DNA from: Promethearchaeia archaeon
GTDB lineage: Archaea > Asgardarchaeota > Lokiarchaeia > Sigyniarchaeales > SOKP01
Length of the DNA: 64,000 nt
Assembly: GCA_029856145.1 (NCBI GenBank)
Contig: JAHQWK010000004.1
Coordinates: 96,001 to 160,000 of the forward strand
Reading direction: 5' to 3'
The position numbers were made by a program, and so were the translations under genes. The stretch's first letter is position 1. The number at the start of each line of letters is the position of its first letter. A model generated the notes under the pieces. The model worked only from the letters and a program-made list of their open reading frames with translations. It did not search any database and was not told the origin of the DNA. This document shows, piece after piece, positions 1 to 64,000 of the stretch.

Positions 1-158
1 AATGTTCGCCCTGTTGGGTCTTGGATTTGTTGCATATCTCCTGTAGCCAACCCTTCTTTCTTATAGACCCAATCAAGTGCCGTTGTTTTTCCACCTAGGC
101 TTGGGCCGTAGAAACAGATCTTAAATACAAGGGTCCCATCTCCTCGACGACTTGGCAA
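1..158 (-). CDS. MglA-type small GTPase, N-terminal part (runs off window start; not in ORF track)
   Basis: Manual translation from TTG at 158: MPSRRGDGTLVFKICFYGPSLGGKTTALDWVYKKEGLATGDMQQIQDPTGRT. P-loop KIxFYGPxLxGKTT and the RT motif match the MglA/Arf-like family; GTGAGG RBS upstream. Confidence 0.85.
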   Translation of the reverse strand, partial: MPSRRGDGTLVFKICFYGPSLGGKTTALDWVYKKEGLATGDMQQIQDPTGRT

Positions 159-427
159 ATATATCAATCCTCACTTTTAAATAATCAAAAAATATAAATT
201 AAATCTTATTAAATCTATAAAACTCTTGTAATATAAAAATTTACAAAAGAAAAGTTTTGCTATTTTTAAGTATTGAAAGTAGCAATCTCATATGTATTTA
301 GCTCTAATATCTAAATATTATGCATGCTATTACTAATAATCTATCTTTTTAACTTTGCCACTCTTATATTTCTGTTTGTAGACATTCCGGTGATTAACCT
401 TAAAAGTCCCAAATAATGTCTTTAGGC

Positions 428-1306
428 CTATAAGATTTTACCACACCATACACATTCTTCGTGCTTGAGTTTACGTGACAAAGCACACTTAGGGCAATCT
501 TCTTTTACACTTGGTTCTTGTTCGGTTTCCGGGGGAATAGTGATAAGAATTTTCTCCGGTTCTAATTCAATTGCAGAGGATTTACTTTCAATTTGGATAT
601 CTTGTTTGGTTTCAGGTGCAACACTTTCAAATTGTTCTCCACAATTAACACAATATCGCGGATCTGTTTTCATCATCTTATAACCGCACATAGGGCAGAA
701 TTTAAATGAAGATTGTGCTAAATCTGTAGCTACTGGGCTTGGTTCAGTATGTGCTTGTTCAGGGCTCATAAATTGTTTTTTCATAGGGACAATTACCTCT
801 TTTGGTTGTACAGGACTCATTTTTGAGACTCCATACCCTATTAATGATAAAATACCACCTAAAAACATTCCGATTACACCAAAACCTGGGTTTAAATTTG
901 CCCACATACTTAGATCATAGAACATTTGAGTATTAATTTCCAATCCCACTATCCATACTATTGTTCCAATCATTAGCATTACCGATGCTCCAGCCCAAGA
1001 TCTACTATCGTTATAAGCAGTTGCTCTTTTAAATTTCCTCGTATTATTGCCTTTATAAATGATAATACCAATACTTATAAGCACTATTAAAGAACCTATT
1101 AAAGAAACAAAAATTTCACCAGGATCTTGAGTAAATCGGGTAATAGTCCCATATCCGTAAACCTGTAATGAAAATAATCCCCACATCCAAACATACATAG
1201 AACTAGCATAGTTACTAATATAACCCGCTGGTGTCAAAAAAGCAATAAGAGCAATAGCGCCTCCAACTAGTGAAAATGCCCAATCATATTCTCTAACATC
1301 TCCCAT
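428..1306 (-). CDS. Membrane protein (about 4 TM) with two C-terminal zinc ribbons
   Basis: Hydrophobic helices, then CPMC..CVNC and CPKC..CVWC. Confidence 0.75.
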   Translation of the reverse strand: MGDVREYDWAFSLVGGAIALIAFLTPAGYISNYASSMYVWMWGLFSLQVYGYGTITRFTQDPGEIFVSLIGSLIVLISIGIIIYKGNNTRKFKRATAYNDSRSWAGASVMLMIGTIVWIVGLEINTQMFYDLSMWANLNPGFGVIGMFLGGILSLIGYGVSKMSPVQPKEVIVPMKKQFMSPEQAHTEPSPVATDLAQSSFKFCPMCGYKMMKTDPRYCVNCGEQFESVAPETKQDIQIESKSSAIELEPEKILITIPPETEQEPSVKEDCPKCALSRKLKHEECVWCGKIL

Positions 1307-1599
1307 TTTTCATATAACCTCTACTTTCTATAAATTATTATTTTTAATATAATTCTTGTCTTATTTCTCAATAAGATATTTTGTATTATAAATCCATATT
1401 TTTTTTGTGGACAAGCAAGTAGAGAAAATATGATAGAAAATGGATTTAATCTTTTCTTTTAAAGAAAGGCAATTTAATGTAAACAAAATTGAGTATTTTG
1501 ATTGGATTTTTCTTTTGCAGAATATTAAAAATAAGTTCTTTTATGAAATAATAAGTAAATTAAATTCACTACATTAAATACATAATTTAGGTTTTTAAA

Positions 1600-4590
1600 T
1601 TGAAGGCTCTTTTAAAATCTTTTAATCTTTCTGATGATGCGATTAGCATTTACATTAAGGGGTTAGGGAAATTTCCATATACTCTTAGTGAAATTCAAAG
1701 TATTGTACCTAATGTCTCAGAAAAGGAGATTAAGCAAGTAATTGACGAGCTTATTGAAAAAAAACTAATTTTACTTATTAATCCTAGATATTCAGAATCA
1801 GTACCACACTATATAATTATTCCTCCATTTGCAGCAATGTTGAATAATATAACTGATTTAACTGAGGTTTCTGATGAAAGGAATATAAAAGAATCAGAAA
1901 AAAATCCTATGATAGAAAAATTTCAGGAGGCAATATATCAAGATTTGGAAAATATTAGTGGAGATTTGGTTGAAATACTTAGTAATAAAGACAATTCTGG
2001 TCAAACAATGGAAATTTTATCCGAAGTTGAGGAAAACGTAAAAAAACTTGCTCGTGTGATATTAGATGATGTTATTGGGATGATTTCACCTCTTAGAATG
2101 CAATCTGCTGTTGATGCTCGCGATTTTAGCAAACTTATCACCTCAGTAAAACAAAAAATGTCAGAATCAGAAGAAATAGTTGTTAATATGTTTTCTCAAT
2201 TTAGAGATATTGTTCAAAAATTGGGTTCTCCTGACGTACCCGCCGAATTAGACGCATTCAAAACATTCATAAGAAAATTAGGAGAATTAATTGACAAAAG
2301 AGTTCAGGAATTATCGTTAGGTGCTGGTACTCCCTCTTCAGAAAAAATTCAAGCTCTTGAAAACTCGTTATATAACCTTCTAACAAATTATATTAGCATT
2401 AATAAGGTTTCAATAGAAAAGTTTTGGATTATAAATAGTTATGAAAAGATTAAAGAAATCCTCTCTGTTCTATTAGAAAAATGCAAAAAAGAAATAACCA
2501 TTATCGTTCCTACTATCGAAGATTTTATTCCCTTAGAGAAATTTGACTTGGATTACTCCGGTTTAAAACAGGGTGTTACACAGAAAAAACCTACGCAAAA
2601 AAAACAAGTAAGTACCAGACCATCTAATACTAAAAAACAAAAAAAAGAAATCGTGGAAAAAATTGATCTTACAGCTAAAAAAGTTGCAGAACTTAAAGGA
2701 TTTGAATTAAGTCATGATATTGCTGATGTATTAACATTAATTTCGGAGATTAATGCAGAATCTGTTGTTATTGACAGTGTACAAGGTTGGCTGAACAGGC
2801 TTTTAGTTATTAGAAAACATCTAGACTCAAATACTCAATATCTACTTTTAAAAGACATGGAAAAATGGAAAAAAGATTACCCTAAAGTTAAGAAAATTGA
2901 AGAAAAACTAGAACAAGAAGTAGTAGATGAGTTAAAATCAAGGCTCTCTGAAGGAAAATCTAAAGACGAAATCCAACCTATAGGAGTAAACATAAAAATA
3001 ATTTCATCAGATTCTCATGAAAGTAAACATGCACTTGCTTTTGCTAAAAAAGCGAATATTGAGTATTTACAACTTAAAAGGAATAATATTTTTGCTATTA
3101 TGGCCGACAATTCGTCTTTTATTTTTGGAGTTTATCAAAAAATTAGAAGTAAAACTCGATTTGAGATAAGTGGTTTCTTTACCACCTATAAACCTATAAT
3201 TGAGATAATGGCTCCAGTAATAGTTGAGATTAGAAGTAAAGCGAGATATCCTAAAGCGGTTGAAATCAATAGAGTATTTAATGAAGTTATTGAAAATATT
3301 AATGATTATACTGGTAAAAAAATTGGAAAAAAGTTAAAAAGCTCATTAGATGTTGTATTTGAAAAGGATGGAATTTCTCTTGACATTTTAGAACTTAAAT
3401 TATTAATTGGGAAATTAGAAAAATTATATCATCCGTTAGATAATGAAATGAAAGAATATGTTATTAATGAGCTTAATACACTGAATAAAAAATTCTCTCC
3501 CTTCGAATTAACTTATCCCCCTGAATTTAGCCCCCCAATTTCCAAAGAAGAAGGTAAAAGTGAATTAGAGGCAGAGATTACACCACCTAAGATTGAACCA
3601 CTCGATCCAGAGAAACTTGATAATTTATTTGAATTATTCCTCGAAAAGATTAGTGATCTTAAAGGAGTAGAAATTGGAGAACAAATTGATAAATTTATTG
3701 AAGTAGTATTAAAATTGCAAGGATATTCAAACATTATTGAATGGAAAAACAGCTTGCGTAACGTCGATGAAAAACTGGAAGAACCATTTAAAGAAAAAAT
3801 TAAAGAAGATCTTTTAAGTTGGAAATTAGGGATATTGCAACAAACTATAGCACCACCCATACCGCTAAAAGAAGAATCCACTGAAGTTCTTGGATATTCA
3901 ACACAAGAAAGTGCTTCATCAATTTTTGAAGAAGATTACGTTAGTCCTGGATTAGCACAATCTCAATTTGGAGCTGAAGAAGAATCTTCATCAAACGAAG
4001 ATGAAAATAAAATTGAATCTAAAACAGAAATGAAAGAACTGTTCAATAAAATCCAAGCAAAACTAGGCGAACTAAGTGGAATTGAAATAAGTAAATTAAT
4101 GCAAAATATTGTTGATATTATATTAGAAACTGAAGGGTATTCAATGGTGCTTAAAGCTGTAAAAGATTGGATAAGTAAACTCCGGAAAATTAAAGGGCCG
4201 CTTGAAAGTGAAGTTAAAGACGACTTTCAACTAGAATTTCTAAAATTGAAAGAAAAGTATTCTGGCGAAGATGACGAAACCACCTTAGATTTTAGCCCTT
4301 CTTTTGAGATGATAGACAAATCTGACGAAATAGGTGGAAGCGGAAATGGTGGAACCTTGAACGATAAATTTAATGGTTTAATAGGGGGCGCTCAAACCTT
4401 AAAAGGGAATGAATTAAGTAATGATTTACAAAGTATCGCTGATATTCTTTTGCAATCTCAAGGAGCAGTTGCAGTAAATGTTATAAGACAATGGATTAGT
4501 AAATTGCGGTCTATAAAAGAGCCTTTAGAAGATGATATTAAAGATGAATTTTTAGCTGAATTAGAAAATTGGAAAGAAAAGTTTACTTAA
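1600..4590 (+). CDS. TrmB-like wHTH + coiled coil + PLD-like domain protein with five copies of a ~75-aa helical repeat
   Basis: N-terminal wHTH ending in YxxIPPFAA; EITIIVP...VNIKIIS strands; five repeats F..I....G.EI......D......G.......W...L.....L........W; paralogue of 60215-62137. Confidence 0.7.
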   Translation: MKALLKSFNLSDDAISIYIKGLGKFPYTLSEIQSIVPNVSEKEIKQVIDELIEKKLILLINPRYSESVPHYIIIPPFAAMLNNITDLTEVSDERNIKESEKNPMIEKFQEAIYQDLENISGDLVEILSNKDNSGQTMEILSEVEENVKKLARVILDDVIGMISPLRMQSAVDARDFSKLITSVKQKMSESEEIVVNMFSQFRDIVQKLGSPDVPAELDAFKTFIRKLGELIDKRVQELSLGAGTPSSEKIQALENSLYNLLTNYISINKVSIEKFWIINSYEKIKEILSVLLEKCKKEITIIVPTIEDFIPLEKFDLDYSGLKQGVTQKKPTQKKQVSTRPSNTKKQKKEIVEKIDLTAKKVAELKGFELSHDIADVLTLISEINAESVVIDSVQGWLNRLLVIRKHLDSNTQYLLLKDMEKWKKDYPKVKKIEEKLEQEVVDELKSRLSEGKSKDEIQPIGVNIKIISSDSHESKHALAFAKKANIEYLQLKRNNIFAIMADNSSFIFGVYQKIRSKTRFEISGFFTTYKPIIEIMAPVIVEIRSKARYPKAVEINRVFNEVIENINDYTGKKIGKKLKSSLDVVFEKDGISLDILELKLLIGKLEKLYHPLDNEMKEYVINELNTLNKKFSPFELTYPPEFSPPISKEEGKSELEAEITPPKIEPLDPEKLDNLFELFLEKISDLKGVEIGEQIDKFIEVVLKLQGYSNIIEWKNSLRNVDEKLEEPFKEKIKEDLLSWKLGILQQTIAPPIPLKEESTEVLGYSTQESASSIFEEDYVSPGLAQSQFGAEEESSSNEDENKIESKTEMKELFNKIQAKLGELSGIEISKLMQNIVDIILETEGYSMVLKAVKDWISKLRKIKGPLESEVKDDFQLEFLKLKEKYSGEDDETTLDFSPSFEMIDKSDEIGGSGNGGTLNDKFNGLIGGAQTLKGNELSNDLQSIADILLQSQGAVAVNVIRQWISKLRSIKEPLEDDIKDEFLAELENWKEKFT

Positions 4591-4598
4591 TATCATTA

Positions 4599-5747
4599 TT
4601 AATAAAAAGGATTATGATAATTTACCTTATCTTTATTATAAAGTGTTCTTAATTTAATTTCTTTATCAATTAGACCTTCAATATGACATAAATATTCATA
4701 TTCATCTTTTAAACACAGAGTAATAGCAACACCTTTCTTACTCATTCGCGATGTGCGCCCTATTCGATGAACATAATTATCGGGAAACTTTGGTACATCG
4801 TAATTAAAGACATGAGAAATACTATCGATATCGAGACCTCGCGCTGCTACATCCGTAGCAATGAGTAAATTAATTTTATGTGTTCTAAATTCATGCAGTA
4901 TTTTTTCTCTTTGAAATTGCGATAAATTTCCTGAAATTATACCTACCCTGAAATTTGTGCCTCTATATGATTTTAATCTCTTTTCTAACCACGCTGCTGT
5001 TTTCTTTGTATTTACAAACACTAACGCATGGTTTGGTCTTTCAATCTTTAAAACTTGAATAAAGGTTTTGAATTTCTCTTCAAATCTTTCAATTAAATAA
5101 TAAACTTGAGTTGTATTTCCAACAGTTAAACTATCTCTACTTAAATTTAAAAACTTAAATTTATTACTTGTATATTTTTGGACCAATTTCCTCATATCAG
5201 AATCTAAAGTTGCTGAAAAAAGCATAAATTGGTAATCTGTTCGAATCTTGCTAAGTATGTATTTCACATCTGGAGCAAAACCCATATCCCAAAGGCGATC
5301 TCCTTCATCCAAAATTACGAATCGAGTATTATGGAAGGATAGTTCCTTTCTTTTATAAAGATCGATAATTCTCCCGGGAGTTCCGACAATGATATTAACA
5401 CCATTCTTCAATTTGTTAATTTGATTATTTATAGAAACACCACCATAAATAGTCATTGACTTGATTCTAGGATTTCCCAGATCCTTTATAACACTGTTTA
5501 TTTGTTTTGCGAGCTCCCTTGTTGGAACTAAAACTAAAGCTTCATTGTTTATATATTTTAACTGCTCGACAATAGGCAGAATAAAAGCCAATGTCTTTCC
5601 AGTACCCGTTTTAGATTGAGTCATTAAATGATGACCCTCAATAATTAAGGGTATCGCTTCTTTTTGGACAGGAGTAGGATAAATTATATTATTTCTTTTT
5701 AAAGCGATAATATTTTTTTCGCTAATTCCTAAATCTTCAAAATTCAA
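4599..5747 (-). CDS. DEAD-box RNA helicase (DEGD variant)
   Basis: Q motif PTPVQ, TGTGKT, PTRELA, TPGRI, DEGD, SAT, ARGLD, HRIGRTSR. Confidence 0.95.
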   Translation of the reverse strand: MNFEDLGISEKNIIALKRNNIIYPTPVQKEAIPLIIEGHHLMTQSKTGTGKTLAFILPIVEQLKYINNEALVLVPTRELAKQINSVIKDLGNPRIKSMTIYGGVSINNQINKLKNGVNIIVGTPGRIIDLYKRKELSFHNTRFVILDEGDRLWDMGFAPDVKYILSKIRTDYQFMLFSATLDSDMRKLVQKYTSNKFKFLNLSRDSLTVGNTTQVYYLIERFEEKFKTFIQVLKIERPNHALVFVNTKKTAAWLEKRLKSYRGTNFRVGIISGNLSQFQREKILHEFRTHKINLLIATDVAARGLDIDSISHVFNYDVPKFPDNYVHRIGRTSRMSKKGVAITLCLKDEYEYLCHIEGLIDKEIKLRTLYNKDKVNYHNPFY

Positions 5748-5950
5748 TTTTAATTTTCACTAATTACTTACTTTTTTACGCTCTTCTTCAATTATGAAAA
5801 ATTAATTATGAAAGATAAAGTTTTGCATTAAGAAAAATTAGTATCTGATTAAAAATAAATTCTAAAAAAATTACTAACTAATTTTTGGTGAGAATTTTCT
5901 GTATATCAATAAAATATGTAGAGAAGAACTTAACTAAATTTTAGATTAAT

Positions 5951-8134
5951 TTAATCAAAAATTATTTGTTTTGATAATCGATCCAGTTTCATTAATTTGT
6001 AGTTAATTATCAGTCTAACTTTATTACTTTTAATTTTTGGATTATTCAAAAATAAATCCTGTGCTATAGAATGATATTTTTTTCCTTTTTTAGCAAGTCT
6101 CCTATGAATTATATTTTCTTTATCATAAAGGGGAATTGGAAACATAAAGGGTCTTTTATGGATGTGTCTTGAACTCTTTACTAGCTTAATATATTTAGAT
6201 AAAATTGGAGTGTTTAAAACCGCTGAAAGATAATAGGCTTCATTTTCTGAGTCAGTAGAATAATAATAATTTTCAGATCCTATGATTAACTTCTGTTTTT
6301 GGTTATCAATCACAGCAGATTTCAAACTGGAACCACTAGCATTATATACAACAATATAGGACTTGTTATTAATTTGTTTTTTAAGTTTATTCCAGTAATT
6401 TAAATTCGCATATAAAGTATTAATTCTACTTGTTTTCTTCTTATTTTTTTGATAAATTGCATCCATATCCTGATAAAATTTCAAAGCTTTGGGATAATCT
6501 TTAAGAAAATCAAGATCAAAATCAAGTTGGTCATTTACAGGAAGAAACACATTTTTTTTATGTTTGATGTGGAATGGAAGCAGATCCATGTTTAAAAACG
6601 TTTTAAATTGGAACCTTTCTTCGATTTCTTTATTTTTAAAGGGAAATTTCCATTGTTTTTTTGATCGAGACATAATCTCTGAATCAGATGAAATAATTAA
6701 ATAATTATTTCTTTTCTGGTTTTTATTGAAGAAAACTAAAGTTCGTGGAACCAAAGTAGCACCTTGAAAAAATTTTTCTTTATAAGGACTTTTTTCTAAT
6801 TTAGTAATAACTTCTAGTTCTTGTAAAGGTAAAAGTAATTTCGCACCATTATTTTCAATTTTCAAACTTGAATAAAATGTTTTTTCTGCTAATTCTAGGT
6901 TAGTATTATATAGTTTTGTTTTAATTGGATATTTCTCATGAATTGAAACATCATTATCTTTGCCGATGTATTCCGCTTTTAAGCAAATATGATTAACATT
7001 AAAAAAATAGTGTTTTGGAAAATCCCAAATTTCTAATTTTTTATTAAACAAAGAGAAAGATCTAAATTTATGGCAATGATCTCCGTTTAAGACACTTTTT
7101 GGCATTACAAAAAAAATTTTTCCATTTTGGGCTAAAAATTTTAAAGGTATGGCATAAAAAAAAATAGCAGCCAATTCTATATGTGTAATATATTGACTCG
7201 GTGGCTTAATCCCTAACTTATTTGCTAAATTTCGAATTTTAATCTGATAAGGTTTATTTTGCAAGTCCTTATACGTTAGCCATGGAGGATTTCCAATCAC
7301 TACATCAAAAGAATTATATAAATTATTAAAATCAATATCTTTTTCATAAAGCTCAGGAAATAATGAATCAATTAAAAAAATGTTAAAATTTGATATGTTA
7401 TAGTTATCTTTATAAAAATATTCCAAGAGCAAGAGGATTATATTAACTTTTACGGTCATAACAGCCAAAGGATTAATATCAAAGCCAAAAACTTTAGATA
7501 TAGCTTTCTCTCTTGATTTTATTGACTCTTTAGAATCAATTATTTTAATTAATATATTAATTATAAAATTCCCTGAACCACAAGAGGGATCGAGAACTTT
7601 TAATCCTATTTTATAAACATCTTTCACCATCTTTTGAACTAAATTTGATGGGGTGAAGAATTCACCTATTCTATGTCTAATTTCAGGAAGAAAAACTTGC
7701 TGGTATAAAGAATTAAATAAATCTTCCTTTGCAAATTTAAAATTTTGAAATTCATTATAGATTTTTCTGACTAATTCCTTGTTAAATTTTGTCCAAAAAA
7801 AATAATCACATTCGAATATATCTTTCAAGTTATTTTCATTATATTCTTTATAGATTTCCTCAAAATCGAGATTTTTATTTGTGGATAATCTAGAACTTAC
7901 AATAACTTTTAAGACATGCGTAAAATAAGTATGATTTAAAAACAATTCAGATGTTATTTCATATCCATAGAAATTGCAGAAGATTTCTTTCCATTTTAAA
8001 AATTTTTCTTCATATAATTTTTCTTTTTTTAATTGCTCTTTAAGATGATTAATAGACTGGATGTAAATATTAGATCTTAATCCTAAAAATTCAGTAATAG
8101 CTTTTGAGTTTATTAATTCTTTATCTACATCCAT
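5951..8134 (-). CDS. N6-adenine DNA methyltransferase (Eco57I/TaqI-like, with C-terminal target-recognition region)
   Basis: GEFFTP, VLDPSCGSGNF (motif I), GNPPW (motif IV). Confidence 0.9.
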   Translation of the reverse strand: MDVDKELINSKAITEFLGLRSNIYIQSINHLKEQLKKEKLYEEKFLKWKEIFCNFYGYEITSELFLNHTYFTHVLKVIVSSRLSTNKNLDFEEIYKEYNENNLKDIFECDYFFWTKFNKELVRKIYNEFQNFKFAKEDLFNSLYQQVFLPEIRHRIGEFFTPSNLVQKMVKDVYKIGLKVLDPSCGSGNFIINILIKIIDSKESIKSREKAISKVFGFDINPLAVMTVKVNIILLLLEYFYKDNYNISNFNIFLIDSLFPELYEKDIDFNNLYNSFDVVIGNPPWLTYKDLQNKPYQIKIRNLANKLGIKPPSQYITHIELAAIFFYAIPLKFLAQNGKIFFVMPKSVLNGDHCHKFRSFSLFNKKLEIWDFPKHYFFNVNHICLKAEYIGKDNDVSIHEKYPIKTKLYNTNLELAEKTFYSSLKIENNGAKLLLPLQELEVITKLEKSPYKEKFFQGATLVPRTLVFFNKNQKRNNYLIISSDSEIMSRSKKQWKFPFKNKEIEERFQFKTFLNMDLLPFHIKHKKNVFLPVNDQLDFDLDFLKDYPKALKFYQDMDAIYQKNKKKTSRINTLYANLNYWNKLKKQINNKSYIVVYNASGSSLKSAVIDNQKQKLIIGSENYYYSTDSENEAYYLSAVLNTPILSKYIKLVKSSRHIHKRPFMFPIPLYDKENIIHRRLAKKGKKYHSIAQDLFLNNPKIKSNKVRLIINYKLMKLDRLSKQIIFD

Positions 8135-8237
8135 TTTATATCATATATATGAATTGATATCATAAATTTTAATCGTTTAATTAATTTAAATAAAAAAAAA
8201 GGGGTCTGTGAAAAATGAAAGTATTAAAAAGATAACT

Positions 8238-8762
8238 TTATTTTCTCATAAATGTAGGAAGCATTAAGGAAAAAATTTCTGCAATCATTCTTAATTTCGT
8301 TTTCTCCTGAATTTTTGTAACAATTAAAATCGATTTTGACAACTCTTCTTTATCTAAAGATCCTCCCGCATAAACTGCTTGGTCAGTATTAAATACTAAT
8401 AGAAATTTTACATTAGGATTGTTTATAACGCTTATTCCTTGAGTAAGTTTTAAATCATCATAAATTGGCATATAGCTTTTAGGGATATCGCTTCTGTCAT
8501 TAGTAATTAGAAGCACTGGAATCCCTCGTTCAACAGCTCTTTTAAGTTCTTTTGCATAAAAGCTATCGATACGTGGAGTTATAATATTCAATTGATCATT
8601 TGTTGAATTAATCAAATTAATCAAAAGATCATTCAAGACATTTTTCTTTTCCGCTCCTCCAGAAGATTCTATATCTACCATTCCTACTAAAGTCATTATC
8701 TTCTTTTCTAGGTCAGTTATCTGTGCTCGTAATTTCTTATTCTCAATCCTCAACTGTAGCAT
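8238..8762 (-). CDS. Coiled coil + PLD-like (degenerate HKD) domain protein
   Basis: LNIITPRID..ELKRAVERGIPVLLIT and NVKFLLVFNTDQAVYAGGSL match the PLD-fold pattern but lack HxK. Confidence 0.6.
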   Translation of the reverse strand: MLQLRIENKKLRAQITDLEKKIMTLVGMVDIESSGGAEKKNVLNDLLINLINSTNDQLNIITPRIDSFYAKELKRAVERGIPVLLITNDRSDIPKSYMPIYDDLKLTQGISVINNPNVKFLLVFNTDQAVYAGGSLDKEELSKSILIVTKIQEKTKLRMIAEIFSLMLPTFMRK

Positions 8763-8876
8763 TCGATCATTCGATATTCGATATCAACTCTTTTTTTGTA
8801 TTAATAATGAATGATTTAAATTATAATTATATTAATATTTTTTATTTATTGATTTTTGCTAAAGGAAAAATTGAAT

Positions 8877-11468
8877 TCAAGAACCTATTTTTTTCCAAGG
8901 TTTTCCAAAAAGTAAATAGCTAGATATTGCTAAACTACTTCGTAAATCTATATGTTTAATACCAGTATCTGAAGTCGAATCTTTAACCTGTTGTTCTACA
9001 AGTTTTTCCATTTTAGTTGCGATACATTGTTGACGTGCCTTCAGGAGTGAAACACCTTGACTGTTATTGTTGAAAAAATTCATAAAGAAATTTGAGATGA
9101 TTTGTTTTGTTTCATCATTAAAAATCGGATAATTTTTTGAAACAATTCCAGTTATCCTATTGTAATCAAATTGAGCAACGATATCTCCAAATGTCCTTAA
9201 GGTGTTCCTTAGCTTCTTACCTTCAATATCATAAACTTGGGAATTTAAAAATATCAAGGGCTGATTTTTTGAATTGTTCTGACTTAGTATATGATTAATT
9301 TCATTAAAAGTTAAAATTTGATTATCATTTGTAAGGAAAAAACTATTTTTGGGGCTCCATTTTGAGTAAAAAATATTTCCAACAAATACTATGATATGGT
9401 ACATGTCAGTTGATAAATTTGATAAAATATTTTCCCGTGTTGAATTGGCTCCTAATAAAGTAGCCATTTGGTTAATTTCATTTCTTTGATTAAAGAAATT
9501 TATTATATAATTCAATTCCTCTGCTCCAGCTTGAAATGGATAAATTAATTCTTTCTGTTTGGTTTTTTCATTCCATTTTACAGGACTTTTAGAATTAATT
9601 TATTCAATTACTAAAACATTATATACTTTATTAGATGCCTCAGTTAAAGGTTCCTTGGGCACTTCATCCTCAAAAGCAACACCACCAAGTGGGGCCTCAC
9701 CTATTTTGTATGCACTTGAATATTTTAATAAGAAAAAATTATTATCATAAATAAGATCGAAAGGTATTGTCATGCTATCTAATATAAAATAAAATTGAGG
9801 TATTTGATTCAAACTTTCGATCTTAAATGACTTAAAAAAATCTCTAATTAATTTTGGCAGAAAAAAATATAATAATTCACCAAACTCTTTCAGATTGAAA
9901 TGGTATTTCCGATATTCCGATTCATAGAAAAGTTCATTATAAATTTCAATTAGTTGAGAATCATTCCAGAATTCATCAACAATTGTTCCTTGAATTATTT
10001 AATTTTTAACTGAAATTATTCTATAGGAAATCATCCCATAAGAATTGATTCTTAGAATTATCTGCTTTATGCTAAAGTCTTTGTGAAATAATTGCTTTTG
10101 ATTGTTTTCATCGTTAAAAGTATATATCTCTTTTTTCATAGATTCTGTTTCAGTATATAATACCCTCAGATCTGTTATTTTTATACTAAAATCCTTATCT
10201 AAATATAGAAGTATTTTTTGTGCAATGTTATAATTTTGTTCCTCAAATAGAGCACGATAAAACATCATTCTCCAAAAATCTTTCTGTTCTAAAGAAAAGA
10301 ACATAGACTTAAATTGCCAAAGGATATTGCATGTGTAAAAATAATGAAAGAGTTGGGTATTTGTTTGAGGTAATTTTAAGTGATTGCTTAGTTTTTCTAA
10401 TGATTGAAGTAAAAATTTCTTTTCTTTCATATCCACAAATTTTTTACAGGCTTCAACCCATAATTCAATTAGAATGTTATCATAGGATAAATCAGTTTTA
10501 TACATAAATAAATCTTCTAAGAAATCATATATCTCATACGCAATTTCAAAACGATTTCTATTAATTGAAAAATCGATAAATTTTCTAATATAGGTGACAG
10601 CATCACCAAATGATTGGTACTCTTGAATTTTAAAGAATATATTGCGAATAAAGATAATAATCCACGAATATTCACTTATATCATTTAAATAATAAATCAA
10701 TTCTTCAAGATCAACCAAAATAGTATTAAAACTTCTTTCATTAATTGAAATTCTACTGATACTGCTAAATTCGTTTTTTAAATAACCTGGAAGTCTGTTT
10801 ATTAAAATTTTATTGATTATACGTACAAATTCGGCAGAATCTTCCATTAATTTATACTTTAAACAAACATTCTCTAATAGTATATAAATAAATAATGCTC
10901 GTTTGCTTGGTTCTATGTCAAATATCGTTTTACTTATACTCTGCATACTCAAATGGAAATATTCTGAAGGCACTACTGATTTTCTTAAAAAGATTTGTAA
11001 TATCTGTAATTCAAATAATCTCTGAAAATCATCTCTTTCATGCAACTTTGCTGAAAAAGAATTAATGAATTTAGTTATTCCTATTTGGGATAAGTCCTCC
11101 ATTTTTATAAATTCTTGTAGAAGATTAGTGCAGAAATTATTAAATAAATAAAAATCATCTAATTTAGATAAAAATGAAAAAAATCTTTTATACGCGTCAA
11201 TATATCTGATTAAATCAATCTCAACTTTTCCATCCTTATGTTTAATTAATGAATTTAAATACATCCACCAAGAATTAGAAATAATCATAATTAACTGATG
11301 CTTTTTCTGAATATCAAGCCAATCATTCTTCGCTATTTCAAAACTTAGATCATCTAATAATTTTGATGCCCATAAATGATTAGCAGCATATAACAGCTTT
11401 CGAGCTGTTATAATTTTGTTTTGGAAATTAGTTAAAAATTCTTTTTTCAAATCCGTACTAACAGACAT
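8877..11468 (-). pseudogene. Helical-repeat + CHAT (caspase-like) domain gene, 863 codons in one frame, interrupted by two in-frame TAA codons
   Basis: ORFs 9999-11468, 9600-9812 and 8877-9515 share a frame; the gaps translate without other stops. CHAT-like motifs IPFDLI..FFLLKY, LLGANSTRENIL, HIIVFVGN, PLIFLNSQ, SYLLFGKP. Confidence 0.8.
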
Positions 11469-11486
11469 AAGTATTTTGTTATATTA

Positions 11487-12683
11487 CTATTCTTTATTTT
11501 GATTTATATCTTCAATTTCTTGTTCTTGTTCAGAACTTAGTTGTTTAGGATTGTGAATCCATCCTTTCTTTAGCTTATCTTGAGCCCATAAAACAGAAGC
11601 TCCAATCCAACCAACATTTTCCCTTCCTGAAACACCTAAAACATTAATTTTATCTTTTAATCTTTCTGAAAAATGTTTTGAAATTTCCGTTTTTAGTCTT
11701 ATATCTAATCCTGGAATTAAACTACCACCTCCTGCAAGGATTATGTTAGGTAATATATCCTCCCAGTTTTCCCTATCCCAAAATTTAATTACTTTAGAAA
11801 CTGCTTCAGGTAACCCTATGTAATCAATATGAATTAAGGAAGGGTTAAATAGAGGTTCGGTCAGCATAAATCTCTCTGTATTAACTTCTATAGATGTCCC
11901 ATCAGGTAAATCAATATTTCTATTATATTTAGTTAAACCATCCTTGATTCTTCTTATTTCTTCATCTGGATCTATAATACATAAGGATAATTTCTCTTTG
12001 ATTTCATTAGCAATCATCTTATCAAGATATACTGTTTTTCCAGAACCTTTTTTTGATAAAATTAAATTCAACAAATAATTTGTCAAATCTTTACCAGATA
12101 TTGGATAAATATCCCTTGCCATTTCATTAGAGAATCCATGTAAAAATGTGGTAATAATAGTATTTATTTCCCCCATACTTATAACTACACCACTGGTTTT
12201 ACGTAACGTAGCCAATATTCCTTGACTTTCAGATAAAAATAATAATGAAGGAAAATCAAAAACATTAAAAAAAATATCCTGCAACTTTGTTTTTTCTAAT
12301 TCTGATATGAAGAAGGGAGATATTATTAAAATTGGTTGTTTAAAATGATTTTCTTCTGCTATTTCTAATTGCTTATAATGATGATAAAAGAATTTCATAA
12401 AAATATTATAATTGCTTTCCTTCCGGAATTCATGAATCTTAAGTATATTAGAGTACTTTAATGCTTGATGCCCAAATAAATGGCTTTCAGTCTTTTTTCC
12501 AGTAATATATATATCCTCGAGGCCATCTATTACTTCCGATGTGAATAAATAATCAATACTATTAACGTAAACACTAGGAGCAATAATATCTGGAAAATCA
12601 TCTCCTGCCCAACCCATTCTAAAAATTTTACTTCCAATATTAATAATAAGCGGACGTAACTGATTTTTTTCTGTAGATGACAT
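11487..12683 (-). CDS. Actin-related protein (divergent Asgard actin-family member)
   Basis: INIGSKIFRMGWAGDDFP..IAPS, EIKEKL, LPDGTSIEVNTERF..EPLFNPS, NIILAGGGSLIPG, WIGASVL. Confidence 0.95.
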   Translation of the reverse strand: MSSTEKNQLRPLIINIGSKIFRMGWAGDDFPDIIAPSVYVNSIDYLFTSEVIDGLEDIYITGKKTESHLFGHQALKYSNILKIHEFRKESNYNIFMKFFYHHYKQLEIAEENHFKQPILIISPFFISELEKTKLQDIFFNVFDFPSLLFLSESQGILATLRKTSGVVISMGEINTIITTFLHGFSNEMARDIYPISGKDLTNYLLNLILSKKGSGKTVYLDKMIANEIKEKLSLCIIDPDEEIRRIKDGLTKYNRNIDLPDGTSIEVNTERFMLTEPLFNPSLIHIDYIGLPEAVSKVIKFWDRENWEDILPNIILAGGGSLIPGLDIRLKTEISKHFSERLKDKINVLGVSGRENVGWIGASVLWAQDKLKKGWIHNPKQLSSEQEQEIEDINQNKE

Positions 12684-12741
12684 AGTAAATTATTTAAAAA
12701 TATCTTTTTAAATTATTTTTTAAATGGTGAAAATTAACCAG

Positions 12742-13605
12742 TTATTGAAAATATTTTAATTCGTGAACAAATTCGTCTGTAACTCGTTTTAATTGATATT
12801 CTTTAACTTGTAATTCTAGCAATCCTAAGACTCTTTTAAATTTTCCCGACATGGACTCAATGTCAACCTCAGCAACTTTCTCGATTTCATCTCGCTTAAC
12901 TTTAAATTGTTCTAAATTTTCCTGAATTTTATCAAAGACATTGTTAATAGAAATAACTAGATCATCTGTGTTCTTTTTTGTAATTTTTCGCATCTTTCGT
13001 AAGATACCAAGTATATTTGAAATACTCATCTCCCATCTATCATAATTCTCATTGTAACTGGATAGTAGACCTTCAAAAAACTCTGTTAATTTTAAGTAAA
13101 TATTTTTTTGTTTAATAAATGAAGGTTCTTGTTTAGTTGCAGGAATTGTAGGCGTTTGGGTTTTTGGTGCGGAACCGGCTTCCGATTGGACTTCTGGAGT
13201 AATCTTTTTCTCTTGTGTTGATGAGATAGCATTCGATTGGGCTTTTGGAGTAGCCGATGGTTCTTTCTCGCTTACTTCAGGAACGCTCTTAGTTCTAGCC
13301 TTTTTTTCATCCCTAGTTCGTTGAACTAACGGAACATCTTCTAAGACATAAGCTTCAGCAATTTTACTACGTGATTCATGTGATAATTGGGGTGTAATCT
13401 TTATATCTCCTTCTTTTTGAGGTTTGACATATCCTTGTCCCTCAGATACACCTTTTAACAAAGTTTGTAACGTGGTTTCTGTTGTTTTAGCAGAGTGTAA
13501 TGCTGTATCTAATGAATATTCAGGGATCTCTTCAACAGCGTCATCACTATCTTTGAGTTTCTTCCTCTTCTCTTTTTTTTTTCTTTTTTTCGCCACCAAA
13601 TACAC
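12742..13605 (-). CDS. Hypothetical protein: basic N-terminus, disordered linker, C-terminal coiled coil
   Basis: 287-aa ORF co-oriented with neighbours; heptad-rich C-terminal ~120 aa. Confidence 0.6.
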   Translation of the reverse strand: MYLVAKKRKKKEKRKKLKDSDDAVEEIPEYSLDTALHSAKTTETTLQTLLKGVSEGQGYVKPQKEGDIKITPQLSHESRSKIAEAYVLEDVPLVQRTRDEKKARTKSVPEVSEKEPSATPKAQSNAISSTQEKKITPEVQSEAGSAPKTQTPTIPATKQEPSFIKQKNIYLKLTEFFEGLLSSYNENYDRWEMSISNILGILRKMRKITKKNTDDLVISINNVFDKIQENLEQFKVKRDEIEKVAEVDIESMSGKFKRVLGLLELQVKEYQLKRVTDEFVHELKYFQ

Positions 13606-13639
13606 CTAAACTAATCATTAATAAAAATATACTTAAATT

Positions 13640-14041
13640 TTAATCTAAAGGAGAAAAGGTAACTTCTAGTGCTTCTCCCTTTTCCGTTAATATGTCTTTT
13701 AATTTATCCATATCTTTAGAACTTTCTGATATCGCCGTCCACACTGCTGTTTTATCTTTTTCAACAATTACCGCTTCACTATACACTAAGCTAATCTCTT
13801 CTTCTGCAAAAATATCAAGTATCTTTGCTAAAGCTCCCGGAATGTCTTTCATTATTACTCTTAGCTTCACTAGATTTCCTTCACTTTTTAAACCAATAGG
13901 AGTAATTCTTATCTCTTTCGTCTCTGAATCGCTTACTAACATTAACTGTGAATTGGTTGTCAAACCGAGATTCTTCCTAGTGACTAAAGGGAGCACTATT
14001 CGTCCTCGATTATCTATTGTAATAATTTTAACGTCTTTCAA
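13640..14041 (-). CDS. AbrB/MazE-type DNA-binding domain + ACT domain regulator
   Basis: IDNRGRIVLP..RKNLGL (AbrB); MKDIPGALAKILDIFAEEEISL (ACT). Confidence 0.9.
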   Translation of the reverse strand: MKDVKIITIDNRGRIVLPLVTRKNLGLTTNSQLMLVSDSETKEIRITPIGLKSEGNLVKLRVIMKDIPGALAKILDIFAEEEISLVYSEAVIVEKDKTAVWTAISESSKDMDKLKDILTEKGEALEVTFSPLD

Positions 14042-14298
14042 AATTAATCATTAGAATTATTATAATTATAATTATAATTATTTTCGTTTTACTGCTATAA
14101 ATTTCTAACTATAATTCAAGGTAATATTTTTCTTATTAATATTAACAAAATTATTATTAATAACTTTAATGTAATCCTACTAAACTAGAATATAATAAGT
14201 AAAACAAAAATTAAATCAAGTTTTACAATACATCTAATAATTCGGAGTTTTATATCAATTGTGAAAATATACTAAAAAGTAAATAAAAAAAATTTCCT

Positions 14299-16458
14299 TT
14301 ACAATTCTCCTTTATGAGCCTTTAGCTTTACTGTTAAATCTCGTGCTCGTTTTGAATACCAGATCAATAATTCTCCAGCATCTTCGGGTTTGAAGTATTC
14401 TCCTCCACACAGTGCTGCTGCACGGCTCATCAACGTGTCATCAGGGTTCCCTAGTCCGACCACGTATACAACAACGGAGGGATTGTCAGCCAATTTTTTA
14501 ATCTCATTTAAGAAAGCATCCCCATCCGTAGGCACGCCGTCTGTAAGTATTACTATCATCGTTGGCTGGTCAGGATTCATCTTTTGGAATTCATCTAACA
14601 CTTGATGAGCTTGTATCATCGCAGAGCCCATGTTTGTCGCTTGACCGTACGCATTTCCTACCCGATCGACAATCATACGAGCCGCATCTTCAAGAACACC
14701 CTTTTTACCGCTTGCAGAATCCATATAGAAGCCACCGCCGAATGGTAGTACTTGTGATTCATCAGCAAATCTAATTACTGAAACTTTTTCGCCAAAACCT
14801 CTTCCTACTTTTTCACTTAAGAAGAGAACCGCCGCAAAAGCAGCAGATATCCTTCGCGGTATGTTAATTCCATCTTTAAAATGTTTTAGAAATTCTTGGA
14901 TTTCTCGAGATTCCATAGCAGCTTTTATTCCCTCGATAGCAGGAGCAATATTAGTAACAAATACATCACGTGCCATCATTGAACGGCTAATATCTATTAT
15001 TAAAATAGCGTTAAATGGAATTAAACCTACTGGACTTAAGGATAAGGTCGTATTTGGGGAAACTCTAGCAAAAATATCGCCAGTTAAATCAGGAACCGTA
15101 TCAAGAACTGAACAAGCAATATTTACTGCAGCCCATCTTAGTTTTATCCCTTTAAATATAATATAGTTTGAAATCCAGCCCTTCATAGAATTTGCATTTT
15201 CTCGAGCAGTACTTATTATTTCCCACATATTTTCACCTGAAATAGGGGAAATTCCTAGAGAGATGTTTTGTAATGGGATAATGGTTCTTTGGTTCTTGGA
15301 GACTTTTACTTCAAAACTACCGATACCAGAAGCTTCCAAAATTTCACTATCAATAACTATTACATTATCAGGCGTAGTCTCTGAAACTTCTACTTTTCCA
15401 GCACCCATAGCTCCCGTAAGCTCATCCTCAAAAGCTAAAATATCCTCTGTTTGAAGTGAGAGGCTATACTGTGTTCTTGGGCTGACTAAAACAAAACCCA
15501 TTAAATTTGGTTGAGATTGGACTTCTAGCATTAATTCAGAAGCTTTTTGTATTGGAGGCTCAGTTGAGTATATAACAACTTGTTGAGCTTGAATATTTGT
15601 ATCTTCATATGTATCCATACTCATATTAATTTCATTCATTCCAATATTTGCTTGATCTATTCTTGCCGAGCCCATAGCTCTCGTTAAGGGATCCTCCCAA
15701 GCAATCAACATTCCTTGTCCAAGGCCTAGTTGTTGGATAATACTAGGATTTAACTGTACTCTACCTCCTTCAATACTATCGTCAATCCTAGGTGTAAGGA
15801 TTATTCCGTTTTTTTGACCTTGTAGCATATTTATATCGATTTTGTTTGGATATGGTTCTATAGGTGCAGCTGGTTCCACTCCATATTGGGTAACTCCAGG
15901 TTGTGGTATTTCCATTGGAGGAGGAGGCCGTGTTGGTAAAGGTGTCATAGAAGGTTGGGGTGTAGGAGTCAGTTGGGGTGCAGGTGCAGGAGTAGGCGCG
16001 GGAGGTGGTGTGAATGACGGTTGAGGTGCTGGAGTGGGTTGGGGTGCAGGTGCAGGTGTAGGCGCGGGAGGTGTAGGTAATGGAGATAATGAAGATTGAG
16101 GGGTAGGCGTTGGTGTTGGAGTGGGTTGGGGTGCAGGTGTAGGGGTAGGTTGAATTGTTGGGACTTTTGGAATTTTTAGTGTTGGAGTAAGTGTTGCTGC
16201 AGCACTTATGGGGCGAACTGTTAATTCAACACCTGAAAATTGTAGGTCATCTAAGATGTTTTTTGAAAATTGACCAGCAAAATCTAAAACTTTATCAGAA
16301 ATTTCAATAGTAGCTTTTTTTTTCAAATTATTATCAATATTTAAAATTTCTATTATATCCCCGTTCTTTACTCCTAGCGCATTCGCGTTAGATTGACAAA
16401 TTATAACTTTATCTTTAATTTCATTATTCGCATCGACAAAAAGTTTGATTTCTGTCAT
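14299..16458 (-). CDS. CDC48-N-like double-psi beta-barrel repeats + Pro-rich linker + VWA domain protein
   Basis: Three barrel-like units (ANALGVKNGDIIEI; IIQQLGLGQGMLI; QYSLSLQTEDIL), a CDC48 Nc-like segment, then VWA MIDAS DISRS...T...LTDG. Confidence 0.75.
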   Translation of the reverse strand: MTEIKLFVDANNEIKDKVIICQSNANALGVKNGDIIEILNIDNNLKKKATIEISDKVLDFAGQFSKNILDDLQFSGVELTVRPISAAATLTPTLKIPKVPTIQPTPTPAPQPTPTPTPTPQSSLSPLPTPPAPTPAPAPQPTPAPQPSFTPPPAPTPAPAPQLTPTPQPSMTPLPTRPPPPMEIPQPGVTQYGVEPAAPIEPYPNKIDINMLQGQKNGIILTPRIDDSIEGGRVQLNPSIIQQLGLGQGMLIAWEDPLTRAMGSARIDQANIGMNEINMSMDTYEDTNIQAQQVVIYSTEPPIQKASELMLEVQSQPNLMGFVLVSPRTQYSLSLQTEDILAFEDELTGAMGAGKVEVSETTPDNVIVIDSEILEASGIGSFEVKVSKNQRTIIPLQNISLGISPISGENMWEIISTARENANSMKGWISNYIIFKGIKLRWAAVNIACSVLDTVPDLTGDIFARVSPNTTLSLSPVGLIPFNAILIIDISRSMMARDVFVTNIAPAIEGIKAAMESREIQEFLKHFKDGINIPRRISAAFAAVLFLSEKVGRGFGEKVSVIRFADESQVLPFGGGFYMDSASGKKGVLEDAARMIVDRVGNAYGQATNMGSAMIQAHQVLDEFQKMNPDQPTMIVILTDGVPTDGDAFLNEIKKLADNPSVVVYVVGLGNPDDTLMSRAAALCGGEYFKPEDAGELLIWYSKRARDLTVKLKAHKGEL
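15860..16170 (-). repeat. Low-complexity Pro/Thr/Gln coding repeats (PTPAPAPQ)
   Basis: Recurrent ggggtgcaggtg / gtaggcgcgggaggtg units within the CDS. Confidence 0.8.
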
Positions 16459-16740
16459 AATTATAATTTAATATTTTCTATAGTATTTTAATATATTATA
16501 AGTGTTTAAGCTTAAAATTTCTATCAACAATTATTTATTTTTTTTATAAATATCAATCTAATATCAGTGTAAGATAGTTATCTAGAATTGATATTATAAT
16601 AGACATAACTATCTTTATATTAAAATTTAACAATATTGAGATAATCTTGCAAAAATTTTTGTATTCAATATCAAGAAAAAACTCTTTGTAGAAGAATATT
16701 ATGCAACTGAATGGTCTAAATTGATTTCAGCTTATTTATT

Positions 16741-17130
16741 TCATTTGATTGGATATCGTTTGAGAATTTCTCCTGCATAATACCTAAAAATTTTAACTAT
16801 CTTTCCCAAATCTGCAATTTGCCTTGATGCTCCCATTAGAAAGAATCGTCCAGCAGCACTTAGAATTATAAATCCATTGTCACCTCGTAAAACGACTTCA
16901 AGCATATCTGTGAATCCTAAAGTTGCAATTGCATCGGATCCTGACTGAACAACTACAGCGCTCAGACTGGAGAATAGGTCGGGATCTATATTATATCCGG
17001 GAATAGCGCTGAAAGCTAATCTTAAACCCTCTCGAGTAATAAGAGCTAACGCCTCAAGCTCACTGTACTCTGTGATACTGCCCAAAAAATTACTCAACGC
17101 ATGTGCTTCATCTGGTGTCAGGTCACTCAT
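16741..17130 (-). CDS. Roadblock/LC7 (MglB-like) domain protein
   Basis: ALALITREGL, LFSSLSAVV, EVVLRGDNGFIIL pattern; 129 aa. Confidence 0.9.
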   Translation of the reverse strand: MSDLTPDEAHALSNFLGSITEYSELEALALITREGLRLAFSAIPGYNIDPDLFSSLSAVVVQSGSDAIATLGFTDMLEVVLRGDNGFIILSAAGRFFLMGASRQIADLGKIVKIFRYYAGEILKRYPIK

Positions 17131-17284
17131 AATATAGATAAAAACTGTGTTTTAATTAATATAAATTATAAAATTCAAACTTAAAAATATATATTTCTTT
17201 TAAAATCTAAATCAAACTTCTTGAGTTGAAAATCTCAAAAATGTATGTAATACTAAGAATAAGATTAAAGGAAATAAATAATTT

Positions 17285-18124
17285 TTAATTTCCTTCTAAC
17301 TGCTCTTTGATTTGTTCTTTTAAGATTTCTCTTTTACTTTTTGTTTCAACTGGTTTAGATTTTGCGTTCGCGCGTTTTAGAAATTCAATTGCGATGATTT
17401 TACCATTTTCAGATAAAACTCGTGGTGAGTAGTCTTCAGCAAAAAAAATTCCTTCTGGAATCGCTCCAACCTTCGAGATTTCCTTAGTAACTTGTTTTTC
17501 TCCAAGGAATTGTTGTACTTTTTCAACAATTGAATAAGCATGATTTCCGATAATAATCAATTCTCGTTCAAAACCGGGAGGCATTTGAATTTCTTCTAGT
17601 TTTTGCATAACTTGTTGGAAATCTATTTGAGTCTGTTCTTGTATGAAATCAGGCATAGAACCTTCACCCCGATATAAAGGCCCTGTATTTTGTGCAGCAC
17701 GATCTTTGCTTCCTGCTATATTCATACCTTTAGCTGGCCTTGGACTTCCAAAAACATTTTTTTCTCTTATTGGATGCACATTTGAAGGGGAAATCTCTAC
17801 TGGTTTTATTTCCTGTGCTATTCCTGCTTCAGTTTGTCCTCCAATTAACTTAATAAAATCGGGTTCTTCCTCACTTTCATCAACTGGAACAACAGCATAA
17901 TGCATTCCTACTTGACCACGGATTTCTTGAGATCTTTTAGCTCCAATAAATTTTGACCTAACACTACTTTTTAATCCCTTCCATAGATATACTTTTCTTA
18001 CTTCATCTGCTACAAGAACATAACATTCATCCGTTTTTAAAACATCCTTAATTGAACCTTGAGTTGTTATCTCAGTTGTAGTCCCATCAGGATTAATAAG
18101 AAACAATTGTGGTATTTTAATCAA
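17285..18124 (-). CDS. Single gelsolin domain + C-terminal domain protein (1DGelX-like)
   Basis: LKTDECYVL..VYLWKG..SS..KF...VDESEEEPDF gelsolin repeat; C-terminal PPGFERELIIIG..IPEG..RVL.ENGKIIAIEFL domain. Confidence 0.85.
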   Translation of the reverse strand: MIKIPQLFLINPDGTTTEITTQGSIKDVLKTDECYVLVADEVRKVYLWKGLKSSVRSKFIGAKRSQEIRGQVGMHYAVVPVDESEEEPDFIKLIGGQTEAGIAQEIKPVEISPSNVHPIREKNVFGSPRPAKGMNIAGSKDRAAQNTGPLYRGEGSMPDFIQEQTQIDFQQVMQKLEEIQMPPGFERELIIIGNHAYSIVEKVQQFLGEKQVTKEISKVGAIPEGIFFAEDYSPRVLSENGKIIAIEFLKRANAKSKPVETKSKREILKEQIKEQLEGN

Positions 18125-18296
18125 TCTCCTTTATTTTTTGTTGAAATTTAGTATTAATATAACTTATCTAACCTCAACTTAAGTTTTCACAAAAACTAAG
18201 TTAATAATAATATAATATTACATGTAAATAAATCTTTATCTTGAGACTTATTCACGTTCTGACATCTCTAATAAACATGTATTGTTTCGCAAAATG

Positions 18297-19868
18297 TTAA
18301 AAATTAAGAACACTTCGTAGAGCATTATTAATATTTTTTGTCATATCTAATGCTGTAAAGCGGTCTCCAACATTTAGTTTACAATATTCTCCTATTATGC
18401 CATTAAGAAATGCTGCGGAGCATGCTGACTTGAAAAGATCATTTTTAGTTGAAATAAAGCAATTACATAGTCCTGCTAATACATCACCAGTCCCACCAAT
18501 ACTCATTTCAGCACAACCAGTTTTATTTACCTTAATTTGCTTTCCATTAGAGATATAATCAAATGGACCTTTCACCAGTAGAGTTAAATCTAAATCTTTA
18601 GCCAAATCTAATATTACTTTGCTGCGATCCACAATATTCTCATAAGAGGGTAGTACTACATTCATCATTATCTTTAATTCCCCCTCATGAGGTGTTAGTA
18701 TAGTAGGTAAGCCTTTTATTAATTCAAGGTGATCTTTAACTAGTTTTAAAGCATCAGCATCAAGAATAAATGGTTTTTTATATTGTTTTAAATTCTTTAG
18801 TAATTCTACTAAGAGATTTTCAGTTTCTTTTTTTATTCCCAAACCAGGGCCAATTAATATTGAATCTGCCCATTTTATTAATTCAGTTAATTCTTCTAAA
18901 GCATCTATATCCAACCAATTACCTTTTTTTGTTCTTACGATCATATTTGGAGAATAACTTCTAAGAGGTGTTGCAATAACTTCTGGTACATAAGTTATTA
19001 CTAAATCAATTCCAAAATTAATCCCCGTCAAAGAAGAATAAGCGGGAGCTCCAGAATAATTCTTCGAACCACCTATTATTAAAATTTTCCCAAAGTCCCC
19101 TTTATGAGCATCACTTTTTCTTTTTTTTAAAGTAGATATTAAATCTCCTCTTCCAATGAATAAACTTGCTTCAGGAGGAATACCAATAGATTTCTCTAAG
19201 ATTTCCTCTATATATTCATTGTTACAAGACAATCCTTTTTTCCTTCTATGAAAGGTAATTACTAAATCTGCTTTGACCGCCTTATCAGTGACATCCCCAG
19301 TATTGGGATCTAATCCTGATGGTATATCAATGGAAACTACTGTAATCCTTTCATTCTCTACTTTTTTAATATTATTTATTAAATCTATTGCAGAAGCTAT
19401 AGGTTCTCTGATTTTTCCTTCTATTCCAGTTCCTAACAATCCATCAACAATTACATGATAACTTTTATCTTCTTTAATACGATTTCCTATATTAATTAAG
19501 TCTGTGGAATCTTTTACTATTTCTACATCAATAGAATAATTAAGGTTATTAAAAATTATATTCCAGTTTAATTGAGCCTCTTTAGTTCGAATTTTACCTG
19601 GATCACCAACTAAAATAACCAAAACTTTAACGCCATAAGAACTCAAGTGCCTAGCAACAACAAATCCATCTCCTCCATTATTTCCCGTTCCACAAAAAAT
19701 TACTGTTTTATTGTTTTTCTCTAAATAACCACGATTCATAATTTTTGTTGCGAAAGAATAACCAGCACATTCCATTAAGTGACTTTTTGGTATTCCGAGC
19801 CACTCTGAGTTATTATCTAAAATTGCCATCTCTTCAGAACTAATCTTTTCAGAATTAAATGGTTTCAT
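18297..19868 (-). CDS. nnr: Bifunctional NAD(P)H-hydrate epimerase/dehydratase
   Basis: GNNGGDG, DGLLGTG, DIPSG; HKGDFG..IGGS..YSGA, GPGLG, DADAL, TPHEGE, GGTGDVLAG. Confidence 0.95.
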   Translation of the reverse strand: MKPFNSEKISSEEMAILDNNSEWLGIPKSHLMECAGYSFATKIMNRGYLEKNNKTVIFCGTGNNGGDGFVVARHLSSYGVKVLVILVGDPGKIRTKEAQLNWNIIFNNLNYSIDVEIVKDSTDLINIGNRIKEDKSYHVIVDGLLGTGIEGKIREPIASAIDLINNIKKVENERITVVSIDIPSGLDPNTGDVTDKAVKADLVITFHRRKKGLSCNNEYIEEILEKSIGIPPEASLFIGRGDLISTLKKRKSDAHKGDFGKILIIGGSKNYSGAPAYSSLTGINFGIDLVITYVPEVIATPLRSYSPNMIVRTKKGNWLDIDALEELTELIKWADSILIGPGLGIKKETENLLVELLKNLKQYKKPFILDADALKLVKDHLELIKGLPTILTPHEGELKIMMNVVLPSYENIVDRSKVILDLAKDLDLTLLVKGPFDYISNGKQIKVNKTGCAEMSIGGTGDVLAGLCNCFISTKNDLFKSACSAAFLNGIIGEYCKLNVGDRFTALDMTKNINNALRSVLNF

Positions 19869-19998
19869 AACAATTTTATTTAAGAATTAGATATAAAAAA
19901 TCTTTTAGTTTCAGACGATTTTTTATTTGGAAAAATATTTCATTATTCGAATATTATTGAATCAAAAGACCATTCAAAATAATTAGGAAATAAGGAAA

Positions 19999-20811
19999 AT
20001 GAGTGAAAAACTACAAATATATCAAGATTACGGTAAAAAAATTGAAGAACTTCTAAGACCTTTAACATTTCCAATTGCGATAAAAGTTATAAAAGATGAA
20101 TCTGACATTCCTCTTAACCATAAAAAACCTAAATCTAATTTAAATGTACAAATTTTTTTATGTCAAGCATTTAAAATGGTTCGTAGCTATGGATGGACCA
20201 TGTTTATAACGGAAGAGGATTGTATATGCAAGTTGGCTAGGTTTATTTATGGCTGGGATCCAATGACAGAAGAAGCTGAAAATTTCGCCAATCAGTTCAG
20301 TAATGGACTTTATGCTAAAGACCTTGACACAGCAAGAAAATGGCAAGATCATATCTATTTATTGAAAGACAAATTTTTAGGTGTAGCAATTTCACCTTTA
20401 ACAAGAACTAAAATAGAGCCTGATATTGTTCAAATTTATTGTAATCCTGCACAAGCTATGAGATTGATTCAAGCTTATCTTTATATTAAGGGTGGTGTTC
20501 TTAATTTCACATCCGCAGGGAGAGGGGCTTCCTGCCATGAAGGAGTAATTAAAAGTATTCAGACTAATGAGCCTCAGCTAGTGATCTTAGGAAATGGTGA
20601 TAGAGTTTGGGGAGGAGCAGAAGATACAGAAGTAATGTTTTCAATTCCAAAAGAAAAATTAGGTATTATTGTAAAAGGATTAGAGGCTACACACAAGGCA
20701 GGTTTGAGATATCCAATCCCAAAATATATGAATTATAATCCCGGCTTCCAAGCAGCATTTAAAGAAAAAGCTAAAGTTAGAGCTGGAGGCACTGTAATTA
20801 AAGAAAACTAA
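19999..20811 (+). CDS. DUF169 family protein
   Basis: FPIAIK, LCQA...R.YG, EPDIV..CNPAQAMRL..A, C, GDR pattern. Confidence 0.85.
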   Translation: MSEKLQIYQDYGKKIEELLRPLTFPIAIKVIKDESDIPLNHKKPKSNLNVQIFLCQAFKMVRSYGWTMFITEEDCICKLARFIYGWDPMTEEAENFANQFSNGLYAKDLDTARKWQDHIYLLKDKFLGVAISPLTRTKIEPDIVQIYCNPAQAMRLIQAYLYIKGGVLNFTSAGRGASCHEGVIKSIQTNEPQLVILGNGDRVWGGAEDTEVMFSIPKEKLGIIVKGLEATHKAGLRYPIPKYMNYNPGFQAAFKEKAKVRAGGTVIKEN

Positions 20812-20854
20812 TTTAGATTTAAAAATTGTTAAAGTTAAAAATGAGAGTATTAAA

Positions 20855-21853
20855 ATGACTAATTTGCAAAAAATGATAATTTCGGCTCAAAAAGCAATGA
20901 TTCATGTAATGAATTTGAATAAGGATGATGCTGTATTAGTTATTTCCGATGAAGATACTAAGAGTGTAGGGGAAGCTTTTTATAATGCAGCTATTGAGTA
21001 TGATTGTTCGGCACAATTATATTTGCTACCTGAAAAAGATCGCCCATTAACAGAAATACCCCCAGAAATGGATGAGTTAGCAAAAGGAAAAACGATAGTG
21101 ATTAACGCATTTAAGGGATTAGGAGATGAAACTCCATTTCGAGTTAAATGGGTAAAAAAAATTCTTGCTACCAAATCAATTCGATTGGGGCATGGTGCAG
21201 GTATTACGAAAACCATGATGATTGAAGGTCCAATGAATATTGATTATGAACCTATGGTAAATACTGCAGATAAAATGATTAAAATATTAGAAAATGCTAA
21301 AATAGCGCATATTTCAGCACCAGGTGGAACAGATATCGTTTTATACATTGAAGATCGTGGATTCTCTACAGATGTTCGAATTACCAAAGAACCCTATTTT
21401 GCTAATCTTCCTTGTGGTGAAATATGGTGTGGTCCTATTGAAACACAAGGTGATGGTATTATTGTATGTGATGGTTCAATTGGTGATATTGGTAAAGTAA
21501 AGAAACCCTTGAAAATAACAGTAAAAAATGGTAAAATTCTTAATATTGAAAGTAAGGATAAAAATTTAGTTAAAGAAGTCGAAAAATTAATTAGTTTAGA
21601 TGAAGAAGCAAGTATTATCGGAGAATTGGGAATAGGTTTAAATCCTGGCGCTAAATTAAGTGGAATTCTACTTGAGGATGAAAAAGCCCTTCAAACAGCC
21701 CATATTGCATTTGGTAATAATACTGATATGCAGGGTGGGCAAAATACATCAAAAACCCATAGAGATTTCTTATTCTATAATCCAACAATAAAGATTACCT
21801 ATAAAGATGGTTCAACCAAGATTTTAATGAGAAATGGGAAATTTTCTTTTTGA
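20855..21853 (+). CDS. M29-family aminopeptidase
   Basis: NLPCGE, IGELGIGLNP, EDEK, HIAFGNN, HRD. Confidence 0.9.
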   Translation: MTNLQKMIISAQKAMIHVMNLNKDDAVLVISDEDTKSVGEAFYNAAIEYDCSAQLYLLPEKDRPLTEIPPEMDELAKGKTIVINAFKGLGDETPFRVKWVKKILATKSIRLGHGAGITKTMMIEGPMNIDYEPMVNTADKMIKILENAKIAHISAPGGTDIVLYIEDRGFSTDVRITKEPYFANLPCGEIWCGPIETQGDGIIVCDGSIGDIGKVKKPLKITVKNGKILNIESKDKNLVKEVEKLISLDEEASIIGELGIGLNPGAKLSGILLEDEKALQTAHIAFGNNTDMQGGQNTSKTHRDFLFYNPTIKITYKDGSTKILMRNGKFSF

Positions 21854-21996
21854 GTGTTAACAATTCGAGTAATTAAAACATCTTTCTAATCTAATAGAAT
21901 ATAAATTTTTATTAAACCATTTTATTTAATTCTAAATAATAAAATCAAAATTGACAATTAAAAATTAGAATTATTATAAATAATCGAGGTGTTGAT

Positions 21997-22419
21997 ATGA
22001 GTCCTAGACCTGGACCAATGCGTCGTCGTATGGTTCGCAGAGCTGTTCGCCGTCCTATACGACGTAATATATGGAGAGCCCGAAGAATACTATGGCGTAC
22101 CACCAGACGGTTGATCTTGGGAACTTCAGTATTATTAATGATTGGGGGTAGCTATGCTGTTTACAAACTTACTAAACACGATGTTGAAAGAATTGAACAA
22201 GAGACTGGTAAATCTGCGGAAAATATGACTGAAGATGAATTAAAAACTGCTATGAGAAATTTAGGCATTCAAAAAATGGAACTTACTCCTGACGACGGGA
22301 TACACATCGATAAGGTTGCGAATGAAGCTGAAACTGAAATAAAAAAGTTTTGTACATATTGCGGAGGTCAACTAGACTCTAATGCTCATTTTTGCCCTAG
22401 TTGTGGACAAAAGGTTTAA
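21997..22419 (+). CDS. Arg-rich N-terminus, one hydrophobic segment, C-terminal zinc ribbon
   Basis: RRRMVRRAVRR...; CTYCG..FCPSCG; GAGGTG RBS. Confidence 0.75.
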   Translation: MSPRPGPMRRRMVRRAVRRPIRRNIWRARRILWRTTRRLILGTSVLLMIGGSYAVYKLTKHDVERIEQETGKSAENMTEDELKTAMRNLGIQKMELTPDDGIHIDKVANEAETEIKKFCTYCGGQLDSNAHFCPSCGQKV

Positions 22420-22481
22420 ACTTTTTTAATTTTTTTTCTGATTGCTAGACTTATTTAAGTAGAAATCTTCTATATAAAAGT

Positions 22482-22730
22482 TTATAAGAAAATCTTATAT
22501 TCCAGATTTTTTAGATGATCTAAAGCTCTTTCATATATATTATTATCATTAATCCAGAGCTTCTTTAAATTCCGAAGCTCTTCTATTTCTTTAGTTTCTG
22601 TTAATTGATTATGTTGAAGATATAAAGTTTGTAAATTTTGGAGCTTTTCTCAATCTTTCAAATCTTTCAACTGATTATAACTCAGGTTTAATTCTTTTAA
22701 ATTTATGAAACATCCAAAATCTCTAACTTT
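22482..22730 (-). pseudogene. Leucine-rich-repeat gene remnant
   Basis: Manual translation: FINLKELNLSYNQLKDLKD*EKLQNLQTLYLQHNQLTETKEIEELRNLKKLWINDNNI; in-frame TGA at 22650-22652; no start found. Confidence 0.8.
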
Positions 22731-22954
22731 TAATTCCAGTTGATAATTTCTAATAAGAATGGAATTTCTAAATAGGTTAGCCAGTTTCTTATTTCTATTG
22801 AAGTTAATTTAAGAGGTTAATATGGAAAATTTTATATTCATAAATTCAGAACACTAATCATCTTTAAATATTATCCTAAATAAAATCATATACAAATCCA
22901 ATTTTTACCTCTAAATAGGAAAAAATGGACGAAATCTAATTATAAATTTAAAAG

Positions 22955-25582
22955 ATGAAAAAAATGAATAAAAAAGACAAATTTTTGGTTTTTGCTGCTT
23001 CAATTCTATTTATTTCTGTGTTTATATCTGGAGGAATGCCGCTTTTCTCAAATACATTCATTTTCTCAGCAGAAAGTAACCCTAGACTCAGTGCTTCTGG
23101 ATTAACTATAAATTCTCCAGTAGAAGGTAAAATATATACACCACAAATGGAAGGATATTATCCTGGTACATATGGATTCGAAAATGATGAGGATGGAAAT
23201 ATACCATCGGGATGGGTGAGTTATTCTACAGGTAGCTGTTATACTAAAGTTTTTTCAGAATTTCAAGGACATAAGAAAGTGTTAAGATGTTATGATAAAT
23301 ATTATGGAACAGGAAAATGGGATCTAAGAAATTCTTTTGAAGACCAAAGTTATGGTACAATAGAATTCTGGATGGCTACAAGTTCAACATCAAAAAGACA
23401 TACAGTATATATAGATGGAGATATATCATCCTCAATGACAGCAATTCGAATGGATGATGGGTATTTGCAATACTATACAAGTACAGGATACCATAATTTA
23501 AGTTCAATTACAGCTAATACATGGTATCATATAAGTATAGATTTCCGATGTAATGGTGCTCCTGCTTATGAAGGTTTAGATGAAAAGAAATTTCAAATAT
23601 CTGTGAATGGTGGTGATGAAAGTGGACCTTATACGTTAGATGGAAATGATGATGTCTGTCAAGTGAGATTGGCAAGTACTGGTCTTGAGGAAGATTTTTA
23701 TGGATACTATGATGCGTTTGGTTTTTCTTGGGATCCATCTTATGAAATTGGAGATAATCTACCGATGGAGGGGTACTATCCCGCGACCTATGGGTTCGAA
23801 AGTGATGAGGATGATTCCTTTCCAGATGAATGGACAGATGATAAAATAAATGGTTATGCGAAGATCATTTCAGAGAAAGGAGAGCATAAAAAGGTGCTTG
23901 ACTTGTACGATAATGTGGCAGCAAGTGGAAAACCAACAAAAGTATATAATAATCTTGGTCAAAGAGATTCTGGGACGATTGAGCTATGGATTCGACAGTC
24001 TGGCTTAGGAGATACAGATAAACGAGGACAGATTACAGGGGCGGGAGATAGCGGTAATGTGTTTCATATTAGGATGGTTGGTGGAAGCCCCGCTAAATGG
24101 GTTGTCCTAAATGGTGAGAGTTATGTTGATATAAGTGGAGCACCAACTCCAGTAGTAGATATGTGGTATCATATTCGAATTGATTTTGACCTTGGTGAAG
24201 AAGAATATTATATTTCTATTGACGGACACTCCCCTTATGGTCCATATAATTTTGGTGTTAATGAGCAATTAGAAAGGCTATACTTACATACTTATAGCTA
24301 TGGAGCTTATTATCATGTCTATTTTGATGCCATAGGCTACTCATGGGATCCTACTTATTTCGAAGGCAACAATAGAGAGGAAGGCTTTTTACTTGACTAT
24401 ACAAGTGATATTGAATTATCAGATGTGAAATATGAATTAAATGGTCATGAAAAAGCTATTGACGGTGATACTTACCTCCCTACATACCCATTTACAGAAT
24501 ATACGGTTAAAGTAACCGGTTATGGACCTGATAGTACCTACTATGAATCAGAACTTATAACATATTCTACAGCACCAATAGAACATTTTGACAACCATTG
24601 GGGGCTTACGGAAATTCGAGCTGATGATGTATGGTATGGATTTGGTGTTAAAGGTGCTGGTGTGAAGGTTTTAGTTATAGATTCCGGAATAGCCCTTAAC
24701 CATCCAGATTTAAAAGCGAATTATAAGGGTGGGTATGATTTTTTTAATGGAGATACTATTCCTGAACCTCCATATAACGATGCAAGTCTCGCTCATGGAA
24801 CGAAATGTTCTGGTATAATAGCAGCCGTAGATAATAATTTTGGAGGCATTGGTGTAGCTCCTGAAGTGGAACTTTATATGGCGCGTATTTCTAATGATGA
24901 TGGTGGCACGTGCTGGGAATATATTCACGAAGCGATCTTATGGGGTATAGATCAGCATACGTCCATAGATAATCCGTATGGTCCGATGGATGTAATTTCT
25001 ATGAGCTTTGTTTATTGGACTGAGGGAACATATGCCAGTGACATTATAGATGCATGTGAAGCAGCTCGTGATGCAGGTACTATTCTTGTTGCATGTTCTG
25101 GGAATGCTATTTATAACGATCCTTCTCCGTATAACGATCCCTCTTGGGTAAGATTTCCTGCTAGCCTCAACGATTATGTAATTGCTGTAGGGGCGATAAA
25201 TGAGGATCTAGAAAGAGGATCATACGAAAATAATAACTATAAGTGGGCAAGTTGCTATGGTACTGAGCTAGATTTAGTTGCTCCAGGAAAAAAAATTTAT
25301 ACTACTGCGAAGATTACAGAAATATATGAGGAAGAATATGCATACTTTAAAATGACATCTGCTGCTTGTCCGTTCGTTGCCGGAGTTTGTGCTCTAATTT
25401 TGAGTGCTTCAAGCTATATTCGAGAAACTCTTACAGGAGCAGCCCGTGTTAATGCTGTAAGGAATTGCTTATATTATGATCCAATCTGGAATTCAGCATG
25501 GGGGAGTGATCCCAATAATGAATATGGACACGGATTAGTTGATGCTTATACTGCGGTTGAATACGCTTTAGCTTATTCCTAA
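22955..25582 (+). CDS. Secreted S8 subtilase with two N-terminal ConA/LamG-like beta-sandwich repeats
   Basis: Signal peptide; duplicated MEGYYP.TYGFE.DED...WYHI.IDF...DA.G.SWDP; triad IDSG, HGTKC, MTSAACP; oxyanion SGN. Confidence 0.9.
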   Translation: MKKMNKKDKFLVFAASILFISVFISGGMPLFSNTFIFSAESNPRLSASGLTINSPVEGKIYTPQMEGYYPGTYGFENDEDGNIPSGWVSYSTGSCYTKVFSEFQGHKKVLRCYDKYYGTGKWDLRNSFEDQSYGTIEFWMATSSTSKRHTVYIDGDISSSMTAIRMDDGYLQYYTSTGYHNLSSITANTWYHISIDFRCNGAPAYEGLDEKKFQISVNGGDESGPYTLDGNDDVCQVRLASTGLEEDFYGYYDAFGFSWDPSYEIGDNLPMEGYYPATYGFESDEDDSFPDEWTDDKINGYAKIISEKGEHKKVLDLYDNVAASGKPTKVYNNLGQRDSGTIELWIRQSGLGDTDKRGQITGAGDSGNVFHIRMVGGSPAKWVVLNGESYVDISGAPTPVVDMWYHIRIDFDLGEEEYYISIDGHSPYGPYNFGVNEQLERLYLHTYSYGAYYHVYFDAIGYSWDPTYFEGNNREEGFLLDYTSDIELSDVKYELNGHEKAIDGDTYLPTYPFTEYTVKVTGYGPDSTYYESELITYSTAPIEHFDNHWGLTEIRADDVWYGFGVKGAGVKVLVIDSGIALNHPDLKANYKGGYDFFNGDTIPEPPYNDASLAHGTKCSGIIAAVDNNFGGIGVAPEVELYMARISNDDGGTCWEYIHEAILWGIDQHTSIDNPYGPMDVISMSFVYWTEGTYASDIIDACEAARDAGTILVACSGNAIYNDPSPYNDPSWVRFPASLNDYVIAVGAINEDLERGSYENNNYKWASCYGTELDLVAPGKKIYTTAKITEIYEEEYAYFKMTSAACPFVAGVCALILSASSYIRETLTGAARVNAVRNCLYYDPIWNSAWGSDPNNEYGHGLVDAYTAVEYALAYS

Positions 25583-25693
25583 CCTCCTAAATATAATTAA
25601 ACTTTTTTTTTTTTTTAGTGTGGAATAGTTCTAAAGTTTTTTTATTTATAATCTACAACTCTCTTATTCTTTAAATTATGTGAAAAGCATTTT

Positions 25694-25948
25694 ATGAAGT
25701 TGATGATAAAGGAAAGTAAAATTGAAAAAGCTAGAAGGGCGTTAATTCAGCAAGCATTAGACGAGATTTGTAATGTTCCAAATTATAATACTTCATATTG
25801 CAGCACTTTCTGCGTAATCGCAAAACTCGGCTTGCAAATGAAAGTAAAGGAAGAAAAACTATTCGAGATGGGAGATTGGAATAATCCAGAATGTCATGAT
25901 GAGCTAATAGAGAAAGAAAAGATATTTTTAGTTAAGCAAATTCGATAA
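25694..25948 (+). CDS. Small hypothetical protein
   Basis: 84-aa ORF with ordinary composition. Confidence 0.5.
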   Translation: MKLMIKESKIEKARRALIQQALDEICNVPNYNTSYCSTFCVIAKLGLQMKVKEEKLFEMGDWNNPECHDELIEKEKIFLVKQIR

Positions 25949-26136
25949 GTAAGATATTCAGAGTCTAAGATTGTGTACAGAAATCTATAATTCTATGGAT
26001 AAATATCTTTTTAATACTTAGCTTCTTTAATTAAACTTTATTTATTTGAATTGTAAAATCGTTAGAATTAAGCCCTTCGATAAAAGTTAATAAAAGACTT
26101 CCTATTATCAAACAATCTATATTAGGTCAATCTTGG

Positions 26137-26349
26137 ATGGAGGGAATAATAATTATATTCCACAACAAAGAGGTTCAATTCTTGGATGAGCGTAGGAAAA
26201 AGAAACGATATCCATGGATAATAAATCCATATAAAGTAATGAGTACAGCTCAAGCTCGCGTTAGACAAGCAATAAAAAATAAGGAACAAAAAAAAGTAAA
26301 AGAACCTATTTCAGAAACCAACGAAATAGAATTAGAAAAGGTTCCTTAA
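26137..26349 (+). CDS. Small basic hypothetical protein (frame stays open 20 codons past the TAA, to 26412)
   Basis: ORF track; likely start at the TTG after GAGGT. Confidence 0.4.
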   Translation: MEGIIIIFHNKEVQFLDERRKKKRYPWIINPYKVMSTAQARVRQAIKNKEQKKVKEPISETNEIELEKVP

Positions 26350-26802
26350 TGTGAATTAAAAAGACCTAAGGTTCAAGGTCGTGAGAGACTAGAAGGAAAA
26401 GATCTAAAATGAATAAGAATAAGAAAATTATTATCGAAGATCTTAAATTTTGTTAAGTTAAAATTATAAAAAAAATTATAAAAAAATCAATTGATTTGCT
26501 AGGTTCAATTGGAAATTTAAGAAAAAATTTCATATCCCCCAAGGTAGAATTACGCAAACTTGCCATTTACGTAAACGTGATGGATAGGATTTCGGATTTG
26601 AGATTAACTCTCTTCTGATTTTTTCATTTAAATATTCTCATTATAAGAACTAGTTATAAAGGAAAAGAGGAAAAATTTGTCGAAATATATATAATAAAAT
26701 TGAGTCTACTTTTTTGTAAAAGCAGCGATGAATTTAAATAATACTCTTGTCAAAATGTGCTTAATCAATAATAATCTAGAAAAAAAATTGGGATGAAATC
26801 AA

Positions 26803-27990
26803 ATGAAAATCAAAGCAAAATTTATAATATTATATTATAGTTTGATCCTTATTGGATTTTTAATAGTAAATACTGGCTTAAATTCTCAGAGCTTTAGGTT
26901 ATTTGATAATCTAAAAGAAGAAGAGATAACTTCTATTATACCTAGTCAGGGTACAGTAACTATGTACGAATGGACTCCATATGGAAGCATAAGTGCATCT
27001 AGCCCAATACCAGATCCTGATGAACAGGATTATTTTGAATGGAGCATTTCTACTCTTTATGGTCCAGGATTTTCATGGTATATGATGAATAATACAGATT
27101 TTTTGGCATTGATTACTTTGCAAAATGAATGGCGTACTCGTGGAAATTTCTCCTATACCGCACTTTTATCAGATGAGGAGGAATCCGCCTCGGGGACTTT
27201 TTATCCTTCTTATTTAGATACATGGTGGTTCGTAACAATTAACCATTATACTGGTATTAACTGTTCGGTTGCTCATACAGATGATTGGCTTGATGACTTT
27301 ATTACTGTTGATGAACCTACAAATTCTAATTCTTGGGCAGATGATATGTCTCATTATATTAATTGGACGTGGGGTGGTGATTTTGCATATGTTGATATTG
27401 ATTTGTATTATGATGGTGATTTATTAAGCAATATTGCCACAAATACTCAGAATAATGGTTCTTATCTATGGGAGATTCCTGTAGAGACCTTTCTATTTAA
27501 CGATCTATATCAAGTGAATATATCTAATAGCGAATTTAATGCTACTTGGGGCATGAGTGATGCTTATTTTGAGATCGAGGAGAAAAAATCCATTTTAGTT
27601 TATACCCCTTCTGCAACCGATTCTTGGAAAAAAGGAACAGCTCAAGAAATTAAATGGAATTCAACTGGCATTATTGAAAACGTGGACATTGAACTTTTTA
27701 AGAATGGAGTATTTGAGATGGAGCTTGCTTCAAATGAAATAAACACCGGCTCATTGATTCCTTCTTGGGCAATCCCTTCAGATCTCGAAGACTCTACCCA
27801 ATATCAAATAAAAATTACAGATTCATCTGATCCTTCCATATATGATTTTAGCGACTACTTTGAAATATACACCCCTATACCTGATATTCCAGGGTATGAT
27901 GTAATCATAGTACTAGGTATATCTATTGCTAGCATAATAGGCTTAAGTTGGAAATTAATATTAAAAAGAGACGAGCGAATTAACTCATAA
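26803..27990 (+). CDS. Cell-surface protein with two Kre9/KNH-like Ig domains and a Loki-CTERM-like anchor
   Basis: Signal sequence; repeats P....W......I.W......VDI.L...N.GS..W.IP....YQ..I......S.YFEI; C-terminal IPGYD + TM + basic tail. Confidence 0.85.
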   Translation: MKIKAKFIILYYSLILIGFLIVNTGLNSQSFRLFDNLKEEEITSIIPSQGTVTMYEWTPYGSISASSPIPDPDEQDYFEWSISTLYGPGFSWYMMNNTDFLALITLQNEWRTRGNFSYTALLSDEEESASGTFYPSYLDTWWFVTINHYTGINCSVAHTDDWLDDFITVDEPTNSNSWADDMSHYINWTWGGDFAYVDIDLYYDGDLLSNIATNTQNNGSYLWEIPVETFLFNDLYQVNISNSEFNATWGMSDAYFEIEEKKSILVYTPSATDSWKKGTAQEIKWNSTGIIENVDIELFKNGVFEMELASNEINTGSLIPSWAIPSDLEDSTQYQIKITDSSDPSIYDFSDYFEIYTPIPDIPGYDVIIVLGISIASIIGLSWKLILKRDERINS

Positions 27991-28218
27991 AATTAAACAA
28001 ATTTTTTTTTTAAAATTGTACACTGTTATAGAAGGAGTTTAGGTGATAAGTTAAGAATAAAGTAATCCATTTATTCCTCCATGTCATCATATATATTTTT
28101 TCTGTAATTTTCATACACCTGTTGAATATAATACTTACTAATTATCTAATTCTATTTAAACAAAAAATAACTATTTAAACCAATATCATGATATCTAATT
28201 AGTAAGGGTGATAAATAA

Positions 28219-28410
28219 ATGGAAAAAAAAAGTGTCAGCATTATCATAATAATTATTGGAATAATTTTTGTGGTTATTGGTAGTGGTCTTCTATGGACAT
28301 CATTTACCATGGCCGAAGGAGGATTGGTACGGGCTCCTGCAATTTTCTTTCTATTAATCGGCTTTGTTTTATGTATTTTTGGTATCATAAAGTATCATAA
28401 AAATTCATAA
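28219..28410 (+). CDS. Small two-TM membrane protein
   Basis: GGTGA RBS; two hydrophobic helices. Confidence 0.65.
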   Translation: MEKKSVSIIIIIIGIIFVVIGSGLLWTSFTMAEGGLVRAPAIFFLLIGFVLCIFGIIKYHKNS

Positions 28411-28542
28411 ATTAGAGCAGGAAATGACAGGATTAAAAGGAATTATTAAAAATCTCAAATTAAAAATTTGATTTATCAAATTTTTTTATTCTTTTGTTTT
28501 GATTTAAGTGAGATATAAGAATGAGAAAAAATAACTATCTAT

Positions 28543-29877
28543 GTGAATTATCAACATGATCCCATTCTAACGCGGGTCATTGATGACTTAATTGGTCGAT
28601 ATTCTGACAATATCATTGCGATATTTGGAATTGGGAGTTATTTTGATGATTCTCTCCCTCCTAATTGGGTTAAGAATGATATTGATATCATTGTTATTGT
28701 AAAATCATTAGAAAAAATCCCAAAACCAGATTGGACGGATGTTCGTTACAAGAAAAGGCAGATAACTGGGATTCAGGTTTGGATTGGCTTTAATACAATT
28801 CACGGATATCAAGACAGATATAGTTTTAGTAAAGAATCATATTCGAATTATGAATGGAGTCTAATAGAGCTTAAACATTCGGAAAACTCCATATTACTAC
28901 ATGGAAGAGATATTCGAGATCAATTTCCTAGTACTGTTGATCTTCAATTTGATTATGATGATATATTAGCGCGAGGCTTGTACCACATTGATAAATCAAT
29001 GAAAGAACAAGATTTGTCTAAGGCAATGAAAGAACTTTCGAAAGGGATATTTAAATTAGCATTTAATTTCTCTATCTTTTTTACTCCTCATTTTCGAAAT
29101 ACCTCTATAATAGAGATTGGAAATAAATTAAAAAAAATGGGAGAAACAAATGAGGATATAGAAAAGATGGATGGATTTTTCGAAGAGGCATTAATCTTTA
29201 GGATCACAGGACAATATAAATCCAACTTCATAGAATTGCGTGAAAATTTAATAGTATTCATTTTTACAATGTTAGAGAACGGAAATCTACATAAAGAGAT
29301 GAATTATCTGGATATGGTTAAATATCTTACTACCACTTTTAGTGGATTTTCCGAGTTACTTCGACATGTCCAAAACTCTAATTTATTTAACGATAAGAAA
29401 ATTAGAATAGAAACTATTACATTTGGTATGCGAAACATCATTATTTCAGGATGGATAAAACAGATTTATGGTACGTATAAATTTGATAGAGAAGAAGGGA
29501 CAAAAGGTAAAGTTGGCTCTTTCTTACTTTCTGATCCTACAGGAGAAATACGGGTGGTACTTTGGGATGATCAAGTAAAATATTTTAGAAGTAATGACTT
29601 TAATGTAGGTAGAAGTATTTACATTATCAATGGATATACGAAAGAAAGCCGAGATCGCGGGATAGAGATTCATGTGAGCTCATATGGGAATATTTATTTA
29701 TTACCCGAAGATCAAAAAGCAAAGAAAGTAAGACAGATTACTAAAAATGAGGTTGCTAAAAGGTTAGAGTTCATAAAAGATGCGAAATCTATTAGAATTC
29801 CGTGCCCATTTTGTGGTTTTTTATGTCCTCCTGATATAAAAATGTGTAGAAAATGTGGCGAGCCATTACCAAAATAA
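28543..29877 (+). CDS. Pol-beta-type nucleotidyltransferase + helical domain + RPA/SSB-like OB fold + zinc ribbon fusion
   Basis: IFGIGSYF..NDIDIIVI; FDREEGTKGKVGSFLLSDPTGEIRVVLWDDQ; CPFCG..CRKCG. Confidence 0.8.
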   Translation: MNYQHDPILTRVIDDLIGRYSDNIIAIFGIGSYFDDSLPPNWVKNDIDIIVIVKSLEKIPKPDWTDVRYKKRQITGIQVWIGFNTIHGYQDRYSFSKESYSNYEWSLIELKHSENSILLHGRDIRDQFPSTVDLQFDYDDILARGLYHIDKSMKEQDLSKAMKELSKGIFKLAFNFSIFFTPHFRNTSIIEIGNKLKKMGETNEDIEKMDGFFEEALIFRITGQYKSNFIELRENLIVFIFTMLENGNLHKEMNYLDMVKYLTTTFSGFSELLRHVQNSNLFNDKKIRIETITFGMRNIIISGWIKQIYGTYKFDREEGTKGKVGSFLLSDPTGEIRVVLWDDQVKYFRSNDFNVGRSIYIINGYTKESRDRGIEIHVSSYGNIYLLPEDQKAKKVRQITKNEVAKRLEFIKDAKSIRIPCPFCGFLCPPDIKMCRKCGEPLPK

Positions 29878-29983
29878 TATCAATTGGCTTATTATTGAAT
29901 TTAAAATTTACGCAATAAAATATCTGAAATGATTACTTCGGATTGTTGTCTTTTTTTAATTTCATAAGAATAAAGAGTAAGAG

Positions 29984-30100
29984 TGCCGGTGGAGGGATTT
30001 GAGCCCTCGACCTCCAGATTATGAGTCCAGCACATTCAGTCTGACCCAAATTTCAGAATGTATGCGTGTCTGGCGCTATAACCAGCTAAGCCACACCGGC
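29984..30100 (-). tRNA. tRNA-Met(CAT), elongator type, 43-nt intron at position 32/33 (30025-30067); CCA not encoded
   Basis: GCCGGTG/CACCGGC acceptor, A73; anticodon at 30021-30023; strict BHB with CCAG/CTGG helix and bulges ACA and ACT; 74 nt after splicing. Confidence 0.92.
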
Positions 30101-30112
30101 GTTTTATTACAA

Positions 30113-30243
30113 TGGAGCCTCAAGGGGGTTTATCATTTTCGAGCTAAATGCTCGATTATTATGATCCCCCGACCTTTGCCTTTTTGCATAAAATTATATA
30201 ATTTAATACCAAGGCAACGCTCTACCAACTGAGCTATTGAGGC
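30113..30243 (-). tRNA. tRNA-Thr(GGT) with two introns: 37/38 (30182-30206, 25 nt) and 59/60 (30130-30159, 30 nt); CCA encoded
   Basis: GCCTCAA/TTGAGGC acceptor, U73-CCA; TTGCC/GGCAA anticodon stem; GGGGG/CCCCC T stem; 76 nt after removing both introns. Confidence 0.9.
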
Positions 30244-30690
30244 ACTTTTTTTCAAAACCTATGCTACTATCATTAAATAATTGCTAAATTAAAAATTTTT
30301 TTACAATACAGAAATTAAGATATTTTAATGTATAATAATTTTATATTTTATACCCTAATCTTAAATTTATTATTTTGAAATAAAAAAAACATTTAATTTG
30401 ATTTAGGATCACTTTAACTATCATTAAATTTTAGAATAATTATGAGTTAGGATGAAAGGACACTTAAGAATTTGGAAAGAAATTTAAAAGAAACTGAAGA
30501 ATGTTGTCAAATAAGTAGTATAAATTTGGAAAAATAAACTATAAAATTAAAGATTTTTGAAGCAAATTATTTTTATTTATAAATTCCTATATTTTACTAT
30601 CTAATATAATTATTAAATGTAGCTTAGATATAAAAATCCAAATTTATTGATTTCTCTAAAATTCATTGAAAAAAAACATAAAAAGTTAAA

Positions 30691-32430
30691 GTGGGAAAAA
30701 TGTTTTCTCGTAAGCGCTATAAAATATCAGATCTCCGATATTCAATAAAAAATTTTAAACCAATTAATAATGAATCATCTATGAATGTCAAGCTTATTAC
30801 TGTTTATTGTGGTGTAAATAGTTCTGGGAAAAGCTCAATTATTCAAAGCTTATTACTAGTTTCTCAATCTATTTTTCGACAATATTTAAGTATAGGAGAA
30901 GAAAGAATAAAAATACCACAAATTTTTATATTTGAGGGAAATAAATGCCACCTACAGGATTATAAAAATATTATCTATGAAAATAATCTTCAAAACAAAT
31001 TAGAGTTTAAGTGGGATTTTAAACATAAAAATAAAAGAATTAGACTCGAAATAACATGTTGTTTTTTACCTCAGGAAACAAACATTTCAAGGGGTTTTCC
31101 TTTTGTTGAAAGTGTTGTAATAAGAGAAAATGAAAATGAAATAGAACAAATAATAAAATTTAACCTAATGAAAAAATTGGTTCCACTTTATGAGTTAAAT
31201 ACTTCAAATTTAAAGTTAAAGTTTGATAAATATGTTTCCGAAAAATTCTATTTTCCATATTTATTTTTGGAAGATCTCGAAAGTGAAGATGAAGAAGAAC
31301 AAAAATCTATTGAATTAGATATAATTAGTGAAAAACTTGTAAAATTATCAGATAACTATAGAAAAATAATTTATCACCTTGAAAAATTATTAGAGAATTT
31401 AACTCTAAAAAATGTTCGTATCGAATTTAGAAGTATCTTTCCAGTTTTTACTCATTTTCAAAAATCTCAAATTAATGAATTAATTAATAGTTCAAAATTT
31501 GATGAATTATGGAGTATTTTTGATGAAATACCTAAAGAGGAACAAATTGAAATCTCCAAATTTAAAAAAATCCTCATTGATATTATAAATAATCAACTAT
31601 CAAGATATTTAAATGACATTCTTCGTACGTGTGTGAGACCATTAGATTATCTTTACTCTCGAATTAGATATATTGGACCGTTAAGAGAGGAACCTAAAAG
31701 ATTCTATACTTTTTCTGATTTAAGATTATTAGATCTTGGATTAAAAGGGGAAAACACAACTCAAGTTTTAACAATTCAACGAGATATGAAAATTCCGTTT
31801 ATTAGAATTAAAGAAGAAAAAGATAAAATTAGTTTTATAGAAAGAAAAGCGGTATCATTGTTGTCTGGTTTAAACGAGTGGCTTGAAATTATGAATTTAC
31901 AGAAAATTATACCTACTCGATCAATGAAATTAATAACTAGAATGTTGGTTTTATATTCAAAAAATCAACCAAAAGATTCACCAACTTCTCTTCCTGATGT
32001 TGGTTTTGGATTGAGCCAAATCTTACCCGTATTGGTTGAGGGTTTAAGAATGATTTCTGGTGAATTTTTAATTCTAGAACAACCAGAAATTCATTTACAT
32101 CCTCGCTTGCAAGGAGATTTAGCTGACTTTATCCTTTGTAATGCCAAATTGGGAAAAAATTTTATGATTGAGACACATAGTGAACACTTTTTAAAGCGTT
32201 TATGTTTAAGAATAGCACAATTTAAGGAAGAAGATATTTCAAAACTGATAAGTATATATTTTGTTGTTCCCAATGTTAATAAGCTAGGGACCAAAGTTGT
32301 AGAGATAAAAATTGATGAATTTGGAAGAATTCTGAATTGGCCAAAAGGATTTTTAGATGGAAGTGAGGACGCTTTACTCTTAAGAGCAAGTATATTAAAA
32401 GAGAAAATTAAAAAAGAAAAAGCAAACTAA
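30691..32430 (+). CDS. ABC/AAA_15-21-type ATPase with DUF3696-like C-terminus
   Basis: GVNSSGKSS, YIGPLRE, DVGFGLSQILP, ILEQPEIHLHP..Q, IETHSEH, NWPKGFLD. Confidence 0.92.
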   Translation: MGKMFSRKRYKISDLRYSIKNFKPINNESSMNVKLITVYCGVNSSGKSSIIQSLLLVSQSIFRQYLSIGEERIKIPQIFIFEGNKCHLQDYKNIIYENNLQNKLEFKWDFKHKNKRIRLEITCCFLPQETNISRGFPFVESVVIRENENEIEQIIKFNLMKKLVPLYELNTSNLKLKFDKYVSEKFYFPYLFLEDLESEDEEEQKSIELDIISEKLVKLSDNYRKIIYHLEKLLENLTLKNVRIEFRSIFPVFTHFQKSQINELINSSKFDELWSIFDEIPKEEQIEISKFKKILIDIINNQLSRYLNDILRTCVRPLDYLYSRIRYIGPLREEPKRFYTFSDLRLLDLGLKGENTTQVLTIQRDMKIPFIRIKEEKDKISFIERKAVSLLSGLNEWLEIMNLQKIIPTRSMKLITRMLVLYSKNQPKDSPTSLPDVGFGLSQILPVLVEGLRMISGEFLILEQPEIHLHPRLQGDLADFILCNAKLGKNFMIETHSEHFLKRLCLRIAQFKEEDISKLISIYFVVPNVNKLGTKVVEIKIDEFGRILNWPKGFLDGSEDALLLRASILKEKIKKEKAN

Positions 32431-32431
32431 A

Positions 32432-33385
32432 ATGATTCCTGTTTATTACTTTATAGATCCAGCACTACTTGCCACCAAAAATATTACTGCTTACTTAACT
32501 GAGAATTCGATTTGGAAATTAACATCTTTTTATATTAATTTTAAAGAAATTGAAGATATTCTACTAGTCGATGGCGATATAAAGAAGATTTTTAATTTTC
32601 CAATAAAAAAAGATATCGTTGAAGATTGCTTAAATGAAGCTCCAAGTTGCGACCAAATGTTATCAAATGCATTTTGGAATACTTTCTTAATTATTTATAA
32701 TAAATATTTAAAATATTGTAATAAAGATTACATTGAAGATCCTAGTAATATCTATAATAATCCTAATATTTCTGAGAAAATAAAGATAAAGTTTGATAAA
32801 TTTTTAACAGGATGTATAAGAGGAAGAAATAATCTATGTGAATGTGAGAATATTCTCAATATTATACCAATTTATACATCAGAATATACTCATATTAAAG
32901 ATCTACAATATATTATTCCATTTACTAATCCAAATAAGGTTAAAAATCATTTTCCTTTAATGAATGTTTATCCTTCTAAAATTGATGACATTGAAAGCAA
33001 AGTGAGAAAATTTCAATTCATACTTGATTTAAACTGTATTAAAGAAGATTCTCATCCTTCTGAGAGAGAACTTGATCCTATAAATCGAAATTATAACTTC
33101 TTACCACAGTTCTGGGAAAGTGAATTATTGTATGATAATGATAAAGTAATTAAGAAAAAAATAATTGAAGTTATGACTAAATTGATAATGAATCCCGATA
33201 GGAATATTAATAGAATGCACAGATTAAAGAATGAATATATAATAATTGACGGAAGAAGAAAAAATCTTGATCAAATAGATATATTTCAGACTTATAATCA
33301 TAAAGGTGTGACTTTTTATCCTCGTTTGAGATTTCGTATCTTTAATGGCATAATTTATTTTAATGATATTATTGATAGTCATTAA
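32432..33385 (+). CDS. Hypothetical partner of the ATPase with putative C-terminal RelE/ParE-like domain
   Basis: Starts 1 nt after the ATPase stop; C-terminus YNFLPQFWES..KKKIIEVMTKL..HRL..PRLRFRI..IYFNDIIDSH. Confidence 0.6.
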   Translation: MIPVYYFIDPALLATKNITAYLTENSIWKLTSFYINFKEIEDILLVDGDIKKIFNFPIKKDIVEDCLNEAPSCDQMLSNAFWNTFLIIYNKYLKYCNKDYIEDPSNIYNNPNISEKIKIKFDKFLTGCIRGRNNLCECENILNIIPIYTSEYTHIKDLQYIIPFTNPNKVKNHFPLMNVYPSKIDDIESKVRKFQFILDLNCIKEDSHPSERELDPINRNYNFLPQFWESELLYDNDKVIKKKIIEVMTKLIMNPDRNINRMHRLKNEYIIIDGRRKNLDQIDIFQTYNHKGVTFYPRLRFRIFNGIIYFNDIIDSH

Positions 33386-33436
33386 TTAATTTTAAAGTAT
33401 TATTAATTCTAAAAAAAAAGAGTTAATGATTTTTTA

Positions 33437-34114
33437 TTATAACAAAGCAGTGAATAAAACCCCTAGAGTAATAAAGAGTTGAGCCATAATATAGGTAGTC
33501 ATAATGATTAGTCGTCCATTGGTTACCTCGGTATCCCATTTATTTACTGCTATTGTAGCATCAGAAAATATGAAAGAAATCGAACCAACGTAAACTAAAA
33601 TAAATGGTAATCCTTGAAATTCTGCTAATCTTAAAATTGCTACCACGTGCATTAAAAAAATCGCTACTAAGTATACCAACACAGGAATCTTCATATCCTC
33701 TGTTTTATTGATGAATCTTGGTACCATGAAAATCAACATTAAGATTGCTGGCCCTAATAAAAACAATCCCCACCTATCGAAATTCGTAATGTTAGATATA
33801 GATAAGAAGAATGATATAATATAAAAGATTTGGTTAACTAGGAAAGCAAGCATTCCAAATAAAAACCATTTTTCTTGATTCTTAAGCATTAAGAAAATAT
33901 CGCCAGCACAACCGCCTATTAATGCAACAACAATTAGCCAATCAACTCGAGCTATTGAAGCACCTTCGATTACCCCAAAAATATAAAACAAGATCAGCAA
34001 AGGCATCAAAAGTGGCTTAGTACAATATTCAAGTTTTTTATTGTCTTTATATTCACTAAACACTTCTACTATAACAATAATGAAGAATATAACTAAAAAG
34101 ATGTATTCAATCAT
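33437..34114 (-). CDS. YhhN/lysoplasmalogenase family membrane protein
   Basis: TKPLLMP, AGDIFL, F..GM.AFL, PVLVY, F.FSD..IA, IMTTY..AQ. Confidence 0.9.
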   Translation of the reverse strand: MIEYIFLVIFFIIVIVEVFSEYKDNKKLEYCTKPLLMPLLILFYIFGVIEGASIARVDWLIVVALIGGCAGDIFLMLKNQEKWFLFGMLAFLVNQIFYIISFFLSISNITNFDRWGLFLLGPAILMLIFMVPRFINKTEDMKIPVLVYLVAIFLMHVVAILRLAEFQGLPFILVYVGSISFIFSDATIAVNKWDTEVTNGRLIIMTTYIMAQLFITLGVLFTALL

Positions 34115-34270
34115 AGTTTTTCACTAAAGAGACGTGTAATGTAGTGATATTCTATTAATTAAAACAAGTTTATATAATTTTAGAATAAGCATTTACAGAT
34201 TTGTTATTTGTTTGAAATAAAGGAATTATTCAATATAAGATAAAGATAGATAGAGATTCTTATCAAAAGA

Positions 34271-34326
34271 TTTATATAGGAAAAAACAATATTTGTTCTA
34301 TATCGAACTATTCGATCTCGAACAAA
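34271..34326 (+). promoter_or_regulatory. TATA box plus downstream palindromic operator of the MarR-containing operon
   Basis: TTTATATA at 34271, then TTTGTTC-tat-ATCGAA-cta-TTCGAT-ctc-GAACAAA (34292-34326). Confidence 0.6.
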
Positions 34327-34528
34327 AAATCTTTTTAAAAAAGGAATTGAACATGGACACGATGTCTGTTTTTTTTGGAATTGATGAAATACAGCGTTTA
34401 AAATACTCATTACATAATAAAAAAGAGGAATCTAAAAAAACAGACGTTATTGAAATGTTAAATTCTAATTTATATAATGAGTGTGAAAAAAAATAAATAA
34501 AATTAAAACAGGATGGAAATTCCCATTA

Positions 34529-35062
34529 ATGCCTCTCCCAATAGCCTTATTAGGTGCTCATGTTAATGGTAAACCAAACTTCAAAACTGTTGTGTGGTTT
34601 AACATGATCCATGATGACCCACCCCTAATTGGCGTTGCAGTGTCAAAAAAGCACTACACTACCCCCGGCATTAAGGAAAATAAAACATTTAGCATCAATA
34701 TTCCGACTAGTGATATGTATGTTGTAACAGATTATTGTGGTCTTCATTCAGGTTCAGAAGTTGACAAATCTAAGGAGTTCGATCTATTTTATGGGGATCT
34801 AAAAACAGCTCCAATGATTTTGGAATGTAGTATAAACATCGAGTGTAAACTTGTAGACATTAAAGATTTCAAGAATACTGAATTACTTATAGGAGAGATC
34901 ATTGAAATTTATTCAGATGAAAAATACATTAAAGATAAAGAGCCAGATGTGAAGAATTTTGATTCATTTATATTTTTAATGCCAAGTGGGCCTTACCGGA
35001 AAATGGGGGACTATTTAGCTGAAGCTTATGAAGTAGGAACAAGTTATAAACCTAAAAATTAA
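34529..35062 (+). CDS. Flavin reductase-like (flavoredoxin) protein
   Basis: GKPN, PPLIGV, HYT..GI.ENKTFSINIP, DYCG..SG..VDK, APMI.EC. Confidence 0.9.
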   Translation: MPLPIALLGAHVNGKPNFKTVVWFNMIHDDPPLIGVAVSKKHYTTPGIKENKTFSINIPTSDMYVVTDYCGLHSGSEVDKSKEFDLFYGDLKTAPMILECSINIECKLVDIKDFKNTELLIGEIIEIYSDEKYIKDKEPDVKNFDSFIFLMPSGPYRKMGDYLAEAYEVGTSYKPKN

Positions 35063-35119
35063 AATATTTTTTTGAATTTAAAATTGAATTATACTAAAAA
35101 TAAAATGTGAAATAATAAG

Positions 35120-35458
35120 ATGGAGAAAATAATAGCTTATTGTGGAATTTGTTGCTCTGAATGTCCAGCATATATGGCAACACAAAAGGATGATCGTGAA
35201 GAAATCAAAAAAGTCGCAAAAGAATGGTCAAGTGAAGCAATGTCGTTTAACCCTGAGGATATTTATTGTGATGGATGTGTTTCAGAAGGAAAGCATTTTA
35301 GTTGGTGTAGTGAGTGTCCTATAAGGAGTTGTTGCCAAGAGAAGGGATTAGAAAATTGCGCTTACTGTGATGATTATTTCTGTGATAACTTAAAGATGAC
35401 TTTCGATAAGACTCCTTCAGCTAAGGAAAGATTAGACAAAATTAGGGAAAAAAGATAA
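35120..35458 (+). CDS. DUF3795 Cys-rich protein
   Basis: AYCGICCSECPAY, CDGC, CPIRSCC..KG.ENCAYC..Y.C. Confidence 0.9.
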   Translation: MEKIIAYCGICCSECPAYMATQKDDREEIKKVAKEWSSEAMSFNPEDIYCDGCVSEGKHFSWCSECPIRSCCQEKGLENCAYCDDYFCDNLKMTFDKTPSAKERLDKIREKR

Positions 35459-35493
35459 GAAAAAATAATACTAAATGTAGAGAGGTATTTAAA

Positions 35494-35961
35494 ATGGAAT
35501 TAGAAGAAGCAAAAAGATCAAGTTTAGAGTTAATGGAGACCGCTAAAGCAGCGTATTTAACAACTATTAACATTGATGGATATCCCATAACAAGAGCGAT
35601 GTTTAATCTAAGAAATAAGGAACAATTTCCAGAATTTTCTGAGATTTTCGCTGGTTTAGGCAATAAATTCGAGATATATATCTCAACAAACACATCATCA
35701 TCTAAAACTGATCATATTAAGAAGAATCCTAAAATTTCTGTATATTACTGCGACCCTGAAGATTTCAAGGGAGTCATGTTTGGAGGTGAAGTAGAAGTGA
35801 TTAATGATATGAATATAAAGAAGAAAATATGGTTAGATTGGTGGACAAAATATTACTTAAAAGGTCTAGAGGATCCAGACTACACTTTACTCCGATTAAA
35901 ACCAAAAATGGCACAATTTTATTATAGATTACAAAAGGTCCAATTTGAACCATGTGAATAA
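35494..35961 (+). CDS. Pyridoxamine 5'-phosphate oxidase-like / general stress protein 26 family
   Basis: LTTI..DGYP.TRAM, STNTSS.K..IKKNPK.SVY, DPDY.LL. Confidence 0.9.
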   Translation: MELEEAKRSSLELMETAKAAYLTTINIDGYPITRAMFNLRNKEQFPEFSEIFAGLGNKFEIYISTNTSSSKTDHIKKNPKISVYYCDPEDFKGVMFGGEVEVINDMNIKKKIWLDWWTKYYLKGLEDPDYTLLRLKPKMAQFYYRLQKVQFEPCE

Positions 35962-35963
35962 TA

Positions 35964-36416
35964 ATGGAAAAGTTGAGGGAAGGAGGTTTTTTAATAACAA
36001 AGGTTCGTCAGCTTTCACAACGAATTTTTGACAAATTGTTAAAAGAACATAAAATTGATGAAATTAGTGCTGCTCAAGGTAGAGTAATGTTCCCACTTTG
36101 GCGTCAAGACAATGTTTCCTTCCAAGATCTTAAAAAAGAGACGATGCTGAGTAAAGCGACTCTATCATATATGCTAGACAACCTTGAAGAAGCCGGACAT
36201 ATAAAGCGAATACGTTCTGAAGATGATAAGCGAACTATATTTATAAAATTAACAAAAAGAAATAAAGAACTACAGGATAAATATCTTCAGGTATCGAATG
36301 AAATGAAAGATTTATATTATAAAGGGTTTTCAGAAAAGGAAATTGATGAGTTTGAAAGCTATTTAAGGCTACTTTTAGATAATCTTACAGACTATGGTGA
36401 AAAAAATAAGAAATAA
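35964..36416 (+). CDS. MarR family transcriptional regulator
   Basis: AQGRVM..LW, KATLS.ML..LE..G.I.R.RSEDDKR. Confidence 0.93.
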   Translation: MEKLREGGFLITKVRQLSQRIFDKLLKEHKIDEISAAQGRVMFPLWRQDNVSFQDLKKETMLSKATLSYMLDNLEEAGHIKRIRSEDDKRTIFIKLTKRNKELQDKYLQVSNEMKDLYYKGFSEKEIDEFESYLRLLLDNLTDYGEKNKK

Positions 36417-36482
36417 AAAATCTAATTTAGTAATTTCTTTTTATTATTTTTACATTTTTTTTTTCAAAAAAAGAGAGTTTTC

Positions 36483-37376
36483 TTAATCATCACTATCTTT
36501 AACGCTTTTTGGTAGATGAATTTTTATTTTAGGAATAAGAATTTTTGGAACTTGAATTTTTGGCATTGTTATCTGAAAACTAGCATTTTCATTATCAACA
36601 GATTTTTGAAGTTTATCTTCTCTGACATTTGTAATCTTTGTCTCTTCTATTAACAGAGAATCGTTCTCTTCTTTAAGATCTAATTCTTCTACTTCAATTT
36701 CATCAGCTAATTCAATCAATGCTTCTTTATCATTATTTTCTTCGAGAAATTTGGATAATTGTTGGTTTTTTTCATATAATAATCCTTTATAAATCTTTAA
36801 ATGATTTTTATGGATCAAAAAATCTCTAAAATTCTCAGATTTAAAAATCCAACCAGTTTGAGTATCATATAACATTCCAGTGATTTCTATATCCGGAAAG
36901 ATAGCTTTAATTTTATGTAAATTATTAATCTGCTCTATTATATTACGGATTTCATTATCAAAAGGTTTAAAAAAATTTCTTAATTCTAAAAGAAGATCTG
37001 AATAATTTCTTGATAATCTTTTAAGAAATTCATTAGGAAGTTCTTCTCTTAACTTTTTTAGATTCATCTTCGTCATATCACATTCTAAGTGTCCTAAAAC
37101 AACAATGTATTTAATTTTATATTTATGAATTGCAATTAAAATAGATCTCATCATGTCTAGAGTGTATACATTTCCAGCATTTCTTAAGATGAATACATCT
37201 CCAGGATCAAGTTGGAATATTCGACGGACATCTATCCTTGGGTCCATGCAAGTAAGAAATAGTATAGGATATTTAGGAATTTTTTTTTCAAATGAATATT
37301 TTTCTGGATTTTGAATAATTTTGCTTTGAAACTGGAAGTTTCCTTCAATCAACAATTTTTCAATATCTTTTAACAT
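36483..37376 (-). CDS. Beta-class carbonic anhydrase with C-terminal extension
   Basis: CMDPR, RNAGN, GHLEC zinc ligands. Confidence 0.9.
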   Translation of the reverse strand: MLKDIEKLLIEGNFQFQSKIIQNPEKYSFEKKIPKYPILFLTCMDPRIDVRRIFQLDPGDVFILRNAGNVYTLDMMRSILIAIHKYKIKYIVVLGHLECDMTKMNLKKLREELPNEFLKRLSRNYSDLLLELRNFFKPFDNEIRNIIEQINNLHKIKAIFPDIEITGMLYDTQTGWIFKSENFRDFLIHKNHLKIYKGLLYEKNQQLSKFLEENNDKEALIELADEIEVEELDLKEENDSLLIEETKITNVREDKLQKSVDNENASFQITMPKIQVPKILIPKIKIHLPKSVKDSDD

Positions 37377-37464
37377 TTAAACACACCCATTTTATATCTT
37401 CAATTGGAGCAAACTCCAATTTAATTTGTAACTTTAATATTTGAAAAAAAAAAAAAAATTGAAA

Positions 37465-38634
37465 TTATTTCTTTACTAAAATTTCTTTTATTTTTTTTGC
37501 TCCTCCATTGTTAAAAAAATCCTTGATTTTATCTGAATACTCCGGTAGTAGTTGCAGGAATGGCATTATTGCTCTTGAGAGTGAACTGAATGCTTCATTT
37601 CCATCTCCCATAATAAACATTTTGTCCGGACTAAGATGCTTAAATATCTCTGGAAGTATATTAGTTAATTGAACTGCTAAGAATCTTTCATCAGCACTAC
37701 CCATTGCTTCTACTTGCTTCTTAAAACCTTCAGCTTGAGCAAGCATTTGCTGTTTGATATTTTCAGCTTCACCTTCCGCTTGGGCTATTAATTTCCGCTT
37801 AATTTGTTGAGCATCAGCGTCAGCTTCAATAATCTTTTTCTGTCTATCGCCATCCGCTTCAATTTTTTTACGTTCTCTCTCTTGTTCTGCTATAGCAATT
37901 TCTTTATCTTTTCTTCGTAGCTCTATTTCTCTTTCTACGAATTGTTCTTGCGTACCAATCTCATTCTTCACTTCTAATTCTCTTGTTTTTGATTCTCTTT
38001 CAGCCTCCGCTTTAGCAATTCTAGCTTTTCTAAATTCTTCTGCTTGTTTAGTCGCTTCCATATTTTTCTTTAGCTCCGGTTCTACAATAATTACTTCTAT
38101 AATTTCTAAAGACTCGATGACTATTCCCCAATCCGCTGTCAATTCATGTAAATCTTTCTCAATATGATCAATTATCTCTCTCCTTTCTCGAATAATTTTT
38201 TCCAATGGCATATTAGCACAAGTTGTTCGGATAATTGCTTCTGCTGCGCCTTTTAATATTTTTTCAACATAGTTTTCATCTCTCATATTCCACGAAACCG
38301 CACTAAAAGCTTTTTCTGGATCAATAACTTTCCAAATCAATAACCCTTCAATTTCAATGTTTTGGTACTCACTTGATACTACTTGTTCATGTGCTTCTAC
38401 TAATGTTTGAATACTAGTCGTTGGGATTACAATGTATTCATCAATTAAAGGAAGCAAAAACAAACTTCCGCCTAACCCTGAATGTTTGACTTTCCCATTT
38501 CGTAAGTGTATAACAAATTGGTTTGTTTTGAATTTTCTATAACGAGCGGCAAGAAATATTACGAATAGGAAAATAATAATACCTATAGTAACTCCAAGTC
38601 CTACAAACCAAGGATTTAATTCTTGAAATATCAC
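37465..38634 (-). CDS. Flotillin/SPFH (band 7) domain protein
   Basis: N-terminal TM, SPFH core, AEA-rich coiled coil. Confidence 0.92.
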   Translation of the reverse strand: MIFQELNPWFVGLGVTIGIIIFLFVIFLAARYRKFKTNQFVIHLRNGKVKHSGLGGSLFLLPLIDEYIVIPTTSIQTLVEAHEQVVSSEYQNIEIEGLLIWKVIDPEKAFSAVSWNMRDENYVEKILKGAAEAIIRTTCANMPLEKIIRERREIIDHIEKDLHELTADWGIVIESLEIIEVIIVEPELKKNMEATKQAEEFRKARIAKAEAERESKTRELEVKNEIGTQEQFVEREIELRRKDKEIAIAEQERERKKIEADGDRQKKIIEADADAQQIKRKLIAQAEGEAENIKQQMLAQAEGFKKQVEAMGSADERFLAVQLTNILPEIFKHLSPDKMFIMGDGNEAFSSLSRAIMPFLQLLPEYSDKIKDFFNNGGAKKIKEILVKK

Positions 38635-38743
38635 TTTTTTTATCTAAACCTCCTTTTCTTATTTTTAATAAATTATTTCTTTCCAATTTTTAGTAGATTT
38701 TTCAAATGAAAAAATAAAATTTATGTTAATCTTATACTTACCC

Positions 38744-38971
38744 TCATGAATTTTGTATAAATACAACTATAACCACAGGAAACACCATAAATAGAAGTAT
38801 TAATGAAAGACAAACCAAAAAAATGAGCATTAATCTATATTTACGTTTAATTCTTCCAAAGAATCTTTTTTGATCTTGCTCAATCTCTCCTATTTCTAAG
38901 GTTGATTTATCATTTTCTTTTGGATCTTTAGACTTTATAATCTTTTCATCAATTTCTTCTTTACCACTCAT
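38744..38971 (-). CDS. Small C-terminally anchored membrane protein
   Basis: Lies within the NfeD-flotillin operon; C-terminal hydrophobic helix. Confidence 0.6.
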   Translation of the reverse strand: MSGKEEIDEKIIKSKDPKENDKSTLEIGEIEQDQKRFFGRIKRKYRLMLIFLVCLSLILLFMVFPVVIVVFIQNS

Positions 38972-38978
38972 ATTTTTT

Positions 38979-39833
38979 CTAGCTCCTTCTTTTTACTGAT
39001 TTTTTTTTATTATCAACTAACAAAACACCATTTTTTACATTACAGATATACACTTTATCACCTCTCTCGAATTGAGATGTCTCAAAGATAGGTTTAACAT
39101 GTATTCTTTCAAATCTCATAGGCGTTGATGAGGGTATTTTAATAACTCCTCCTCTATCATCAACATCTAATACTACTTCCCCTTGAATCCCAATCAAATT
39201 TTGCGTAGAAGAAATTCTGTAAAATCTAGATTTTGCTATAATTTTCCAGGCGAAATTAATAAATTTTGTAGTTAAATATGCTGCAGAAGGAGCAATAAAA
39301 AGTATAATAAATCGCAAAGTACCTACAATGAGTTGAAATAATAATAATCCTGAAATCCCAAAAATTAAAAAGGCGGAGGAGAATAGAAGCATGATTGGAG
39401 CAGGAGTGATTGTGGAAATTAGATCTATATCAACATCAGTATCTACATCTACATCAATATCAACATCAGCATCTACATCTACATCAATATCAACATCAGC
39501 ATCTACATCAATATCAACATCAGTATCTACATCTATATCAACATCAGAATCTACATCTATATCAACATCAGCATCTAGTTCTCCAGCTGCAGTAATGTTT
39601 GATTCCATTTGAGCTAGGAATGTTGATATTATTGATAATAATAACCCTCCAATAAATAACCCTAAACAAACGCTAAAAAAGATATCATAAAACTGATTGA
39701 AAGATAATCCTATAAATGAAAATATTAATCCTAAGAAAATAATTAAGAAAATGGCTATATTATCTTTTTTTTTCCATTGAATCTTATATAATTTATTTAT
39801 CGCCCTTATTTTCCTCATGATTGAATTAATCAA
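38979..39833 (-). CDS. NfeD/YuaF-like flotillin partner with Asp-rich repeat
   Basis: TM helices, (D-x)n tract, C-terminal OB fold LIG..GEV...G.I...FERGDKV.I. Confidence 0.85.
   Translation of the reverse strand: MINSIMRKIRAINKLYKIQWKKKDNIAIFLIIFLGLIFSFIGLSFNQFYDIFFSVCLGLFIGGLLLSIISTFLAQMESNITAAGELDADVDIDVDSDVDIDVDTDVDIDVDADVDIDVDVDADVDIDVDVDTDVDIDLISTITPAPIMLLFSSAFLIFGISGLLLFQLIVGTLRFIILFIAPSAAYLTTKFINFAWKIIAKSRFYRISSTQNLIGIQGEVVLDVDDRGGVIKIPSSTPMRFERIHVKPIFETSQFERGDKVYICNVKNGVLLVDNKKKSVKRRS
39425..39580 (-). repeat. Tandem repeats encoding DxDVDI (Asp-alternating tract)
   Basis: Repeated acatcaatatcaacatcagcatct-like units. Confidence 0.85.
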
Positions 39834-39877
39834 TCCTCTCTTCCCTAGTTAAATTAACTTGAAAAAAAAATGTAATA

Positions 39878-40354
39878 TTATAGTTTTATTCCACACATAT
39901 GGCAAAAAACCGCATCCCTATCGATTTTTGAACCACAATATCTACAATAATTAATATCTGTAATTATAGGTATTTCTCGTTTAAGCTCTTTATTTATTGG
40001 TTCTTCTGGTTGCTTTGGAATTGAATCTCGGATTATATAAGGATTTGATTGTAAGGTTTGCCTTTGAGGTTGATATTGATATGATTTCATATATTCTTCT
40101 TTAGGTTTTTTCTTGTAAGCCGTACTCATAGATGCTGCAATAACACCAATCACTACAATAATTATTAAAAAAACACCGAAACCACTAATCATTACAAATA
40201 TCGGTGGTGTCAATCCATCAAAGCGATTAAAAAATACGAAAAACAGTAATCCAAATACAAATAACATTATTACAGCTGCAAATATTGCCCCAGCTGGTCT
40301 ATTTCTATAACCCCTATTCCGCCTATTTGGAACAACAATAGGAACCCAAGCCAA
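39878..40354 (-). CDS. Two-TM protein with C-terminal zinc ribbon
   Basis: YCRYCG..FCHMCG. Confidence 0.8.
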   Translation of the reverse strand: MAWVPIVVPNRRNRGYRNRPAGAIFAAVIMLFVFGLLFFVFFNRFDGLTPPIFVMISGFGVFLIIIVVIGVIAASMSTAYKKKPKEEYMKSYQYQPQRQTLQSNPYIIRDSIPKQPEEPINKELKREIPIITDINYCRYCGSKIDRDAVFCHMCGIKL

Positions 40355-40374
40355 TTTTTTTTAACACACCTTAT

Positions 40375-40411
40375 TATATTTATTTATATTTATTTATATT
40401 TATTTATATTT
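40375..40411. repeat. 10-bp tandem repeat (TATTTATATT), about 3.5 copies, in a divergent promoter region
   Basis: Seen directly in sequence. Confidence 0.7.
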
Positions 40412-40699
40412 CCAATATTTATGTATATACCTATATATTTAAATGTTATGGTATTATTCAAATTTTATCTAAAAAACAGGAAACCTTTAAATCTGTGTAT
40501 TGAGATATATATATTAATATATATAAATAAATAGAAGATTAAAAATAAATAAGTATTTTTGAAGTATATAATTCTATATATACATTATAACTATCTAAAA
40601 AGCCTGTTATTCTTTTTCATGAATAAAATTAAACTTTATTAATATAAAGATATATATTCAAATTGATGCGCTATAAAAAATTAGCTAAGAATAAAGGAG

Positions 40700-41455
40700 T
40701 TGATTCTAATGGTTAAAAATAACGACAAAAAAAATAACTCTCATAATAATGATATTAAGGAACATGAACATAAGGATAAACCAATATATGTAAAAGTTAG
40801 TGATGAAACTAGGAATCTAATTGATAAATATAAGGAAAAAGGGACAACGATTTCAGATCTAGTAAGAAATGCTGTTAAGTGTTATGACGATTTTAATTCA
40901 ATCTCGCCTGAAATGCATGCAACTATCGAAAAATTTAAAGAAGTAGATGAACGAGATATTTCATTTATTGAACATGCGATTAAATACTATGGAGACCAAA
41001 AGGTTTTAGATAGAGATTTGTGGTTACGGGCGAGAGATGAGATGAAGATGATGCTCATAGGAAAAACAACCTTCAATCAATTGATCGCCGCTGCAGAAGC
41101 TCCAAAAGAAAGTTTAGAAAAACCTTGGAGAAAAAATGTAGCAATCGATTTAATATTATGGTATAATGATTCAAAACCACTCAAAAGTTTATCCATGGAA
41201 GAAATTATAAATACAGTTCAAAAGATGTGGGTTGTCGCAAATTATTTTCATACTATTGATGTAAAAAAAGAAAGTGCAGATTTGTTCTATTTACTTTTTA
41301 GACATCGGCAAAATAAACGATATGGTATTTATTGGCTCGGATACTTTACAGAATTATTCACATCAGAAGAATTGCCTTTTAAATGTGAAGTTGAGGGTCA
41401 AGCCTTCGATGAGTCCCTTTCAATGACAATTAAAATAGGATATAAAAAAGATTAA
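40700..41455 (+). CDS. Ribbon-helix-helix DNA-binding protein with C-terminal V4R-like ligand domain
   Basis: IYVKVSDETRNLIDKY..TISDLVRNAV (RHH); C-terminal fold assignment tentative. Confidence 0.65.
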   Translation: MILMVKNNDKKNNSHNNDIKEHEHKDKPIYVKVSDETRNLIDKYKEKGTTISDLVRNAVKCYDDFNSISPEMHATIEKFKEVDERDISFIEHAIKYYGDQKVLDRDLWLRARDEMKMMLIGKTTFNQLIAAAEAPKESLEKPWRKNVAIDLILWYNDSKPLKSLSMEEIINTVQKMWVVANYFHTIDVKKESADLFYLLFRHRQNKRYGIYWLGYFTELFTSEELPFKCEVEGQAFDESLSMTIKIGYKKD

Positions 41456-41472
41456 TTTAAAAGAGTTTGCTT

Positions 41473-42045
41473 TTAATCTGGAGTAAATTGATTTTTTAAT
41501 TCTTCTTTTTCTCCCTGATTTTCATACAAATTATACCAATCCCAAATTTTTAGAGCAAAATCCGAGAATGCATAACCCTTAGCTGTAATAATATTACCAT
41601 CTTGAATAACTCTTGTTTCTACATAAGTCTCCCTTGGAAAAGGATCTTTCTCATTTATCTCTTCATATGATTGGGGTTCTTTAGTTGTTGTATATTTTTT
41701 ACCATTTAATACACCACTTTTAGCAAGAAATTCAGGTCCCGCACAAATTGCTGCTAGCAATTTTTTCTTTGCATTTAATCGACTAATTAAATCATTTAAT
41801 TCAGGTTTAAAAATTCTAGTTCCTCCTCCAGGAATAATTAAACCTTCAATATCTTTTATATCAGATATTTCTGAAACTTTGCAGTCTGGTATAATTTTTA
41901 ATCCGCCGGAGCTATAAATTAATTCATTATTATACGCTATATAAATAATTTTGTAATTATCATCTTCATTTATAACGGAACAAGTAAGGACTGTTTCAAA
42001 ATCAGCAAATCCATCATAAATAAAACATAAAACTTTTTTTATCAT
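41473..42045 (-). CDS. DJ-1/PfpI family protein (start reassigned to MIKKVL)
   Basis: YDGFADFE, IIPGG, AAICAGP, DGNIITA. Confidence 0.92.
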   Translation of the reverse strand: MIKKVLCFIYDGFADFETVLTCSVINEDDNYKIIYIAYNNELIYSSGGLKIIPDCKVSEISDIKDIEGLIIPGGGTRIFKPELNDLISRLNAKKKLLAAICAGPEFLAKSGVLNGKKYTTTKEPQSYEEINEKDPFPRETYVETRVIQDGNIITAKGYAFSDFALKIWDWYNLYENQGEKEELKNQFTPD

Positions 42046-42076
42046 ATTATCTCTAAATTTTATTTTTTGGTTAAAT

Positions 42077-42886
42077 CTAATTGAATTTGTTCCAGAAATC
42101 ATTAGAAGGATGGGATATATCCTTTTTATTACGAGTATCATGATAACAAAAATCACAATACTCATCACCTTCCATCAATGTATGGTTTCTGGTGAGAACA
42201 AAATTTGGGTTAAAGTTTTTTGCCCTTTCAAAATCTTGATGACAAATCATTGTATAGCCAATTTCAGGGTCAAAATCTTTTAAATCTTCGGCCCACCTAC
42301 ACTTTTTAATTTTATAAACCAATTTTTCTTTATCAATAATTTCTAGGATAGCTTCCAAATCATGCCATCTCTCCGAAAAATTTTTAAAATTATTAGCAAG
42401 ATCCTGCAAATTCTCTAGATAATTCTTTGGATCTCTTTTTGATTCGGTTAGCTCATTCACAAAATTTTGATAATGGTTAATTGCCTCTTCAACAGATAGG
42501 ATTTTCATCAATGATTCAATAAAATAATATTCAAAATGGTTGAAAGTGTGAATAAGATCAGAAACCTCTATTTCTATCTCCTCATCAATTGATATTTGTT
42601 GGTATTTTGTGAATTGTACTAAGTACAAGATTATATTTATACTTTTATTCATTAACTGAGGATATTCTTGAAATCCCTTTAATTCTAAATTTAATGACAC
42701 GTTGTAATCCTTTATTTTTTCAAAGTGAGAAGTCAAATTGTTAATAACAATTTCCAATAAATCTGGATAATTTTTTGATATATTATCCAAAAAAGCTTCA
42801 AGTCCAGATAAAGACATCTGAATAATATCCTTTATCCTAAACTTGATCTTAGAATTCTTAATACATTTAAATCTCATTTTTGTCAT
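42077..42886 (-). CDS. L-2-amino-thiazoline-4-carboxylate hydrolase-like (V4R-related) protein, copy 1
   Basis: KCRWAE..ICHQDF..NPNFVLTRNHTLMEGDEYCDFCY. Confidence 0.8.
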   Translation of the reverse strand: MTKMRFKCIKNSKIKFRIKDIIQMSLSGLEAFLDNISKNYPDLLEIVINNLTSHFEKIKDYNVSLNLELKGFQEYPQLMNKSINIILYLVQFTKYQQISIDEEIEIEVSDLIHTFNHFEYYFIESLMKILSVEEAINHYQNFVNELTESKRDPKNYLENLQDLANNFKNFSERWHDLEAILEIIDKEKLVYKIKKCRWAEDLKDFDPEIGYTMICHQDFERAKNFNPNFVLTRNHTLMEGDEYCDFCYHDTRNKKDISHPSNDFWNKFN

Positions 42887-42936
42887 ATTCTTTTCTCCAT
42901 TAATATTGATTCTAATAAAAAAATTAAAAAAAAAAA

Positions 42937-43746
42937 TTAGTTTAACTCAAGGAATTCCTTTTCTGAGGGGTGCATTATTTCTTTCTCATGCCGTGTATCG
43001 TGATAACAAAAATCACAATAATCATCCCCCATCATAATTGTTTTTGACCTTGTAAGAATGAAATTTGGATTGAGATTTTTTGCATTCTCAAAATCTGTAT
43101 AACACATTATAGCATAACTAAGTTCAAGATCAAAGTCTTTCATAACTTCTGCCCATCTACATTTCTTAACTTTATATAGAAGTTTCTTATCATTTAAGTT
43201 TTTAAAAACTACATCTTGTGCTTGCCATCTTTCCAAATTACCTTGAAAACGATCAATAAGCGCATCAAAAGTATCAAGATATCTACTTGGATCTTTTCTT
43301 GAATGGACAATATCATCTGCCATTCTTTTTATATACTCAATTGCTTCTTTACGAGACATGATTTTTAATAACATAATCATAAAAGAATATTCAAATTGGT
43401 TGAATGCGCGTATAAGATCTATAACATCAACATCAATTTGATCATAAATAGACTTTTGATTATATTTGCTATAATTTACTAGAGACAAAACATTATTTAT
43501 ACTACCTTTGATTAATTCAGGATACTGATTAAGGATCTCATAATCTGTATCGATTGAAATCCCAAAATCTTCTTTTTTTGCATACTTTGTATTTAAATTT
43601 TCAACTAGGGTAGTTAATGAATCTGGTATGTTCGCTTTTAAATCTTTTAAGAAAGTTTCAAGACCTGTTAAGCAAGCAGTAATAACATCAGCAACTTTAT
43701 AGCTGATTTTTGCATTCTCATCATAGGTATTTCTTATTTGTTCCAT
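42937..43746 (-). CDS. L-2-amino-thiazoline-4-carboxylate hydrolase-like protein, copy 2 (tandem paralogue)
   Basis: KCRWAE..MCYTDF..NPNFILTRSKTIMMGDDYCDFCY; same length as copy 1. Confidence 0.8.
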   Translation of the reverse strand: MEQIRNTYDENAKISYKVADVITACLTGLETFLKDLKANIPDSLTTLVENLNTKYAKKEDFGISIDTDYEILNQYPELIKGSINNVLSLVNYSKYNQKSIYDQIDVDVIDLIRAFNQFEYSFMIMLLKIMSRKEAIEYIKRMADDIVHSRKDPSRYLDTFDALIDRFQGNLERWQAQDVVFKNLNDKKLLYKVKKCRWAEVMKDFDLELSYAIMCYTDFENAKNLNPNFILTRSKTIMMGDDYCDFCYHDTRHEKEIMHPSEKEFLELN

Positions 43747-43779
43747 TTCTTCGATTCCTCCTTTAATTTACAATATCTA

Positions 43780-43947
43780 TCAGGATCTCTTAAACCTTCG
43801 TTTGATCATATTACTATAACCAAACCCACATGGAGTAGTTCGAAAGTCCTCAATTTTTTGCAATATATCACTTTCTCGTTTGATATTTTGCTTTCTTATA
43901 GCTTTCTGGAGCTTATCATTTTTTGATTTTTTAAAAAATTTTGACAT
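43780..43947 (-). CDS. Small basic protein, 55 aa (not in ORF track)
   Basis: MSKFFKKSKNDKLQKAIRKQNIKRESDILQKIEDFRTTPCGFGYSNMIKRRFKRS; GAGGGG upstream; fills the gap between co-oriented genes. Confidence 0.55.
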   Translation of the reverse strand: MSKFFKKSKNDKLQKAIRKQNIKRESDILQKIEDFRTTPCGFGYSNMIKRRFKRS

Positions 43948-43992
43948 GTTTAATCATATCCCCTCGGAAATTTAAAAAAAGTTTAAATTATT

Positions 43993-46512
43993 TTAAGATT
44001 GTCTTTCTAATTCATCAATTTCAGCTAATAGATCTAATTTCTTTTCTTTCCATTCATTTCTCATCTTGATATCACAAAAACAGGTATGGATTGCTCTCTC
44101 TCCTTTTTGTAGACTATCCTTAGCTAAATCAAACTTACCAATTTCTTTATAGCATTTTGCCATCTGAATATATGTATTATAAGTAAACCAACCCAATGGA
44201 TCAAGATCTAATGCCTTTTGAAAGTATTTTAATGCCTCTTCATACTCGCCAAATTCAGTGAGAACTTCACCGTAAGAATCATGATAATTACCATTATCAG
44301 GCGCAAGTTTTACTAATTCCTTTGCTGCTTGCAATGATTCTTCTTTCTCATCACGATAATGATGCCAGTATACTTTATTATTTAATATATCAAAATCCTT
44401 AGGATTTTTTTCCCATAAAACATCAATAATCTCTAAGCCTTTATCATAGTTATTCCTCTTCTTATATAGAAATGCCTTATGCGTCATAAGCTTAGTTTCC
44501 ATTTCTGGAAACGCTTTTATCCCCTCATCGATGGCTGCCAAAGCTTCATCAATCTTCTCATCGCTAGCTAAAATATCATATTTCATAAAGTGTAAATGGA
44601 GATCCTTAGGATCAAGCTCAATAGCAGTTTCAATCATTTCAAAACCCTCTTCATATTTTTCTAATTGTTTTAAAATTAGACCCTTAAAATGATAATACTT
44701 CGCTTTGTTCTTGTCAATATCCTCTAGCGAAATTGCCTTATCGAGATCATGCAACACTTCATCCACTCTCATATCATCCATATCTAATTGGTAAACAATT
44801 TTATAGCCCCAAATTAACGCTCTTGTAACATAGGATAAAGGATGGTCAGAATAATATTCATTTAGTATGTCACTGATTTTAAGTGCCTCATCGAATTCAG
44901 CTAATGTTATATGACAATAAACCTTAATAAAATTATAAGGTACAAAAATTTCCTCATCTTTTCTATTTGGATAGCTCTTTAATGCATTTTTCAAAAATTT
45001 AATAGCCCTTTTATGCCTGTTTGATAAACTTAACACAATTGCTTTCAAGAACAGAAAATCCAAATTATCAGGATTATTTTCAATCTCAGAATTGATCTTA
45101 TCTAAAACATTATCAAAATCCTTTTTTTTCATTAAATGTTTGGCATCATTAAACATCTCCTCAATTTCTGGTGAAGAAAAAAATGGTAGCACCCTTAATA
45201 TTGAATAATCTACATAATACTTGAATTGAGTTTGTTCCGAATCATCAGACTGGGAGCTATTAGATTGAAATACTTCTGGAATATCTCTCCACATTACTCC
45301 TTCTAATTTATCACGGGTATCCTCTAGCTTTCTTTCAGTTTCTATTCTATAAGCTAAATGTTTGATGTATTCCGGTAGAAACTCTCTTAAAGTATCTTTT
45401 AGCTCATCATTAAATAAATTATTACAAATCTCGTCTAAAATCGCATTAACTGTAAAACTGAAATCCATTGAAGCACCTCTACTAAGATTACTTTCATACA
45501 ATTTATTTAAGTAAGTAAATTTTGTAATGTGATCTTCAGTTATTGCTGAAAGAACTTTCTCTATCTTTTCATCCTCCTGGAAATAATAAAATTTATCCTC
45601 ATCAACTTCTATATTAAAAAATTTGGTCGAGTAGATATTTTTCTCTATAATTTGACGAATATTAAATTTCAATTCCAATGAATTAATTTGATATTTCTTA
45701 GAAAAATCAGCAGGTGAAATGTAAAAGGGATACTGATTTGGATGATTCATAGACAGAAACAGTAACACTTTGTTAAAATCTTCCTCTGAATCTAAGGATC
45801 CTCTTAAATTAGCATAAGGTAGTTTCAAAACATTGTTTAAAAATCGAAACTTGATATCCTCATCCTGGATATCATATTTTTCAAAAAATATAATTGTACT
45901 TTTCGTGATTTCCTCGATTCTCTTGCTTTCCTCATTCAATATTGATTGTCGGTCTAAATCATATAACTTCAACATCCGAGAATATTCCGATTTCCCCTTT
46001 TTAGTAATTCTGTATTCCTTATTCTCTTTTCTAATAAATTCCATCTGTTGAAGCTCATTTAGATTTTTCGATAAACTGGATTGATTAATCCTTAGTGGAT
46101 CATCAATAAAATCTGACCATTTGCAAAATGTATTATTATAAACCATCCAAAGGAGCCAATGATCATAATTTCGGTCGTTTGTTATCGCTTTTGGAGGATA
46201 ATTTAAATTTCTTTCTCCGTCCTTAGCTTTTGATAGATGGTTGTATCGTTCCGTACCTTTAGAGGTTATTCTATATACTCCTCTTTCCGGCTTTTCAACA
46301 TATTCGTTCACCTTTAACGAGTTCAGGTAATAGGATAAAGTAGATTGAGGAATACTTACGGGTTCATCTAAGAAATTTGCCCATTCAACAATCTCATTAT
46401 TTTTTAACATCCATAGTATAACATGTTCTATATTTGGTCGCTCAATCCCTATTTGCCGAAAGATTTCTTCAGGTGGATAATTTATTTCTTGAGTTCTACT
46501 CATAAAATTCAC
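43993..46512 (-). CDS. Tandem winged-HTH + TPR regulator A
   Basis: Two YPP...LWM..N....W..F....I.QS.LS..LN.L...Y.IT.KG wHTH repeats plus a third degenerate one; C-terminal TPRs (YHDSYGEVL...YEEAL..FQKALDLDP). Confidence 0.88.
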   Translation of the reverse strand: MNFMSRTQEINYPPEEIFRQIGIERPNIEHVILWMLKNNEIVEWANFLDEPVSIPQSTLSYYLNSLKVNEYVEKPERGVYRITSKGTERYNHLSKAKDGERNLNYPPKAITNDRNYDHWLLWMVYNNTFCKWSDFIDDPLRINQSSLSKNLNELQQMEFIRKENKEYRITKKGKSEYSRMLKLYDLDRQSILNEESKRIEEITKSTIIFFEKYDIQDEDIKFRFLNNVLKLPYANLRGSLDSEEDFNKVLLFLSMNHPNQYPFYISPADFSKKYQINSLELKFNIRQIIEKNIYSTKFFNIEVDEDKFYYFQEDEKIEKVLSAITEDHITKFTYLNKLYESNLSRGASMDFSFTVNAILDEICNNLFNDELKDTLREFLPEYIKHLAYRIETERKLEDTRDKLEGVMWRDIPEVFQSNSSQSDDSEQTQFKYYVDYSILRVLPFFSSPEIEEMFNDAKHLMKKKDFDNVLDKINSEIENNPDNLDFLFLKAIVLSLSNRHKRAIKFLKNALKSYPNRKDEEIFVPYNFIKVYCHITLAEFDEALKISDILNEYYSDHPLSYVTRALIWGYKIVYQLDMDDMRVDEVLHDLDKAISLEDIDKNKAKYYHFKGLILKQLEKYEEGFEMIETAIELDPKDLHLHFMKYDILASDEKIDEALAAIDEGIKAFPEMETKLMTHKAFLYKKRNNYDKGLEIIDVLWEKNPKDFDILNNKVYWHHYRDEKEESLQAAKELVKLAPDNGNYHDSYGEVLTEFGEYEEALKYFQKALDLDPLGWFTYNTYIQMAKCYKEIGKFDLAKDSLQKGERAIHTCFCDIKMRNEWKEKKLDLLAEIDELERQS

Positions 46513-46564
46513 ATTATAGTACTCTATTTAATATATAGTAACAACTTCTATTTAAAAGTTTCGT

Positions 46565-46635
46565 GTTCAGTATAAAATTAGAACTCCAACTGAACTTCGA
46601 ATTACAATTGAACTTTCACGAATAAAACTATATAT
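46565..46635 (+). promoter_or_regulatory. Operator array + TATA for peptide gene A
   Basis: GAACTCCA-ac-TGAACTTC (46581-46598), second degenerate copy (46599-46616), 11-bp spacer, CTATATAT (46628-46635). Confidence 0.7.
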
Positions 46636-46701
46636 TGAACTACAAACTTATGAGTATTAAGAAAAAAACAAATAAAAAAAACAAATAAGAGGTAAAAAAT
46701 A

Positions 46702-46779
46702 ATGAAAAAAATCGCAGAAAAAATAATTATAATAAAAAGTGGTACTTCAGCGTATAATCGAACTTATATTAGTTATTAA
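46702..46779 (+). CDS. Small peptide A, 25 aa: MKKIAEKIIIIKSGTSAYNRTYISY
   Basis: GAGGT RBS, own TATA, oligo-T tract downstream; homologous to peptide B at the equivalent position. Confidence 0.72.
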   Translation: MKKIAEKIIIIKSGTSAYNRTYISY

Positions 46780-46789
46780 ATATTAAAAA

Positions 46790-46806
46790 TTTTTTTTTTA
46801 TTTTTA
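46790..46806 (+). terminator. Oligo-T terminator after peptide A
   Basis: Long T tract about 10 nt after the stop. Confidence 0.6.
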
Positions 46807-46910
46807 TGAAAAATAATCTATTGAACAATTTACGATAATTAACCGTTATTATATGATCACTAAGAGAAAACTCTTTTCCATCTCCATATTGAATATGTTT
46901 ATACGAGTTC

Positions 46911-46931
46911 GGGCGAGACTCTGACTCGCCC
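46911..46931. other. GC-rich hairpin GGGCGAG-N7-CTCGCCC
   Basis: Perfect 7-bp inverted repeat; related copy at 55209-55245. Confidence 0.6.
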
Positions 46932-46962
46932 ATAAATTATTACATTAAAAGGTTGAAAAGTT

Positions 46963-47169
46963 ATGGATATAAAAAATACAAGAATGGTTGGAAAACATCA
47001 TTGTCCTGAGTGTAATTGTATGTATATTAGAATTGATAATGAAATTATTTCTTGTCCTGGATGTGAACTATCTTCAAAAGGTAATAGATCGATCATCAAT
47101 GAAGAAGAATGCCAGGAAAGAATTAGTTCAATTTCAGATTTAAACTTCAATAAAAGTTCATGTTCTTAA
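46963..47169 (+). CDS. Small zinc-ribbon protein
   Basis: CPEC...CPGC; AGGT upstream. Confidence 0.65.
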   Translation: MDIKNTRMVGKHHCPECNCMYIRIDNEIISCPGCELSSKGNRSIINEEECQERISSISDLNFNKSSCS

Positions 47170-47234
47170 TCTATAAATAAAAAAAGTAATTTAAATATAA
47201 TAAAAAAGAAAATCAATTAAATAGGTAATTACAA

Positions 47235-48548
47235 ATGGAAGTAAAAAGCACAAAAAAATCTTATTGGCACTATATGTATTTCTTGATTGGACAACAATTC
47301 TCAATGTTAGGCTCAATGATAGTTGGTTTTGTAATAACTTGGTGGATGGCCGGTAACGTTATTTTTCTTTCAATTTCAGTGTTTTTAATGTTTCTCCCGC
47401 AAATTATTGTGACTCCACTTTCAGGTGTACTTTCGGATAGATGGAATAAAAAGGCAATAATTGCAATATCAGATTCTGGTCAAGCAGCTGCAACTCTTTT
47501 ACTGTTTGTATTTTTTCTTTTCGACATCCAAAACATCGTTTTTGTTCTCGCAATAAATACATTTAGAGCAGCATTATTTGCATTTCAACTACCAGCTGTT
47601 CAGTCTTTAGTCCCTATTATGATCCCTAAAAAAAGTCTAAGCAGGGTTAATGGAATGAACTTTTTGAGTACTGGAGTTATTTTCACTATGGGACCAATGA
47701 TAGCGGCAGGTCTTATGGCTATTTTTCCACAAACAGAACTGATCTTTCTTCTCGATATTATAACATTCCTGATTGCTATGGTCCCATTGTTAATTATCAA
47801 AATTCCTAAAGTACACCAAACTACAGAAGAAGCCGTAAAAAAGTCAATGTTTAAGGATTTCAAAACGGGACTATTAACAATCAAAATGATTCCGGGATTA
47901 TTTGCTATGATTGCTTTCGCAATGGTATGGAATTTTATTAACAGACCTTGGGCTGTTTTGCTACCTAATTTTATTTATGATACTCACGGAGGTACTGCCT
48001 TAAATCTTGCGTTATTAATGACTGTGAGTCAAGTTGGGAACATAATAGGATCTCTAATCACCTCACTTAAGAAAACGTGGAAGCATAAAATTAAAATAAA
48101 CATAATTGGAGGAGCAATATTTTTTGTATGTCAAATCCCCGCGATTCTTGCACCTCAAGGAAATTTCATTATTATGATGATATCTCTATTTCCTGCATGG
48201 GTGATTTTTCCAATTACAGTATCTACGTATTTAGCAATATTACAGACGGTTGTTTCGAAAGATAAAATTGGTAGAATTATGTCGATTGATCACATGATAT
48301 CTATGGCAATTGCTCCAATTGGAGCACTTATATCCGGGCCATTAGCATTATTAATAGGAATAAGATATTTATTTCTAATCGCTGCAATCCTTGGAGTAAT
48401 TCATCCGTTTATCATTTGGGGTTTCACGAAAATAAGACAACTTGAAGTTATAGAAAGAGAAATAGTAATGAAAGCAGATGAAGTTGCCGAAGTAGAAGAA
48501 ATCACAGAGCTTACTGAAGTTATTCAAGTTATTGAACCAATAGAATAA
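47235..48548 (+). CDS. MFS transporter (MefA/DHA3-like efflux family)
   Basis: GQQFSMLGS, GVLSDRWNKK, PA.QSL.P..IPK..LSR.NG; about 12 TM. Confidence 0.92.
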   Translation: MEVKSTKKSYWHYMYFLIGQQFSMLGSMIVGFVITWWMAGNVIFLSISVFLMFLPQIIVTPLSGVLSDRWNKKAIIAISDSGQAAATLLLFVFFLFDIQNIVFVLAINTFRAALFAFQLPAVQSLVPIMIPKKSLSRVNGMNFLSTGVIFTMGPMIAAGLMAIFPQTELIFLLDIITFLIAMVPLLIIKIPKVHQTTEEAVKKSMFKDFKTGLLTIKMIPGLFAMIAFAMVWNFINRPWAVLLPNFIYDTHGGTALNLALLMTVSQVGNIIGSLITSLKKTWKHKIKINIIGGAIFFVCQIPAILAPQGNFIIMMISLFPAWVIFPITVSTYLAILQTVVSKDKIGRIMSIDHMISMAIAPIGALISGPLALLIGIRYLFLIAAILGVIHPFIIWGFTKIRQLEVIEREIVMKADEVAEVEEITELTEVIQVIEPIE

Positions 48549-48615
48549 TTTTTTTTTATTTTAATTTTTCATTTTTATTCTTTTTATTAGTATTTTTCAA
48601 TCTTCAATCTCTCCA

Positions 48616-48668
48616 GTTCATAATAAAGTATGAACTTCATATGAAGTCCGAATCAATAGTCTATATAT
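48616..48668 (+). promoter_or_regulatory. Third copy of the operator + TATA, upstream of a wHTH gene
   Basis: GAACTTCA-ta-TGAAGTCC (48632-48649), 11 bp, CTATATAT (48661-48668). Confidence 0.8.
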
Positions 48669-48801
48669 GAATTGAAAATCTAATAAGAATAAAGAATTTT
48701 AGGTTCAAAATTCGAATCATGTAGGAATAGGCTCCTACACTGAAGAAATGTAGCCTGTCATATTCCAATATTATTAATATCAATTAAAAGAGTGGTTTAA
48801 A

Positions 48802-49746
48802 TTGTCTGAAAAATCAGAAATCGAAAAAATATTAAAAGAACGCTCTAAATTTGAAGGTCTGGAAACATCAAATTCCGAATTTGTATTTATTGATAAAGTT
48901 GTTCAAGATTATGCACCAGAAATTGCTTTTTTATATCAATTTAGGGAGGACGAATCAGAAGAACAACAGATAAAAACAGGACGCCTTCATGAAAATCGCA
49001 TCTTAGGCATAATTCTAAAATTCTATTTAGAAGGAAAGAATAAGATCACTACTGGAGAAGTAGAACAGGAATATAAAAGATATTTTAGGGAAATTGCTCG
49101 ATCAACTACTTCAACATATTTAAATATGTTAAAGAAAGAATCTACTCTCTATACAGAAAGAGATGGTAGAGTAGCTTATTATATCTTTTATGAAGATCCT
49201 CCCGTTGATATTAAACCTTTTTGGTTTACTAGAATCTTTTGTATAGTTCCAGCTTACTTTAATAGAGCAATGAAATTTTCTAGTTTATACTTTAACGCTG
49301 AGAAATTTATCCAACAGTATATCAATGATATGGGTTATGGAGATAAAGAAATTTTAATAAGAAATTTCAAATTTATTATCGGTTTAATTGTATTAAATAT
49401 TTTGAAGAATCGAAGCTCTAAATGTATTGGTTGTCAGTTTAGTAAGAGGGAAATTTATAAGAAACTGGAAGAATTGATTAATGTAGCTATTAAAGATAGG
49501 TCTGATGTTTTACCAGGAGAATTATCGGTAGATTTGATTGAAAAGCATTCAGAAATACCAATATTTAAAGGAACTAATATTAAAGAAGATGAATTTAAAG
49601 GAAATATTATTAAGGAGATAGTAAGGAGCGCTGATATATTCAAAAAAGATTTAGATTTTCAAATTATGGTATCATCTCGAAGAAAAGATTCAAGATTAAA
49701 GCAAATACAAGCTTTAGAAGAAGACAGTGCAAAATTATCTTATTAA
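48802..49746 (+). CDS. Winged-HTH protein with CxxC
   Basis: ITTGEV...IARSTTSTYLNMLKKE..L..ERDGR..YY; CIGC. Confidence 0.75.
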   Translation: MSEKSEIEKILKERSKFEGLETSNSEFVFIDKVVQDYAPEIAFLYQFREDESEEQQIKTGRLHENRILGIILKFYLEGKNKITTGEVEQEYKRYFREIARSTTSTYLNMLKKESTLYTERDGRVAYYIFYEDPPVDIKPFWFTRIFCIVPAYFNRAMKFSSLYFNAEKFIQQYINDMGYGDKEILIRNFKFIIGLIVLNILKNRSSKCIGCQFSKREIYKKLEELINVAIKDRSDVLPGELSVDLIEKHSEIPIFKGTNIKEDEFKGNIIKEIVRSADIFKKDLDFQIMVSSRRKDSRLKQIQALEEDSAKLSY

Positions 49747-49778
49747 TTTTATTTAACACTTTTTTTTAATATCTTAAG

Positions 49779-49866
49779 TAGTGAAATTTTTCGCACTATA
49801 ATCACCTTTAAATAAGATATTCAATTTTATAAAATTAGAAAGTTGTGAAAAAAAAACTCACAACTT
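49779..49866 (+). promoter_or_regulatory. Two related palindromes flanking the thioredoxin TATA box
   Basis: TAGTG-N10-CACTA (49779-49798), TTTAAATA (about 49807), AAGTTGTGA-N9-TCACAACTT (49840-49866). Confidence 0.6.
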
Positions 49867-49894
49867 AGAAAAAACAATTAAATGTGTATTTTAA

Positions 49895-50311
49895 ATGCAG
49901 AATGTAGATGATAACCTAGAAATGTTGAGAATAAAAAAAGCCGAAGCTTTATTAAAACACCAAAAAATGCCAGAAACTATAGTAGAGATACAGTCTTCAG
50001 AAGAATTTCATAAATTATTAAAGAATTACACTGACAAAACTATTATTATAGATTGTTGGGCTGTTTGGTGCGGACCTTGCATGTTTTTTGCTCCCATTTT
50101 TAAGAAACTTCATGGAGAATTTCAAAAAGATTTCGTATTTGTAAAGGTAAACGTTGATGAAAATAATGCCATAGCAAGGGAGTATGGGATAACTGGAATC
50201 CCAACGACTTTATTTATTAAAAATAAAGAAGTTATAAATCAAGTTGTTGGAGCAATGAATTATGAAGGTATGAAGCAGGTATTAATAAAATTAAAACAAT
50301 CAGATAGTTAA
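49895..50311 (+). CDS. trxA: Thioredoxin
   Basis: WAVWCGPC, KVNVDE, GIPT. Confidence 0.95.
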   Translation: MQNVDDNLEMLRIKKAEALLKHQKMPETIVEIQSSEEFHKLLKNYTDKTIIIDCWAVWCGPCMFFAPIFKKLHGEFQKDFVFVKVNVDENNAIAREYGITGIPTTLFIKNKEVINQVVGAMNYEGMKQVLIKLKQSDS

Positions 50312-50362
50312 ATAAATACCCCTTTTTATTAATTTCTTTTTAAATTTTTAAGTTGATAACTA

Positions 50363-50827
50363 ATGGAAGTAATTGGAAACCAATTAAAAGAATTTGAAAT
50401 TATAGATGAGATATTAGAAAATAAAGATATTTTTTCTAGTACACGATTATTTAAATGTATTTTAGGCCTAAATAAAACCGAATCACAGGTATTTGGATAT
50501 ATTTTAAGAAATAAAGATGTAAGTACTTCTGAAATAGCAAAAGCTCTGAAGTTGGATAGAAGTTCAATTCAAAGAGCTGTTCAAGATTTATCTGAATTAA
50601 TACTTATTAATCGTAAGTCTATATCTATGAAAGAATATTCTAAGGTGAAAGGTAAGACTAATATCAAAAGGCAAGGATATCTTTATGTTTATAATGCTAA
50701 AGATATTAAGTCAATAAAAACCCAGTTTAAAGAACTATTAGATAAATGGTACGGTTCAATGTTAAAATACATTGAGAATCTCGAGAATCTATGTGAATGT
50801 TGTGGTTTCAAATTCGAACCATGTTAA
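50363..50827 (+). CDS. TrmB-like HTH regulator with C-terminal Cys cluster
   Basis: KCILGLNKTE, EIAKALKLDRSSIQRAVQDL, GYLYVY; tail LCECCGFKFEPC. Confidence 0.85.
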   Translation: MEVIGNQLKEFEIIDEILENKDIFSSTRLFKCILGLNKTESQVFGYILRNKDVSTSEIAKALKLDRSSIQRAVQDLSELILINRKSISMKEYSKVKGKTNIKRQGYLYVYNAKDIKSIKTQFKELLDKWYGSMLKYIENLENLCECCGFKFEPC

Positions 50828-50858
50828 ATTTTTTAATAGGCTTAAGAAAAAAAGTTTT

Positions 50859-51521
50859 TTAGAACATAAAAATTACCTTGAAAGGGAGATCTTCCAATAA
50901 TTCTCTTAGTTCTTTTTTAAATTCTTCCGAAATGGGTTCAAAACCATCTAGAGTATAATTACTTACCGAATAATGATCTGGCATAACATCTAATAAGAAC
51001 TCCTTTAATTTTTCCACATTTATAACGGTATCATTTAACCCTTTCAAAAACATTGTGTAGATGCCCAACTTCCCCTTAAATTTTTTACTGAATTTCAAAA
51101 TGCCCTCTAAAACATTTTTAGGTTCTATCGATTCCGGACACTTATTAATTTTTGAAAAATGAAAGTGATCAACAGTATTAAGATTAATAGCAACCAAATC
51201 ACATCCGTTAAATACATTTCGAGCTTCCTTATCTTGAAAGATTCCACAATTTAAATAAATACCAATTTTTTGATTTGGATATATCGTCCTAATCATTTTT
51301 GTAATCAACTTAAAATTTGAATGGGTTATTGAATCTGTTATTCCCTTAAACCATATTAAACTGGGAATCCCTCGAACATTAATACAATCTCTAATTTCAT
51401 AAAAAACTTCTTCAGTAAGGTTAATTAGGCCTGAGCCTTCACAGTAAGAACTAAAATCAACTGATAAAAGTGTTCCAAAATTAAAATTAAACTCGAACGC
51501 TTTTACAAACCTGTAACCCAT
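50859..51521 (-). CDS. Degenerate radical-SAM-like protein lacking CxxxCxxC
   Basis: DLVAINLNTVD...KIN.......VLEGI..F...F.GKL...TMFLKGLND resembles COG0731/TYW1-like barrels; only YC remains. Confidence 0.6.
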   Translation of the reverse strand: MGYRFVKAFEFNFNFGTLLSVDFSSYCEGSGLINLTEEVFYEIRDCINVRGIPSLIWFKGITDSITHSNFKLITKMIRTIYPNQKIGIYLNCGIFQDKEARNVFNGCDLVAINLNTVDHFHFSKINKCPESIEPKNVLEGILKFSKKFKGKLGIYTMFLKGLNDTVINVEKLKEFLLDVMPDHYSVSNYTLDGFEPISEEFKKELRELLEDLPFKVIFMF

Positions 51522-51547
51522 TTAAACCACATTTTTTATTTGCATTA

Positions 51548-54505
51548 TTAATTATTTTTTAATTCGTCTATCAATACCTTGATTTCAGAAATCAATATCT
51601 CCGCTTTTCGTAGATAATCCTCTCTTTCACTCGGATGCATCTTTTCTGTAAATTTTTTCCCTTTTTCATAATACTCGAGTGCGTTTTCAAATTTACCAAG
51701 TTCTTTAAAACATCTTCCCATTTTTAAGCATGTCTCGAATGCAAACCAACCAGTAGGTTCAAGATTCAAAGCTTCTTTTAATTTTTCAATAGCATCTTCG
51801 TACTCTCCTAAGGACATTAATATTTCACCATATGTATCATAAACGTTTCCATAATTTGGATTAAGACTTATCAGATATTCTGCAGTCTCAATAGCTTCCT
51901 TTCTTCTCCCTAAATACCCTAATATTATGGCTTTATTGTTAATAATATTAGTATCTTGTGGGTTTAATTCAAGGGCTTTATCAACAGCTTCTAAACCTTC
52001 ATCATACTGTTTTAGATGTACATAGATAAACGATTTTTGTAAGAGAAGACTTCTTTTCAAGGAGGGGTGGCTTTCTAACAAGTCATCAATCAAATTCAAA
52101 GCTTCAGATTCTCTCTTGGACATAATCAAATTGTATGTTTTCCTAGCATATAAAGAATTCAATCCGGGAACCAATTCAATAGCCTTATCAATAGATTCAA
52201 TAGCTTCATCATGTTTTCCAAGTCCATTAAAAACGTATGCTTGAAATAAAAGATATCTTGTTTTATCATATGTAAAAGGGTCAAAAGAGATTGTAAGTTT
52301 TATTAATTCAGTAAAAGTATCAATATTTGGTTCTTTTAATGTAAATCTATAAATCAAATTATAACCAAGTACAATGGCTTTTGTGATAAATGAAATTGGA
52401 TGATCAGGATAAAGAGTTAAAACTAGATTTGCAATTTCTAAAGCTTTTTCAAATTTCCCTCTTGCTAAATATGAGTATGCTAAAATAAAATAAGCTTCTG
52501 TATCAATTCCAGGATTCTTTTTAAGGGTATTTATATCGATTTCACTTGTTATCAGTTGCTTCGCCTCTTTATATTTATAAATCTCACAATAGTAGAGACT
52601 TCTCAAAAGTAGAATTTCTTTATCGTTTGGTTTCAAGGCGATTAATTGATTTATAACATCTAAGGGATCATTATAATCCTTTACCAATGTCATCCAATGA
52701 GTAATATAAATTATGAATTTTGTTTTTAATAGAAGAGTATTATCTGGATATTGAGATAATGACTCGTTAATAAGATGGAGTGCTTTTTCTCCTTGAAACA
52801 TTCTCAACAATATTTGAGCTTTATGACTAATTAAAACAACATTAGATGATTTCTTTAGTCCTTTTTCAACATTTTCTAAAGATCTCTCATAATTGTCCAT
52901 TAAAAAGTAAGTTAATGATTGCAATAAATATCCAATATACTCCTCTGGATATTTCTCAATAATTTCATTAGTTATATCAATTGAATCATCTAATTTATTA
53001 TTCGCTGTTGTTATAATATCTTTTATAATTAACTGATTAATGGTTTTTAACTTTGTGCTATTATTCTGATATAGTTCCCTCGCTTTAGAAGCTTTATTTC
53101 TGTATAATGTTTTTACAATTTTTTTAAATAGATCTATTTTATTCAGATAATAAGTCTCCTGAACTTCTTTTGAGTTCACAAAATACAATTTTGTTAGGTG
53201 CATAATACTTAGTACGCTAAAAATACTACCATCTAAGGTATAATGATACTCATCCTCATCTCCTGCTATTGGTTTTGAAGGTTCAAAAGTTTGGAATTCC
53301 TCAAAAATATTTTGCCAAACAAATCCTTCTAATTTTGCTTCGCTATCAACTAATTTTTTCTCAGTCTCAAATTTATATGCTAAATATTTAATATATTCAG
53401 GTAAAAATGATTTTAATGAGGGCTTCAGATGTTCATGGAATAATTTATCACAAATACCATCTAAAATTTCATCTAATAACAATCCTACATCTATCGTCAG
53501 GGCTTCATGAAATTTGTTTAGATATGTAAATTTAATGATATGTTTTTCCACAATCGCATTAAGAACTTTCTCAATTGTCTCATTCTTTTGAAAATAATAA
53601 ATCCCTCCTTGTTCATCTTCTACTTTAAAAAACTTAATATCAAAAAATTCATTATCTACAATCTCTCCTATATAATAATCTAACGTAGTTTTGTCAACTT
53701 TATACTTTAATGAGAATTCTTGAGGTGAAATGAATTCGGGATAATTATCTGGATGATTAATCGAAAGGAACAACAAAATTTTATTAAAGATTTCCTCGTT
53801 TTTTAACATTGGCTCTACTTTAGAATAAGAAAACTTTAAAATATGATCAAGATATCGAAATTTCAATTCATCATCTTCAATTTTATATTTCTTGAAAAAC
53901 ATTCTAGTTTTTTCTGTTATTTCTTCAATTCTCTTACTTTCTTGTTCTAATATAGATTGACGATCCAAATCGTAAGACTTTAATATTCTTAAATACTCAT
54001 TCTTTCCCAAGGGTGTTATTATATATTCCTTGTTTTCTCTTGCTACGAATCCATCATCTATTAATGAATTTAAATTGTTAGATAAGGAGGATTGATTAAT
54101 CGATAGTGGCTCTTGTTTAAAATCTGACCATTTGCATGAATAATTATTATAAAGCATCCACAAAATCCAATGATCATAATTCCTAATTTTAGTTATTGTT
54201 TTTGGTGGATACTTTAATCTCCTCTTTCCTAATTTCTTGTCATAGACTAATTCACTAAATCTATCTCTCCCTTGTGCTGTAATTAGATACTTGCCTTTTT
54301 CAGGTTTTTCAATATAATCCTTATTCATTAGTTTATTCAAATTACCTGATAATGTTGAAGGACTTATTTCTACCTCAAAATCCGACCACTCACAAATATC
54401 ATTATTACTGAGCATCCATAGTATTACATATTCAAAATCAGTTTTTCCCATTATTGGATTTAATATCTCTCCTGGAGGATATATGATTCCTTCTGATCTA
54501 CTCAT
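51548..54505 (-). CDS. Tandem winged-HTH + TPR regulator B (paralogue of A, more TPRs)
   Basis: Same wHTH repeats (NYDHW.LWM.YNN..CKWSDF, INQSSLS, YDLDRQSIL..ESKRIEEIT); many TPRs; ends EP.GWF like A. Confidence 0.88.
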   Translation of the reverse strand: MSRSEGIIYPPGEILNPIMGKTDFEYVILWMLSNNDICEWSDFEVEISPSTLSGNLNKLMNKDYIEKPEKGKYLITAQGRDRFSELVYDKKLGKRRLKYPPKTITKIRNYDHWILWMLYNNYSCKWSDFKQEPLSINQSSLSNNLNSLIDDGFVARENKEYIITPLGKNEYLRILKSYDLDRQSILEQESKRIEEITEKTRMFFKKYKIEDDELKFRYLDHILKFSYSKVEPMLKNEEIFNKILLFLSINHPDNYPEFISPQEFSLKYKVDKTTLDYYIGEIVDNEFFDIKFFKVEDEQGGIYYFQKNETIEKVLNAIVEKHIIKFTYLNKFHEALTIDVGLLLDEILDGICDKLFHEHLKPSLKSFLPEYIKYLAYKFETEKKLVDSEAKLEGFVWQNIFEEFQTFEPSKPIAGDEDEYHYTLDGSIFSVLSIMHLTKLYFVNSKEVQETYYLNKIDLFKKIVKTLYRNKASKARELYQNNSTKLKTINQLIIKDIITTANNKLDDSIDITNEIIEKYPEEYIGYLLQSLTYFLMDNYERSLENVEKGLKKSSNVVLISHKAQILLRMFQGEKALHLINESLSQYPDNTLLLKTKFIIYITHWMTLVKDYNDPLDVINQLIALKPNDKEILLLRSLYYCEIYKYKEAKQLITSEIDINTLKKNPGIDTEAYFILAYSYLARGKFEKALEIANLVLTLYPDHPISFITKAIVLGYNLIYRFTLKEPNIDTFTELIKLTISFDPFTYDKTRYLLFQAYVFNGLGKHDEAIESIDKAIELVPGLNSLYARKTYNLIMSKRESEALNLIDDLLESHPSLKRSLLLQKSFIYVHLKQYDEGLEAVDKALELNPQDTNIINNKAIILGYLGRRKEAIETAEYLISLNPNYGNVYDTYGEILMSLGEYEDAIEKLKEALNLEPTGWFAFETCLKMGRCFKELGKFENALEYYEKGKKFTEKMHPSEREDYLRKAEILISEIKVLIDELKNN

Positions 54506-54576
54506 AATAAAACTCAGTCTTATAAGATCTTATTTTGTTACATATATATTAGTTCATCTGCTTTTTAAGCTTTTCA

Positions 54577-54629
54577 CTTCAGACTAAAGTGTGAACTTCA
54601 TGTGAAGTTCGAAGTGCGAATCTATATAT
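54577..54629 (+). promoter_or_regulatory. Operator + TATA for peptide gene B
   Basis: Perfect palindrome GAACTTCA-tg-TGAAGTTC (54593-54610), 11 bp, CTATATAT (54622-54629). Confidence 0.8.
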
Positions 54630-54684
54630 TGGAGTTCAAGTTAAATAATCATAAGAAAAAAATGAAAAAAAAGTGATAAAAAAG

Positions 54685-54768
54685 ATGGTTCAAGTATTAG
54701 AAAAGAAGTCGAGGTTGATAATTATAACGAATGATACGGACAGATATCATTCGAGATATATAACTTAG
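54685..54768 (+). CDS. Small peptide B, 27 aa: MVQVLEKKSRLIIITNDTDRYHSRYIT
   Basis: AGTGA upstream (in-frame GTG at 54673 also possible), TAG-TAA double stop, oligo-T tract; homologous to peptide A. Confidence 0.72.
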   Translation: MVQVLEKKSRLIIITNDTDRYHSRYIT

Positions 54769-54774
54769 TAAAAC

Positions 54775-54783
54775 TTTTTTTTT
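54775..54783 (+). terminator. Oligo-T terminator after peptide B
   Basis: T9 tract just after the stop. Confidence 0.55.
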
Positions 54784-54814
54784 CCTATTTATATCAAAAT
54801 GGAGAGTGAAAAAT

Positions 54815-54955
54815 ATGGTTAAAATAATGATAAATTGTAGAAAATGTGGTAAAGAGATAAAACTTGACCTGAACGACTCGACGGCGCTTTGCCGAAAGTG
54901 TCGGAAGAATCATGCTGTAATTGAGGTAACAACAACGAGGAATTTTGATTTTTAA
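54815..54955 (+). CDS. Micro zinc-ribbon protein 1 (46 aa)
   Basis: MVKIMINCRKCGKEIKLDLNDSTALCRKCRKNHAVIEVTTTRNFDF; GGAGAGTGA RBS. Confidence 0.8.
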   Translation: MVKIMINCRKCGKEIKLDLNDSTALCRKCRKNHAVIEVTTTRNFDF

Positions 54956-55017
54956 TGAAAATAATAGAGAATAATAAAAAATTAAATAGAAAATGAAAAA
55001 ATAAAAGAGGGACAAAT

Positions 55018-55116
55018 ATGCCAAAAAAAATAAGGATACCCTGTATGAAATGTGGTAAAGAGATAAAGTTAAATTTTACCGAATCACGGGCAATTTGTAA
55101 GGATTGTGGAAGGTAA
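55018..55116 (+). CDS. Micro zinc-ribbon protein 2 (32 aa), paralogue of protein 1
   Basis: MPKKIRIPCMKCGKEIKLNFTESRAICKDCGR; GAGGG RBS. Confidence 0.8.
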   Translation: MPKKIRIPCMKCGKEIKLNFTESRAICKDCGR

Positions 55117-55208
55117 ATTTCGAGAGATTTTTTAAATCTTTCAAATTTTTTAATTGTTTAATTATTTAATTTTTTAATTTTTTTTACGGTTCTTTTCTTT
55201 TCCATTCC

Positions 55209-55245
55209 AAATTAAGGGGCGAGAGTTTATCTCACCCTTTAATTT
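55209..55245. other. Hairpin AAATTAAGGGGCGAGA-GTTTA-TCTCACCCTTTAATTT
   Basis: 16-bp stem with two imperfect pairs; core related to 46911-46931. Confidence 0.6.
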
Positions 55246-55422
55246 TATTGAAAAAATTGTTCTGAAATTCAGTTAATCCTTTTGATATTTAAAAAAGGAC
55301 ATTTTCTCTTTTGATTTAACAATTAATCTTAAAACATCGCAAATTCGTTACATAACTTTATATTGAGAAAAAAGAAAATATTTAGTGATTAAAGAGAAAA
55401 CCAGATCATATACATATTTTTT

Positions 55423-55956
55423 ATGATGAAATTTAAGAATTTGAGGCTGAGAATGGCATTATTTTTAGGATTATTAATGTTACTCATTCCTCAAGTGAGA
55501 GCCAATCCAGTTGTTGTCCCTATGTTTCAAATCCACCCATTTATTATGGGTATATACTTAAATTTTCTATTTGTTGCTACTCTTGCCATAGAAATCTTAA
55601 TCATTAAGACTTTTTTAAAAAACAATAAAATATTTGAACGTTCAAAAGAATTCTACAATTCAATTTTTCTTGTTAATCTAATTTCTTATCCTATGACGCA
55701 ACTTTTTGCATTTCTTATATATCAATCTTCTTTAGGTGATTATGATGTTGCCTCCGTGTTATTTAATTCTATTTTAATTGAAGTATTTCCTATTATGTTA
55801 GAATGTGTATTATTTTTGAAAATCTTTAAAAAACTAAATAGAACTGCTTGTTTTGTACGTTCAGTTAATAATAAGATGATAGTAAAATCCACAATTACCG
55901 CAAATTTAGCATCTTTCGCGTTTGGGTTTCTTACATTTTTCTTATTTTTAATTTGA
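55423..55956 (+). CDS. Multi-pass membrane protein with possible cleavable signal (VRA-NP)
   Basis: Hydrophobic helices with conserved-looking E and N.xS positions. Confidence 0.7.
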   Translation: MMKFKNLRLRMALFLGLLMLLIPQVRANPVVVPMFQIHPFIMGIYLNFLFVATLAIEILIIKTFLKNNKIFERSKEFYNSIFLVNLISYPMTQLFAFLIYQSSLGDYDVASVLFNSILIEVFPIMLECVLFLKIFKKLNRTACFVRSVNNKMIVKSTITANLASFAFGFLTFFLFLI

Positions 55957-55975
55957 TTAAAATTGAGAGGTTATA

Positions 55976-57757
55976 ATGAGATATAATAATGATCATAAAT
56001 TTTTGAATTCTGCAATATGCATTGCTGTTATTCTAAATATCATTGTTTTTGGGATTTTTAGTTCTGATTTATTTATATATAGATACTCTCGTCCTTATGA
56101 TTGGAGGGTGGAAGTTCTTAAAGTACCAACAACGTCCAATCCTGTTACCATGGATCCTTGCGATTCATGGGATAGTGTATCAAATGATATACTTGATCAG
56201 GTAATAGAAACCCTAATTGCATATAATTTATCTGACCCAGAATTTCCACTTGTAGGAAGACTTGCCTCAGCTTGGGATTTCCAAAGCTCAAAATTTGGGC
56301 ATAATATAACTTTCACACTAAGACCAAATGTATATTTCCATGATGATTCATTACTTACTGGAGACGATGTTTTACATTCTTTCGCAAGAATTAATTACTT
56401 CGGTAATGCAACTGGTACCTTAACAGAGCCTGATCATATGGCTTTTCCACACTCTCTCTATAAATTTCCTGGTAAGCCTCCAGGTTTAACACCAATCTTC
56501 AATCATACCTTAAGCTTTGTTAATCCAACTGATAACTTAGAAGTTACTATTGTAATGAATGGTCCATTTGCTCCTGCTGAAGGATTATTAGCCTATGTAG
56601 CAAGTGGAATTGTACCTCTTAATTGTCCTGCAGAGGATATGTGGGAACTCGGTACGGATCTAGCCATTGGAACTGGTCCATTCAAATTAGTTAGTTATGT
56701 ACCAAATTCAGAGACTAGATTTGAGCGTTGGGATAGATATTGGGATGCTCCCGCTTATTGGGATGAAATTGTCTATGTCTATTATAGAGATGCTGTCACC
56801 GCTAATAATGCTATGTTGGCTGGAGATATTGACTACTTAGGCCAGGGTATTGCTGCACTAAAAGAATACTTTAATGCGAGTCCTTATATCACGGTAACTG
56901 GAGATGGAGTTGCTGATTTTATCAATGGTTCTATCTATTGGTATATTGCTTTTAACTCCCCTTATATAAATGTTACGTGGAGAAAAGCTATTTCATCTGC
57001 CTTTAACTATACATATCTTAACGAAGAAATAGATGAAGGCACTACTGTGAAAGCTAATTCCTTAGTTCCTCCCGGTTTTCCTGCTCATAATGCTTCATGT
57101 AAAGGTGGTGTTTTTAATATACCTTATGCTAGACTAAAAATGCAGAGCATGGGGCATGGTGTAGGATGGGACATTGGCAGTCAGGTTGGAGATATATTTA
57201 CTCCTGGTCTTGATGAAGCTCTATGGAAAGCAGCCGCATGGGTTCCAGATGTAGGTAACTTTACTGCAAATCAGTTTAATTTCCGGTTTAGACAAGGAAG
57301 TCATTGGATGGAACTCCTAATTGCTCAATTTCGAGATGATATGGACAGGATTGGAATTGAAATTAACGTGCAAATATTGACTTGGTGTGAATTCATAGAA
57401 ATGGGTGAAGGCTATCCTGACAGACTCCATATCTATCAAGTAGGTTGGGGTCCTGCTTACTTTGAAACCTTCACCATGATTGATCCATTAGTAAATCCCG
57501 CATCTTCATCAAACTTTGCTCGAATTGATAATCCTGAAATAAACACTTACTTAGCCCTTGCTGCTTCTGAAACCGATACTGCTACGAGATATGGATACTA
57601 TATGAAACTTCAGTATTTAATTATGGATAAATACTCTTACCATATGGGCATACAATTTGATAAGCTTTATCATGTTCATGCTGCTAATTTGAAAGGCGTC
57701 CCATATAATACTATGAGGAACTTATACTGGTATCCAACTTATCGCGAAACCGCATAA
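55976..57757 (+). CDS. Family 5 (OppA/DppA-like) solute-binding protein, copy 1
   Basis: PVTMDP, ETLI, LASAW, FTLRPNVYFHD, IGTGPFKL, WRKAI..AFNY; N-terminal TM. Confidence 0.92.
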   Translation: MRYNNDHKFLNSAICIAVILNIIVFGIFSSDLFIYRYSRPYDWRVEVLKVPTTSNPVTMDPCDSWDSVSNDILDQVIETLIAYNLSDPEFPLVGRLASAWDFQSSKFGHNITFTLRPNVYFHDDSLLTGDDVLHSFARINYFGNATGTLTEPDHMAFPHSLYKFPGKPPGLTPIFNHTLSFVNPTDNLEVTIVMNGPFAPAEGLLAYVASGIVPLNCPAEDMWELGTDLAIGTGPFKLVSYVPNSETRFERWDRYWDAPAYWDEIVYVYYRDAVTANNAMLAGDIDYLGQGIAALKEYFNASPYITVTGDGVADFINGSIYWYIAFNSPYINVTWRKAISSAFNYTYLNEEIDEGTTVKANSLVPPGFPAHNASCKGGVFNIPYARLKMQSMGHGVGWDIGSQVGDIFTPGLDEALWKAAAWVPDVGNFTANQFNFRFRQGSHWMELLIAQFRDDMDRIGIEINVQILTWCEFIEMGEGYPDRLHIYQVGWGPAYFETFTMIDPLVNPASSSNFARIDNPEINTYLALAASETDTATRYGYYMKLQYLIMDKYSYHMGIQFDKLYHVHAANLKGVPYNTMRNLYWYPTYRETA

Positions 57758-57808
57758 ATGAAATATAAAGAAATATAAAAAATTAAAAAAAGAATAAAGG
57801 AAGGAAAA

Positions 57809-59623
57809 ATGAAATCTGAAATGAAAGAGTTAGCGATATTTATTTTAATAATTTTAATTATTTTTTCTGGTTTCGGAAACGTTATCATGTTACTGATGTA
57901 TAGTCCTCCGCATTCTCATCCTACTTTCGAAGTACTTAAAGTAGCAAGAACTTCAAATCCAGTTACTATGGATCCATGTGATTCTTGGGATAGTGTGTCA
58001 AATGATATGCTTGATCAGGTAATGGAAACCCTCATTGCTTATAATTTATCTGACCCAGAATTTCCGCTTGTAGGAAGACTTGCCTCAGCTTGGGACTTCC
58101 AAAGCACGCCTTTAGGCACGAATATCACATTCCAATTACGACCAAATGTATATTTCCATGATGATACATTACTTACTGGAGAATGTGTTATCCATACCTT
58201 TACAAGAATAAATTTTTTTGGCAATTGGACAGGGACATTAACTGCTCCTCATCATATGGCAGCTCCACACTCTCTTTATAAATTTGCTAATGGAACACCA
58301 ATCTTTAATGAAACGCTCAGTTTTGTTAATCTAACTAACCCATTAGAAGTTACTCTTGTATTAAATGGTCCATTTGCTCCTGCTGAAGGATTACTAGCCT
58401 ATACAGCAAGTTCAATCGTACATCCTTATTCTACTCCTGTAAATGAGATGTTAGAACTCGGCGAGGATCGAGCCATAGGGACTGGTCCATTCAGATTAGT
58501 TTATTATGTACCAAATTCAGCGATTTGGTTTGATCGTTGGAAGAGATATTGGGATGGTCCCGCATATTGGGATGAAATCGTCTATGTCTACTATAGAGAT
58601 GCTGTCACCGCTAATAATGCTATGCTGCGTGGAGATATTGACTACTTAGGTCAGGGTATTGCTGCACTAAAAGAATACTTTAATGCGAGTCCTTATATCA
58701 CGGTAACTGGAGATGGAGTTCATGATTACATCAACGGGGCTACTTATAACTGTATTGTATTTAAATCAGAATGGATCAATCGTACATGGAGAAAGGCGAT
58801 TTGTCATGCTTATAACTATTCCTATCTTATCCATAATATCATGGAAGACACAGTTGTGAGAGCTAATTCTTTAGTCCCTCCAGGTATCCCGGGTCATAAC
58901 AGTTCAGTTGTAGGTGGTACGTTCAATATTACAAAAGCAAGACAGATTATGCAGAGCATGGGTTATGGTTATACGGATAATGTTCCTTGGGACGTAGGAT
59001 CTCAGGTTGGAGATGTGTTCACCCCTGGTGCTAATGAAACTCTATGGAAAGCAGCAGAATTTATACCAAACGTAGGAAACTTCTCTGGTAATGTATGGAA
59101 TTTCTATGTAAAACCAGGAAGCCTTTTATTGGAATTTCTAACTCAACGCTTTATAGAGGATATGGATTTAATTGGAATTAAGGTAGAATATTATTGGTAC
59201 TGGTGGGCTGAATGGCCGATACCACTATGGTGGTGGAAAGGAATCCATTTATGTTGGTTGAGTAAATATCCTAATTATTATGAAGCTTTTAATATGATTG
59301 ATTCATTAGTCAACCCAGATTCTACCCTTTATTCCGAAACTTTAAATATACTTGATTCAATAGTCGACCCAGCATCTACCCTCAATATCCTTAAAATTAA
59401 CAATACAGAAATAAATACTCTTTTAGCTACTACTGTAGCTGAAACTAGTACTGCTACAAGATATGAATACTATAAGAAACTTCAATATTTAATTCATGAT
59501 AAGTACTACTACCATATGCCTCTGTTTTATGACAAGCTCTACTATGTTCATGCTGCCACCTTGAAAGGATTTCCATATAATTGTATGAGGAATTTATACT
59601 GGTATCCAACTTATCGTGATTAA
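57809..59623 (+). CDS. Family 5 (OppA/DppA-like) solute-binding protein, copy 2
   Basis: Same motifs; tandem paralogue. Confidence 0.92.
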   Translation: MKSEMKELAIFILIILIIFSGFGNVIMLLMYSPPHSHPTFEVLKVARTSNPVTMDPCDSWDSVSNDMLDQVMETLIAYNLSDPEFPLVGRLASAWDFQSTPLGTNITFQLRPNVYFHDDTLLTGECVIHTFTRINFFGNWTGTLTAPHHMAAPHSLYKFANGTPIFNETLSFVNLTNPLEVTLVLNGPFAPAEGLLAYTASSIVHPYSTPVNEMLELGEDRAIGTGPFRLVYYVPNSAIWFDRWKRYWDGPAYWDEIVYVYYRDAVTANNAMLRGDIDYLGQGIAALKEYFNASPYITVTGDGVHDYINGATYNCIVFKSEWINRTWRKAICHAYNYSYLIHNIMEDTVVRANSLVPPGIPGHNSSVVGGTFNITKARQIMQSMGYGYTDNVPWDVGSQVGDVFTPGANETLWKAAEFIPNVGNFSGNVWNFYVKPGSLLLEFLTQRFIEDMDLIGIKVEYYWYWWAEWPIPLWWWKGIHLCWLSKYPNYYEAFNMIDSLVNPDSTLYSETLNILDSIVDPASTLNILKINNTEINTLLATTVAETSTATRYEYYKKLQYLIHDKYYYHMPLFYDKLYYVHAATLKGFPYNCMRNLYWYPTYRD

Positions 59624-59711
59624 AACTCAATAAAGTCCATTTTCTAATATATTATTGTTTATCATTTAATCATAGATAAAAATCTGAGAAGTAAAAAAAA
59701 GAAAAAAAAGT

Positions 59712-60080
59712 TTATTTTGCATTTTCATCTTCTTCCATAATTCCTAGTTGATTTCCTTCAGTATCTTTGAAGACTGCATAATATCCAACACTGGGAATTG
59801 GGTTCTTTGGTTTTAAAATTTCTCCACCATTTTCTTTTATTTTTTTAAGTGTTTTTTCTACGGATTCCACACCAACATAATTAAAGATACCATCACCTTT
59901 ATTCTCTCGTTTTTGCAGACCGCCATTTATTCCTTCCTCATCTTCTTCACCAGCAGAGATATTCCAGTATTCAAGAGGGCCTCCCCATCTTTCGATTTTC
60001 CAATTAAATACTTTTTCATAAAATTCTTTAGCCCGTTGAATATCATCTGCATTAATTTCAAAATGGTTAATTTTTGGCAT
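59712..60080 (-). CDS. VOC/glyoxalase family protein
   Basis: HFEINADDIQRA..FY..VF.W, GINGG, FKDTEGN. Confidence 0.93.
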   Translation of the reverse strand: MPKINHFEINADDIQRAKEFYEKVFNWKIERWGGPLEYWNISAGEEDEEGINGGLQKRENKGDGIFNYVGVESVEKTLKKIKENGGEILKPKNPIPSVGYYAVFKDTEGNQLGIMEEDENAK

Positions 60081-60214
60081 AAATTCACCTCACATATGAT
60101 TCTTAGTTTAAATCATTCGCAAAAAATATAAATTTTTAGCTTGAGATTCAAAGTGATCTAAATATATTTAATAGAAAAGAGTCTCAATTTTTTTTTAGAT
60201 TTAGAAAAAGAGGA

Positions 60215-62137
60215 TTAAATTTTTAATTTACTTCTCCAAAAGCTGATTTTACTTCTTAATTCTTCTTTTTCAACGTTATTTAACAAATTCATATTTCTTT
60301 TAAGAGGGTTAATGCCCATTCTTATTTGCCTTAAAATAGCACTGAAACCTTTTCTCTCAAGGATATCATCTTGCAATTTCTCTAAAAGTAGAGCTATTTG
60401 TTCTCCAGGCAATGTGTCGATTTTTCCGAAGATATTGTCAAATTGAGTTGATAGATAAGCGTCTGTTGATATAACTACTCCTGGTTGGATATCTGGAGTT
60501 GTTTTAACAGGTTCTAGTTGAGGTCTTAGAGGTTCCGGAGGTGTTGGTATAGGAGTAAGAGGTATTTGTTGGGAAACTTTTGGTATAGGTGGAGTGACAG
60601 GTTGTTGATACTGTGGTTGTGCGAAACTGGGTTCAGGAGTGTGTTTTATCGCGTGTGTAATCTCTACTTGTTCAAATTTCTTACTCTGAATCCAAACATC
60701 CTCTAAAACTGCGGCGAATAATTTTACATGTTCTTCTAATACTGAACCCATTCCAGCTATTTCAAATTCTCCTGTTTCTGTTTTTGATACAACACATACA
60801 ACCACTTCTTCGAAATCTTTATTTATCGACCATAAATTTTCTCTGGAATAATGTCTTATTGTTAAATTTGTATAATCTGCTGCTTGTTTAAATCTCATTT
60901 GATCCTCTGGATTAGTTAAATCAAAATTTGTTGAAATTCTAATATTAACATGTTTTTTCAATCTTGTTAATGCAACTAAATCAATGTCTTCTAACTTAGG
61001 AGCTATAACATGAACTCGCATTTTCACCCGAGATAATGATTCATTTATTTGTGCTTTGATTCCTTCTATACTTCTTACAAACCATACATCTTTAAAGCTT
61101 AACAATGATGCTTCCTTCGAACGGTCCCAAAACTCTTGCATTGTCATCTCTGCACTTTCTAATTGATTTATGATATTATTGATAATATCATCTTGTATGG
61201 ATTCAAAAATTTCTGTGCGGAATAAATCTTTAAGTTCTGCGATTCCAGAAAGGATATCATCATGGACTCCTGAAACTCTTTTTTCTAAGTCTTCTAATGT
61301 AGTAACCATTCCACTCTGAATATCGGTAAATATAGTACCTAAGTCAGTACTGATCTCACCTGCGGTATCTGTAATACTACCTAACTGATTTATGACTTGA
61401 TCTAACATGTTTTGAGTAGTTTGCACGAATTTTTCTCGAAAAGTTTTAGTTATCTCTGTAAATTGTTCTGAAATTACTTTAGATACAATTTTTTCTGCCA
61501 TACTGCTTAATGCTCCAATTCTAAATTGTTTTTCGAATCGAGTCGCAATTTCAGATTTTACTGAATCTAAACGAGACTCCATTGCTTCAAAGTCTCTAGT
61601 TATATCTGCTGGAACAATTTCTTTTAAATTAAGTATAAATCTTCTTACATCTCGAAACTTATTTACCTGTTCAAGTTCTTTTTCAAATCGATCAAATTGT
61701 GTTTTTATTTGAGCTGGTAATTTTGACTTCATTATCTGAAGGTAAGTTTTATAGTCATCTAATTTCTTAAGTTTTGCCGATTGTTCACCTAAGGAATCGA
61801 ATTTCTCTTGGATATTCTTAGGAGCTATTTGTTGAAAATTTTTTATCGCCTCTTTGAATTGATGAATCTGGCTAACAAGTGCAGCATAAGGAGGTAAAGC
61901 TTCATAAATTGGCATTTTTCCAGGAATTTGCTTAAGAAGGCCCTTTTCAAATAAATTATTAGCTATTTCTGCTGCTCTTTCTTCAGTTACATTATTAAGT
62001 AGAGCTATTTCTCCAACCATTACAGGGCCTCTTCCTGTAATCTTATAATATGTATCGACCTCATCGTGAGCTAATCCGATGAGTTCCAAAACATGCTTTG
62101 TTGCTGAATCATCTTCTCCTGACAAGTTAACCATCAT
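60215..62137 (-). CDS. TrmB-like wHTH + long coiled coil + PLD-like domain + Pro-rich linker + one helical repeat (start reassigned)
   Basis: LELIGL..DEV..Y...GP...GEIA...YEALPPY; RVHVIAP..VNIRIST..INKDFEEVV; GGAG RBS before 62137. Confidence 0.75.
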   Translation of the reverse strand: MMVNLSGEDDSATKHVLELIGLAHDEVDTYYKITGRGPVMVGEIALLNNVTEERAAEIANNLFEKGLLKQIPGKMPIYEALPPYAALVSQIHQFKEAIKNFQQIAPKNIQEKFDSLGEQSAKLKKLDDYKTYLQIMKSKLPAQIKTQFDRFEKELEQVNKFRDVRRFILNLKEIVPADITRDFEAMESRLDSVKSEIATRFEKQFRIGALSSMAEKIVSKVISEQFTEITKTFREKFVQTTQNMLDQVINQLGSITDTAGEISTDLGTIFTDIQSGMVTTLEDLEKRVSGVHDDILSGIAELKDLFRTEIFESIQDDIINNIINQLESAEMTMQEFWDRSKEASLLSFKDVWFVRSIEGIKAQINESLSRVKMRVHVIAPKLEDIDLVALTRLKKHVNIRISTNFDLTNPEDQMRFKQAADYTNLTIRHYSRENLWSINKDFEEVVVCVVSKTETGEFEIAGMGSVLEEHVKLFAAVLEDVWIQSKKFEQVEITHAIKHTPEPSFAQPQYQQPVTPPIPKVSQQIPLTPIPTPPEPLRPQLEPVKTTPDIQPGVVISTDAYLSTQFDNIFGKIDTLPGEQIALLLEKLQDDILERKGFSAILRQIRMGINPLKRNMNLLNNVEKEELRSKISFWRSKLKI

Positions 62138-62144
62138 CTCCTTA

Positions 62145-63275
62145 TTATTTTTTATATGCTGCTTCAAGAAATTCTAGATGCTTAATTGCTACATTTTTGT
62201 TTAGTTTTCCTTCCATTCTATCTTTACGAATCTTTTCTATTAAATATTCGGGATAAAAAGTTTGAACAACTATATCAGTTAATAAAAATACCCATATTGT
62301 ATCGTTGTTACTATCTTTTATGACTTTTAGAATTTGATCATCTTCCATACCCTTTAAGAGACCTCCTATTTGGTCTAAACTCTCTCCAGGCCCTTTTGGA
62401 ATTTTATTTATTGGATATCCTCTCTCTCTAAATAAAGTTATGTAATCATAGTTATCTGGATTCATTAAATTTCGAGCTATTTTTAAGTTATCCTCAAAAG
62501 TGGGTTTGTAATTTGTAAAAAATTGAGTGACTTCTTCAAGATATTTTGATGCAACTTCAGGTGTTGGAATATTCTTTTTGGCGTCTTCGATTAACTTAGA
62601 AACTGGTGATCTAAAAATAGTAAAATCAGTGAGAAGAAATAACGTTATATCAGTATCACCTTCAACCCAATCTTGCATTAACAAGCCAGTTTTAATAAAA
62701 GGATCCAAGACATATTCGATATTTGGGATTATTTTTTGCAATTTCTCTTCTATAATCCCTTGTAATTCCCTTCTAGATAATGATCTTTCTTGTAAAGCCT
62801 CTAATATCGTCCGTGCTTTTTCACTAGTATATATTTGTGCTAATCTTTGTTCTTTTGATAAATTTTTTAATCGATCCAAGAGAATTAGTGTATTTCTCAG
62901 ATAGAGTTTTATTGTTTTTACAATTTCATAACTTTGTGATATATTAGTGCTCATCTGCCTTAAGTATTTTACTAAATCTTCATTAATTTCTTTTAGTACA
63001 GCTTCGCCGAACATTTCAGGGTCTTCTCCTAATTCTAACATTAAATTTATCATTATAGGCATATCAGATTCCATGCCAGTAAAATAACTCGATACATTCG
63101 AACGAGCTTTTTCTAATCGTACTAATACATTTCCTGCCGCTCCTGCACCCGTAATATGTGCATAAAAGATTCGCATCATATCGTCTAAGTCTATCTCAAG
63201 ATCTTCTGGATAACTTAGTTTAACAACTAGTCCCTGATCTTCTGTCCATTCAGTTATAATATAACCATGTGGCAT
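62145..63275 (-). CDS. Longin/uDENN-like domain + winged-helix protein
   Basis: GYIITEWTEDQGLVVKLSYP..., L.LELGEDPEMF; wHTH-like ILEALQERSLSRRELQ...LDPFIKTGLL. Confidence 0.6.
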   Translation of the reverse strand: MPHGYIITEWTEDQGLVVKLSYPEDLEIDLDDMMRIFYAHITGAGAAGNVLVRLEKARSNVSSYFTGMESDMPIMINLMLELGEDPEMFGEAVLKEINEDLVKYLRQMSTNISQSYEIVKTIKLYLRNTLILLDRLKNLSKEQRLAQIYTSEKARTILEALQERSLSRRELQGIIEEKLQKIIPNIEYVLDPFIKTGLLMQDWVEGDTDITLFLLTDFTIFRSPVSKLIEDAKKNIPTPEVASKYLEEVTQFFTNYKPTFEDNLKIARNLMNPDNYDYITLFRERGYPINKIPKGPGESLDQIGGLLKGMEDDQILKVIKDSNNDTIWVFLLTDIVVQTFYPEYLIEKIRKDRMEGKLNKNVAIKHLEFLEAAYKK

Positions 63276-64000
63276 TTAAATTTCTCCCTCTTTTTTAATT
63301 GGATTTTTTTCAATTTTTTTTTCAATTTGTTCTTGTTGAATGGTTTCAAATATTAAAATATTCTTTCGTTCATATAAACTATTCTTAATTATATCCTCTC
63401 GGTTATTTACCAATATTGGCTTTTTGGCTTTTCCTTTACTAACTCTTTTCTTTAATTTCCTTATTTTTCTAACTAATGGAGGATATTTAAAATGAAATTG
63501 ATATAAACTAAATGCTATAACAATACTAATAATTCCAACAGTTAACCCAATAACGAGAAGACTTAAATCTGTTCCCGGTTTGACATAAATATATGAAATG
63601 TAAAGATAAATATCATCAATCGAAATTGTTATTGTTCTGTTTAATCCAAATGTATTTGCTATATAAGTTTGTATTGAAATTGATATATTTACTCCTTCTC
63701 TAAATAATGATGCAAAATCTACTCCTTCAAACCTTATATGTTGTAAGCTAGTAGTCAAAGAACTTAACTGAATTGTTTCTCTATAGGGATTATCATTAAT
63801 TAAAATCCTTATTTCTGAAAATGGAGATAGATCATAGGGCCAAGCTTCGCTTATTGAATAATTAAAATAACATATAGCGTTAGTAATTTGTACATTTTCA
63901 CCACTTACAGCATCCCCAATTTGATTCCACGCCACAGTTGTGAATTTTTCAATTTTTCTCTCATATGAAAATGTTAAATTACATTCTTTTATTCTTAGAT
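63276..64000 (-). CDS. C-terminal part of a membrane-anchored surface protein (runs off window end)
   Basis: Frame open to 64000; beta-rich ectodomain, TM, YPPLVRKIRKLKK tail. Confidence 0.75.
   Translation of the reverse strand, partial: LRIKECNLTFSYERKIEKFTTVAWNQIGDAVSGENVQITNAICYFNYSISEAWPYDLSPFSEIRILINDNPYRETIQLSSLTTSLQHIRFEGVDFASLFREGVNISISIQTYIANTFGLNRTITISIDDIYLYISYIYVKPGTDLSLLVIGLTVGIISIVIAFSLYQFHFKYPPLVRKIRKLKKRVSKGKAKKPILVNNREDIIKNSLYERKNILIFETIQQEQIEKKIEKNPIKKEGEI

Follow-up and report, generated by a model that had tools for sequence, protein, structure and literature searches.

The window, i.e., the whole 64,000-nt stretch of DNA analyzed here, encodes two large regulators on its minus strand. 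Regulator A (43993..46503) has 836 aa when translated from its ATG and 839 aa when begun at the GTG at 46512, and regulator B (51548..54505) has 985 aa, with the same architecture and a longer TPR array. The two proteins are 37% identical over 806 aligned residues, with ~55% identity in the first ~390 aa vs 32% in the TPR part, and Pfam matches to wHTH and TPR domains were obtained for both. In the AlphaFold model of regulator A (pLDDT 84), winged helices at ~25-80, 113-166, and 264-309 are followed by a helical middle region and a canonical TPR array (~445-835). An earlier, sequence-only reading had described A and B as paralogues with tandem N-terminal wHTH domains and C-terminal TPR arrays, which is confirmed except that the winged helices number three, not two. 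The wHTH part matches BldR/MarR/PadR structures (Z 9.8, rmsd 2.2, 78 aligned), and the TPR part of A matches OGT, APC/C, and TTC7. The N-terminal 415 aa gave zero Foldseek matches at E<=0.001, and in the ESM Atlas all matches of A residues 1-410, and of the 70-aa and 314-aa proteins described below, were <0.9. Residues K710 and D742 of the TPR groove are nearly or fully invariant, so the TPR array likely has some polypeptide ligand. A T-C-F-C motif, a possible redox or metal site, is kept near the C-terminus of A-clade regulators (window 44000-44100). A radical-SAM-like gene lacking CxxxCxxC and scoring under the Pfam cut-off (window 50859-51521) lies directly downstream of B-clade regulators in several or many genomes.

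Divergent to each regulator, on the plus strand, lies a cassette that had been described as consisting of operator, CTATATAT, RBS, micro-ORF, oligo-T, zinc-ribbon gene, and hairpin. Every element is present at both loci, and the micro-ORFs do start 190 bp (from the GTG of A) and 180 bp (B) away from the regulators. At locus A, the A-type operator (46581..46616), which is composed of repeated GAA(C/G)T half-sites and kept in 21 A loci, is followed 11 bp past the operator element by the TATA box CTATATAT of the divergent promoter (46628..46635), an RBS (46688), micro-ORF A (46702..46779; 25 aa, basic, with an IIII-x-S core and a Y-x3-YI-x-Y tail), and an oligo-T stretch (46790-46799). Further 3' are a conserved non-coding TTTTCCAT-TCCA motif with a GGGCGAG hairpin (46874..46931; hairpin at 46911, 7-bp stem, 7-nt loop), the gene of a 68-aa C4 zinc-ribbon micro-protein that is kept in A cassettes (46963..47169), and an MFS transporter gene (47235..48548), a common downstream neighbor of A cassettes. 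At locus B, the operator (54576..54615) is a palindrome, TGAACTTCA-N2-TGAAGT, with outer half-sites and is kept in 25 B loci; the TATA box CTATATAT (54622..54629) again lies 11 bp past the operator element, ahead of micro-ORF B (54685..54768; 27 aa) and its oligo-T (54775-54783). Two C4 zinc-ribbon micro-proteins of 46 aa (54815..54955; dN/dS 0.30) and 32 aa (55018..55116; dN/dS 0.10) and a second TTTTCCAT-TCCA motif with GGGCGAG hairpin (55198..55237; hairpin at 55217) follow. The GGGCGAG hairpin shows compensatory and G-U changes with 97.6% pairing, and the element probably forms an RNA hairpin; Rfam gave no convincing match to it. The TTTTCCAT-TCCA motif is complementary to ATGGAAA-type start regions, and motif and hairpin together could possibly be a small RNA or a translational control element. 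That the zinc ribbons mimic TFB is no more than a guess, as TFIIB, RPAB4, and HypA models match them only below cut-off. At 55976-59623, the window encodes two solute-binding proteins of class 5 (Opp/Dpp type) in tandem, with no permease genes next to them. As dedicated importers they were rejected, being not conserved beside B in the flanks compared.

The window's genome encodes seven full paralogues and one fragment of these regulators; most have about 630 aa, and the family spans 630-1000 aa. All genomes of the genus sample (24/24) carry 2-10 matches each, and in the phylum sample matches were found in 57/68 genomes of the family vs 1/232 outside, with one more match in a sister family. The regulator family is, across these samples, nearly confined to one Lokiarchaeia family, and this family-level range (57/68) replaces a genus-specific one. 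When 122 N-terminal halves were placed in a tree, with a midpoint root solely for display, they fell into groups A, B, D, H, I, E, F, G, and J. As the sequence-only reading had anticipated, small ORFs are conserved beside other family members: they lie beside 20/28 A, 13-14/30 B, 24/34 D, and 1/21 H regulators, and beside none of the clade I, E, F, G, and J regulators. The D loci have 1-3 peptides each, of at least six types, while 16-17/30 B loci have none and still encode full-length regulators. The idea of one cognate peptide per receptor finds no support in these D loci, in the many peptide-less B loci, or in clades E, F, G, I, and J. The divergent slot contains the 70-85 aa protein described below, zinc ribbons, up to three peptides, or secreted proteins, and in clades E, F, G, and J mostly unrelated secreted or membrane proteins; judging from this gene content, it is an exchangeable cargo site. 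In the slot of H-clade loci (L001, L032, L060, L062, L066) we observed a purine-rich conserved stretch with a GAGAGCTC...GAGCTC inverted repeat, a candidate non-coding RNA or very short Gly/Arg-rich ORF. Past the cassette of D, H, and some E loci (e.g., L027, L064, L001), the divergent strand very often encodes a Rab-like small GTPase.

A search for an RBS, an ORF of 18-34 aa, and an oligo-T returned 33 cassettes in 97 kb of regulator-divergent DNA. The opposite strand had 0, shuffles gave 0.1, and the whole genome held 22, which amounts to a density of 0.34 per kb beside regulators vs 0.003 per kb genome-wide (~110-fold). With the 99th shuffle percentile as threshold, 13/13 B peptides are recognized by the A peptide profile and 18/20 A peptides by the B profile, and about 30% of the D peptides are recognized by the A/B profiles. 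The purifying selection expected in the sequence-only reading was found, with pooled pairwise dN/dS (from pairs that are not independent) of 0.22 for B, 0.23 for A2, and 0.20 for D1 peptides, all with excess change at third codon positions, 0.42 for D3, 0.67 for A1 (the A type of the window), 0.88 for D5, and 0.10-0.30 for the zinc ribbons. Enrichment beside regulators, A-B homology, and purifying selection all mark the micro-ORFs as real but unannotated genes. The oligo-T after each stop, the conserved hairpin nearby, and the weak dN/dS values of A1 and D5 would fit leader or attenuator peptides, or by-products of a functional RNA, whose sequence is irrelevant. We consider this extremely improbable in view of the low dN/dS of the B, A2, and D1 peptides (0.20-0.23), the protein-level homology across paralogues, and the orphan peptide genes that have no co-oriented gene directly downstream. 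The previously proposed peptide motif, (I/L)III-x3-T-x2-Y-x3-YI, matches only 3/33 A/B peptides; in the common pattern, a basic start leads into an Ile-rich strand of four residues, then x-N, and the tail is aromatic. The net charge of the family peptides is +1 to +9. The D3 peptides (24-30 aa; L027:1114-1203, L164:2543-2626, and other D loci) share x-[TS]-L-x-D-[FY]-[FLV] and a G-x-K-D-L tail. The former resembles a PIP box minus Gln, and the FEN1-like protein of the window's genome has a similar C-terminal motif; the latter also closes a ~90-aa protein at G000 C23:97350.

In most relatives, the first gene past the promoter encodes a 70-85 aa protein and the peptide gene is second. The 70-85 aa gene occurs at A, B, H, and I loci and in 86/134 family genomes, and the B-type 70-aa protein shares the IIII stretch with the peptide. 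At both window loci this gene is deleted and the peptide gene kept, and one copy survives elsewhere in the window's genome. At locus A, the 82-aa gene that precedes the peptide in relatives is gone. Micro-ORF B is a deletion chimera, in which the 7 initial codons from the lost 70-aa gene are fused to the peptide gene and the conserved terminal Tyr codon is now a stop. Compared with these relatives, the window loci are evidently a derived case of the module.

The operators are conserved and lie directly upstream of BRE/TATA at fixed spacing. Contrary to the shared operator that had been suggested for the two regulators, the A matrix scores 59.6 on the A site and 12.5 on the B site, and the B matrix scores 88.5 on the B site and 10.9 on the A site; the two operators have GAA(C/G)T half-sites in common and differ in layout. 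Operators also recur away from regulators. In the window, an orphan B-type operator with TATA (48631..48668, plus strand; B-matrix score 60.7) precedes the gene of the 314-aa wHTH protein (48802..49746, plus strand), which by site position would be a second target of the B operator, and whose gene, in other genomes, lies divergent to B-clade regulators as their cargo. Orphan D-type operators precede a lone 23-aa peptide on contig C15 and a small-gene cluster on contig C26, and orphan F-type operators precede several secreted or membrane proteins. The cluster (L186; G000 C26:59900-61600, minus strand), where the D-type operator stands without a regulator ahead of ORFs of 93, 57, and 19 aa, also encodes a ubiquitin-like protein of 110 aa and two peptides of 27-31 aa that are similar to the C-terminus of the 70-aa protein. 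For A regulators without an adjoining cassette, a displaced 82-aa gene with peptide was found in four genomes, and a displaced cassette without this peptide type in two more. A-type peptides remain with the operator even in moved cassettes.

RRNPP receptors have one XRE-type HTH. The module resembles RRNPP(A) systems, especially Rgg/SHP and ComR/ComS, in its N-terminal DNA-binding domain, its C-terminal TPR, and the adjacent divergent small ORF with a strong RBS under the regulator's operator. It differs from them in regulators of 630-1000 aa with three MarR/PadR-type winged helices and OGT/APC-like canonical TPRs, and in basic hydrophilic peptides without an export region, of which there are several or zero per receptor. 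Five features serve as RRNPP criteria: a peptide of 10-100 aa, Sec/SHP-like hydrophobicity, a receptor of 250-500 aa, TPRs in it, and gene adjacency (PMC10075063). The window peptides have 25 and 27 aa, are led by an RBS, and are under selection; A and B carry TPRs; and receptor and peptide genes adjoin in the window, and in relatives only at part of the A, B, and D loci. The receptors, however, have 836 and 985 aa, and the best 10-residue hydropathy of the window peptides is 1.32 and 0.45. By this proxy for an export region (threshold 2.0), 0/79 family peptides reach 2.0 vs 29/31 control cargo leaders. Because two of the five features are lacking, we do not file the module as RRNPP, from which its DNA-binding fold also sets it apart, although it may work like one. 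The Foldseek and NCBIfam matches listed for the receptor are generic TPR families and structures. No RRNPP receptor is among the best 50 Foldseek matches of full-length A, and no Rgg model is among the NCBIfam matches listed, both of which are compatible with kinship. The literature searched, with most subscription papers outside its scope, holds no description of this module or of any archaeal RRNPP-like system.

The lack of an export region also bears on the proposal that the peptide is exported, processed, re-imported via Opp/Dpp, and bound by the neighboring TPR. The divergent layout, the small selected ORFs of several peptide types, the MFS gene after A cassettes, and the genome's pair of oligopeptide ABC ATPases and its seven binding proteins of class 5, two of these beside B, would fit such cell-to-cell signaling. 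It is nonetheless improbable, since a hydrophobic region is present in all RRNPPA propeptides (PMC9765709), the peptides here are charged and hydrophilic, several peptides share one receptor while many receptors have none, and Opp/Dpp-type importers are common in prokaryotes. Were the peptides antimicrobials or RiPP precursors that are secreted once the regulator induces them, their short, cationic, and variable arrays, the MFS gene downstream of A, and the radical-SAM-like gene after regulator B in many genomes could be accounted for; the peptides, however, have no leader or export motif, the radical-SAM-like gene lacks CxxxCxxC and scores under the Pfam cut-off, and there is no conserved modifying enzyme or peptide exporter, so we regard this as very unlikely.

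We examined whether peptide and TPR types vary together. D regulators have a TPR identity of up to 75% with different peptides and only 53% with a shared type, and once overall relatedness is removed, the residual TPR-peptide co-variation in clade D is about 0. The C-terminal TPRs of peptide-bearing D and peptide-free E/F/G regulators are 50-55% identical, compared with 57% within D, and their groove motifs are common to these clades. The TPRs of A and B share only about 32% identity with those of every other clade. Clade A contains two TPR groups, A1 and A2, whose TPR distance is 2.7 times the N-terminal distance and which match the peptide type in 19/20 loci, i.e., a single event with one counter-example; the two loci whose peptides are odd sit on long TPR branches. 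A natural mismatch, in G014, pairs an A1-type TPR with an A2 peptide. The fast divergence of the TPR half noted earlier is seen in A/B, but it is non-specific as ligand evidence because the TPR half outpaces the N-terminal half in peptide-free clades too (ratio 1.2-1.7). A complex prediction that paired peptide B (in the 31-aa frame opened by an upstream GTG) with residues 405-985 of B scored 0.00, which weighs neither way. The A1/A2 match, the odd-peptide loci, the distinct A and B TPRs, the homology of the A and B peptides, and the survival of the peptide where the longer gene is lost would all suit an intracellular feedback, resembling RRNPP minus secretion, in which the peptide or the 70-85 aa protein binds its own TPR in the cytoplasm and damps or locks the response. 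The absence of co-variation in D, the full-length regulators at the more than half of B loci that are peptide-less, and the same groove in peptide-free clades make this feedback rather unlikely. Taken broadly, a Firmicute-independent, multi-channel peptide-TPR signaling in Asgard archaea, with cognate 20-30 aa peptides bound by wHTH-TPR regulators in the cell or, less likely, between cells, is a tentative possibility.

The reading that we favor, with slightly better than even confidence, is that the regulators are activators that induce micro-protein effectors in response to another polypeptide cue, sensed by the TPR. A and B would be members of a Lokiarchaeia-family expansion of one-component transcription regulators, whose tandem winged helices are predicted to bind, right before TATA/BRE, an operator particular to each paralogue. 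From the operator position, with operator conservation as an observation, the regulator most likely activates the divergent promoter. The cargo at A, B, and D would be cytoplasmic micro-protein arrays comprising the 70-85 aa protein, basic peptides of 20-30 aa, and zinc ribbons; these may be the regulon output and could perhaps act as motif binders or inhibitors of other cell proteins in stress or infection, while the TPR array would sense a polypeptide cue other than the neighboring peptide. We favor this reading because the cargo varies under one architecture, D TPRs resemble those of peptide-free clades, operators recur away from regulators ahead of peptides and other genes, TPR and peptide types do not co-vary in D, and no peptide has an export region. 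The A1/A2 split that matches peptide type, the A-type peptides that remain with the operator in moved cassettes, the near-invariant groove residues, and the retention of the peptide where the longer gene is lost argue against it.

Ptr2, TFB-RF1, and EarA are small archaeal activators without a TPR sensor. They bind just upstream of BRE/TATA (PMC5512572). The module is like them in that its operator abuts TATA at fixed spacing with a divergent target, and unlike them in its TPR sensor and in that activation is here deduced from position alone. BrxR/CapW-type proteins are defense-linked divergent wHTH regulators with a WYL sensor; the module shares with them a wHTH regulator facing exchangeable cargo, with distant homologues facing an NYN RNase and once viperin, and differs in having a TPR in place of WYL, in being probable activators, and in window cargo without known defense function. 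In Haloferax volcanii, micro-proteins that consist of a single zinc-finger domain have been linked to stress adaptation (PMC6562870). The window proteins are similarly C4 zinc ribbons under 70 aa, a likeness of type, but are clustered with non-zinc peptides under a dedicated operator. Asgard gene regulation is almost uncharted, and the module adds a defined family of regulators, for which operators and regulons are inferred, as well as at least eight families of 20-90 aa proteins missed by gene callers. Should the peptides be ligands, the module would be the first archaeal peptide-TPR signaling circuit found in the literature searched; should they be effectors, it would be an inducible micro-protein response with distant relatives facing RNase and viperin, and relevant to the way in which Asgard archaea turn on their antiviral genes. 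The module is amenable to tests with synthetic peptides and purified protein.

A profile search returned 235 distant representatives, and the distant homologues checked keep the TPR tail and have a divergent gene 130-210 bp away. In at least nine distant loci, the divergent gene encodes a Zc3h12a-like NYN RNase (NYN-facing loci: L300:953-5299, L309, L302, L305-L308, L310, L311, L323, L052). Viperin follows NYN in one operon type (L300/L301/L309; 266.6 bits, NCBIfam cut-off 180), and an HD protein is next in another. Lokiarchaeal viperins are antiviral in E. coli (PMC11291487), and the NYN and viperin operon is a candidate regulated antiviral operon in Lokiarchaeia. The distant cargo is a lead, not proof, for a stress or infection response; the tree with distant relatives is unrooted, and the ancestral cargo is not readable from it. 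For the favored reading of micro-protein effectors, a link to defense drawn from distant branches and one viperin operon type appears weak, and PADLOC returned weak HTH matches only. Other distant loci have a ubiquitin-like protein or a 70-82 aa zinc ribbon in the divergent slot, and in L313-L321 a 576-aa single-wHTH branch faces a conserved 70-82 aa zinc-ribbon gene in nine genomes.

Follow-up and report, generated by a model that had tools for sequence, protein, structure and literature searches.

On comparative sequence evidence, two unannotated micro-genes of an Asgard archaeon, here called A and B, are real, conserved protein-coding genes and members of one homologous micro-protein family, whose genes of about 22-30 residues lie by a family of TPR-bearing winged-helix regulators in four or more genera, all from a single family of Lokiarchaeia (Promethearchaeota). 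The micro-proteins are candidate ligands that may feed back on the neighbouring TPR regulator, a reading to which we give somewhat less than an even chance. Both genes lie in a stretch of 64,000 nucleotides, referred to as the window throughout, which covers positions 96001-160000 of contig 3 in a genome of 3.55 Mb and 30% GC. The features of the two cassettes are collected in Table 1.

Table 1. Features of cassettes A and B, in window coordinates.
Feature	Position	Strand	Basis or remark
Regulator A, 836 aa	43993..46503	-	Pfam winged HTH and TPR; AF2 model, pLDDT 79; Foldseek
Operator-like direct repeats GAACT (46582, 46592, 46610), 5' of A promoter	46582..46614	.	Repeats retained in orthologous loci
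TATA-like box CTATATAT, A promoter	46628..46635	+	Common to all eight paralogous intergenic regions of the genome
Shine-Dalgarno of gene A, GAGGT	46689..46693	+	SD-like sites of A and B lie 7-8 nt 5' of ATG
Micro-protein gene A	46702..46779	+	25 codons and TAA; family I ('ORF2' type); read in window; orthologues in relatives
T10 run after gene A	46790..46799	+	Archaeal-type terminator, 10 nt past the stop
Zinc-ribbon micro-protein, 68 aa, 3' of gene A	46963..47169	+	CxxC...CxxC; synteny conserved
MFS transporter (MFS_1/MFS_3), end of cassette A	47235..48548	+	Pfam; retained downstream at regA-type loci of relatives
B-type palindrome and TATA, further copy	48631..48668	+	5' of 314-aa winged-helix-like gene 48802-49746
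Regulator B, 985 aa, paralogue of A	51548..54505	-	About 52% identity over the first 440 aa; longer TPR array
Palindromic operator TGAACTTCA-NN-TGAAGTTC (perfect), B promoter	54592..54610	.	11 bp 5' of TATA box
TATA-like box CTATATAT, B promoter	54622..54629	+	Common to all eight paralogous intergenic regions
Shine-Dalgarno of gene B, GTGAT	54673..54677	+	Derived from ORF1
Micro-protein gene B	54685..54768	+	27 codons and TAG; in-frame ORF1/ORF2 fusion; read in window
T9 run after gene B	54775..54783	+	Terminator
Zinc-ribbon micro-protein, 46 aa, 3' of gene B	54815..54955	+	Read in window
Second zinc-ribbon micro-protein, 32 aa, 3' of gene B	55018..55116	+	Read in window

Both open reading frames were re-read in the window, and their coordinates and sequences match exactly those given in an earlier note on this DNA. 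That note had called them unannotated, which agrees with the absence of A, B and their orthologue from a collection of 15 billion proteins. Pfam scans of A, B, the upstream frame of relatives termed ORF1 and the regulator middle domain, both described below, returned no family above threshold. Each gene is the first cistron behind a TATA promoter with a paralogue-specific operator directly upstream. A Shine-Dalgarno site and a T-run occur together at 151 of the 42,641 small ORFs of the genome (0.35%), and throughout the micro-protein family a T-run follows every member, with the stop codon 0-10 nt before it. Peptides A and B are hydrophilic and basic and have no signal sequence; their hydrophobic stretch is four residues long, in keeping with the earlier remark that a classical Sec signal is lacking. 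Folding of the A transcript is no better than that of its shuffles (z=+0.25), no alternative or competing RNA structure was found in it, and Rfam showed nothing above noise for window 46400-55500 or for the contig-23 locus described below. Between the A terminator and the zinc-ribbon gene lies a GC-rich hairpin (GGGCGAG-N7-CTCGCCC, window 46911-46931), the stem of which is conserved, with a changed loop, in the closest relative (L031).

That the frames are maintained as proteins, which the earlier note had suggested from residue spacing, is borne out by ten ungapped pairs of orthologues of equal length, defined by locus and taken from related lineages. Substitutions at codon positions 1, 2 and 3 number 33, 33 and 59, and pN/pS is 0.35 in frame (Fisher p=9e-10), whereas the two out-of-frame readings give 1.11 and 0.97. 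By region, the ratio is 0.71 in the N-terminal 6-10 residues (not significant), 0.23 in the Ile core and 0.46 in the C-terminal part (p=3e-4). Since the synonymous codons of the Ile run vary freely among ATA, ATT and ATC, it is the amino-acid sequence of the run that is conserved and not its DNA. Stops and frameshifts are not common in orthologous loci: the ORF is intact in about 24 regA-type loci with a canonical promoter, one of them with a shortened tail, and at regA-type loci that lack the ORF the upstream region is rearranged and holds no decayed remnant of it.

The homology of A and B, which the earlier note derived from a shared pattern, stands on grounds other than their pairwise similarity, which is not decisive by itself: the local score of 38 ranks third to fourth of the 42,641 small ORFs and lies just below the 39-43 of the best chance matches. 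We accept homology because a profile built from 28 family members of relatives, with A left out, finds A at E=1.1e-6 in a search of the same 42,641 small ORFs, where the best non-family ORF has E=0.05, and because both genes occupy the same position in paralogous cassettes. The spacing that had been noted is indeed identical in the two peptides: counted from the final Ile of the run, position +4 is Thr, +7 and +11 are Tyr and +12 is Ile. The individual elements of the pattern fare differently across the family. Its Thr is not conserved, and its EK is no family feature: the EK of B falls within the first six codons, which stem from the fused ORF1, so that its match to the EK of A is a coincidence and not homologous. 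The Y-x3-Y element, on the other hand, is the deepest-conserved part of the family, and appears in the tail motif [GA]-Y-[NH]-x-x-[YF]-x-x-[YF]-end (aromatics at -8, -4 and -1) in four genera, three of them further to that of the window. Members share a basic N-terminus, an invariant run of three to four Ile that is usually followed by [KRT]-N, and this aromatic C-terminal tail.

A census of ORFs of 15-40 aa with a Shine-Dalgarno site and T-run beside regulator paralogues yielded 51 ORFs, most of which fall in one family; small ORFs of this kind behind a regulator-type promoter recur at dozens of loci in about 25 genomes and in three further genera. Within the genome of the window (G000) the profile identified a third member on contig 23 (102758-102829, minus strand; L143), beside regulator C. 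A fourth lies on contig 15 (21749-21820, minus strand; L147), with a C-type operator and no adjacent regulator. Both stand behind near-identical C-type promoters made up of the palindrome CGAACTT-N-AAGTTTCG and a TATA box, and peptide C is directly followed on the same strand by a gene for an M3 oligoendopeptidase F (L143:4286-6076, minus strand; contig 23, 100785-102575). Peptide subtypes track regulator subtypes. Rab-like small GTPase genes flank regulators C and D (contig 23, 97518-98090 and 104907-105464), and another is found near the contig-15 peptide. A second micro-peptide family, of 24-30 aa and ending in ...N-P-[KR]-K-[YF]-x-[FY]-G-x-K-D-L, accompanies regC-type regulators of relatives (L022, L088, L097, L098, L102, L119), where it often shares the intergenic region with a peptide of family I. 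It resembles the L-G-D-L-N-P-R-Y-F-E-E segment of some ORF1 proteins and was not found in this genome.

Comparison with relatives also accounts for the structure of genes A and B. In relatives the same promoter drives ORF1 and then ORF2, the latter being the homologue of A and B (22-30 aa, followed by a T-run). ORF1 encodes a protein of 70-92 aa (for example L031:4338-4586, G008 contig 39, with orthologues in L033-L036 and L045-L071), labelled 'hypothetical' where it is annotated, with an acidic N-terminal half, a basic middle that carries N-[AP]-[KR]-Y-x-[EQ]-E, and the tail [FY]-R-N-[YFH]-G-[VI]-[FYH]-end. At locus A about 285 nt are deleted relative to syntenic relatives, which removes the entire ORF1 and places ORF2 behind the ORF1 promoter and Shine-Dalgarno region. 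At locus B one deletion, of 257 or 242 nt relative to L033 or L036, joined ORF1 codons 1-6 in frame to about codon 10 of ORF2. A tblastn search of this genome with 36 ORF1 queries from relatives returned only noise, the sole significant matches coming from an unrelated membrane-protein query. Two independent deletions have thus removed ORF1 and left ORF2 in frame directly behind the promoter, a natural experiment in which the part that seems indispensable is the Ile run together with the aromatic tail. Gene B has changed further, as it ends in TAG-TAA where the orthologue reads TAT-TAA (window 54766-54771), a single change that drops the conserved terminal Tyr; with this last aromatic residue missing, B may be decaying. 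As judged by its genes, the putative regulator-peptide circuit is reduced in this genome, with ORF1 gone at both loci and B minus its last Tyr.

The regulator genes start about 190 bp from A and B on the opposite strand, in a back-to-back, divergent arrangement. In the AF2 model of regulator A, two winged helices and a coiled coil are followed by a third winged-helix-like domain, from which a helical linker leads to a long, canonical TPR superhelix. Pfam matches of the regulators are confined to MarR/HTH_34/HTH_45-type winged helices and canonical TPR families. A Foldseek search with regulator A gave 479 matches at E <= 0.001; among the best 49 of these the TPR domain finds OGT, SPINDLY (SPY), APC/C, Tom70 and the BBSome (E 3e-11 to 4e-08), and no RRNPP receptor occurs among the same 49, nor did the Pfam scan indicate an RRNPP relation. 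The middle domain is specific to the regulator family: it turned up in 31 of 40 genomes from the taxonomic family of the window, against 1 of the 160 sampled elsewhere in the phylum. A complex prediction for regulator A residues 186-836 with peptide A, from alignments of 15 rows each, scored 0.00, a value that for a partner of fewer than 30 residues falls outside the calibration and that we count neither for nor against a complex.

Besides one broken copy, the genome has seven complete paralogues of the regulator. Four of these eight face genes for secreted or solute-binding proteins in place of a peptide gene, so the regulator family does not need an adjacent peptide. The broken copy (contig 12, 36795-37169, minus strand) retains only about 125 N-terminal residues, with an internal TAA, and still faces a family-type promoter and a solute-binding-protein gene. 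All eight divergent intergenic regions next to the paralogues follow the same design of operator repeats and TATA box. The B-type palindrome with its TATA box is found at four promoters of the genome, that of B, the further copy in the window, contig 3 position 170004 and contig 8 position 21030, and its presence at three promoters besides that of B suggests a small regulon of regulator B. Behind these further promoters lie the 314-aa gene, a gene for an MBL-fold-like protein and one other gene. Upstream of regulator D (L143:1985-2150, minus strand, contig 23) there is no peptide ORF behind the D-type promoter; the locus has instead a GC-rich stretch that ends in a strong hairpin and a U-run, with a fold z of only -1.3 and no Rfam match, and relatives show comparable GC-rich stretches at their D-type loci (L092, L115, L116, L121, L123).

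The two cassettes differ in the genes that follow the peptide. Downstream of A the order is the GC hairpin, the 68-aa zinc-ribbon gene and the MFS transporter, and downstream of B it is two zinc-ribbon micro-genes, a small membrane protein and two family-5 solute-binding proteins. The latter are tandem, OppA/DppA-like genes (window 55976-57757 and 57809-59623) with no permease or ATPase gene nearby, and their arrangement is not syntenic in the closest relative. Directly after regulator B lies a gene for a radical-SAM-like protein of 220 aa (window 50859-51521, minus strand), which is syntenic in two relatives. It has no CxxxCxxC motif, its Pfam match of 21 bits lies below the 29.5-bit cut-off, and the missing cluster motif makes it probably a 'dead' radical-SAM fold. 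A thioredoxin gene is also found near cassette B. A derivation of the peptides from the cassette zinc ribbons by loss of Cys, suggested by a shared motif in which a hydrophobic run precedes Asn, was rejected, as the hhalign match spans 5 residues with a probability below 1%.

The mechanism that we put forward as possible begins with the regulator binding its operator and activating the micro-gene. In archaea an operator upstream of the TATA box is typical of activators, and from the position of the operators 5' of the TATA boxes the regulator probably switches the micro-gene on. The micro-protein would then bind the TPR superhelix of the regulator through its free aromatic C-terminus and the beta-strand-like Ile run, and such binding would close a feedback loop, either of autoinduction or of antagonism. 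Canonical TPR arrays of the OGT/Tom70/APC type are known binders of peptides and C-termini. The reading of the micro-proteins as ligands draws on the conserved free aromatic C-terminus, on the tracking of peptide subtypes with regulator subtypes, and on the retention of ORF2 through two deletions. Several points count against it: a hydrophilic, basic peptide would also suit a nucleic-acid or protein partner other than the regulator, half of the eight regulator paralogues face no peptide gene, some regA orthologues have a rearranged upstream region and no peptide gene, the contig-15 member stands beside no regulator, neither Pfam nor the Foldseek matches inspected relate the regulator to RRNPP receptors, and B is missing the terminal aromatic residue. 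Among the alternatives raised in the earlier note, an intracellular inhibitor or activator peptide is nonetheless our best guess and the best remaining candidate.

The regulons also contain peptide-handling genes, namely an MFS exporter (A-type), two family-5 solute-binding proteins (B) and the M3 oligoendopeptidase F (C). The MFS exporter of cassette A and the OppA-like proteins by cassette B could serve export and re-import, as in Rgg/SHP systems, and the micro-proteins would then leave through the linked MFS pump and later be sensed by the TPR regulators, in a form of cell-to-cell signalling. We regard this extension as improbable. The peptides are hydrophilic and carry no export signal, which makes action inside the cell at least as likely as export and re-import.

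Other explanations of the same loci have to be weighed against a ligand of the regulator. The micro-proteins may be plain output, that is, regulon members that the regulator switches on and that act elsewhere without binding it; their targets might be the co-transcribed zinc-ribbon micro-proteins, the nearby small GTPases or another cellular component. This would fit the use of the same operators for the 314-aa gene, the MBL-like gene and secreted and solute-binding proteins, the hydrophilic, basic character of the peptides with no export signal, the constant presence of zinc-ribbon genes after A- and B-type peptides, and the Rab-like GTPase genes that flank the C and D regulators. Yet the peptide genes are those closest to the regulator and match it in subtype, the pattern expected of cognate pairs, the long TPR sensor domain needs a ligand for which no other candidate is encoded nearby, and the C-type and contig-15 members lack zinc-ribbon genes; on balance we hold pure output to be rather unlikely. 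The earlier note had also raised a leader peptide, in which translation of the Ile run would sense Ile-tRNA supply or ribosome speed and so set read-through of the oligo-T into downstream genes. The Ile run is the most conserved element, the stop lies 0-10 nt 5' of the T-run in all members and co-directional genes follow A, B and C, all of which such a leader would explain, but selection acts on the amino acids of the tail (pN/pS 0.46, p=3e-4), the very last residue of which is conserved, and the transcript has no competing RNA structure (z=+0.25). Moreover, the downstream genes vary (zinc ribbon and MFS transporter; zinc ribbons; oligoendopeptidase F) with no link to isoleucine, no co-directional gene follows the contig-15 member for about 900 nt, and in relatives ORF1 comes first and the peptide gene is the second cistron. 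The leader peptide therefore fits poorly, and we consider it very unlikely.

An equally slight chance is left to a RiPP or a secreted antimicrobial or signal precursor, modified for example by a Tyr cross-link and exported by the MFS pump. Conserved Tyr/Phe positions, the MFS_3-type transporter in cassette A and the radical-SAM-like and thioredoxin genes near cassette B speak for it, but the radical-SAM-like protein (50859-51521) lacks CxxxCxxC and matches Pfam below threshold, no maturase stands beside A, C or the contig-15 member, and peptides of only 22-29 residues with a weakly constrained N-terminus of 6-10 residues (pN/pS 0.71) are short for a leader and a core and seem to have no room for a recognisable leader. 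With no conserved maturase, this suggestion of the earlier note fits the loci poorly as well. Least credible of all, to the point of being nearly dismissed, is the view that A and B are chance ORFs in an AT-rich spacer or part of a non-coding small RNA. ORFs of such sizes are common in DNA of 30% GC (42,641 in the genome), and A and B, taken as a pair, are no more alike than the best chance matches; against this stand the frame-specific purifying selection, the profile E of 1e-6 for A, and the conservation of open frame, Shine-Dalgarno site and terminator over four genera, and for a small RNA the missing structure signal (z=+0.25) and the lack of an Rfam match. To mechanisms beyond those listed here we assign a small residual probability.

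Whatever the function of the peptides, these Asgard archaea combine a TPR-bearing transcription factor with unannotated genes of 22-30 residues, in multiple copies and in a lineage-specific manner, and an entire class of conserved genes is overlooked by the standard annotation of their genomes. We know of no peptide-based regulatory or signalling circuit in Archaea, and a full-text literature search turned up no account of RRNPP-like systems in archaea, nor any of this regulator family. Should export and sensing both prove true, this would be the first cell-to-cell signalling of the peptide-pheromone type in Archaea, independent of bacterial RRNPP systems, and it would have arisen in the closest lineage to eukaryotes, where each genome would carry many pherotype-like pairs of regulator and peptide. 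The clear operators make the circuit testable with synthetic peptides and recombinant protein, with no need of culture.

Several known systems share parts of this arrangement. The one-domain zinc fingers of Haloferax type are likewise tiny, mostly unannotated archaeal regulators, and such genes are present in the cassettes (46963-47169, 54815-54955, 55018-55116), whereas peptides A and B have no Cys and their profile-profile match to these zinc ribbons covers 5 residues at below 1%. The ilv leaders of enterobacteria resemble the micro-genes in being short ORFs with a run of Ile codons (3-4 invariant here) that end before a terminator with further genes after it; here, in contrast, alternative hairpins are absent, the tail is selected as protein and none of the downstream genes has to do with Ile. 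In archaea, termination does not depend on a hairpin. SinI/SinR of Bacillus provides an example of a small intracellular protein whose gene is adjacent to and co-regulated with that of the transcription factor on which it acts, with no need of export, but SinI, at 57 residues, pairs by way of a helical hook that is homologous to SinR, whereas the peptide here is unlike its regulator. Closer in the putative mode of contact are Hop, CHIP and Tom70 (EEVD-COOH) and PEX5 (PTS1), in which a canonical TPR superhelix is likewise paired with a partner whose last residues are conserved, here aromatics at -4 and -1; the motif here is, however, aromatic and basic and neither acidic nor SKL, no carboxylate-clamp residues were identified in the regulator, and binding is putative.

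The most extensive likeness is to the Rgg/SHP and ComR/ComS pairs of streptococci, which belong to the RRNPP systems. These differ from the pairs described here in several respects: RRNPP receptors have an XRE-type HTH (or are phosphatases) where two to three winged helices are found here; the TPR array of our regulators is long, canonical and of the OGT/APC/Tom70 kind and not like that of an RRNPP receptor; the known peptides are hydrophobic, those of the present family hydrophilic, and any export, processing, re-import or binding of the latter is putative; and the archaeal host uses TATA promoters and oligo-T terminators. Common to both is a DNA-binding protein with a C-terminal TPR-type sensor and a divergent peptide gene of about 22-25 codons, the product of which has a basic N-terminus, a short Ile-rich stretch and an important C-terminus. 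As in RRNPP systems, the peptide gene is adjacent to the receptor gene, at A and B at about 190 bp, and this adjacency is conserved in relatives. Furthermore, the regulator's operator, a candidate one in our case, lies at the peptide promoter, target genes follow the peptide gene, and there are many paralogous pairs. Since neither the Pfam scan nor the best 49 Foldseek matches showed homology of the regulators to RRNPP receptors, the A/B-regulator system is best regarded as a probable analogue of Rgg/SHP and ComR/ComS and not as a member of their family.
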